Made by a program: the position numbers and the translations under genes
Shown here: positions 1-15,060 of the stretch, one piece after another
How the letters are laid out: each line of letters starts with the position of its first letter
How positions within the stretch are numbered: position 1 is the first letter of the stretch
Notes under the pieces: generated by a model
The model's database searches: none
What the model was told of the DNA's origin: nothing
Seen by the model: only the letters and a program-made list of their open reading frames with translations
Source of the DNA: a virus
Taxonomy: Duplodnaviria; Heunggongvirae; Uroviricota; Caudoviricetes
Length of the DNA: 15,060 nt
Virus record (IMG/VR): IMGVR_UViG_2875683775_000007
Strand: one strand, 5' to 3'

Positions 1-201
1 TTACCCATTGGCGCGGCTTAAGAGCTTATTTTTGAATTCACAATGGTCACGATATAACCATCTTGCTCGCCCGTGGATAACTTTGGCTTTTGGAAGGTCT
101 CCGGACTTAATCCGATCATAGATGAAGGTTTTACCGAAGCCAGTATCGGCCATGATGAATTTCAAATCAACCAGTGAATCAGGCTGTAGTTCGTGTTGCA
201 T
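1..201 (-). CDS. torI: AlpA/TorI-family excisionase (recombination directionality factor), 66 aa
   Basis: Complete 66-aa ORF with stop at 1-3 and ATG at 199-201, preceded by GGAGA about 9 nt upstream. Small basic winged-helix-like protein typical of AlpA/Xis family; sequence matches my recollection of E. coli TorI of the argW prophage KplE1. Same strand as intS, as expected for the unusual KplE1/Sf6/HK620 recombination module. Confidence 0.6.
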   Translation of the reverse strand: MQHELQPDSLVDLKFIMADTGFGKTFIYDRIKSGDLPKAKVIHGRARWLYRDHCEFKNKLLSRANG

Positions 202-220
202 GAGTGCTATCTCCGAATAG

Positions 221-236
221 GGAATCGAACCTGCAA
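221..236. repeat. 16-bp exact direct copy (GGAATCGAACCTGCAA) of the argW T-arm segment found at 11310-11325; att core-like sequence
   Basis: Exact 16/16 identity between 221-236 and 11310-11325 in the same orientation; flanks on both sides are unrelated. Not a full tRNA, because no acceptor or complementary T-stem strand follows. Confidence 0.6.
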
Positions 237-246
237 ATCAGGTAAT

Positions 247-267
247 AAAAAAACCGCATTGATGCGG
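247..267 (-). terminator. Rho-independent terminator downstream of the 325-669 gene (minus strand)
   Basis: Inverted repeat CCGCA/TGCGG (254-267) with a run of 7 A on the plus strand (247-253), which is a 7-U tail on the minus-strand transcript. Confidence 0.55.
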
Positions 268-324
268 CGATGGTAGGTCTGGATATCTTGATAAATGAAA
301 ATGCCTCATCGAGTGTGAGGCGGG

Positions 325-669
325 TTAGTCCTTGCGTAGCTCGCTGATTCTTCTGTAAGTCTCTGGTGCTTTGTTCCCGTACGTCTTCATTTCAGACTTC
401 AACAGAGCAACGAGTGAATCCCATTCGTTGAGGATTCCTTTGAATGCCGGAACGCGCTTTGCAACCTTGTCGAATGAATCTCTGATTTCTGGAATCTGCT
501 CAACAAGTGCAACGCATCGTCGGAAATCGGCTGCGTCATGTGGAGCGCCGAAGCTATGACCATAGATATTCTTTTTCAGTCCACATGCGATTGAGGCAAG
601 AGTTGCGCTACTGATGCCTACATCGCCAGTCGATTGCCATTTCAAAACCTTCATAGCCAAATCTGACAT
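325..669 (-). CDS. Hypothetical prophage protein (about 114 aa from MSDLAMKV start)
   Basis: Open frame with GGAGA RBS 6-10 nt upstream of the ATG at 667-669; the ORF-track start at 696 lies in the terminator hairpin and is less likely. No family recognised. Confidence 0.5.
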   Translation of the reverse strand: MSDLAMKVLKWQSTGDVGISSATLASIACGLKKNIYGHSFGAPHDAADFRRCVALVEQIPEIRDSFDKVAKRVPAFKGILNEWDSLVALLKSEMKTYGNKAPETYRRISELRKD

Positions 670-683
670 TTCTTGTCTCCAAT

Positions 684-706
684 AAAAAACCGCCATCAGG
701 CGGTTT
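684..706 (-). terminator. Hairpin with flanking A/T runs; terminator-like on the minus strand, weaker on the plus strand
   Basis: Stem CCGCC (690-694) / GGCGG (699-703), preceded by an A-run (684-689) and followed by TTT; on the minus strand this is a hairpin plus a U-run just upstream of the RBS of the 325-669 gene. Confidence 0.45.
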
Positions 707-1115
707 GGTGTTCTTTCTGTTCTTCAATTCGAATATTGGTTACGTCTGCATGCGCTATCTACGCCCATATCATCCAGTGGTTATAGCAGTCGTTGATGTC
801 CTCTGCTTCGATAACCCTGAGACGGTCGCAAGATGGCTTGATGCTATGGCAAACCTTGAGCGACGAAACGCGCAGTTTAATGAGTTTAAAGCCGAGTGGA
901 TGAGCGCGAATGGCAACCCTGGACAATCGCGTAATGGCGGTCAGATATTGGGGTTGGATGTTAAAAAAGGTGAATCATTGGGGAGTGCCGTTAAGCGGTA
1001 TATGTCAATGAATACTGACGCAGCGCCAGCACAAGATTCGACACCTTCAGGAGAACCACGGAATCAGGTTGGATCATATACATCAAAATCAGGCATTCAA
1101 TTTACGGTGGAATGA
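705..1115 (+). CDS. Small ORF translationally coupled to the downstream gp16-like gene; possibly the 5'-truncated 3' end of a gp20-like ejection-protein gene
   Basis: Stop TGA at 1113-1115 overlaps the ATG of the next gene (ATGATG). The first ~20 codons run through the terminator hairpin and look non-coding, so the real coding start, if any, is later (for example the MANLERRN region). Position matches P22 gene 20 immediately upstream of gene 16. Confidence 0.3.
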
Positions 1116-2953
1116 TGAAAGTAACTGCAAACGGTAAGACATTTACCTTTCCTGATGGTACGAGCACCGAAGATATTGGCACCGCCATTGATGAGTATTT
1201 TGCTGGTCAGGCTGTTCAGCAACAAACAGTTAATCAGGCCAATAATGCACCAACACGGGAAGAGCCATCATTGATCCAACAAGCTGGCGATTGGCTCACT
1301 GGTGGTCAAAGTGCAGGGCAAATTGCAGAACAGGCTGGTCGTGGTCTGGTAAACATACCATTTGACGTATTGCAGGGCGGCGCAAGTCTGATTAATGCAA
1401 TCAGTCAGGGGCTTGGTGGACCCAAGGTTTTGGATGATGTTTATCGTCCAGTAGACAGACCGACAGACCCCTACGCGCAAGCCGGTGAAACAATTGGTGG
1501 GTATTTAGTTCCAGGAGTTGGAACGGCAGGAAGCATGGCTATTGGATCACTGGCAGAGGCCGCAAATCAGAAAGGCGATTTCGCACAAAATGCAGCTAAA
1601 AATGCCGGAGTTAACCTTGCCACTCAGGGTGTTCTTTCCGCAGCAGCAAAGGGAATAGGGCGTGGAATAACGGCTATAAAAGGTGATATTGCGCCAGAAG
1701 TGGCGAAGAAAATTACCACATCAGAATCGATGGGCGTGACACCAATGACATCTGATGTTATCCCGCCGAAAAATGCTTTCACTCGCGGCCTAACTCAGGA
1801 TGCCGAGGGGGCTTTGCTCGGGACAGGCTCAAAGCGAGCGGAGCAATATGCAACGCGTAGTAAGCTGGTAAGTAATTATTTTGACCGTTTTGGTGAGTAC
1901 AACCCTGATGATGTGGTGAAATCTCTTACCACCACGTTAAGGGGGCGGAAGGATGCCGCTGGCGCTGTTATCAATGACGTCACCAATAAAATGGGTAATG
2001 CCGCAGTTGATACCACAAATACCATGAATGCTCTGAATACAGCGATCGCAAGACAGGAACGGCTTGGGACGTCTGCCAATCAAAGCCTGCTTACATCCTT
2101 GCGTAACCTACGTGAAGAATTAGCAAACCCTGCAACTGATTTGGATGTTACGTTTGATCTCTTGCGTCAGCACAGAACAGCATTTAGATCTAATGTTCAG
2201 GGAGATGCTATGGTCTTCCCCAACCAGGCAAAAGCAGCTACCAATATGGTAGAGAATGCAATGTCAAAAGACCTTCGTAACGCAGTTGCTAAAAACCTCG
2301 GTGCATCAGACGCAGCAAAATACCTTAAAGCAAATTCCGATTATGCAAACGTTTATAATAAGGTGCTTAATAAAAACATTGCTAACAAGCTCAACAAGGC
2401 AAGCAGTGAAGCCAGTCCTGAACTTATAAATACCGTTGTATTAAGCAGAAAACCATCTGACGTGAAACGAATATGGAGCGCCCTGGATGATAAAGGGAAA
2501 GATGCTATGCGTGCAGCTTACGTCAGCAAAATAGCGGAAAAGGCCGGTGACTCTCCAGCCAAGTTCATCACTGAAGTTAATAAGCTGAAATCTCAGTCAG
2601 GCGGTGAAATTTACAACACTATTTTTTCTGGAAAGCACATGAAAGAGCTTGATGCTCTTCATGAAGTTCTACAGCAAACAGCAAGGTCAGACACCGCAAA
2701 TGTAGTAACTCAGACGGGGCAATCACAAGCCAACAGGATAAGGACGATTGGCGCAACTGCGACTCTTGGTGTATCAATGGGGCTTGAGGCTGGCTTTGGT
2801 GCAATGATGCGTTTGTATGAGTCCAAAGCAGCAAGGAATGCTCTCTTACGTCTGGCAAACACTAAAGCTGGAACGCCAGCCTATGAAAGAGCGTTGAGTA
2901 ACGCTGCAAATGCCATCAGGCCGCTGCTTGCTACTGAGGCAACACAGCAGTAA
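1112..2953 (+). CDS. Phage DNA ejection/internal virion protein, P22 gp16-like (613 aa)
   Basis: 613-aa Ala/Gly/Gln-rich protein of almost the size of P22 gp16 (609 aa), located immediately upstream of the immI/moron region as in P22 gene order; GGTGGA RBS before ATGATG. Assignment is by size and synteny, not sequence recall. Confidence 0.5.
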
Positions 2954-2977
2954 CGTATGGGGAATTGGATTCAATCG

Positions 2978-3367
2978 TTAACATTTTCTTTTTACTTTTC
3001 CAACAAAAGCTTTGGTTGAATCCATATTCCCATAACCAGAAATGGTTTTCGACATTAAAACTGTTCCATTAGGATGTATTACCCATGAGTCGATAACTCG
3101 TTGAGTTTCGCCATTCGCGCCGATTCCAATGATGGAGTTTTTAGACAATGCTTTGTAAGCCATGCCGCCCGCATCCGTCCCAGAATATGTGATACTGGCA
3201 TCTTCACCGTTTGTCTTAATGATGAATGTTCCACTAAAACCATCTTCTTCCGGTTGAAAATTATTTCGTTCTGAATAGCTTATTCCGTGCATATCTCCAA
3301 CGACCCAGCACTCTGCTGAGACAGAAAACGAGAAGACAAGGAAAGCCATTGCTATAATCAATTTCAT
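2978..3367 (-). CDS. Small secreted protein (cleavable signal peptide, 129 aa), function unknown; prophage moron
   Basis: N-terminus MKLIIAMAFLVFSFSVSA is a typical Sec signal with an AxA-type cleavage site; mature part has Cys near both ends. Lies with mnt on the minus strand in the slot where P22 carries sieA. Confidence 0.6.
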   Translation of the reverse strand: MKLIIAMAFLVFSFSVSAECWVVGDMHGISYSERNNFQPEEDGFSGTFIIKTNGEDASITYSGTDAGGMAYKALSKNSIIGIGANGETQRVIDSWVIHPNGTVLMSKTISGYGNMDSTKAFVGKVKRKC

Positions 3368-3382
3368 TTTAAGCCCTTATTG

Positions 3383-3718
3383 TTATTGATTCTTTTTGCA
3401 CGGAAATGTTTTTCCTACTGCTAGGGCGGTTAGTATAACTGCACTCTCATTTCTTGATTCTGGGTTTTTGTTTAGATATTTCTCAACGATATCGGTGTAT
3501 TGATACATGTCAACGCCATCAGGAGGACATAGAGAACCAATTAGTATCAATGAGTCAGTTACTCCGCGCAAATATCCAGTAATGTAAAGCGATGAAAAAT
3601 CATCACCCTTTTTACCTTGTTGAATGTTGTAAAGAAGGTCATTACCCGTTTGAAGCTCGCGCAGCTCAGCACTGGAAGAAGAGACAACTGCTAACAAGAA
3701 CAGTGATAGAAATCTCAT
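3383..3718 (-). CDS. Small secreted protein (signal peptide, 111 aa), function unknown; prophage moron
   Basis: N-terminus MRFLSLFLLAVVSSSSA is a Sec signal; two Cys in the mature part; its start overlaps the mnt stop by 4 nt, suggesting an operon with mnt. Confidence 0.6.
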   Translation of the reverse strand: MRFLSLFLLAVVSSSSAELRELQTGNDLLYNIQQGKKGDDFSSLYITGYLRGVTDSLILIGSLCPPDGVDMYQYTDIVEKYLNKNPESRNESAVILTALAVGKTFPCKKNQ

Positions 3719-3969
3719 TTCAAATCCTTTTCATAAATCTTTTTAAGTGTCTCAAACACTATAGCCTTGAACTGCTCAGCCTGCTGATCAGCCAAGCGTT
3801 CAGCTTCGTCGCGATATCCTGTAATCGGTGATGGTTTTGATAGTGCATCCTGAACGATTTGTAATAACTCAGAGTTCATTGACCTTCCGTTAGCCTCGGC
3901 TCTTAATTTCAATTTTTCTCTTACTTCCAAAGGCATACGGAAGTTAAAGTGCGGATCATCTCTAGCCAT
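3715..3969 (-). CDS. mnt: Mnt repressor (P22 immI)
   Basis: Protein begins MARDDPHFNFRMP...RAEANGRSMNSELLQIVQDALSKPSP, recognisably P22 Mnt (ribbon-helix-helix); GGAG RBS 9 nt upstream; divergent from arc. Confidence 0.85.
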   Translation of the reverse strand: MARDDPHFNFRMPLEVREKLKLRAEANGRSMNSELLQIVQDALSKPSPITGYRDEAERLADQQAEQFKAIVFETLKKIYEKDLK

Positions 3970-3991
3970 GCCATCACTCCAAGTTAGTGTA

Positions 3992-4021
3992 TTGACATGA
4001 TAGAAGCACTCTACTATATTC
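3992..4021 (+). promoter_or_regulatory. Pant promoter (-35 TTGACA 3992-3997, -10 TATATT 4015-4020) overlapping the Arc operator ATGATAGAAGCACTCTACTAT (3997-4017); divergent Pmnt elements overlap on the minus strand
   Basis: Consensus -35 and near-consensus -10 with 17-bp spacer; the 21-bp spacer/operator sequence matches the P22 arc operator as I recall it. On the minus strand TTGAGA (4020-4025) and TATCAT (3997-4002) form a plausible Pmnt. Confidence 0.7.
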
Positions 4022-4026
4022 TCAAT

Positions 4027-4043
4027 AGGTCCACCGTGGACCT
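4027..4043. promoter_or_regulatory. Mnt operator, perfect 17-bp palindrome AGGTCCACCGTGGACCT
   Basis: Perfect dyad centred at 4035, between Pant and the arc start, matching the known P22 Omnt sequence and position. Confidence 0.75.
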
Positions 4044-4059
4044 ATATTGTGAGGTGAAC

Positions 4060-4221
4060 ATGAAAGGAATGAGCAAAATGCCACAGTTCAATTTGCGGTG
4101 GCCTAAAGAAGTATTGGATTTGGTACGCAAGGTGGCGGAAGAAAATGGTCGGTCTGTTAATTCTGAGATTTATCAGCGAGTAATGGAAAGCTTTAAGAAG
4201 GAAGGGCGCATTGGTGCGTAA
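4060..4221 (+). CDS. arc: Arc repressor (P22 immI), 53 aa
   Basis: MKGMSKMPQFNLRWPKEVLDLVRKVAEENGRSVNSEIYQRVMESFKKEGRIGA is P22 Arc-like throughout; GAGGTG RBS at 4051-4056. The ORF-track start at 3997 lies in the operator and is rejected. Confidence 0.9.
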   Translation: MKGMSKMPQFNLRWPKEVLDLVRKVAEENGRSVNSEIYQRVMESFKKEGRIGA

Positions 4222-4289
4222 AGTTGAAGCCCCAACTGCTGTAACAGTCAGGGCTTCGGCATCAACAAATCGGATTAGGAAATATTGAC
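4222..4289 (-). ncRNA. sar: Candidate sar-like antisense RNA covering the ant RBS
   Basis: Minus-strand promoter-like elements (-10 TATACT, complement of 4296-4301; weak -35) would start transcription near the ant start codon; inverted repeat GAAGCCC/GGGCTTC at 4226-4258 sits about 65 nt downstream. Matches the known arrangement of P22 sar, but the terminator lacks a clear U-run. Confidence 0.3.
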
Positions 4290-5168
4290 ATGAAAAGTAT
4301 AGCAAAGGCACAAAACGATTTCACCATCTTCAAATTCGGCGACAGTGAAATCCGCGTCATCAACAAGTGCGGTGAGCCGTGGTTTGTAGCTAAAGATGTT
4401 TGTGATGCTTTAGATTTGACTAACTCACGCAAGGCGCTTACTGCACTTGATGACGATGAAAAGGGAGTAACTTTAAGTTACACCCTTGGTGGTGAGCAGA
4501 ATCTAAGCATTGTGAGCGAATCAGGTATGTATACATTGGTTCTGCGCTGCCGCGATGCAGTCAATAAAGGTTCAGTCCCGCACAAATTCCGCAAGTGGGT
4601 AACAGCAGAAGTTCTGCCTTCAATTCGCAAACATGGCGAGTATGTAAAAGGAAAGAAAACCACTGTTGAGGAAAGAACACCGCTACGCGATGCAGTAAAC
4701 ATGCTGGTAGGAAAGAAAGGACTTCGCTATGACGATGCATACAATATGGTTCATCAGCGTTTTGGTATTGACAGCATTGATGAACTTTCAATTGAACAAA
4801 TCCCGCTGGCCGTAGAGTACATCCACAGGGTAGTGCTTGAAGGTGAGTTCATTGGCAAACAAGAGAAGAAAACCAACGAGCTTTCTGCAAAAGAAGCAAA
4901 CAGCCTTGTATGGTTATGGGATTATGCCAACCGCTCACAGGCATTATTCCGCGAACTGTATCCGGCGCTAAAACAAATTCAATCGAACTATTCCGGCAGA
5001 TGCTACGACTACGGTCATGAATTCTCGTATGTTATCGGAATGGCGAGAGACGTTTTAATAAACCACACACGAGATGTTGATATCAATGAGCCAGACGGAC
5101 CAACGAATCTTTCCGCATGGATGAGACTTAAGAATAAAGAATTACCTCCTTCAGTACATAACTACTGA
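4290..5168 (+). CDS. ant: Antirepressor Ant (Bro-N domain protein)
   Basis: N-terminal region ([26 protein letters not shown]) is a Bro-N/antirepressor motif; directly downstream of arc as in P22; AGGAAA RBS. Confidence 0.8.
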
Positions 5169-5187
5169 CAGATAACCAACGCAACGA

Positions 5188-5210
5188 CCCAGCTTCGGCT
5201 GGGTTTTTTT
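5188..5210 (+). terminator. Rho-independent terminator after ant
   Basis: CCCAGC-TTCG-GCTGGG hairpin followed by 7 T. Confidence 0.8.
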
Positions 5211-5269
5211 ATGCCCAAAATTCACCGTAGCTACGCTGCGGCGATTCCTTGTATCTGGAGCAAATTAAA

Positions 5270-7918
5270 ATGACAGATTCAATAAATGCCAATGTTGTGG
5301 TAAGCATGCCTTCTCAACTCTTCACTATGGCGCGTTCTTTTAAAGCCGTAGCCAATGGTAAAATTTATATCGGTAAAATTGACACTGATCCGGTAAATCC
5401 AGAAAACCAGATTCAGGTTTATGTGGAGAACGAAGACGGCTCTCACGTTCCTGTTTCTCAACCAATCATCATTAACGCTGCTGGTTATCCGGTATATAAC
5501 GGACAGATTGCCAAATTCGTTACCGTGCAAGGCCATTCTATGGCTGTTTATGATGCGTATGGTGCACAGCAGTTCTATTTTCCTAATGTGCTGAAGTATG
5601 ACCCGGATCAGTTTAAACAAAAAGTATTATCAAATGATATGCTAAATATGTCTCCTCTTTATTTTGGAGCTAAGGGGGATGGGATTAGCGATGATACTGA
5701 AGCATTTGTCGCGTTGGAAATGGATATAAAAAATAGGGTTATTGATTTAAGTGGAAGAGCATTTTTTGTTACTAAAAGTTTTATTGGAAATAGCTATATA
5801 AATGGTTCTTTTATTCGTGATGGCAGTAAACGAATTGCGATTGGTGATCTTAAATTAAGAGATAAAAGAGAGCCGTTGATATTTTCCGGAATGCCAAAAG
5901 TATATAACACCAGACACACGTTGCGCAGAACTGAAGGTGCGGGTGGTTTATATGCGGTCATTCAGGGGTGTTGTTATGATGAAATTAACGACAAGATTTT
6001 TACTTTATCATCTACCACAGCATACGGTTATTGCATTAATGCCTTTGACGTGACGAATTCTGGTGAACTAGGAAGATACGACAGAACCCGTTCTACTGAA
6101 CTTGGGCATCAGGGGCTTGGATTGCATCATAATCCTGATGGTACTGTCGTGCTGTGGACATCGAAGCCTTATGGAACCGATGCCGCCAATCAATGTATTT
6201 CGATGGAAAATATATTGAGTTACACAGGGACAACCAACGGAGTATCTGAAGGTTTTATCACCTGGAAGTTGTTCCCCTATGATGGAATGAGCGCAAGCTC
6301 TACTCCAGCTGTATCAAGTTGTGAAAACTATCTACTTGCCAAGAAAATTTCATCGGATGGAATTACCTGCACGGTTCGTGTTTTCGACATAGTCAGCATG
6401 TGGAATAACAGAGCTCATAAAACTGATTATAGTGATGATTATTTAGTTGAGTTTAGCTATCAAAAACCATCACAAGAAGCATTTACCCAATCAATTGCTT
6501 GCGATGGGGCATACATTTACATACTTGAGTCACATACGTATGTTGGCATGACTAATTATATTTACGTATTTGCCTTAACAGGCAGGTTTATTGAGCGAGT
6601 AGATATTTCAACTGTTGGTGATGATGAAGCAAAATCTGACAGTACAGGAACTCCTGTTTATAAAGAGCCTGAGTCCCTAACAGTAATTAGAACGGAGAGT
6701 GGGTATGTTTTAACGCTGGGGATATGCACATATAAAGGAGTTGCTGAGAACGGGAAAAATGTATATCTGTTTGATATAGGCAGGTCTGGTTCGGTAGTGC
6801 AAAGCAAAGCAAGCCGTTCTGTATCCAGTAATACTGGTCTTCATAGTTCTGGCTCCCCGGAGTTCAAATATGGAGTAAGGGAGTACAATGATACTTTTCA
6901 CTGGACAGTTTGGCCAACAAGAAAGGGTTTTCAAACTAACCGGGATAACCCTATATTGTTTCTTGATGGCGGAATTACTGGTGGAATGCAGTTAGCTTCA
7001 AACGGCACGGAAGGGATGAGCAACTCATGGGTTTCCCGGCATCAGTCAGACACCGCAGAAGGACCAAGAGCAATAATGTATAAGTCTCGCTCTGGTGTTG
7101 TATCAACTGATAATTTTGGAGCTCTGCAGACAGGGGATGTATTGGGTACTCATGTATGGGCCGGTGATACAGGTAGTAAGGCTGTGCAATGCGCACACAT
7201 TAAATGCGTCACAAGAGGTAATCCTTCCGGAGACAATATCCCGGTTGCTTTCTACTTTGGAACCATGGGAGAGAGTGACGGCTTGCGTGACAGATGGGTA
7301 TTAACAGAATTAGGTCATTTTCGACCATCAGGTTCAAATCTTTATGATATTGGTACACAGTCGAATACTGTCAGAAACCTGTATATAAATAATAGCCCCA
7401 TTGTAACCAGCGACAGAAATTATAAGCAGGATGAAGCTTCATTATCTGATGCAGAACTACGGGTTGGAATGGCTATTTACCCGCTGATAAAAAAATTCAG
7501 AATGAAGGATGCTGTAAAAGAAAAAGGCTTGTCAGCGCGTGAGCATATCGGTGTAATTGCGCAAGATATACAATCCATCTTTGAATCTGAGGGGCTTGAT
7601 GCATTTTCTTATGGGGTTCTTTGCTATGAAGAGTGGGATGATGAGTATGAGAAAGTCTATGCAACAAGAAATGTGACCAGAAAAATTTTAATTGATGAAG
7701 AGTCTGGTCAGTATGATGAAATCACAGAGGAAGAAGAGTATGAAACTGGTGAAGTAAGGTTAATTATGGAATCAGGAAGAAAATTATCAGTGCGCTATGA
7801 CGAGTTAATGTTTCTGGCAATGAGCGCACTATATCATCACCATGAGCAGGATATTGCCAATATCACATCAAAGATTAATAATCTGGAAAAATTATTAAAG
7901 TTAACACTAAATGGTTGA
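5270..7918 (+). CDS. Tailspike protein: P22 gp9-like head-binding N-terminus, right-handed beta-helix (pectate-lyase-like) receptor domain, C-terminal intramolecular chaperone (peptidase S74-like) domain
   Basis: [44 protein letters not shown] is near-identical to the P22 tailspike N-terminus as recalled; [14 protein letters not shown] is the hallmark start of pectate-lyase-type beta-helix domains; C-terminal ~150 aa (SDAELRVG...[12 protein letters not shown]...) resemble the auto-cleaving chaperone domain of endosialidases and tail fibres. Start chosen at 5270 (GGAG RBS) rather than 5249. Confidence 0.85.
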
Positions 7919-7964
7919 TATGTGGTACTTTTAATGTATGCCCAGCTACATGCTGGGCAATGTT

Positions 7965-9080
7965 TTAAATTTCAGCTATAAAACCTTCATAATTATTTTG
8001 TAAAAAAGGTTTGATGAACTTACGCTGAGGGGTATAAATCATATCCTGATTTACTAAATCTGAGCGGATATTGAAAGTGGTTGAGAGCATGTTAAAGAAC
8101 ATCCTTTTCTTTTGCTCGTTGCCACCTGCTTTACCACATACCTTTTCCATCATTTCAAGGCATATCACCAGCCACGCATTGTAAAGCTTGGCCTTTTCTT
8201 CGTTAGTTTTTCCGCAAAAGTAAATCGTGTTAATAACCGAGTTAAGAATGAAGTGTCTATCTTCAAGAGGAAATTTTTGCCTTGATAAATGACCATTACC
8301 ATGGAATGTTAAATGATAATAATCTTTGTCAGCAAGAATAGATATATTGTTTGCTACAGATAGAGATTGAACCATAAATATTTTATCTTCAGCTACGGTG
8401 ATAGCTGGGTTGAAGAGAATGTTATGCTCTTTAAGCATATTTCTTCGGAAGAATTTGAAAATAGTTAACGACCGCAAGAGGTGATGCTTGGTTATATCTG
8501 CCTTATCTACAATTTTCACCTTGTATGGACGGATAGGCACCTCGCGATTACCATCTGATGCAATTTTGAAGTAAACAATATCACTATTATTTTTATCAGC
8601 AATATGAACCCCTCTCTCAAGAAGAGTTTCGTCAATATAGTCATCGGAATCCATGAAGAAAATATAACGCCCTTTTGCTGCTTTTATCCCCTCATTTCGC
8701 GGGGTTGAAGCGTTACCTGAACCAATTTCTCGGCGAATAATTCTGTAGTTAATATCCGGTGCTATATTATATTCTATAGCAGCAATGCTTTTGTCACTTG
8801 AACAATCATCGACAAAAATAACCTCAAAGCGATCCTTATTAATTGTTTGGTTATTAAGTGAGTTAATGCATTTAAGAATAAGTTTTTCACGATTATGAAC
8901 AGGGATAACAACTGACACATCTAATGGGCAAAAATGGTTAATCTCATTAACTACAGTCGTTATTTTAGTAAAAGCCGCCAACAAAGCTGTTGTTAAATCA
9001 GTAGAAGATAAAAGGCTTTCTTTTTTAGTATTAGCTTTTATGTTAAAATAGAACCAATTATTACGAGGTACAAAATCCAC
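7965..9080 (-). CDS. Family-2 glycosyltransferase catalytic-domain ORF (downstream part of phase-variable gene; frame stays open upstream through the repeat)
   Basis: VSVVIPVHNRE...FEVIFVDDCSSD...FFMDSDDYID are GT2 (GT-A fold) signature motifs including the DxD. The ORF-track M at 9080 is a GTG with no RBS; in this frame the sequence reads (SQPA)n-FVSV upstream with no stop. Gene is visibly AT-rich compared with the flanking chromosome. Confidence 0.8.
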   Translation of the reverse strand: MDFVPRNNWFYFNIKANTKKESLLSSTDLTTALLAAFTKITTVVNEINHFCPLDVSVVIPVHNREKLILKCINSLNNQTINKDRFEVIFVDDCSSDKSIAAIEYNIAPDINYRIIRREIGSGNASTPRNEGIKAAKGRYIFFMDSDDYIDETLLERGVHIADKNNSDIVYFKIASDGNREVPIRPYKVKIVDKADITKHHLLRSLTIFKFFRRNMLKEHNILFNPAITVAEDKIFMVQSLSVANNISILADKDYYHLTFHGNGHLSRQKFPLEDRHFILNSVINTIYFCGKTNEEKAKLYNAWLVICLEMMEKVCGKAGGNEQKKRMFFNMLSTTFNIRSDLVNQDMIYTPQRKFIKPFLQNNYEGFIAEI

Positions 9081-9082
9081 GC

Positions 9083-9433
<351 letters not shown>

Positions 9434-9976
9434 TGTACAACCTCTATTGTTAGCAATGTTTATTGGTATTCAAAAATAAGGCGCTAATATTGGGGCCACC
9501 ATATCTTTGTCGTGTTTAATTATTGTTTGGCCATTCGCATCACGCTTTGCTATGTGGCGTAATATTATTTATGAGTGCGAATAGTTTCGCTTGTTATTGT
9601 TTTGCTGGTCATAAGTTTGACATAGTCAAATCCACAGAATATCATTTAAGTATATCTAAGAGCCGAGCATTATATGTGCGCATGTATTGGATGTGAAGGT
9701 CGAGCATTAGTCCGGGATGTCATATATTCCTGAAAAGGTAACATGCTTAATAATTGCTAAGAAAGTACATACCTAATCTGAAAGAGTCTGGCTATAGGTT
9801 TGCGCACAAGATCATAGAACTTGTTTTGTTTATAGATAGCACAACATATGGATTTAGTTGAAATTGCATGGATGATTTGATCGCAGGAACTCAGAATTGC
9901 AGATGAGACAAAACTGAGACACACAAAGCTTTGCACTGGATTGCAAGACTTTGTGCTATTCGATAGTTAAGGTGTA

Positions 9977-11134
9977 TCACTCCACCTTTTCATCAATCCA
10001 GTCCGCCCACCACTGCATCATTTCTCTGCGCTTATCTAGATACTGAGCATGGTTGTAAATCCCGCGCACAGATCCGCCGTTGGCATGTGCCAGTTGCACT
10101 TCAATGGCGTCGGCGGGCCATTCGTGCTCGTTCATAATCGTGCTGAATTCATGCCTGAATCCGTGACCGCTTTCCAGACCTTCATAGCCGATTTTTTTGA
10201 TCACAAGCAGTACCGCATTCTCGCAGATTGGCTTCTTCTTATCGTTGCGACCGGCAAAAACAAACTCTGATACTGGTTTAGTGATTGAGCTTAGCGTAGT
10301 GAGAAGTTCAACTACCTGGTCTGACATAGGAACCACATGAATTTTGCGTCCCTTCATCACACTGGCGTCGATGGTGATAATCCTGTTTTCAAAATCGACG
10401 TTCTTCCATAGCATGGAACGAAGCTCTTTCGTTCTTAGGGCTGTGTAGCGCAAAACTTTAGTCGCAATGAGCGATACGATGCTTCCTGAAAATGTTGCAA
10501 GTGCTTTGTTGAATGCCGGGATCTGGTCGGCAGGAAGAAACGGGAAGTTCTTCTTGCGGTATCCCTTCATGGCGTCAGCAAGGTCAGGTGCTGGGTTATA
10601 TTTAGCCCTGCCGGTGACAATAGCGTAACGGAAAACCTCGCCGCATCTTCTGCGGGCTTTGTTGGCTCGCTCCATTGCACCGCGATCTTCGAATCTGCGG
10701 ATTACTTCCAGCAGTTGCATCGGCTCAATATCCTGAATCTCAAGGCCGCCGATGATGGGCAAAATGTCGTCATCAAACATTTTGGCAAGTTCAGTTGCAT
10801 AGCCTACTGACCAGACTTGCTTCTTGTGCTCGTACCATTCCTTGTAAATCGCACTAAATGAATTGTTGTTAGACGAAGCCTTTTTCGCCTTTACCGGGTC
10901 GATGCCAACCGAGATGTCTTTCCTCGCGGTCCATGCTTTATCCCTTGCTTCCTGCAAAGTCATAAGCGGATATTTTCCGACGGTCAGGATTTTCTCCTTA
11001 CCGTCAATCTTGTAGCGAAGCTGCCATACCTTTTTCCCTGACACAGGGACATAAAGGTACAGGCCATTACCATCGAGTAGGCGGTATGGTTTTTCTTTCG
11101 GCTTTGCTGCTTCAATCTGCTTAACGGTGAGCAT
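9977..11134 (-). CDS. intS: P4/KplE1-type tyrosine integrase (385 aa from MLTVKQIE start)
   Basis: Adjacent to the 3' end of argW and co-oriented with it; N-terminus and length match IntS of the argW prophage as I recall it; C-terminal region carries the tyrosine-recombinase catalytic domain. An alternative upstream GTG start at 11170 (ORF track) cannot be excluded. Confidence 0.85.
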   Translation of the reverse strand: MLTVKQIEAAKPKEKPYRLLDGNGLYLYVPVSGKKVWQLRYKIDGKEKILTVGKYPLMTLQEARDKAWTARKDISVGIDPVKAKKASSNNNSFSAIYKEWYEHKKQVWSVGYATELAKMFDDDILPIIGGLEIQDIEPMQLLEVIRRFEDRGAMERANKARRRCGEVFRYAIVTGRAKYNPAPDLADAMKGYRKKNFPFLPADQIPAFNKALATFSGSIVSLIATKVLRYTALRTKELRSMLWKNVDFENRIITIDASVMKGRKIHVVPMSDQVVELLTTLSSITKPVSEFVFAGRNDKKKPICENAVLLVIKKIGYEGLESGHGFRHEFSTIMNEHEWPADAIEVQLAHANGGSVRGIYNHAQYLDKRREMMQWWADWIDEKVE

Positions 11135-11180
11135 GGGTAAAAATCCGGTGGGTAAAATTATTTTATCCACTTTTTACCCG
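11135..11180. promoter_or_regulatory. Clustered GGGTAAAA(A/T) motifs (two direct, one inverted) at the int start, in the attL/int promoter region
   Basis: GGGTAAAAA at 11135-11143, GGGTAAAAT at 11150-11158, inverted copy CTTTTTACCC at 11171-11180; candidate integrase arm-type or RDF binding sites. Confidence 0.35.
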
Positions 11181-11295
11181 TCATGGAGTGCGGCTGTCAA
11201 CGATCTGACGCGAACCATTACGAACTGTGCATCTACAGAAGGCTTGATATTCAGGGGATTTTGCGGACTGGTACGGATGGGGGCGAACTGATAAA

Positions 11296-11370
11296 TGGTG
11301 TCCCCTGCAGGAATCGAACCTGCAATTAGCCCTTAGGAGGGGCTCGTTATATCCATTTAACTAAGAGGAC
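11296..11370 (-). tRNA. argW: tRNA-Arg (anticodon CCU), 75 nt including CCA
   Basis: Reverse complement reads GTCCTCTTAGTTAAATGGATATAACGAGCCCCTCCTAAGGGCTAATTGCAGGTTCGATTCCTGCAGGGGACACCA; cloverleaf with 7-bp acceptor stem, anticodon loop CUCCUAA, T-loop TTCGATT. Confidence 0.95.
11310..11325. other. attL core candidate inside argW (16 bp identical to 221-236)
   Basis: Exact direct repeat of the 221-236 sequence, located in the tRNA T-arm next to the integrase gene. Confidence 0.55.
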
Positions 11371-11445
11371 AATGCGGCATGAGTATACCCGCTAATGGAG
11401 TGCGGGGTAAGTACGCTGCCGCTCGATTGCTTAAACCCTCGCCAT

Positions 11446-12378
11446 TTATGCCGGGTTTTTATAATTTTTCTTAATGTTTTCCGCACGTTCTGCTTTTTGG
11501 CGTGCTTCTGCTTTACGCTTATTGCTCATGTCGTTACGAATCTGTGCATGACTCATTAACGCGAAGATAAAGGTGCCGCCGCAGATGTTCCCCGCTAAAG
11601 TAGGTAGTGCGAAGGGCCAGATGAAATCGCTCCAGTGCAGCGTGCCGTTAAACACCAGATAGAGGATTTCAACAGAACCGACCACGATATGGGTGGTGTC
11701 ACCCAGGGCAATAAGCCAGGTCATCAATATAATCACCACAATCTTTGCCGCACCCGCTGCAGGAAACATCCAAACCATAGTGGCGATCAGCCAGCCGGAA
11801 ATGATCGCGTTGGCAAACATCTCGCTGGGGGTGTTCTTCATCACATCCATGCCGATTTTGACAAATGCATCGCGAGTTTCTTCATTGAAGATAGGCATAT
11901 ATTCAAATGCCCACGCCGCAATACCTGTCCCGAGAATATTACCCAGCAGCACGACGCCCCATAACCGTATAAGTAAGCCGACGTTGCTCATTGTCGGTTT
12001 TTGCATGACGGGTAGTACCGCAGTCACGGTATTTTCGGTAAATAATTGCTGGCGGGCCATAATGACGATAATAAAACCAAAGGTATAACCGAGATTCTCC
12101 AGCAAGAAGCTGCCCGGCACACCTTCCAGTTCGACATGAAATATCCCTTTTGCCAGTAACGAAGCGCCCATCGACAGACCCGCCGCAATGGCTGACCACA
12201 GTAGCGCCATTGCGTCGCGTTCCAGCTCTTTTTCACCATCCTGGCGGATATGCTCATGAATTGCCATCGCCCGGGAGGGGAGTCGGTCTTCATCTATTTC
12301 TATTTTTTTGCCGCGCTCTTTTTCTTCGCTCTCAACTTCAATTTCGTCGCTGTGTTGATCAATTTTGTCGTTGTCCAT
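11446..12378 (-). CDS. yfdC: Inner-membrane protein of the formate/nitrite transporter family
   Basis: 310-aa protein with acidic N-terminal tail followed by multiple hydrophobic helices; sequence and position next to argW match E. coli YfdC as recalled. Confidence 0.85.
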   Translation of the reverse strand: MDNDKIDQHSDEIEVESEEKERGKKIEIDEDRLPSRAMAIHEHIRQDGEKELERDAMALLWSAIAAGLSMGASLLAKGIFHVELEGVPGSFLLENLGYTFGFIIVIMARQQLFTENTVTAVLPVMQKPTMSNVGLLIRLWGVVLLGNILGTGIAAWAFEYMPIFNEETRDAFVKIGMDVMKNTPSEMFANAIISGWLIATMVWMFPAAGAAKIVVIILMTWLIALGDTTHIVVGSVEILYLVFNGTLHWSDFIWPFALPTLAGNICGGTFIFALMSHAQIRNDMSNKRKAEARQKAERAENIKKNYKNPA

Positions 12379-12671
12379 GGTCTCTTCTCTTGAATTAGCA
12401 CGTATAGCTAAAGCGTAGCGGCTTTTTTGCTCGCAACTGACGGGAGTTACTCTGAAAATGTAGAAAAGGCTGCGTTTGCCTTTTTCTGTTTCTATAAAAT
12501 CAAGTAGCCTACAGGGCGGCGATTACCAGGCTATGATCAAATCAGCAAATCAGGGCGTCTGGACATCAGTTGACGTGCTGTTACAATCGCCCACACCTAA
12601 ACAGGCGGATACGGTATCGTTCCGTCATGGATGGCAAACTGCATAAGCCATAAAAAAACAGGGAGACATTT

Positions 12672-13427
12672 ATGAAGCTTCGCCTGTCGGCGCTTGCTCT
12701 GGGAACTACGCTTCTGGTGGGGTGTGCGAGTTCCGGTACAGATCAGCAAGGGCGTTCTGACCCGTTAGAAGGGTTCAACCGCACCATGTACAACTTCAAC
12801 TTCAATGTATTAGACCCGTATATTGTTCGACCGGTCGCTGTCGCCTGGCGTGATTATGTTCCGCAACCGGCGCGTAACGGTTTGAGCAACTTTACTGGCA
12901 ACCTTGAAGAACCTGCGGTGATGGTTAACTACTTCTTGCAGGGCGACCCTTATCAGGGGATGGTCCACTTTACCCGCTTTTTCCTGAACACCATTTTGGG
13001 GATGGGCGGTTTTATTGATGTTGCAGGGATGGCGAACCCGAAACTGCAACGGACTGAACCTCACCGCTTCGGTAGTACGCTTGGTCATTATGGCGTGGGT
13101 TATGGGCCTTACGTCCAGTTACCGTTCTACGGTAGCTTCACGCTGCGTGATGACGGTGGTGATATGGCGGATGGTCTTTACCCGGTTCTTTCCTGGCTGA
13201 CCTGGCCGATGTCTGTGGGTAAATGGACGCTTGAAGGGATAGAAACTCGTGCGCAGTTGTTGGATTCCGATGGTCTGCTGCGTCAGTCGTCCGATCCTTA
13301 TATTATGGTGCGCGAAGCGTACTTCCAGCGTCATGATTTCATCGCTAATGGCGGCGAACTCAAACCGCAGGAAAATCCGAACGCACAAGCGATTCAGGAT
13401 GATTTAAAAGATATTGATTCTGAATAA
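12672..13427 (+). CDS. mlaA: Outer-membrane lipoprotein MlaA (VacJ), phospholipid transport
   Basis: 251 aa, lipobox LLVGC at the N-terminus, conserved MlaA/VacJ core; divergent from yfdC as in E. coli. Confidence 0.9.
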   Translation: MKLRLSALALGTTLLVGCASSGTDQQGRSDPLEGFNRTMYNFNFNVLDPYIVRPVAVAWRDYVPQPARNGLSNFTGNLEEPAVMVNYFLQGDPYQGMVHFTRFFLNTILGMGGFIDVAGMANPKLQRTEPHRFGSTLGHYGVGYGPYVQLPFYGSFTLRDDGGDMADGLYPVLSWLTWPMSVGKWTLEGIETRAQLLDSDGLLRQSSDPYIMVREAYFQRHDFIANGGELKPQENPNAQAIQDDLKDIDSE

Positions 13428-13440
13428 GAAACAAATAAAA

Positions 13441-13471
13441 AAGGTGAGTCGCAAAACTCACCTTTTTTGTT
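13441..13471. terminator. Bidirectional rho-independent terminator between mlaA and the convergent downstream gene
   Basis: AAGGTGAGT-CGCAAA-ACTCACCTT hairpin flanked by an A-run upstream and a T-run downstream, so both strands get a U-tail. Confidence 0.8.
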
Positions 13472-13608
13472 GTTATCCCTCAATTACCACAAGTAAAAGG
13501 AGATAAACCGACAATGACCCGGACGTAATGATGTAAAAATACTGATGTTCGTCACTGACTATTTCCGATATTCAGGCGTTGAAAAATCAAAAAACTGGAA
13601 AAATAATT

Positions 13609-13911
13609 TTAAATATCATCAAAATTAACACCTGGCGCAGATAGTTGATTAATTTCATTTTGATATTTCGCCTGGCGATTTTGAAGTCTTTTTTCAACGT
13701 TATCTTCGAGATCCTTAAAGTCTTTGTATTTATTTTCAGGATGGTCAACGTCAACTTTGTTAGCGAATAAATTAGAAATTATTTCTTTTACATTATCGCG
13801 TCTAAATTTTGCATCGTCCACTTGAAAATCATATCTTATTGCTCGACCATAACGTTTAAAAACGTCGTTTGGTTCTCTCAGTCTTTCCCCGTTGAGCTCG
13901 TTTACAACCTG
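13609..13911 (-). pseudogene. 3' portion of a chromosomal gene split by IS1 (C-terminal 100 codons)
   Basis: Frame is open from the IS1 junction (QVV at 13903-13911) to the stop at 13609; the ORF-track start at 13821 is a GTG within this frame. By synteny with E. coli K-12 this would be the gene next to mlaA (possibly yfdF), but I do not recognise the sequence itself. Confidence 0.6.
13903..13911. repeat. IS1 target-site duplication, left copy (TACAACCTG)
   Basis: 9-bp sequence identical to 14680-14688 directly flanking the IS1 ends. Confidence 0.9.
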
Positions 13912-13966
13912 GGTGATGCTGCCAACTTACTGATTTAGTGTATGATGGTGTTTTTGAGGTGCTCCA

Positions 13967-14242
13967 GTGGCTTCTGTTTCTATCAGCTGTCCCTCCTGTT
14001 CAGCTACTGACGGGGTGGTGCGTAACGGCAAAAGCACCGCCGGACATCAGCGCTATCTCTGCTCTCACTGCCGTAAAACATGGCAACTGCAGTTCACTTA
14101 CACCGCTTCTCAACCCGGTACGCACCAGAAAATCATTGATATGGCCATGAATGGCGTTGGATGCCGGGCAACTGCCCGCATTATGGGCGTTGGCCTCAAC
14201 ACGATTTTACGTCACTTAAAAAACTCAGGCCGCAGTCGGTAA
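13967..14242 (+). CDS. insA: IS1 InsA (transposition inhibitor/N-terminal part of InsAB' transposase)
   Basis: 91-aa protein [23 protein letters not shown]... matches IS1 InsA. Confidence 0.9.
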
Positions 14243-14664
14243 CCTCGCGCATACAGCCGGGCAGTGACGTCATCGTCTGCGCGGAAATGGACGAACAGTG
14301 GGGCTATGTCGGGGCTAAATCGCGCCAGCGCTGGCTGTTTTACGCGTATGACAGTCTCCGGAAGACGGTTGTTGCGCACGTATTCGGTGAACGCACTATG
14401 GCGACGCTGGGGCGTCTTATGAGCCTGCTGTCACCCTTTGACGTGGTGATATGGATGACGGATGGCTGGCCGCTGTATGAATCCCGCCTGAAGGGAAAGC
14501 TGCACGTAATCAGCAAGCGATATACGCAGCGAATTGAGCGGCATAACCTGAATCTGAGGCAGCACCTGGCACGGCTGGGACGGAAGTCGCTGTCGTTCTC
14601 AAAATCGGTGGAGCTGCATGACAAAGTCATCGGGCATTATCTGAACATAAAACACTATCAATAA
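14161..14664 (+). CDS. insB: IS1 InsB reading frame (expressed as InsAB' transposase by programmed -1 frameshift)
   Basis: 167-aa frame [21 protein letters not shown]... matching IS1 InsB; overlaps the insA 3' end in the -1 frame. Confidence 0.85.
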
Positions 14665-14679
14665 GTTGGAGTCATTACC

Positions 14680-14688
14680 TACAACCTG
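14680..14688. repeat. IS1 target-site duplication, right copy (TACAACCTG)
   Basis: Identical to 13903-13911. Confidence 0.9.
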
Positions 14689-15060
14689 ATGATCGGAACC
14701 AGTTGCAAATGATTCTGCCATGATAGCTTTACTGCTTTCAAACCACGCTGAAGCACTCCTGGCGTTTTCACTACAATATTGGGTGAGACTATCACCATTA
14801 ATACGAATTCCTCTTTGAATGTGGTAGTCGTCCTGATCGTAGTAACCGAGAGATAAGTAATCATTTCCGTTTTTATTTTTAATTACAATAGCGAGAGAGT
14901 CGCCTTTTTTATCTTTACCGTACCAGGTAAATAAGTCCGTTGGTTCGCTTTTCCCGCTCTCATCAAATTCCGTTACCGTATGTCTGAGTTTGTGTGATAT
15001 CTTATCGAAGATAAAACCAGGATCTCCATCATATATTTCTTTTAATGCGCTGAAGATCAT
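14680..15060 (-). pseudogene. 5' portion of the same IS1-interrupted gene (runs to the window edge; may continue beyond it)
   Basis: 127 native codons ending in QVV (the TSD) before the ORF-track frame runs into IS1; joins in frame to 13609-13911 once IS1 and one TSD copy are removed. Confidence 0.6.

Follow-up and report, generated by a model that had tools for sequence, protein, structure and literature searches.

A conserved copy of the argW T-loop segment in the torI leader of KplE1/HK620/Sf6-type prophages is no attachment-site core and a candidate operator

The 16-bp direct repeat shared by argW and the torI leader in the window (the whole stretch of 15,060 nucleotides analysed here) is a segment of the argW T arm and no attachment-site core. 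The best explanation of its second copy, which we consider rather likely from the comparison of sequences, is that it is a conserved box in the torI leader and a candidate operator for the proteins of the recombination module, among which TorI would be the likeliest. The att structure of this module is already known; what remains is that the leader of torI contains an element of 10-13 nt with the sequence of the argW T loop. This box was found in elements of Escherichia, Salmonella, Citrobacter, Serratia, Pantoea, Edwardsiella and Erwinia, and in CPS-53 of E. coli K-12.

Results

The 16-mer GGAATCGAACCTGCAA occurs at 221-236 and at 11310-11325, inside argW, on the plus strand in both cases, and these are the only two copies in the window. 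No further copy was found in the window with up to two mismatches allowed, where 0.01 were expected, and none of 200 shuffled windows contained two or more copies. As a look-elsewhere control, 2000 windows were simulated with the dinucleotide statistics of the window; any exact 16-mer direct repeat appeared in 67 of them, and one touching a given 75-nt interval, such as a tRNA gene, in a single one of the 2000. The sequence-only reading of this DNA had described the pair as sharing one orientation and lying beyond chance, and these counts bear it out.

The argW gene, encoding tRNA-Arg(CCT), is located at 11296-11370 on the minus strand and was the sole tRNA gene found by ARAGORN. Its copy of the 16-mer (11310-11325, minus strand) corresponds to argW nt 47-62, which run from the end of the variable loop through the 5' strand of the T stem and the T loop into the 3' strand of that stem, of which they include the first 2 nt. 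The T-loop box at 221-236 (minus strand) is an exact copy of these nucleotides, with the sense TTGCAGGTTCGATTCC, at -36 to -21 from the torI ATG. In argW, nt 47-62 lie immediately 5' of the real crossover core, which consists of nt 62-76 plus one nucleotide. The 16-nt crossover core of KplE1, HK620 and Sf6 was experimentally defined as CTGCAGGGGACACCAT (PMC2951348), and the core of Kapi1 was given as AATGGTGTCCCCTGCAG in a study that tested a deletion of attB (PMC8787464). The true core at attL of the window, with the sense CTGCAGGGGACACCAT, occupies 11295-11310 on the minus strand, namely the last 15 nt of argW plus one, as placed by these two studies and by the empty-site junction. It abuts the 16-mer and has base 11310 alone in common with it, a 1-nt overlap. 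The name of 16-bp argW core, previously given to the repeat, belongs to this adjacent 16-mer (PMC2951348). The argW copy at 11310-11325 is probably the B-side core-type arm of attB/attL. The 16-mer repeat is also present in K-12 CPS-53, HK620 and Sf6. The tRNA sequence does not continue into the flanks of 221-236, neither ARAGORN nor Rfam found a tRNA gene or an RNA family there, and a permissive Rfam search of window 1-900 gave chance-level matches only, such as isrK-like terminators; neither flank is a tRNA 3' end, as was said before.

The torI gene (1-201, minus strand), so annotated in the matching genomes, encodes the 66-aa recombination directionality factor or excisionase. The T-loop box lies 20 nt upstream of its ATG and directly downstream of the intrinsic terminator of an early-left gene (246-268, minus strand; hairpin 253-268 plus a T run). 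Both the torI-like gene on the left of the copy, reading away from it, and the terminator separating the copy from the right-hand gene had been correctly recognized in the sequence-only reading. The Shine-Dalgarno block GGAGAT of torI is located at 209-214 (minus strand), at a 5-nt distance from the box that is fixed in most lineages of the alignment, and the 3' side of the box reads CTATTCG GAGATAGC. The integrase gene intS occupies 9977-11134 on the minus strand, with its ATG at 11134, and has the length of K-12 intS. In the free phages HK620 and Sf6 the box, torI, the attP core and int follow one another contiguously in this order on one strand, and no extra copies of the box beyond chance were found in HK620. 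Homology to HK022, 434 and other lambdoid phages extends from about 248 rightwards and the integration module lies to the left of this point, so that the terminator is also the mosaic joint of the module. The first IMG/VR scan returned identical TorI proteins only and was used for mapping this joint. At 80 IMG/VR loci with identical TorI, three different terminators with their upstream genes abut ATT(G/A)CCTGATTTGCAGGTTCGATTCCCTATTCGGAGATAGCACTC-ATG, and the box is therefore the outermost conserved piece of the torI-attP-intS module. The second copy of the 16-mer is a fixed part of this KplE1/HK620/Sf6-type recombination module.

At the other end of torI, two tandem GGGTAAA motifs, the IntS arm-type consensus, lie 12 nt apart at +196 and +208 from the torI ATG (window 1-8 and past its left edge; locus L001, 3980-4003). 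The final codons of torI and its stop (AAT GGG TAA A) form part of the first motif. Both motifs are kept in all diverged lineages, which suggests that the end of torI may double as P-arm binding sites. An arm-type site inside torI (GGTAAAAC in the GFGKTF codons) was considered and rejected, as its synonymous positions are not conserved.

The location of the true core also settles where the prophage ends. E. coli BL12 carries the core as ATGGTGTCCCCTGCAG 73 nt past the torI stop, followed by dsdC, and K-12 MG1655 has the same 73-nt spacing beside dsdC, where the core copy at the end of CPS-53 is annotated as pawZ, an argW pseudogene fragment. A repeat search of the K-12 locus returned two pairs, the core (argW 3' end and pawZ) and the 16-mer (argW and 20 nt upstream of torI). 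Because the core copy sits 73 nt past the torI stop in K-12 and other relatives, the true attR is predicted at about 74-89 nt to the left of the window start. Part of one earlier proposal, that attR lies left of the window, thus agrees with BL12 and K-12. Since attP lies between torI and intS, integration places these two genes at opposite ends of the prophage, as was explicitly stated for int and xis of Kapi1 (PMC8787464). With attP between torI and intS and attR outside the window edge, the puzzle of a core copy in the wrong place dissolves.

A synthetic query made of the dsdC flank, the core and argW was searched against 5426 complete E. coli genomes. An uninterrupted empty site was present in 912 of them and the break falls exactly at the core, and the junction expected from recombination between the two 16-mers was present in none of the 5426. 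The 16-mer, which had been taken as a possible prophage boundary, does not mark one, and the proposal of a recombination scar between tandem elements receives no support from these genomes. In vitro, excision works with a 135-bp attR whose end, at primer attR-IHF2, is window position 24, and which excludes the copy at 221-236 (PMC3509656). This fragment, together with the contiguity of torI, attP and int in HK620 and Sf6, contradicts the suggestion that 221-236 is attR and that torI belongs to a neighbouring element. Moreover, the two copies do not bracket the element as duplicated att sites do, for the interval 236-11310 does not include torI, a gene of the module. Located inside the prophage, the copy at 221-236 has no part in the known recombination reaction. 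A pseudo-att hybrid, in which the box, 7 nt and GAGATA would form B-O-X', was also rejected; its downstream part is unlike either the overlap or C'.

The attP/attR core of the relatives contains the inverted repeat GATGTC-TGCAGGG-GACACC (locus L001, 3905-3935; locus L003, 1360-1395; many IMG/VR loci), which suggests a 7-bp overlap TGCAGGG. The C half-site tracks the acceptor-stem variant of the local tRNA in several lineages (GACGTC with GACGCC), and in many lineages it is TTCGATGTA, a degenerate T loop. All relatives found carry a TGCAGGG(G/A)-type core, the argW 3'-end sequence, irrespective of what comes after it, so that this set contains no other tRNA target with which the box could covary.

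The conservation of the box was followed in two steps of increasing breadth. The first comparison used torI relatives from species-representative genomes and Erwinia phage Midgardsormr38, and its nine diverged genera or phages came from E. coli, Citrobacter, Serratia, Pantoea, Edwardsiella, a metagenome-assembled genome and the Erwinia phage. Upstream of torI, GGTTCGATT(C/T)C was the sole invariant non-coding block in this set, and in the torI coding sequence of the same nine members 13 of 66 third codon positions were invariant, the longest invariant run being 9. Two more IMG/VR scans, seeded with divergent TorI proteins, yielded 35 distinct leaders from several genera. The block GTTCGATT(C/T)CC was invariant in all 35, with diverged flanks and synonymous sites. 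It is followed on the 3' side by a variable 5-mer and then by GGAGAT(A/G)AAAC and the ATG. Salmonella phage g341c, whose TorI is 47% identical, carries AAGTTCGATTCCC, and modules of the g341c type are among the 35. The invariant columns of the 35 distinct leaders and the nine diverged genera or phages define in the window an inner block at 220-230 (minus strand; sense GTTCGATTCC plus C), which includes GTTCG; the base 5' of GTTCG varies across leaders. Judging from this alignment, purifying selection acts on the inner block GTTCGATT(C/T)CC in modules that have diverged widely.

Further identity to argW is lineage-specific: E. coli has TTGCAG 5' of the block, Serratia and one Pantoea have CCTG 3' of it, and this suggests descent from a longer T-arm-like segment. 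The window has one box. Tandem copies, CAGGTTCGATTCCC-GT-CAGGTTCGATTCCC, were found with a 16-nt period in the Midgardsormr38 group (locus L004, 2702-2760; loci L214, L215 and L218), and locus L211 has a tandem box with a 13-nt period; the duplications are independent. In a minority of modules the box is missing or degraded: Dryocola (L014) and L176/L178 show a clean deletion, and the remaining cases are Klebsiella phage Chronis, in which torI is coupled to its upstream neighbour, and a small number of others. Because such natural box-less variants exist, the box is not essential for the module. We conclude from these patterns that the T-loop box probably is a functional, dispensable cis element and no scar.

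As to the rest of the window, the host flank 11296-15060, which holds argW, yfdC, mlaA and yfdF with an IS1 in it, has 100% identity to E. coli B derivatives, and in the matching derivatives BLR(DE3), C43(DE3) and C2566 the argW-dsdC site is empty. The prophage arrangement of the window was found in no complete RefSeq E. coli genome. Bases 1-819 match torI-containing prophages in many E. coli genomes. At a deletion joint near 810-819 this early-left DNA (1-819, next to torI) is joined to P22-type DNA-ejection protein genes, with ORFs of 136 aa and 613 aa at 705-2953, and from the joint about 29 kb of the P22-like genome are missing. The prophage is thus a deletion remnant of a P22-like phage. 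After the ejection genes the order is a Rap1a-like gene, an Arc/Mnt-type repressor gene, ant, the tailspike gene, a family-2 glycosyltransferase gene and intS. The Rap1a/Tai-family immunity protein gene (3383-3718, minus strand; Pfam PF18602, E = 1e-14) lies between the ejection-protein and the Arc/Mnt-type repressor genes.

A tetranucleotide repeat, (TGGC) x 47.5, is present at 9090-9279 (190 bp, 100% matches) inside a small ORF at 9083-9433 (minus strand), which consists of a 52-aa N-terminal part followed by (ASQP)n. This ORF ends right at the start of the family-2 glycosyltransferase gene (7965-9080, minus strand), in the O-antigen-modification slot beside intS. In E. coli GMF054 the segment is otherwise 100% identical and has an extra 23 units (92 bp), by which the reading frame is shifted. 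The repeat looks like a slipped-strand phase-variation switch. GMF054 (L277, NZ_CM183924.1 2917724-2938876) carries the same glycosyltransferase and repeat module in a second, unrelated P22-like remnant, which adjoins torT-torR-torCAD. This is the operon on which inhibition by TorI was originally discovered, and the neighbourhood is probably a coincidence.

Discussion

The T-loop box is probably regulatory, because it is conserved across distant relatives. We propose that it would be an operator for the module's own DNA-binding proteins, TorI in the first place and IntS in the second, through which the expression of torI and int would be controlled. Binding at the box could reduce the transcription that passes through torI into attP and intS, or alternatively the transcription starting at the predicted pI promoter that overlaps the box. 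The promoter on which such an operator would act is itself putative, and a promoter scan detected no sigma-70-like promoter at 201-260. We would rank the candidate readers of the box from a TorI operator through an IntS half-site and RNA-level control down to a plain promoter.

Five TorI sites were reported on attL in blocks of 28 nt, they are inactivated by changing GTTCG, GATCG or GTCCG, and TorI and IntS both repress PintS (PMC2951348). In the window the P' arm with the five sites occupies 11199-11289 on the minus strand, and the positions deduced from that study, all on the same strand, are I1 11282-11289, I2 11262-11269, I3 11219-11226, I4 11209-11216 and I5 11199-11206. They read AGTTCGCC, AGTCCGCA, AGTTCGTA, GGTTCGCG and AGATCGTT. 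The sites have the form NGTTCG, GTCCG or GATCG followed by a pyrimidine, and their offsets from the core are the same in six phages, including HK620, Sf6, Midgardsormr38 and Chronis. On the torI-sense strand the box is GGTTCGAT, and its GTTCG pentamer has the tRNA-sense orientation of all P'-arm sites. TorI is a natural candidate because this pentamer is common to the box and the known TorI sites in the same orientation. Repression of transcription entering attP-intS also fits the known role of TorI, and the box would be a second point, besides the known repression of PintS, at which TorI limits torI and int expression. As for phased arrays, which would allow cooperative binding, the window has the box once; E. 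coli carries a weak second site, TATTCGGA, located 12 nt downstream, whose counterpart in the lineages of Pantoea stewartii and Edwardsiella is TGTTCGGA or TGTCCGGA. On the other hand, chance should produce about 15 occurrences of RGTTCG per 15 kb, and therefore the pentamer alone proves nothing. The pyrimidine after the pentamer is present in all 28 readable P'-arm TorI sites of the six phages, whereas the A at this position of the box never varies. Conservation of the box also extends 5 nt (ATTCC) past the 3' limit that a TorI 8-mer requires, and in this it is closer to the T loop of the tRNA or to an IntS half-site than to the TorI consensus. That TorI itself binds the box is thus a serious possibility on which we remain more doubtful than convinced.

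A wider form of the proposal is that the phage keeps the non-exchanged half of its tRNA target, the T-loop or B-arm side, next to the excisionase gene as an operator. It would be occupied by the integrase, as a decoy attB half-site, or by the excisionase through GTTCG, and occupancy would feed back on the expression of both proteins. We regard this form as speculative and put it forward tentatively.

The integrase is the second candidate, and its version of the proposal comes close to an idea of the sequence-only reading, namely control of torI by IntS. The box would then be an isolated IntS core-type half-site that copies the B arm of attB, the T-loop side flanking the overlap region. The core-binding domain of IntS would sit on the box, possibly bridged to GGGTAAA at the torI stop, and torI would be looped out or silenced in the lysogen. 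In lysogens IntS is produced constitutively, and torI is the point at which excision is controlled (PMC2951348), which suits this mechanism. The conserved block G53-C62 ends exactly at the start of the likely 7-bp overlap TGCAGGG, and the box corresponds to the 10-11 bp of argW directly flanking this putative overlap, as a half-site would. Many attP C sites are TTCGATGTA, like the T loop TTCGATTCC, and TTCGAT is common to C sites, T loop and box at an equal distance from the overlap. The conservation of the box over 10-11 bp, with A after GTTCG, is also closer to the tRNA than to the TorI consensus. However, neither a TGCAGGG overlap nor an inverted GACACC-like partner is found beside the box, and the invariant extra C after the box is a T in the tRNA. 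The C sites themselves vary widely between lineages (GTAGATGTC, TTAGGTGTC, TGTGATGTC), so that IntS seems not to demand an exact sequence. Heterobivalent integrases such as lambda Int generally bind isolated core-type sites weakly, which also speaks against a lone half-site. Taken together, we consider an IntS half-site unlikely.

Control at the RNA level is a less probable alternative to an operator. The box would pair imperfectly, as the 5' arm of a hairpin, with the Shine-Dalgarno block (GUU..AUUyCC with GGAGAU..AAC), or would mimic a T arm, and would limit the translation of TorI from read-through transcripts. The fixed distance of 5 nt between box and Shine-Dalgarno block in most lineages and the conservation of GGAGAT(A/G)AAAC are consistent with such a helix. 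In the proposed helix 88.9% of the cells pair, as compared with 34-67% when the partner is slid, the sole polymorphism of the box (C to T) converts a C-A mismatch into a U-A pair, and the Serratia and Edwardsiella variants are able to form T-arm-like stems. Against it, there are no compensatory changes, the two sides being almost invariant, RNAalifold gives the consensus an energy of only -1.18 kcal/mol, and single-sequence folds of the E. coli type are no better than shuffles (z = -0.5 and -1.2). When the leaders of seven lineages were folded, the minimum-free-energy structures differed between lineages and no common structure emerged. In the window's own leader the T stem is not formed, and the leader matches no Rfam family. 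We therefore find an RNA-level function of the box improbable.

It is still less probable that the box is a mere part of a cII-activated pI promoter and that its likeness to argW is meaningless. The annotation of HK620 places a phage integration promoter at 1664-1702, corresponding to window 208-246, and a cII site at 1689-1701, corresponding to window 233-245; pI of Sf6 is annotated at the same place, and the stretch is also part of the boundary sequence bsq2. These annotations are sequence predictions that predate the recognition of hkaC as an excisionase. The cII repeats are TTGC-N5-TTGC in HK620, as against N6 at pRE of the same phage, the window reads TTAC-N5-TTGC with an imperfect first tetrad, and in other genera the repeats are not conserved (TTGC-N6-TCCA, or absent). 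What is conserved is the would-be spacer and not the hexamers. A plain promoter is, on this evidence, a very improbable account of the box.

The box could also be a neutral relic without present function, left by an older tRNA-derived att identity of greater length or by tandem elements that recombined. Different lineages do keep differing extra tRNA-identical bases around the common block (E. coli as against Serratia and Pantoea), and in all lineages the identity of the box stops where that of the core starts. Ten positions invariant in 35 distinct leaders, despite diverging flanks and synonymous sites, are nevertheless unlike a neutral relic, and so are the independent tandem duplications. 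An origin from argW is compatible with a present function, and only the lack of function is disfavoured; we hold it to be highly improbable. That 221-236 is attR, or a secondary att site recombining with argW, is practically discounted, for this exact 16-nt direct repeat in the orientation of the tRNA-gene copy has only 1 nt in common with the experimentally defined core (PMC2951348, PMC8787464), lies inside free phage genomes about 300 bp from attP, is missing from the functional attR fragment (PMC3509656), and predicts a junction seen in 0 of 5426 genomes against 912 empty sites at the true core.

The operator proposal is thus the one that we carry into the comparison with known systems. If its wider form is true, prophage stability would have a previously undescribed control point, which even E. 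coli K-12 would carry. The silencing of torI is the key step in the maintenance and excision of KplE1 (PMC2951348), and the box would be an obvious candidate site for this silencing. The copy of the 16-mer upstream of torI is not mentioned in PMC2951348, PMC3509656 or PMC8787464, and a text search for GGTTCGATTCC together with argW gave no literature match, although an earlier mention is possible.

The closest known system is the argW module of KplE1 (CPS-53), HK620, Sf6 and Kapi1, from which the window has torI, intS, argW, the core, five TorI sites and the GGGTAAA sites. Within this module type the 16-mer of the window is the T-arm segment adjoining the core and not the core. The TorI sites I1-I5 are 8-nt, cooperative sites that repress PintS, and GGTTCG of the box equals the first six bases of I4 in the same orientation. 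Unlike them, the box is on the opposite (P) side of the core, at a distance of about 300 bp, has A in place of the pyrimidine, and shows conservation over 10-11 nt where theirs spans about 6. The pawZ fragment at attR of K-12 CPS-53 is, like the box, a short argW-identical fragment on the torI side of the prophage; pawZ is a duplicated crossover core and a product of integration, whereas the box is carried by the phage and comes from the part of the tRNA that is not exchanged. With the lambda-type pI, the cII-activated int promoter from which xis is not expressed, the box shares its place inside the stretch annotated as pI in HK620 and Sf6; here, however, the hexamers and cII repeats are neither good nor conserved and the box alone is conserved.

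P4 Vis, P2 Cox and 186 Apl are excisionases that double as transcriptional regulators. The logic proposed for the box is the same as for these proteins and for the repression of intS by TorI, with a directionality factor acting near a promoter of recombination genes. For P4 Vis, P2 Cox and 186 Apl this was shown experimentally, whereas the case for the box is built on motif, position and conservation. The box is probably an additional candidate site of a known kind, a binding site for proteins of the recombination module, in a well-studied system.

Follow-up and report, generated by a model that had tools for sequence, protein, structure and literature searches.

What happened to the prophage in which the gene for a P22-type ejection protein lies directly beside an oppositely oriented early-left gene and an excisionase gene? 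The window (the whole 15,060-nt stretch of DNA analysed here) has this arrangement in its first kilobase. A first-pass annotation, made from the letters alone, had proposed a large internal deletion that joined the ejection-protein operon to the excisionase-proximal end, with the breakpoint at a terminator hairpin. The features that it listed (a short coupled ORF, the hairpin, a minus-strand gene and the excisionase gene) are all present (Table 1). The homologies of the two flanks, together with an intact relative in E. coli STEC379, support such a deletion and place its joint elsewhere.

Table 1 Features of the window, with positions counted from its first base
Feature	Position	Strand	Remarks
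torI/xis, excisionase (RDF)	1-201	-	66 aa, intact; phrog_66 excisionase
Terminator-like hairpin, ORF114/torI interval	253-268	-	Stem, then TTTTTTTATTA on the minus strand
ORF114, conserved lambdoid early-left gene	325-669	-	Intact; phrog_1229, E = 4.8e-51, full length
Hairpin, terminator-like on both strands	687-706		8-bp stem, 5 G-C pairs
ORF55/Eag-family remnant	696-815	-	phrog_676; alignment to HK022, 434 and STEC379 proteins
Chimeric open frame	705-1115	+	136 aa, TTG start; 35 antisense-ORF55 codons plus gp20 C-terminus
Novel joint, ascribed to a deletion	810-819		One copy left of the short repeat GATAAC(C)CTG
Gene 20 (ejection protein) 3' fragment	813-1115	+	Last 100-101 codons and stop; STEC379 gp20, phrog_917
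gp16-type ejection protein	1112-2953	+	613 aa, intact; phrog_770, full length, E = 1.2e-278
Accessory and immI block	2978-5168		Hypothetical (-), Rap1a/Tai-like (-), Mnt (-), Arc (+), Ant (+)
Tailspike (889 aa) and family-2 glycosyltransferase	5249-9080	Tailspike +, glycosyltransferase -	Pfam
intS-type tyrosine integrase	9977-11170	-	Intact; Pfam Arm-DNA-bind_3, Phage_int_M, Phage_integrase
argW, tRNA-Arg(CCT)	11295-11370	-	ARAGORN; right-hand prophage boundary
yfdC, mlaA, IS1	Right of argW

A prophage remnant between dsdC and argW

The window is a 15-kb segment of E. coli-type chromosome. The published 16-nt att core of KplE1, CTGCAGGGGACACCAT (PMC2951348), was matched exactly at 11295-11310, inside argW. 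A 17.9-kb Logan contig from run SRR7631959, identical to window positions 1-8953 (100.000%, zero mismatches), runs leftward into a second core in direct orientation, 74-89 nt left of window position 1, and then into dsdC-dsdX-dsdA. Because one core lies in argW and a direct second copy lies next to dsdC, the 11.4 kb between dsdC and argW is a prophage remnant, namely a KplE1/CPS-53-like defective prophage, and we suggest that it be named a KplE1-like defective P22-type prophage in annotation.

One end of the element encodes the integrase and the other the RDF (TorI), as in KplE1, HK620 and Sf6 (PMC2951348). The torI product matches the annotated TorI of E. coli PSJ-29 (WP_001163428.1) residue for residue, and the integrase is annotated as IntS in relatives of 98% identity. 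The recombination module first described as retained does have its two genes intact, the integrase being not next to xis and instead at the far end by argW. As the two att cores are in place and IntS and TorI are intact, the remnant should in principle be excisable like KplE1. Beyond argW, downstream of mlaA, lies a 768-bp IS1 copy (13912-14679) with InsA and InsB Pfam matches and a 9-bp target duplication, which is missing from the otherwise collinear loci of PSJ-29 and NCCP12480.

The joint at 810-819 and its two parents

The left flank (1-819) comes from a lambdoid or P22-like prophage, of which it is the early-left end on the excisionase side. Among phage records, positions 248-819 matched the HK022 early-left region at 96.2% identity and that of 434 at 93.2%, and positions 1-743 matched the P22-like phage HZ41 at 96.5%. 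On the other side, 810-3200 compared with complete E. coli genomes reached at most 99.8% identity with the gp20-gp16 region of P22-like prophages. The two flank homologies overlap by 10 bases and no single record spans both sides.

The same chromosomal site is occupied in E. coli STEC379 by a 40-kb P22-like prophage that appears complete, with torI, early-left, immC, replication, nin, lysis, terminase, portal, scaffold and coat genes followed by gp4, gp10, gp26, gp14, gp7, gp20, gp16 and onward. Window positions 1-268 and 680-819 aligned to its positions 11887-12153 and 12129-12268, and 810-4799 aligned to 42012-46001 (99.3%). In this locus (L006) the left parental site lies at 12259-12268 and the right at 42012-42021, in the same orientation; the repeat copies are 29,753 bp apart and the full early, replication, lysis and head set lies between them. 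Comparison with an intact relative had been suggested in the first-pass annotation as a way to locate the breakpoint, and it returned just this: P22 gene order, with the parental points some 29.75 kb apart. Since ORF114 is absent from STEC379 and its tailspike is a different one, it counts as a relative rather than the direct parent.

To define the joint at nucleotide level, both STEC379 parental sites, HK022 and strain 2-1 were used as alignment inputs. In the ungapped three-way alignment the left parent reads CTGCTTCGATAACTCTG and then TTGAATGG, the right parent GACATGGATAACCCTG and then AGACGGTC, and the window CTGCTTCGATAACCCTGAGACGGTC. At the joint itself the left parent has GATAACTCTG and the right parent GATAACCCTG, and the switch from left to right parent is clean, falling inside GATAACCCTG. 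All five native left parents (5/5) read GATAACTCTG, with T at 816; the parental sites therefore share GATAAC exactly and 9/10 positions over GATAACYCTG. The same short sequence is thus found at both parental sites and in one copy at the joint, the pattern that defines a short-homology event. The joint lies about 105 bases inside the ORF, not at the ORF start or the hairpin where the breakpoint had been placed.

None of 5,426 complete E. coli genomes carried the joint (megablast; 80% cover of 600-1050), and a GTDB scan of one genome per species returned no match to the exact junction. The joint is therefore private to one lineage and undatable, and at nucleotide level it is usable as a marker of that lineage.

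The proposed deletion and its consequences

The alignments show directly from which parents the two flanks come, where the joint lies, what its sequence is and that the ORF is chimeric. We consider it very probable that 810-819 is the novel joint of one deletion of about 30 kb (29,753 bp measured against STEC379) in a P22/HK620/Sf6-like prophage at argW. Its left end would lie within ORF55/Eag, an early-left gene, and its right end within codons 367-370 of gene 20, a late gene. The two would have been fused through a short direct repeat, GATAAC(T/C)CTG (6 exact bases, 9/10 overall), of which one copy would have been kept. The pathway would be RecA-independent, short-homology illegitimate recombination, and we infer replication slippage or microhomology end joining as its mechanism. 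A single step is likewise the presumed course, unprovable as it is because the joint shows the last event only.

The genes lost in this way would be the rest of the early-left region, pL/pR, the immC repressor (in STEC379 a LexA-family protein, L006 20223-20939), the replication, nin, lysis, terminase and head genes, gp26, gp14, gp7 and 78% of gp20. With pL/pR, the immC repressor, replication, lysis and all head genes deleted, the element can give no particles and no lambda-type immunity. TorI, IntS, both cores, gp16, Mnt/Arc/Ant, the tailspike and the glycosyltransferase are intact. The '20-16 late fragment is probably transcriptionally silent, since the late promoter is gone and upstream of it on the plus strand there are only the hairpin and the minus-strand genes ORF114 and torI.

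This kind of event is already well understood; it is textbook prophage decay, of which the window is another instance. In the classical lacI studies, spontaneous deletions reportedly occurred between short direct repeats, often beside palindromes. The joint resembles these deletions in its 6-10 bp repeat at both sites, in the one copy kept and in the inverted repeat adjoining the endpoint. The classical model does not, however, predict that the gp20 endpoint recurs with partners that share only 2 nt.

A recurrent breakpoint in gene 20

Protein searches with the chimeric ORF found chimeras whose gp20 parts all start at one residue (NPETVARWL) and whose N-termini differ, being replication protein O, gp7, the gp20 N-terminus and one unidentified frame. 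Altogether, A813/A814 of gp20 (A, followed by ACCCTGAGACGG) is the crossover point in six independent deletions, each with a left partner of its own and a microhomology of only 2-6 nt. The left partners are antisense ORF55 in the window (shared GATAAC), repO in L010-L012 (native GATA followed by GTCAG; shared GATA), gp7 in L013 and L014 (shared AA), a site in the gp26/gp14 region in L016 and L017 (shared AA, possibly AACCC), the gp20 N-terminus in L018 (shared TAA) and a lambda-type cII in L069 (shared AA). A813 is the sole base common to all six overlaps, so one crossover point, between 812 and 813 or between 813 and 814, explains all six. These junctions stand in different prophage backgrounds and at different integration sites, and several of them come from independent assemblies of different samples.

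About ten other gp20-truncating junctions (P0002, P0007, P0011, P0014, P0024, P0026, P0028, L179, L180 and PSJ-29) are scattered over the gene. The share at A813/A814 is thus 6 of the ~16 gp20-truncating junctions that we found in a 1.4-kb gene. This is far beyond chance, of the order of 1e-9 under uniform breakpoints, a rough figure that is indicative only because the junctions were collected unsystematically. Because the right breakpoint of the window coincides with those of five other independent deletions, microhomology alone would seem not to have set its position.

The deletion may accordingly be real and yet have had its right end fixed by a site-specific break or stall at A813/A814, not by a chance microhomology search. 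Such an origin would refine the internal-deletion explanation without replacing it: the candidates (nuclease cleavage or polymerase stalling directed by the hairpin, a gyrase site, a different sequence-specific nuclease) would each give a fixed end, re-annealed through 1-6 terminal bases to a variable left site. We regard it as a real possibility, though one that falls short of probable. The shared crossover with its six partners and diverse backgrounds argues for it, as does the scatter of the other truncations. In addition, the retained gp20 arm starts exactly at the 3' arm (814-827, ACCCTGAGACGGTC) of an imperfect 14-bp hairpin whose 5' arm is 781-794, and the GATAAC of ORF55 is reused elsewhere with a different partner. 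The hairpin is modest, however: the local fold of native gp20 has -12.5 kcal/mol with z = -2.4 on the plus strand and z of only -1.2 on the minus strand, and no nuclease or recognition site has been identified.

The way in which the cases were gathered also weighs against a fixed break. They came mainly from the protein search, which favours short open chimeras, and all six junctions are from draft or Logan assemblies; the repO and gp7 junctions, like that of the window, had no match by megablast in the 5,426 complete E. coli genomes (0/5,426 for each of the three tested). Among ~160 unselected right-arm loci, all were native at the hot spot except L069, and pattern scans of IMG/VR for non-native bases to the left of the hot spot returned L069 only. 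A search for proteins that match gp20 to the left of the hot spot and differ beyond it found none, in what was a tiny sample.

Several specific causes were considered and rejected. For CRISPR I-E (ATG PAM at 807-809, spacer from 810), no such spacer was found: the best repeat-spacer-repeat match in complete genomes was 88.8% and there was no array. For a type IIS enzyme (GAGACG at 819-824, top-strand cut between 813 and 814), the site is absent at the other junctions and the common A813 would fall outside the retained fragment. A secondary site for IntS is a misfit, with 9/16 positions of the joint matching the att core by eye and variable partners, and the TorI/IntS binding motifs (GTTCG-type, TAAA) are unlike GATAAC.

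As speculation, nuclease cleavage of the hairpin, or the stalling of a nascent strand, might fix a minus-strand 3' end at the 5' side of the minus-strand loop, and this end might then re-anneal by its last few bases to variable left sites. The recurrence has the look of a sequence-determined fragile site at A813/A814 of P22-type gene 20. We go further only tentatively: that such a site starts repeated leftward deletions which inactivate the prophage strikes us as rather unlikely. If it were true, the nick or stall there would be hairpin- or enzyme-directed, gp16, immI, the tailspike, the O-antigen modification gene and the integrase would always be spared, and prophage 'domestication' at the locus would be partly stereotyped and not random. 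Should the recurrent breakpoint withstand a census, it would mean that local DNA structure or a specific nuclease can channel prophage inactivation, and such channelling would help to explain the common gp16-to-integrase block in many E. coli strains.

Two further observations concern these sequences. On the minus strand the hot spot, TTATCCATG, resembles a DnaA box. In another strain (L015, 6154-6159) the GATAAC of ORF55 (810-815 in the window) is the left breakpoint of a different deletion, of 26.4 kb, whose other end is a GATAAC of gp10 that sits at the base of a stable hairpin (z about -3).

The left flank and its hairpins

The first hairpin of the left flank (253-268) corresponds to the annotated terminator of phage 434. 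ORF114, which follows, is a homologue of the 114-aa genes of HK022 and 434; the program-made list extends it to 696, and the ATG that bears a Shine-Dalgarno sequence is at 669-667. The second hairpin (687-706) beats shuffled sequence (z = -4.4 on the plus strand, z = -3.0 on the minus strand), is followed by TTTTTTATT on the minus strand and a weaker tail on the plus strand, and occupies the gap from the ORF55 stop codon to the ORF114 ribosome-binding site. This is the hairpin that had been taken for the junction. It is native between ORF55 and ORF114, and its sequence is also found in HK022, 434 and the intact STEC379 prophage. Judged by these comparisons it is a native early-left element and no product of the rearrangement. 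It is most likely a terminator that is read through under antitermination, and on the minus strand (706-687) it would shield ORF114 and torI from leftward read-through. The ORF55 remnant has lost its first ~18 codons to the deletion and has an in-frame TAG at 759-761.

The ORF114 cassette (248-706) is flanked by the two related terminator hairpins. The STEC379 prophage is without this cassette and has one hairpin only, as its two window alignments overlap by 25 nt. The cassette has the look of a terminator-bounded insertion or deletion of the moron type.

The left flank is closest to the siphovirus-type lambdoid phages HK022 and 434, which could suggest that the joint arose by recombination between two resident prophages, one lambdoid and one P22-like, or between a prophage and an incoming phage. 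A comparable remnant beside sbcB in E. coli strain 2-1 (L001), with a right arm 99.7% identical to window 810-5245 and a different integrase, points the same way, since it means that modules move between sites. We nevertheless judge this origin very unlikely. The torI-ORF114 segment also occurs in the P22-like HZ41, where it adjoins the intS homologue, and torI-ORF114-ORF55 was found in prophages at the window's own locus. Moreover, the two outer boundaries, dsdC-core-torI and intS-core-argW, are those normal for a single prophage there, so that no host DNA is missing or rearranged.

Still less probable than recombination between two phages is an assembly chimera. A junction over a short microhomology could mimic a mis-join, and no complete genome carries the joint, but it is identical in two independent runs (SRR7631959 and SRR7686591) processed by a different pipeline, on a contig with 0 mismatches over 8,953 bases in the former, and a 6-10-bp overlap is far under the k-mer overlap of any assembler.

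The chimeric frame and the retained right arm

Residues 36-136 of ORF 705-1115 are identical to residues 368-468 of the 468-aa STEC379 gp20, and the frame matched the ejection-protein profile phrog_917 over positions 411-509 of 509 only. This agrees with the first-pass suggestion that only the C-terminal part of an ejection protein would be found, and the fragment falls short of a full-length gp20 (about 430-480 aa; Inj_translocase, phrog_917). Residues 1-35 are the ORF55/Eag gene (phrog_676) read antisense. At its other end the ATGA of the frame overlaps the ATG of the gp16-like gene at 1112, which is the native 20/16 junction.

That the frame is a genuine small gene naturally preceding gene 16 can practically be dismissed: 136 open codons and the preserved ATGA overlap speak for it, but homologues exist for residues 36-136 only and are the C-termini of 430-480-aa proteins, the first 35 residues are antisense ORF55, no Shine-Dalgarno sequence is recognisable at any in-frame start, and the exact protein, called as a 121-aa version starting with the ATG at 750, is recorded in just one 1-kb Logan contig. 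A complete, conserved small protein in the same gene order in intact phages, the result that the first-pass annotation had set against its own proposal, was not what we found. From its make-up, the frame reads as a by-product of the deletion, to be marked in annotation as a gene-20 pseudogene fragment fused to antisense ORF55.

Beyond the frame, 608 residues of gp16 are identical to STEC379 gp16. The block at 2978-5168 has Pfam matches to Rap1a, Arc/Repressor_Mnt, Arc and Bro-N/P22_AR_C, in the gene order of its relatives. The immunity region had been described as retained; immI (mnt/arc/ant) does survive, and the immC repressor is deleted. The tailspike and glycosyltransferase, also described as retained, are both in place. 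The tailspike has head-binding and Peptidase_S74 domains, and an exact look-up of the protein found it not on record.

Positions 5600-9950 (the C-terminal part of the tailspike, the GT2 gene and a repeat ORF) are 99.9% identical to a block in E. coli GMF054 (L008), where the block sits in a different, IS911-disrupted P22-like remnant between torS and torT. On this identity, the cassette for receptor binding and modification appears to have moved between prophages. Directly upstream of the GT2 gene (7965-9080), a perfect (TGGC)47.5 repeat occupies 9090-9279, inside a minus-strand ORF (9083-9433). The same locus in GMF054 has (TGGC)70.5, so the copy number varies. This (ASQP)n leader ORF ends 2 nt before the glycosyltransferase ORF and, since the unit is not a multiple of three, a change in TGGC copy number shifts the frame of the leader. 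The repeat may thus be a phase-variation switch for prophage-encoded surface glycosylation, which, if true, would be unusual for E. coli.

Relation to known elements

The element shares with KplE1/CPS-53 of E. coli K-12 the argW site, the core CTGCAGGGGACACCAT, the layout in which intS and torI take opposite ends, and the absence of the immC repressor; KplE1 measures 10.2 kb and the element of the window 11.4 kb (PMC2951348). Unlike KplE1, it has a P22-type '20-16-immI-tailspike block and ORF114. The K-12 element presumably keeps gtr-like genes, tail-fibre and other fragments. A different prophage at KplE1's site decayed independently to give the element of the window.

Intact P22-like argW prophages (Lederbergvirus, HK620/Sf6-type; STEC379) and HZ41 agree with the window in gene order to the left and to the right of the joint, and the right arm of the window is 99.3% identical to such prophages over 4 kb. 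They differ in having about 29.75 kb between the points that are fused in the window.

A P22-like prophage is also mostly deleted in the German E. coli O104:H4 outbreak strain, where the tailspike and an adjacent O-antigen modification gene are left, and it is complete in the close relative 55989 (PMC3303846). That remnant belongs to another strain, with another tailspike and an acetylase where the window has a GT2 glycosyltransferase, and PMC3303846 describes it without a nucleotide-level junction.

Differently deleted remnants are common at the argW locus. The remnant of PSJ-29 has several internal deletions, that of NCCP12480 keeps immC and has lost the head genes, and the deletions in 20AR0300 (L180) and AUSMDU00014361 (L179) reach into dsdX and into the host csc sucrose permease, respectively. 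Deletions that leave the prophage (L179, L180 and protein P0028) create host-phage fusion ORFs. In strain 2-1, beside sbcB, the deletion joins Eag to a truncated tail-needle gene.

Follow-up and report, generated by a model that had tools for sequence, protein, structure and literature searches.

The immunity I (immI) region of phage P22 (GenBank X01916, BK000583) is among the best-studied phage regulatory modules, and the discovery value of a further copy is therefore small. In P22 it is located between gene 16 and the tailspike gene 9, its antirepressor Ant is composed of the Pfam domains P22_AR_N and P22_AR_C, and its antisense RNA sar was established experimentally, according to references 62-64 cited in PMC2629481. 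The family to which it belongs, the "ant morons", is known to be mosaic (PMC2629481). Two further systems are close to the locus described here. The first is the Escherichia phage vB_EcoP_Kapi1 (MT813197), a complete, viable temperate phage, and the second comprises the P22-like prophages at argW of E. coli, represented in RefSeq by the apparently intact prophage of strain SJC33 and the degraded element of PSJ-29.

The window, i.e., the whole analyzed stretch of 15,060 nt, contains at positions 3715-5210 a module that, judged by its sequence, is confirmed as an undamaged copy of the P22 immI switch, real but ordinary. It is very probably a sequence-intact homologue of the P22 ant moron within an approximately 11.4-kb remnant of a P22-like prophage at the argW tRNA gene in E. 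coli, with a regulatory logic that would be that of P22. Gene order, orientation and position were the same as in P22. The gene-16 homologue (1112-2953; PF26808 Phage_P22_gp16, hit on the identical gene in L005/L006) is upstream of the module and the tailspike gene with its P22 head-binding domain (5270-7918) is downstream, and, thus, the module occupies the usual place between ejection-protein and tailspike genes of a P22-like genome. A sequence-only reading had proposed an intact P22-type immI switch in a truncated prophage, and all elements that it named were recovered at the same positions or within 1-2 nt.

The truncation was also verified. Positions 1-747 represent the torI/xis end of the element, which adjoins dsdC, and match the argW element of PSJ-29 on its torI side. 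Positions 810-5638 are 99% identical to the SJC33 prophage, and this match begins 306 nt before the end of the gp20-like gene, i.e., with its last 102 codons. The deletion junction must be in the interval 748-809, between the end of the PSJ-29 match and the start of the SJC33 match. In SJC33 the 20 kb upstream span ninH/Q, lysis, head and tail genes. As torI/xis and one early gene are joined directly to the 3' end of the gp20 homologue in the window, the remnant has no immC and no replication, lysis or head genes, and it differs in this respect from P22 and from Kapi1. The neighbours of the module in the argW prophages, namely the gene-16 homologue, the Rap1a-like gene, intS, argW, yfdC and mlaA, are shared with SJC33 and PSJ-29. 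In contrast to these, the deletion in the window is larger and joins torI and one gene to the gp20 3' end, the receptor-binding part of the tailspike differs, and the window has an extra glycosyltransferase gene. None of the complete E. coli genomes covered 80% or more of the whole window, but an exact protein look-up led to contig MNKV01000008.1 of GCA_002092895.1, with 100% identity, as its source. The module itself (1,496 bp) was found with 99.5-99.9% identity in 43 of 5,426 complete E. coli genomes, in at least one case in an apparently intact prophage; the SJC33 copy is 99.9% identical.

For the comparison with P22 the annotated features of BK000583 were carried through the alignment to window coordinates. 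Positions 3970-4259 were about 97% identical to P22 (96.9% for arc and 97.4% for the terminator half of sar), and 52 of the 54 bases of the promoters and operators were the same. Pant, the promoter of arc and ant, has the sequence TTGACA-17-TATATT on the plus strand (3992-4020; 11 of 12 consensus positions) and maps onto P22 14793-14821. Pmnt is located on the minus strand (4025-3997; TTGAGA-17-TATCAT, 10 of 12), maps onto P22 Pmnt 14798-14826, and overlaps Pant face to face. The overlapping divergent promoter pair that had been recognised from the sequence is thus present, with hexamers identical to those of P22. A promoter scan alone yielded four promoter-like sites versus 2.7 +/- 1.7 expected from shuffles, and, since this count was not above the shuffles, the scan was dropped as independent evidence and positional homology was used instead. 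Pant, Pmnt and the sar promoter Psar are exactly where the annotated P22 promoters map. Chance is excluded by this homology to P22 (the 52 of 54 bases) and not by the motif scan.

The 21-bp Arc operator Oarc (ATGATAGAAGCACTCTACTAT) is located at 3997-4017 between the -35 and -10 hexamers of Pant and does not differ from its P22 counterpart (14798-14818). The Mnt operator Omnt at 4025-4045 is a perfect 10+1+10 palindrome (ATAGGTCCAC-C-GTGGACCTAT, 100% complementary) with a 17-bp core at 4027-4043. The core half-sites of 8 bp each are identical to P22, and only two bases of the operator differ, 4035 in the centre and 4044, where the change extends the palindrome relative to P22. Omnt lies directly 3' of the Pant -10 hexamer and should therefore cover the Pant start, the position of which is itself predicted. 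Exact dyad symmetry had been claimed for both operators. This holds for Omnt, but Oarc, like the P22 operator, has imperfect dyad symmetry. By direct reading roughly 6 of its 10 symmetric positions agree, and the complementarity reaches 76% in the best inverted-repeat register.

The first gene of the Pant operon is arc (4060-4221, plus strand), which encodes a ribbon-helix-helix repressor of 53 aa (Pfam Arc, 9.8e-31). The protein is 98% identical to P22 Arc, the sole change being the conservative R16K, and it matched the solved P22 structures (PDB 1arq/1par, E=5e-31). A longer open reading frame (3997-4221, 74 aa) was rejected as arc, because the start of P22 Arc is equivalent to the ATG at 4060 and the upstream ATG is inside Oarc. 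The maintenance repressor gene mnt is on the minus strand (3969..3715) and encodes 84 aa with a ribbon-helix-helix N-domain and a C-terminal tetramerisation coil. Both Pfam domains, Arc (3.7e-28) and Repressor_Mnt (1.3e-11), were above their gathering scores, and the match to the solved P22 structure was strong (PDB 1mnt, E=1.2e-38). Mnt is 80% identical to P22 Mnt, with three differences within residues 1-52. In the alignments, Gln9/Asn11/Arg13 of Arc and Arg2/His6/Asn8/Arg10 of Mnt were the same as in P22; these we take to be the DNA-contact residues, following work of the Sauer laboratory. The C-terminal coil of Mnt differs from P22, with 62% DNA identity over 3715-3814 and a Repressor_Mnt score of 44 bits versus 73 bits for P22 Mnt, and, therefore, tetramerisation is only assumed. 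NCBIfam did not place Mnt, Arc or Ant in any useful family. The alignment to P22 immI revealed no disabling mutation in arc, mnt or ant, and no disabling change was present in the three promoters, the two operators or sar.

This lack of damage can be read in two ways. It is possible, and we consider it tentatively, that the module is an inert relic, intact merely because the truncating deletion is recent, without a role in the present host and bound to decay. Together with its flanks, the module shows 99-99.9% identity to apparently intact prophages, so that little time has elapsed, and a recent deletion, rather than function, may account for the lack of damage. The cognate target is also gone, since the remnant has lost its own c2/immC and Ant has no cognate target in cis. 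Ant morons furthermore occur in many states of decay, with degraded ant genes in HK620 and Scho1 and with mnt-only morons (PMC2629481), and GMF054 carries the same tailspike/glycosyltransferase module as the window with an Arc-family (mnt-like) gene alone, without arc or ant. Against this stands the absence of any disabling mutation from the three genes, three promoters, two operators and sar. A relic would, moreover, be compatible with an operable module, and this reading disputes the biological relevance of the switch but not its mechanism.

The antirepressor gene ant (4290-5168, plus strand) is an uninterrupted open reading frame of 292 aa, and the earlier claim of a full-length antirepressor was therefore correct. 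Its product contains an N-terminal Bro-N domain (Pfam, 2.8e-20) and a C-terminal P22_AR_C domain (6.7e-30). The architecture is not that of P22 Ant, because P22_AR_N is replaced by Bro-N over the N-terminal ~115 residues. From residue ~120 on, i.e., over the C-terminal ~175 residues, the protein is about 90% identical to P22 Ant, as read off the alignment, whereas the part before is unrelated. The label "P22-type" is thus appropriate for mnt, the operators and arc, but for Ant it does not extend beyond the C-terminal ~175 residues. In contrast, only one residue differs from the Ant of the temperate coliphage Kapi1, and by sequence the window ant is a Kapi1-type domain-swap variant. At the DNA level the stretch that begins at the arc stop codon and includes sar, ant and the ant terminator is 98% identical to Kapi1. 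This terminator (5186-5212, plus strand; GACCCAGC-TTCG-GCTGGGTT followed by a T run) has the same sequence as the annotated P22 ant terminator. Kapi1 and the window element are both located at argW (PMC8787464), and their integrase regions are 96% identical. However, the identity between Kapi1 and the window drops to 42% for Mnt and 40% for Arc, and this divergence is so large that the Kapi1 operators presumably differ too.

The domain composition of Ant is important for the proposal that the remnant acts in trans. According to this proposal, any lapse of the control by Mnt would allow Ant to inactivate the repressors of lambdoid prophages, P22-like prophages or satellites in the same cell. 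The remnant would in this way couple or trigger the induction of other elements, and the retention of mnt would be explained by the death of polylysogens that lose it. P22 Ant acts on the repressors of P22 (C2), L, lambda and 21, and Gifsy prophages are coordinated by trans-acting antirepressors (PMC3121763). In addition, Ant is full length in the window, and its P22_AR_C half is about 90% identical to P22 by alignment reading. However, Ant of the window begins with Bro-N and not with P22_AR_N, and, therefore, the repressor specificity is not transferable from P22. The PDB sequence search returned no structure for Ant, literature searches yielded no usable report on which Ant domain binds repressors, and Kapi1 Ant is not implicated in the Kapi1 PICI paper. 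Three layers of repression (Mnt, Arc and sar) would also restrict Ant to a brief pulse. Trans-induction of co-resident lambdoid prophages is thus plausible by analogy, its one basis being the published breadth of P22 Ant (PMC3121763), but as an account of this remnant we regard it as unlikely. If it is true that the orphan Ant acts on other prophages, it would be an added case of cross-talk from a defective element.

The region downstream of mnt is also different from P22. In P22, mnt is followed by a terminator and orf59a, and both are missing in the window, as is sieA. Instead, a gene for a Rap1a/Tai-family periplasmic immunity-like protein of 111 aa is present on the minus strand (3383..3718; Pfam Rap1a, 9.7e-15), in agreement with the RefSeq annotation. 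The start codon of this gene and the stop codon of mnt overlap (ATGA), so that the gene is probably co-transcribed from Pmnt, and no terminator-like site was found on the minus strand between the two genes. A further idea is that the orphan module was co-opted. Either Mnt and Pmnt would serve as a constitutive driver of a host-beneficial moron operon, which would consist of the Rap1a-like T6SS immunity gene and a neighbouring secreted protein, and mnt would be retained in an addiction-like manner because its loss releases Ant, or the Bro-N/P22_AR_C Ant would be a trans-inducer of other prophages or satellites. We consider such a co-option quite improbable.

The last element of the module is the predicted sar, a cis-antisense RNA of about 70 nt (4289..4220, minus strand), which spans the spacer between arc and ant together with the ribosome-binding site of ant. 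It matched Rfam RF00262 at 4288..4222 (minus strand) with 65.6 bits, versus a gathering score of 43 (E=5.7e-12); the covariance match was full length (model positions 1-68 of 68) and ended 1 nt before the ant ATG. The RNA is predicted to fold into two stem-loops, as in P22 sar (minimum free energy -29.8 kcal/mol, z=-5.96), the 3' one of which (4226-4257) is the terminator hairpin. The 5' half, including the ant ribosome-binding site, is merely 37% identical to P22. Both RNAs are nevertheless predicted to form an anti-Shine-Dalgarno loop closed by a 5' stem of 6-7 bp, followed by the same 14-bp terminator stem. The predicted Psar (4324-4296, minus strand; GTGAAA-17-TATACT with a TG extended -10) maps onto P22 Psar 15097-15125 and lies inside the first 12 codons of ant. 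Its extended -10 TGCTATACT (TG-C-TATACT) is the same in P22 amid an otherwise diverged ant 5' coding sequence. P22 Psar scores below the threshold of the promoter scan, and the window Psar is therefore at least as consensus-like. The candidate sar that had been suggested, with a promoter at the ant start and a hairpin at 4226-4258, is thus supported as a bona fide sar homologue. The alternative that sar is absent, with the hairpin serving only as an attenuator or terminator between arc and ant and the promoter match on the minus strand being fortuitous, is very improbable, because, although the promoter scan was not significant by itself and the T tail after the hairpin is weak (CAACUUU), the covariance match was well above the Rfam gathering score, the extended -10 and the 5' stem were kept, the latter despite 63% sequence change, and the same tail is found in the P22 sar established experimentally (references 62-64 cited in PMC2629481).

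The mosaic join of the module falls inside sar. The module is a mosaic of P22-like mnt, operators and arc and a Kapi1-like ant, with the common sar terminator as the crossover zone, and as a whole it still fits the P22 immI/ant-moron family despite the Ant domain swap. This mosaic is already known, as dozens of E. coli genomes carry it in annotated form and its ant is found also in phage Kapi1.

Because every cis element is nearly identical to P22, we infer the expression and the regulatory logic of the immI switch in the source strain from the observed sequence features and homology. Mnt produced from Pmnt would bind to Omnt over the Pant start and keep arc and ant off, and with Pant occupied by Mnt the overlapping Pmnt would be favoured, which in the window element probably drives the Rap1a-like gene too. 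After loss of Mnt, Pant would fire, Arc would then bind to Oarc and shut both promoters, and sar transcribed from Psar inside ant would pair with the ant ribosome-binding site and block translation. Due to the shut-off by Arc and the block by sar, Ant would be seen only as a short pulse. Most likely the module is locked in the Mnt-on, ant-off state, with Mnt at Omnt and ant silent. In Kapi1 lysogens mnt transcripts were undetected (PMC12922286), which counts against an operable switch, but this comparison is limited, since the mnt and arc of Kapi1 share only about 40% identity with their counterparts in the window.

As an example, the locus is of modest value for two reasons. First, a complete, self-contained antirepressor circuit has persisted in a defective 11-kb remnant after the repressor that it counteracted was lost. 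Second, the mosaic joint is within a cis-antisense RNA, yet the RNA fold and the promoter are preserved. As a side observation, a (GCCA)47 tract splits a prophage glycosyltransferase gene. No description of a (GCCA)n glycosyltransferase was found in the literature. The pattern is that expected of phase variation, and this split gene is more unusual than the immI module.

The region at 3715-5210 corresponds to a region already known as immI or the 'ant moron', whose mosaic variability has been documented (PMC2629481). Among 5,426 complete E. coli genomes, 43 had the same 1.5-kb module at 99.5-99.9% identity, and RefSeq labels it as two Arc-family proteins and an Ant/P22AR-C protein. Genes were called by reading of the sequence and an ORF listing, and families were assigned with Pfam. 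The module comprises mnt (3969..3715, minus strand, 84 aa; Arc and Repressor_Mnt), arc (4060-4221, plus strand, 53 aa; Arc) and the antirepressor gene ant (4290-5168, plus strand, 292 aa; Bro-N and P22_AR_C). Mnt matched the solved P22 structure 1mnt (E=1.2e-38), and Arc matched 1arq/1par (E=5e-31).

Arc differed from P22 Arc solely by R16K, and the arc DNA was 96.9% identical. Mnt was 80% identical to P22 Mnt, with the N-terminal 52 residues almost as in P22 and a diverged C-terminal coil. The residues known to make the DNA contacts, i.e., Arg2, His6, Asn8 and Arg10 of Mnt and Gln9, Asn11 and Arg13 of Arc, were the same as in P22. The sequence-only reading had described an intact switch with a full-length antirepressor and had suggested an alignment with P22 immI. 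This alignment, run against BK000583, revealed neither a frameshift nor a premature stop in the module and no damage to its operators and promoters, and ant was indeed full length.

The P22 feature positions were carried onto the window by alignment with the annotated record BK000583 (window position = position in locus L001 minus 258). This placed Pant at 3992-4020 (plus strand), Pmnt at 3997-4025 (minus), Oarc at 3997-4017, the Mnt operator at 4021-4043, sar at 4220-4289 (minus) with its terminator at 4220-4257, and Psar at 4296-4324 (minus). An independent consensus scan recovered the promoters at exactly these coordinates, i.e., TTGACA-17-TATATT for Pant, TTGAGA-17-TATCAT for Pmnt, and GTGAAA-17-TATACT preceded by TG for Psar, and the overlapping, divergent arrangement of Pant and Pmnt recognised earlier was thus recovered. 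The number of sites in the scan was not above chance (4 versus 2.7 +/- 1.7), and, therefore, the weight rests on the homology to P22. P22 and the window shared 52 of 54 bases in the promoters and operators. Omnt (4025-4045) is a perfect palindrome (10+1+10); it differs from P22 at the central base and at one flank base, and the latter change makes the palindrome longer than that of P22. Oarc has the same sequence as P22 Oarc, an imperfect dyad, and thus the exact dyad symmetry claimed for both operators applies to Omnt only.

All requirements of P22 immI are self-contained and conserved in the module, so that the module would be expected to follow the logic of P22 (summarised in PMC2629481). 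Mnt expressed from Pmnt would occupy Omnt and block Pant. Once Mnt is gone, the arc-ant mRNA would be transcribed from Pant, Arc at Oarc would close both Pant and Pmnt, and sar would block the translation of ant. With c2 lost, Ant has no target in cis. The steady state should be Mnt-on and ant-off. In lysogens of the temperate coliphage Kapi1, the mnt of which differs from that of the window, mnt transcripts were not detected (PMC12922286), and this result calls for caution about the proposed state.

The stop codon of mnt and the start of a Rap1a/Tai-family gene overlap (ATGA at 3715-3718), and there was no terminator-like site downstream of mnt on the minus strand, whereas in P22 a terminator-like hairpin follows directly after mnt. 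Because of the overlap and the missing terminator, this moron is probably also expressed from Pmnt. The gene (3383-3718, minus strand), which is joined to the mnt operon, encodes a T6SS amidase-immunity-like protein with a signal peptide. The next gene (2978-3367, minus strand) encodes 129 aa with a hydrophobic N-terminus resembling a signal peptide, and no family match was found for its product. P22 has orf59a and sieA in place of these two genes. Pmnt probably drives both of them in the lysogen, and, if so, the prophage would carry an orphan T6SS immunity gene.

The left end of the window contains torI/xis (1-201, minus strand) and one small gene, and the right-hand part contains intS (9977-11170, minus), the tRNA-Arg(CCU) gene argW (11296-11370, minus), yfdC and mlaA. 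Up to position 747 the window matched the argW element of E. coli PSJ-29 at its dsdC-proximal end, and from 810 onward it was 99% identical to the P22-like argW prophage of strain SJC33. The latter is apparently intact; the fetched 20 kb upstream, which do not reach the early region, extend from ninH/Q through the lysis, head and tail genes. The SJC33 match starts just 306 nt before the end of a gp20-like ejection gene. An exact-protein look-up yielded a 100% identical contig, MNKV01000008.1 (GCA_002092895.1), in which dsdC lies directly left of torI. The 16-nt att core at the argW 3' end, ATGGTGTCCCCTGCAG, is present at 11295-11310 and at 4643-4658 of the comparison locus L005 (own coordinates), the left copy lying 88 nt outside the window start. 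Read from the sequence, the element measures about 11.4 kb, with attL and attR as its ends, and comprises xis, one early gene, a gp20 fragment, gene 16, two small secreted-protein genes, immI, the tailspike gene, a glycosyltransferase gene and int; immC, replication, lysis and head genes are absent from it. The proposed truncation of the prophage was thus verified by the matches on the torI side and at the gp20 3' end and by the missing genes. The remnant has retained torI/xis, intS and both att-core copies, and for this reason it may still be excisable. It can be likened to KplE1 in K-12, which is excisable.

One rival reading is that the module is an inert relic: apparently intact prophages share 99-99.9% identity with it, which implies a recent deletion, and the intactness of the switch need not result from selection. 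Another rival reading is that Ant could act in trans on other prophages in the cell. P22 Ant works on the repressors of L, lambda and 21 (PMC3121763). However, the N-terminal domain differs: as read from the alignment, P22 Ant is matched with roughly 90% identity over residues of about 120-292, whereas the first about 115 residues are unrelated and form a Bro-N instead of a P22_AR_N domain. In addition, structure and literature searches revealed neither a solved structure nor a domain mapping for Ant.

The P22-type switch itself is a mosaic. In a megablast search of phage records, P22 and its relatives matched mnt, arc and two-thirds of ant at its 3' side, and Kapi1 matched with 98% over the part that starts at the arc stop codon and runs to the end. 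The Ant proteins of Kapi1 and the window are one residue apart over their whole length, while Mnt and Arc are only about 40% identical, and thus, judged by sequence, the left side of the module is P22-like and the right side Kapi1-like. The stretch 4220-4259, the sar terminator hairpin, was the sole one with high identity among P22, Kapi1 and the window, and it is likely the crossover zone between the mnt-arc and ant halves. The mosaic joint falls inside the cis-antisense RNA sar, with fold and promoter kept on both sides.

The sar family of Rfam (RF00262, gathering score 43) matched 4288..4222 (minus strand) at full model length with 65.6 bits (E=5.7e-12), and the predicted RNA has a fold of -29.8 kcal/mol (z=-5.96) with two hairpins, as in P22 sar. 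The 3' hairpin (4226-4257) was almost identical to that of P22, with 97.4% identity for the terminator half, in contrast to only 37% for the 5' half. Despite this divergence the 5' half forms a 7-bp stem around a loop that carries UCCU, the complement of AGGA in the Shine-Dalgarno of ant; the corresponding elements in P22 are a 6-bp stem and CUCC. Psar has a conserved extended -10, TGCTATACT, while the surrounding ant codons have otherwise diverged. The experimentally established P22 Psar falls outside the calls of the same promoter scan, and thus the window Psar is at least as good. The sar that had been offered as a candidate is supported by the family match, the fold and the promoter-like site at the P22-mapped position, and its absence is unlikely, as both the covariance-model score and the conserved Psar speak against it.

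The product of the tailspike gene (5270-7918, plus strand) has a P22 head-binding domain at its N-terminus and Peptidase_S74, an endosialidase-type intramolecular chaperone domain, at its C-terminus; no domain was assigned to the part in between. Just 2 contigs in a large gene index carried the exact protein.

The tailspike gene and intS are separated by a GT2 glycosyltransferase gene (7965-9433, minus strand), which is split by a perfect (GCCA)47 tract on the coding strand (9277..9090). The leader ORF runs from the ATG at 9433 to a stop at 9083, and the GT2 frame, out of register, continues to 7965; a fusion would need one more GCCA unit or two fewer. In E. coli GMF054, a locus with 100% identical flanks has 70 units. 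The glycosyltransferase-gene region there (100% identical) belongs to a different P22-like remnant, at torS/torT, and adjoins a tailspike gene close in length to that of the window (2,646 versus 2,649 nt). Homologous leader-repeat-GT2 genes occur in P2-like prophages, including in E. coli B, between tail-fibre and tail-sheath genes. They have 18, 20, 35, 50, 66 or about 86 units, and the fused form (ON; 449-540 aa) occurs with, and only with, unit counts divisible by three. Leader/repeat matches were present in 954 of the 5,426 complete E. coli genomes, and literature searches yielded no published description of a (GCCA)n glycosyltransferase. The gene has the appearance of a widespread, prophage-borne glycosyltransferase with slipped-strand phase variation, and its product is probably a phase-variable modifier of surface polysaccharide.

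Beyond mlaA, a 768-bp block (13912-14679), absent from the PSJ-29 and SJC33 genomes, interrupts the region. Its two ORFs (13967-14242 and 14161-14664) are taken by us to be IS1 insA/insB-like, and the block looks like an IS1 element inserted into the yfdF-side region that adjoins mlaA. In the identical strain the draft contig stops at this block.

Follow-up and report, generated by a model that had tools for sequence, protein, structure and literature searches.

Between the start codon of a prophage integrase gene and the neighbouring tRNA gene, a 15,060-nt stretch of viral DNA (the window, meaning the whole of the sequence analysed here) carries several copies of the short motif GGGTAAAA(A/T), which raises the question of which protein these repeats serve and how they relate to expression of the integrase. 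With a probability of about 0.93, we assign the repeats as arm-type (P') sites of the integrase IntS on the attL P' arm of a P22/HK620-like prophage in argW, an assignment that rests on identity to the K-12 sequence.

A P22-like prophage at argW

At attL, the window joins host DNA to a P22-like prophage whose recombination module is of the KplE1 type. In the list of open reading frames, intS (9977–11134, − strand; ATG at 11134–11132) encodes a prophage tyrosine integrase of 385 aa, in which Pfam recognises PF13356 (Arm-DNA-bind_3, residues 2–86, E 2e-25), PF22022 and PF00589, a layout of N-terminal arm-binding, central and catalytic domains. The integration target argW, a tRNA-Arg(CCT) gene, was located at 11296–11370 (−) by ARAGORN and by the Rfam tRNA model; scanning the att region with Rfam gave no match besides this tRNA. 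The attL core (O), CTGCAGGGGACACCAT, which is the strand-exchange site and has the sequence given for KplE1 (PMC2951348), occurs as an exact, single copy in the window at 11295–11310 (−), where it overlaps the 3' end of argW next to the P' arm. argW and intS share the − strand, the tRNA gene coming first and 161 bp separating the two; this arrangement ('STI') recurred in 23 of 25 related loci that were scanned.

Comparison with other genomes places the junction in familiar company. The intS region is ~96% identical to K-12 derivatives, the RefSeq homologue is named 'prophage integrase IntS' and lies beside argW and yfdC, and in the window the tRNA side is flanked by the host genes yfdC (11446–12378) and mlaA (12672–13427). 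Of 5426 complete E. coli genomes, 1897 (~35%) carry the same attL arm. Behind intS, 11 kb of DNA shows mosaic matches to the P22-like phages HK620, Sf6, CUS-3 and Kapi1, and encodes a tailspike with a P22 head-binding domain, an Ant antirepressor, a family-2 glycosyltransferase and the sar antisense RNA, along with DNA-ejection proteins.

Several features of this phage DNA were noted in passing. The P22 immI antisense RNA sar (Rfam RF00262, 65.6 bits; 4222–4288, −) is found immediately upstream of an ant-like gene (4290–5168; Bro-N and P22_AR_C domains), which fits an intact P22-type immI region. The tailspike (5249–7918, +) joins the P22 head-binding domain to a C-terminal endosialidase-chaperone (Peptidase_S74) domain. 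Between tailspike and int lie the glycosyltransferase (371 aa; 7965–9080, −) and a small PT-repeat protein (9083–9433, −), in the slot that yfdG/yfdH occupy in KplE1 and that an O-acetyltransferase occupies in Sf6; the two are probably serotype-converting cargo. A tailspike copy with 99.3% identity is found in a prophage remnant at torS/torT of E. coli GMF054 beside a different, truncated integrase, from which it appears that the receptor-binding and cargo module moves between integration modules. The GMF054 DNA, the closest E. coli match to the tailspike/glycosyltransferase region, was considered as a source of attR and rejected, as the remnant is at torS/torT and has another integrase.

Repeats, promoter and TorI boxes on the P' arm

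Exact matches to GGGTAAAA(A/T), written as GGGTAAAAW, occur at 11135–11143 (+), 11150–11158 (+) and 11171–11179 (−), all three within the 45 bp upstream of the intS ATG. This agrees with the original prediction, which had described two direct copies and an inverted one clustered within 50 bp of the int start, between int and the tRNA. Its count of three holds for exact matches near the int start, but misses a fourth, degenerate copy, GGATAAAAT at 11160–11168 (−), with one mismatch, which a one-mismatch search adds in the middle of the cluster (GGATAAAA at 11161–11168). Over the whole window GGGTAAAAW was observed four times, against 0.35 ± 0.58 expected from dinucleotide-preserving shuffles of the window (n=200), of which 0/200 reached four; a rough Poisson estimate for three copies in 45 bp is ~1e-7. 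The fourth exact match, GGGTAAAAT at 9295–9303 (−), lies 1.8 kb away in the small PT-repeat ORF and was rejected as a member of the attachment site, since it is inside an ORF and fits chance (0.35 expected per window). Read in the direction of intS, the cluster is GAC GGGTAAAAA GT GGATAAAAT AA TTTTACCC ACCGGA TTTTTACCC ATG, that is, two copies in intS orientation and then two inverted ones, the last of which touches the start codon.

In every respect that can be tested from sequence, the locus is the KplE1/HK620 attL itself and not merely similar to it. Between the core and the ATG, the window aligns without a gap with the K-12 KplE1 attL and the HK620 attP, and the last ~100 bp, which contain TorI site I5, the −35 and −10 elements, the four repeats and the intS start, are identical in all three. 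Using the published fragment '−223 to +64', equivalent to 2464344–2464630 (PMC2951348), as a coordinate anchor puts the A of the ATG at 2464567, and all published K-12 coordinates then land on matching window bases through the gap-free alignment. KplE1 (CPS-53) shares with the window the argW site, the 16-bp core and co-linear DNA from core to ATG without indels, has an identical −35, −10, transcription start and set of four P' sites, and contains five TorI boxes with the same GTTCG-type cores. The differences are a few substitutions, located in spacers and at the leading base of TorI boxes I3–I5; at I4 and I5 the window agrees with HK620, and at I3 it departs from both K-12 and HK620. KplE1 is, moreover, a 10-kb remnant, whereas the window prophage, with its tailspike, ant, sar RNA and DNA-ejection proteins, has the look of a full P22-like element. 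Among the Lederbergvirus phages with an IntS–TorI module (HK620, Sf6, CUS-3), the integrase DNA is ~95–96% identical to the window and the P' arm is identical; the cargo between tailspike and int differs, being an O-acetyltransferase in Sf6 and a family-2 glycosyltransferase in the window. In the GenBank record of HK620 (AF335538), these stretches already carry 'attP' repeat and promoter annotations.

The KplE1 attL has four IntS arm-type sites, P'1–P'4, all of which contain TAAA (Panis et al. 2010, PMC2951348). We placed their borders in the window by combining the published description (four sites, TAAA in all, P'1 over the −10) with the positions of the repeats; only four TAAA repeats lie between the −10 and the ATG, so these are P'1 to P'4. 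P'1 (GGGTAAAAA, 11171–11179, −) is an exact match whose TAAAAA part is the −10 of the intS promoter PintS. P'2 (GGATAAAAT, 11160–11168, −), the degenerate site with one mismatch, has the orientation of intS, spans the transcription start and forms a near-palindrome with P'3, GGGTAAAAT-T-ATTTTATCC. The last two, P'3 (GGGTAAAAT, 11150–11158, +) and P'4 (GGGTAAAAA, 11135–11143, +), are exact matches inverted relative to intS within its 5' leader; they flank a conserved spacer, ACCGGA (11144–11149, −), which carries GGA, and P'4, the same in K-12 and HK620 and kept in relatives, directly abuts the ATG. Direct binding of IntS to the identical K-12 sites is reported in work cited by PMC2951348.

The original prediction had also stated that the integrase promoter of KplE1-type modules overlaps attL and is controlled by integrase and excisionase, which is indeed published for this co-linear DNA (PMC2951348). 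Experiments on the identical K-12 sequence established the promoter, its start of transcription and its repression by IntS and TorI, and included the site mutagenesis. PintS of K-12 lies inside attL with a −35 TTGACA and a −10 TAaAAa (PMC2951348); in the window, TTGACA is at 11195–11200 (−) and, across an 18-nt spacer, TAAAAA is at 11171–11176 (−), within P'1 and identical to K-12. Primer extension mapped the K-12 intS transcription starts to T/A at 2464536/2464537 (PMC2951348), which transfer by alignment to T 11165 and A 11164 (−), 31 and 30 nt before the ATG, for a leader of 30 nt. A sigma-70 scan of our own called an overlapping ATGACG-16-AATAAT and not TTGACA-18-TAAAAA, owing to the missing final T of TAAAAA; the position of the mapped start speaks for PintS as published. 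No terminator was found in the promoter/terminator scan.

In K-12, P'1 overlaps the −10 and any TAAA mutation there kills the promoter, PintS is repressed ~5-fold by IntS and also by TorI, and single mutants of P'2, P'3 or P'4 retain 4.0–5.2-fold repression (PMC2951348). TorI, the excisionase (RDF), has five sites with GTTCG/GATCG/GTCCG cores, of which I1 and I2 are 12 nt apart (2464409–2464436) and I3–I5 are 2 nt apart (2464472–2464499), and its repression of PintS is mediated by I4 and I5, adjoining the −35 (PMC2951348). Mapped from K-12 onto the window, I2 and I1 (TACCAGTC and TATCAGTT, 12 nt apart) lie at 11265–11292 (−), and I5, I4 and I3 at 11202–11229 (−), the latter as 8-bp boxes GTCAGATC, AATGGTTC and CACAGTTC, each followed by G and 2 nt apart. 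The GTTCG cores of I3–I5 are conserved in relatives.

The absence of an obvious Shine-Dalgarno sequence, also part of the original prediction, withstood a quantitative look. Within the 22 nt that precede the intS ATG, nothing pairs with the anti-SD better than a bare GGA, with a ΔG of −3.3 kcal/mol, which ~30% of random 22-mers from the window equal, compared to −8.2 for mlaA in the same window; this GGA, 10 nt before the ATG within the ACCGGA spacer, is the sole SD-like element. The leader RNA has no significant predicted structure (−3.9 kcal/mol for 65 nt). An in-frame GTG at 11170 (−), 12 codons upstream, was rejected as the intS start: the mapped start of transcription is downstream of it, residue 2 of the ATG-initiated protein is already the first of the Pfam arm domain, and codon-like variation is seen only after the ATG. 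On the other strand, a 54-aa GTG ORF (11127–11291, +) that is antisense over the entire P' arm looks spurious.

Conservation, the second arm and a GGGCAT dialect

The attR of the window prophage is outside the window. On the opposite (P) arm, the HK620 attP and the K-12 attR each have two more GGGTAAAAT copies, spaced 12 bp apart. Relatives of IntS with 66–83% identity were found in Citrobacter, Dryocola, Pantoea, Edwardsiella, Rouxiella, Erwinia, Serratia, Tatumella, Mixta, Xenorhabdus and Rosenbergiella; their loci adjoin tRNA-Arg(CCT) in all scanned except Mixta, at an almost fixed distance in most. The original prediction had pointed to related att regions as a place where its motifs ought to recur, and they do so both on the K-12 attR and HK620 attP and as a phylogenetic footprint, the four-site layout being kept in argW-integrated relatives from more than ten genera. 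Mean identity to the window, computed across 16 argW-integrated relatives, is 1.00 for the −35 (invariant in 17/17 aligned sequences), 0.94 for P'3, 0.92 for P'1, 0.78 for P'4 and 0.73 for P'2, which reads as a perfect GGGTAAA in most relatives, while spacers reach 0.28–0.62. The GGG/CCC parts of the sites are invariant across genera, and P'4 abuts the ATG in every relative.

Individual loci depart from this layout. Escherichia whittamii (locus L031, upstream of position 1501) has three sites, with P'4 and the ACCGGA spacer missing, apparently through a deletion between the P'3 and P'4 direct repeats; its −35 is mutated to TTAACA and its int match is cut to 159 aa, so that the module is one in decay. 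Two Xenorhabdus loci (L017, L019) have three sites, one of them inverted, with apparently full-length integrases. The second of these, from Xenorhabdus hominickii (L019), contains a tandem array of about eight copies of CCCTTAAAT in attL (~1310–1400) between the I1–I2 and I3–I5 blocks, making its arm ~65 bp longer than that of all other relatives.

A sister lineage, with integrases 58–61% identical to IntS and likewise located at tRNA-Arg(CCT), keeps the layout, but every site reads GGGCAT/ATGCCC (loci L014, L022–L025, L029 and L056, each upstream of position 1501, and L091, L102–L104, L108–L110, L112, L114, L115 and L117). In viral contigs with an intact GGGCAT-type attP, the P arm holds two more GGGCAT copies at a spacing of 12 bp, 72–84 bp beyond the core, and these copies are absent from tRNA-joined contigs, i.e. 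those in prophage configuration. Both dialects share the core, the RDF boxes, a −35 of TTGAC(A/T), P'1 on the −10 and a last site abutting the ATG, and both lineages keep CGGA ~10–12 nt upstream of the ATG. Within the N-terminal domain of the integrase, the differences N23G, T51V and V52I are fully fixed between the lineages, and Q38R and K54P nearly so. Six sites that are distributed over both arms and change with the integrase argue for arm-type sites, and against promoter elements or TorI sites.

Judged from these alignments, the switch looks like a natural swap of arm specificity. We give roughly even odds to the combined proposition that argW elements use at least two arm-site dialects, that the swap pinpoints the residues for arm recognition and that weak translation of the integrase is under selection. 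No earlier description of the GGGCAT and GGGTAAA dialects was found in a literature search that was not thorough, and the GGGCAT dialect, with its shared architecture, is the only mildly new item here. As a separate observation, the presumed RDF boxes beside the −35 read CGAAC/GAACC in some GGGCAT-type elements (L023, L024, L025, L056, L115), opposite to the KplE1 GTTCG, and GTTCT/GTTCG in others (L112, L103), like KplE1 and the window (11202–11229); the orientation of RDF sites appears to flip between lineages.

Competing readings, mechanism and significance

Could the leader-borne repeats act in RNA as well? P'3 and P'4, with CGGA, might form a weak translation-initiation region or a protein target on the mRNA, by analogy with Vis on the int mRNA of phage P4. 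Both sites are transcribed (the leader starts at 11164/11165), a real SD is missing, and the constant position of P'4 on the ATG and of CGGA ~10–12 nt upstream of it in both lineages would suit such a role, as would the narrow IntS optimum, with excess inhibiting excision, and the P4 Vis precedent. The 65-nt leader is, however, predicted to form no stable structure (−3.9 kcal/mol), and DNA binding accounts for the repression that was published on the basis of transcriptional gfp fusions (PMC2951348), which leaves an RNA-level function very improbable.

Binding of the excisionase TorI, and not of the integrase, to the GGGTAAAA motifs is less probable still. TorI does bind attL and repress PintS, and the original prediction had left it open as a partner alongside IntS; of the two, IntS is borne out, as arm-type binding, by identity to K-12, but TorI is not. 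The published TorI boxes map further upstream, to 11202–11229 and 11265–11292, beyond the −35, the GGGTAAAA motifs are without a GTTCG/GATCG/GTCCG-type sequence, they are also present on the attR/P arm and co-vary with the N-terminal domain of the integrase, and the TAAA sites are labelled IntS arm-type in PMC2951348. No more probable is the idea that the repeats are simply A/T-rich promoter or leader DNA, duplicated −10-like hexamers clustered by local composition and with no docking role, for although one copy is the actual −10, the region is A/T-rich and the scan finds a −10-like AATAAT nearby, the shuffles give 0.35 copies where four are observed, the GGG/CCC parts, which a −10 does not need, do not vary between genera, the opposite arm has copies far away from any int promoter, and the sister lineage switches the whole set to GGGCAT on both arms.

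For the IntS arm-type reading, our own analysis contributes sequence identity, site mapping, both-arm presence, conservation and covariation, and the likely mechanism can be outlined from the K-12 system. In the direction of intS the sites are ordered P'1 → P'2 → ← P'3 ← P'4. The N-terminal arm-binding domain of IntS would dock on P'1–P'4 while its catalytic domain holds the core 120–170 bp away; at attR, the N-terminal domain would dock on P1–P2. TorI, on the GTTCG boxes I1–I5, would bend the DNA in between, folding attL into an excisive intasome. Such heterobivalent docking with RDF-induced bending is established for lambda-type integrases and for KplE1 (for the latter, PMC2951348).

The same DNA would serve as promoter and leader, with P'1 holding the −10, P'2 covering the start and P'3/P'4 filling the 30-nt leader. 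IntS at P'1 would occlude the −10 and block RNA polymerase, giving the ~5-fold self-repression, and TorI at I4/I5 beside the −35 would repress intS as well; the missing SD may add to keeping IntS low. The concentration optimum of IntS is narrow and excess IntS inhibits excision (PMC2951348), which would explain the tight control. Only P'1 has a demonstrated regulatory role, in the identical K-12 sequence. Because single mutations in P'2–P'4 did not relieve repression, the main role of these three sites is probably intasome assembly, and any regulatory contribution from them would be redundant or absent. We infer that the window prophage behaves like K-12 KplE1, and the conserved layout in both lineages, with P'4 on the ATG and CGGA distal to it, suggests that weak translation is selected as part of the design.

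Among better-known systems, lambda Int, with arm sites P1, P2 and P'1–P'3, is likewise a tyrosine integrase of the heterobivalent kind, with an N-terminal domain that binds repeats flanking the core, but lambda int is transcribed from PI/PL and not from a promoter inside attL. Phage P4 resembles the KplE1-type module in that Int and the RDF both down-regulate int, whereas Vis is proposed to act on int mRNA and TorI acts on DNA. In this comparison the number, spacing, orientation and motif of the arm sites differ from the KplE1 type as well. A recent survey counts KplE1 as one of the few heterobivalent systems to have been characterised in full.

The interpretation offered by the original prediction is correct but not new, and the feature is a known and ordinary one. 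Sites, promoter and regulation were worked out for the identical K-12/HK620 sequence between 2001 and 2010, so that the significance of the finding beyond correct annotation is small; the attL of the window can now be annotated at base resolution. The conservation data and the switch between GGGTAAA and GGGCAT offer a starting point for re-engineering the arm specificity of this integrase family.

Follow-up and report, generated by a model that had tools for sequence, protein, structure and literature searches.

An IS1A element within yfdF

The right-hand part of the window (the whole stretch of DNA that was analysed, 15,060 nucleotides in length) holds an intact mlaA gene, a hairpin terminator and, convergent with mlaA, a gene that is split by a complete copy of IS1A. 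From left to right, the features of this part are the following:

12672-13427, plus strand: mlaA, intact, 251 aa (Pfam MlaA, E 2.7e-65)
13437-13468, no strand assigned: hairpin terminator between mlaA and yfdF, 14-bp stem (terminator scan)
13609-13911, minus strand: 3' fragment of yfdF, codons 253-352 with the stop codon; contains the left duplication copy
13903-13911: left target-site duplication copy, TACAACCTG, 9 bp, abutting the IS1 end
13912-14679, plus strand: complete IS1A, 768 bp, the only IS1 copy in the window
13967-14242, plus strand: insA, 91 aa (Pfam Zn_ribbon_InsA and HTH_Tnp_IS1)
14161-14664, plus strand: insB' frame (Pfam DDE_Tnp_IS1, E 5.9e-78)
14680-14688: right target-site duplication copy, TACAACCTG, 9 bp, abutting the IS1 end
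14680-15060, minus strand: internal part of yfdF, codons 129-255 (alignment to K-12, T28R and REL606)

The inserted element shows all of the traits by which the IS1A family is recognized, namely its length, imperfect ends of about 23 bp starting GGT(G/A)ATG, the insA/insB' arrangement with an A6C frameshift motif, an 8-9-bp duplication, and identity to a reference copy. Specifically, the terminal inverted repeats (IRL, 13912-13934, on the mlaA side; IRR, 14657-14679, on the side of the 5' part of yfdF) agree at 18 of 23 positions, and the element starts with GGTGATGCTGCCAACTTACTGAT and ends with ATCAATAAGTTGGAGTCATTACC. Its frames match PF03811, PF12759 and PF03400, with E-values in insA of 1e-21 for Zn_ribbon_InsA and 5e-31 for HTH_Tnp_IS1. 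The motif AAAAAAC lies at 14218-14224, and a -1 frameshift at this site is predicted to give expression of insB' as InsAB'; the RefSeq annotation of the REL606 copy likewise mentions a 'programmed frameshift'. That copy, labelled 'IS1-like element IS1A family transposase' in RefSeq, is identical to the window copy over 768/768 bases, and the copy in H1827/12 differs from it by 1 base. The transposase is read in the direction opposite to yfdF and away from mlaA. The G+C content of the element is 53%, and no other insertion sequence was found in the 15-kb window.

With respect to the interrupted gene, the sequence-only reading had described an AT-rich gene adjoining mlaA and convergent with it, and alignment to K-12 together with locus order identifies this gene as yfdF (the matches carry the RefSeq names yfdF or icaT). 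K-12 yfdF is a single 352-aa gene at the same position, the alignment to it supports orthology, and mlaA is annotated at the same locus in REL606, H1827/12 and K-12. The gene lies between mlaA and fadL, the mlaA side being read in the window itself and the fadL side from the identical loci of REL606 and H1827/12. Its fragments have a G+C content of 37%, versus 52% for mlaA, and the left one aligns to columns 758-1060 of K-12 and T28R yfdF. The window covers the last 224 of the 352 codons, and the gene extends a further 385 nt past its end; the promoter (with its MxiE box) and the first 128 codons lie beyond position 15060, and the ATG found there is the internal Met129 rather than the start of yfdF. 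Within the window, an intact frame of about 352 codons is absent, IS1 having split the gene after codon 255, and the 5' frame enters IRR for 26 codons before reaching a stop at 14599 (ORF 14599-15060). No model in Pfam or NCBIfam matched YfdF. A 70-aa ORF at 13609-13821 was considered as a marker of the insertion and rejected, as the same ORF occurs in assemblies in which yfdF is broken by nonsense or frameshift changes.

The structure of the junctions is that of a simple IS1 insertion with a true 9-bp target duplication and no rearrangement. The clean split had been proposed from the window alone, and both the proposal and its positions proved accurate: two copies of TACAACCTG abut the element, and when IS1 and one of these copies are excised, 15060-14689 joins 13911-13609 on the minus strand in one open frame of 224 codons that ends at a TAA at 13609-13611. 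Comparison with uninterrupted alleles, which had been suggested as a check, gives the same picture, as T28R and K-12 each carry one gene with one target site. In E. coli T28R, whose yfdF region is uninterrupted, all bases of the rebuilt 783-bp sequence are matched (783/783) in a single piece, and the nucleotide identity to K-12 is 95.7%. At least 80% of the rebuilt sequence was recovered as one joined place in 4,263 of 5,426 complete E. coli genomes; as the search joined pieces separated by up to about 890 bp, this count may include genomes interrupted by IS1. That the flanks are instead separate genes and the two 9-mers alike by chance has a practically negligible probability: TACAACCTG occurs exactly twice in the window against a mean of 0.07 copies in shuffled windows, and K-12 and T28R carry one continuous gene in which the 9-mer is single-copy and falls exactly at the junction (K-12 yfdF nucleotides 757-765, codons Q253-V255).

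The prophage remnant at argW

To the left of the mlaA region, positions 1-11200 of the window hold what is left of a P22-like (Lederbergvirus-type) prophage integrated at argW, namely its right end. Its recognizable parts, with the adjoining tRNA gene, are these:

1112-2953: gp16-type ejection protein
3383-3718: Rap1a-type immunity protein
4290-5168: Ant
5270-7918: tailspike with head-binding and S74 chaperone domains
7965-9433, minus strand: family-2 glycosyltransferase (GT2) gene, ATG at 9433
9977-11134: IntS
11296-11370: tRNA-Arg(CCT), with the prophage remnant to its left

This part of the window is mosaic, with a maximum coverage of 59% in complete E. coli genomes and 31% in phage records, and no complete E. 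coli genome contained more than 85% of window positions 9000-15060 in one place. A version of the argW prophage with a different tailspike is present in H1827/12, and REL606 is without the remnant. The exact tailspike protein of the window was found in the draft assembly GCA_002092895.1, where dsdC lies immediately to the left of the remnant, so most of the phage is missing there. A spacer that appeared '121-bp longer' in this assembly was considered as variation in repeat number and discarded, the difference being due to a stretch of N at the microsatellite.

The microsatellite in question is a perfect (AGCC)47 tract at 9090-9279, for which Tandem Repeats Finder gives (TGGC)47.5 on the plus strand; it falls within the 5' coding portion of the prophage glycosyltransferase gene. 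At 47 units, a stop codon directly follows the tract (OFF), and at 45, 48 or 51 units one protein of 486-494 aa would be encoded, made up of the N-terminus, (SQPA)n and the GT2 domain. The same cassette, at 99.9% identity and with 70.5 units, is carried by another P22-like prophage in E. coli GMF054, and any match to it is found in only 29 of 5,426 complete E. coli genomes. A paralogue with 85-94% identity lies in a P2-like prophage of E. coli B. Its inferred unit numbers in near-isogenic stocks are 7.75 (REL606), roughly 11, 22, 35 and 36, and up to about 45, and it forms one fused 1362-nt CDS (ON) in ATCC 11303 and is split (OFF) in REL606. The gene looks like a candidate slipped-strand phase-variable phage moron encoding a surface-modifying glycosyltransferase; the differences in unit number could instead reflect errors in the assembly of long repeats. 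A brief literature search found no description of an (AGCC)n glycosyltransferase.

Carriers of the junction and a probably earlier frameshift

The insertion described here is already known, in that it is annotated by RefSeq in E. coli B genomes; a literature search found no paper pairing yfdF with IS1, and the known status thus refers to annotation rather than to publication. Window positions 13400-15060 are present at 100% and in one piece in the E. coli B strains REL606, BL21(DE3), C41, C43, BLR and ATCC 11303 and in many derivatives. The yfdF::IS1 locus of E. coli B (REL606 ECB_RS11935/ECB_RS23940/ECB_RS25520; BL21(DE3); ATCC 11303) is accordingly alike in its IS1A copy, orientation, duplication and flanks. 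At the carrier locus in REL606 and H1827/12, RefSeq/PGAP lists a partial pseudogene of yfdF, then the IS1A transposase, then another partial pseudogene. A 240-bp probe for the left junction was found at 100% and in one piece in 51 complete E. coli genomes (about 1% of those available), all with identical IS1 orientation and flanks. These include the human isolates H1827/12, MIN14 (O7:H4), E100341, AST19, AST205 and EC0026B, together with the whole laboratory E. coli B/BL21/REL606 family. The same TACAACCTG junction is also present in the draft assembly GCA_002092895.1, in which the contig ends 18 nt into IS1. An exact scan for the 33-nt junction among GTDB representatives returned 0 hits, this collection holding one genome per species and having no bearing on Shigella.

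The distribution of the junction also bears on its age. The carriers differ in prophage content at argW, which is 2.3 kb from the insertion, and a junction that is shared despite prophage gain and loss so close by indicates an insertion that predates the carriers' common ancestor. The insertion had been called recent, which is correct insofar as no substitutions have accumulated; the presence of the junction in 51 complete E. coli genomes, however, makes it older than their common ancestor. From the identical position, orientation and flanks, we infer a single insertion event in an ancestor common to E. coli B and related wild strains, although movement of the junction segment between lineages by recombination is an alternative route to the same distribution. 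With respect to the source of the window itself, REL606 differs in lacking an argW prophage, such that dsdC abuts tRNA-Arg, whereas the window has a P22-like remnant of about 11 kb at this site. The window therefore comes from a relative of E. coli B and from none of the E. coli B genomes compared.

A feature shared by the alleles closest to that of the window is a +1 frameshift caused by one additional A that follows AAAACC, at yfdF nucleotide 107 (+A107). This change is found in T28R, which has no IS1 in the gene, in EC-107, which has IS1 in the yfdF-fadL spacer, and in REL606 and H1827/12, which have IS1 at the window site; K-12 and four other yfdF alleles are without it. With +A107, translation from the native ATG ends after 37 codons, with a stop at codon 38, and RefSeq flags these genes as 'frameshifted'. 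Nucleotide 107 lies 279 nt past the end of the window, and the frameshift in the window's own genome is thus presumed from alleles that are identical over the overlap. As the closest alleles with and without IS1 all carry +A107, IS1 was likely not the killer of a working gene. It probably landed in a gene that +A107 had already inactivated, and parsimony would place the frameshift before the insertion.

The converse account, in which a still functional yfdF of the source genome was recently inactivated by IS1 as the primary lesion, draws on the window itself, where the halves rejoin as a perfect open frame with no second defect and the duplication and flanks show zero decay. Nonetheless, we regard it as unlikely, since +A107 is present in every overlap-identical allele, including T28R without IS1 and EC-107, and since the insertion is common to lineages of differing prophage content. 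It is very unlikely, in turn, that the window derives from a Shigella-type genome undergoing IS-driven decay, with this insertion as one of many. Here the sequence-only reading, which had spoken of an IS1 density typical of Shigella-like genomes, was mistaken, as there is a single IS copy in 15 kb and the junction is shared by 51 complete genomes of the E. coli B group; neither a high IS density nor an insertion specific to Shigella/EIEC was found. The carriers are relatively rich in IS1, with about 27-29 IS1-containing places per genome (collection median 10, maximum 68), which is a trait of E. coli B and not of Shigella. IS-rich assemblies with IS1 beside yfdF do exist (L013, L014, L018 and L020), but their IS1 is located elsewhere, 47 bp upstream of the ATG and in the opposite orientation, and they have other yfdF lesions. 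Moreover, the junction and the prophage remnant of the window occur together only in the draft assembly GCA_002092895.1.

The four IS-dense loci just mentioned (L013, GCA_000268005.1; L014, GCA_000268225.1; L018, GCA_000188795.2; L020, GCA_000268045.1) contain, within 12 kb, at least two copies of IS1, along with an IS110-family element and fragments of IS3-family elements. From their accession prefixes, we take them to be probably Shigella sonnei. They give a picture of what a Shigella-type locus looks like, in contrast to the window.

Transcriptional context and the decay of yfdF

It had been suggested that an outward promoter of IS1 might affect transcription on the mlaA side. The arrangement of the locus speaks against this, as mlaA is transcribed toward IS1 and ends at 13427, 484 bp from the element. 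Between mlaA and yfdF, the hairpin at 13437-13468 (aaaaaaggtgagtcgcaaaactcaccttttttg) has an A-run on one side and a T-run on the other and is potentially bidirectional. The sole promoter-like site called in IRL faces inward, no outward-facing one was called there, and the region as a whole shows no enrichment in promoter-like hits (5 versus 3.1 +/- 1.8 expected). With mlaA convergent, 484 bp away and beyond a strong hairpin, no route for an effect of IS1 is apparent, and an outward-promoter effect on mlaA is, from this geometry, implausible.

Under a broader version of the same idea, the insertion would be functional: an outward or hybrid promoter, or a break in the H-NS filament, could alter transcription around mlaA or fadL. 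IS1 can form hybrid promoters and relieve H-NS silencing at other loci, and IS1 and IS5 at bgl are an example of disrupted H-NS silencing. The AT-rich DNA of yfdF is indeed bound by H-NS (PMC9769918). Such a role is nevertheless highly improbable at this site: mlaA lies upstream of the insertion, is convergent with it and is insulated by the strong hairpin, IRL has no outward promoter-like site in a region that is not enriched for such sites, and fadL is separated from the insertion by more than 1 kb, is encoded on the opposite strand and lies beyond the yfdF promoter. IS1 is, in addition, generally polar.

The biology of yfdF is best described in Shigella flexneri, where yfdF/icaT has a functional MxiE box and is activated by MxiE/IpgC, and where the IcaT product is a substrate of the type III apparatus with an N-terminal secretion signal (PMC9241512, PMC9769918). 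H-NS silences the gene in both Shigella and E. coli, and its expression requires MxiE/IpgC, which are absent from E. coli (PMC9769918, PMC9241512). In an E. coli without mxiE and ipgC, yfdF would thus be silent regardless of the insertion, and readthrough of its 5' frame into IRR is rendered moot by the frameshift and H-NS silencing. The gene of the window and icaT of S. flexneri are orthologous, AT-rich, located at the same locus near fadL and mlaA, and without a known protein family; they differ in that the window gene is split by IS1 and the alleles nearest to it are also frameshifted. For icaR and icaT, some traits have been taken to suggest fossil genes (PMC9241512).

Across genomes, yfdF has been disrupted many times. 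Among complete genomes, IS1 was found at five other sites in the gene or the spacer upstream of it, and each insertion is flanked by its own duplication of 8-9 bp:

Combat13F7: CGAAGATAA
KH_005: AATTCCTC
MB57: CTCTCAGTC
GF66.2: AAAACTTCG
EC-107, in the upstream spacer: CCTATCTTT

These insertions resemble that of the window in being simple, in their 8-9-bp duplications and in striking the same AT-rich gene. They are unlike it in position and sometimes in isoform (3 to 42 mismatches), and these differing positions and isoforms point to independent IS1 events. Further lesions of yfdF in other assemblies are Q282*, E264* and 1-bp deletions, and the IS-rich loci combine a 1-bp deletion with an 11-bp duplication and with the oppositely oriented IS1 that lies 47 bp upstream of the ATG; the loci with independent lesions are L002, L006-L009, L014, L015, L017, L018 and L021. 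In total, at least 7 independent IS1 sites lie in about 1.2 kb of the yfdF region in E. coli and probable Shigella. An apparent bias in the orientation of IS1 in yfdF (6/6 the same) was dismissed as an ascertainment artefact, the query having joined yfdF and IRL pieces on one strand, and it is also contradicted by L014 and L018, in which IS1 has the opposite orientation.

The many independent lesions fit relaxed selection on a silent gene, and they also fit the preference of IS1 for AT-rich targets. We tentatively raise yfdF/icaT as a candidate preferred landing pad for IS1, in which AT-rich DNA coated by H-NS would act together with the relaxed selection that a fossil gene for a type III effector would experience. 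We hold this idea to be somewhat less probable than its opposite, the count of at least 7 sites being one for the yfdF region.

Taken together, these observations lead to the following account. IS1A inserted itself at codons 253-255 of yfdF, which duplicated the 9-bp target TACAACCTG and rearranged nothing else. This would have happened once, in a common ancestor of E. coli B and related wild strains, and been inherited since, and the window comes from a member of this group that also bears a P22-like prophage remnant at argW. The struck allele most likely carried +A107 already, such that the insertion would be a neutral second hit in a decaying gene with no expected effect on mlaA. We assign this account as a whole (IS1A into yfdF, a single ancestral event, a gene likely already dead, a neutral outcome) a probability of roughly 0.92.

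In terms of significance, a neutral-looking second hit in a silent gene without known function in E. coli carries little biological weight, and it illustrates that an IS element which cleanly splits a gene within a window is not necessarily the lesion that killed it. The junction GAGCTCGTTTACAACCTG/GGTGATGCTGCC (IS1 boundary at the slash) is a clean marker of the lineage that comprises E. coli B, BL21, REL606 and wild strains related to them, and it could be used to flag BL21 contamination or to place unknown isolates. The parallel decay of yfdF/icaT by many routes supports the view of this gene as a 'fossil gene' (PMC9241512). If the landing-pad reading is true, yfdF would be a leftover of an ancient association with a pINV-like plasmid.
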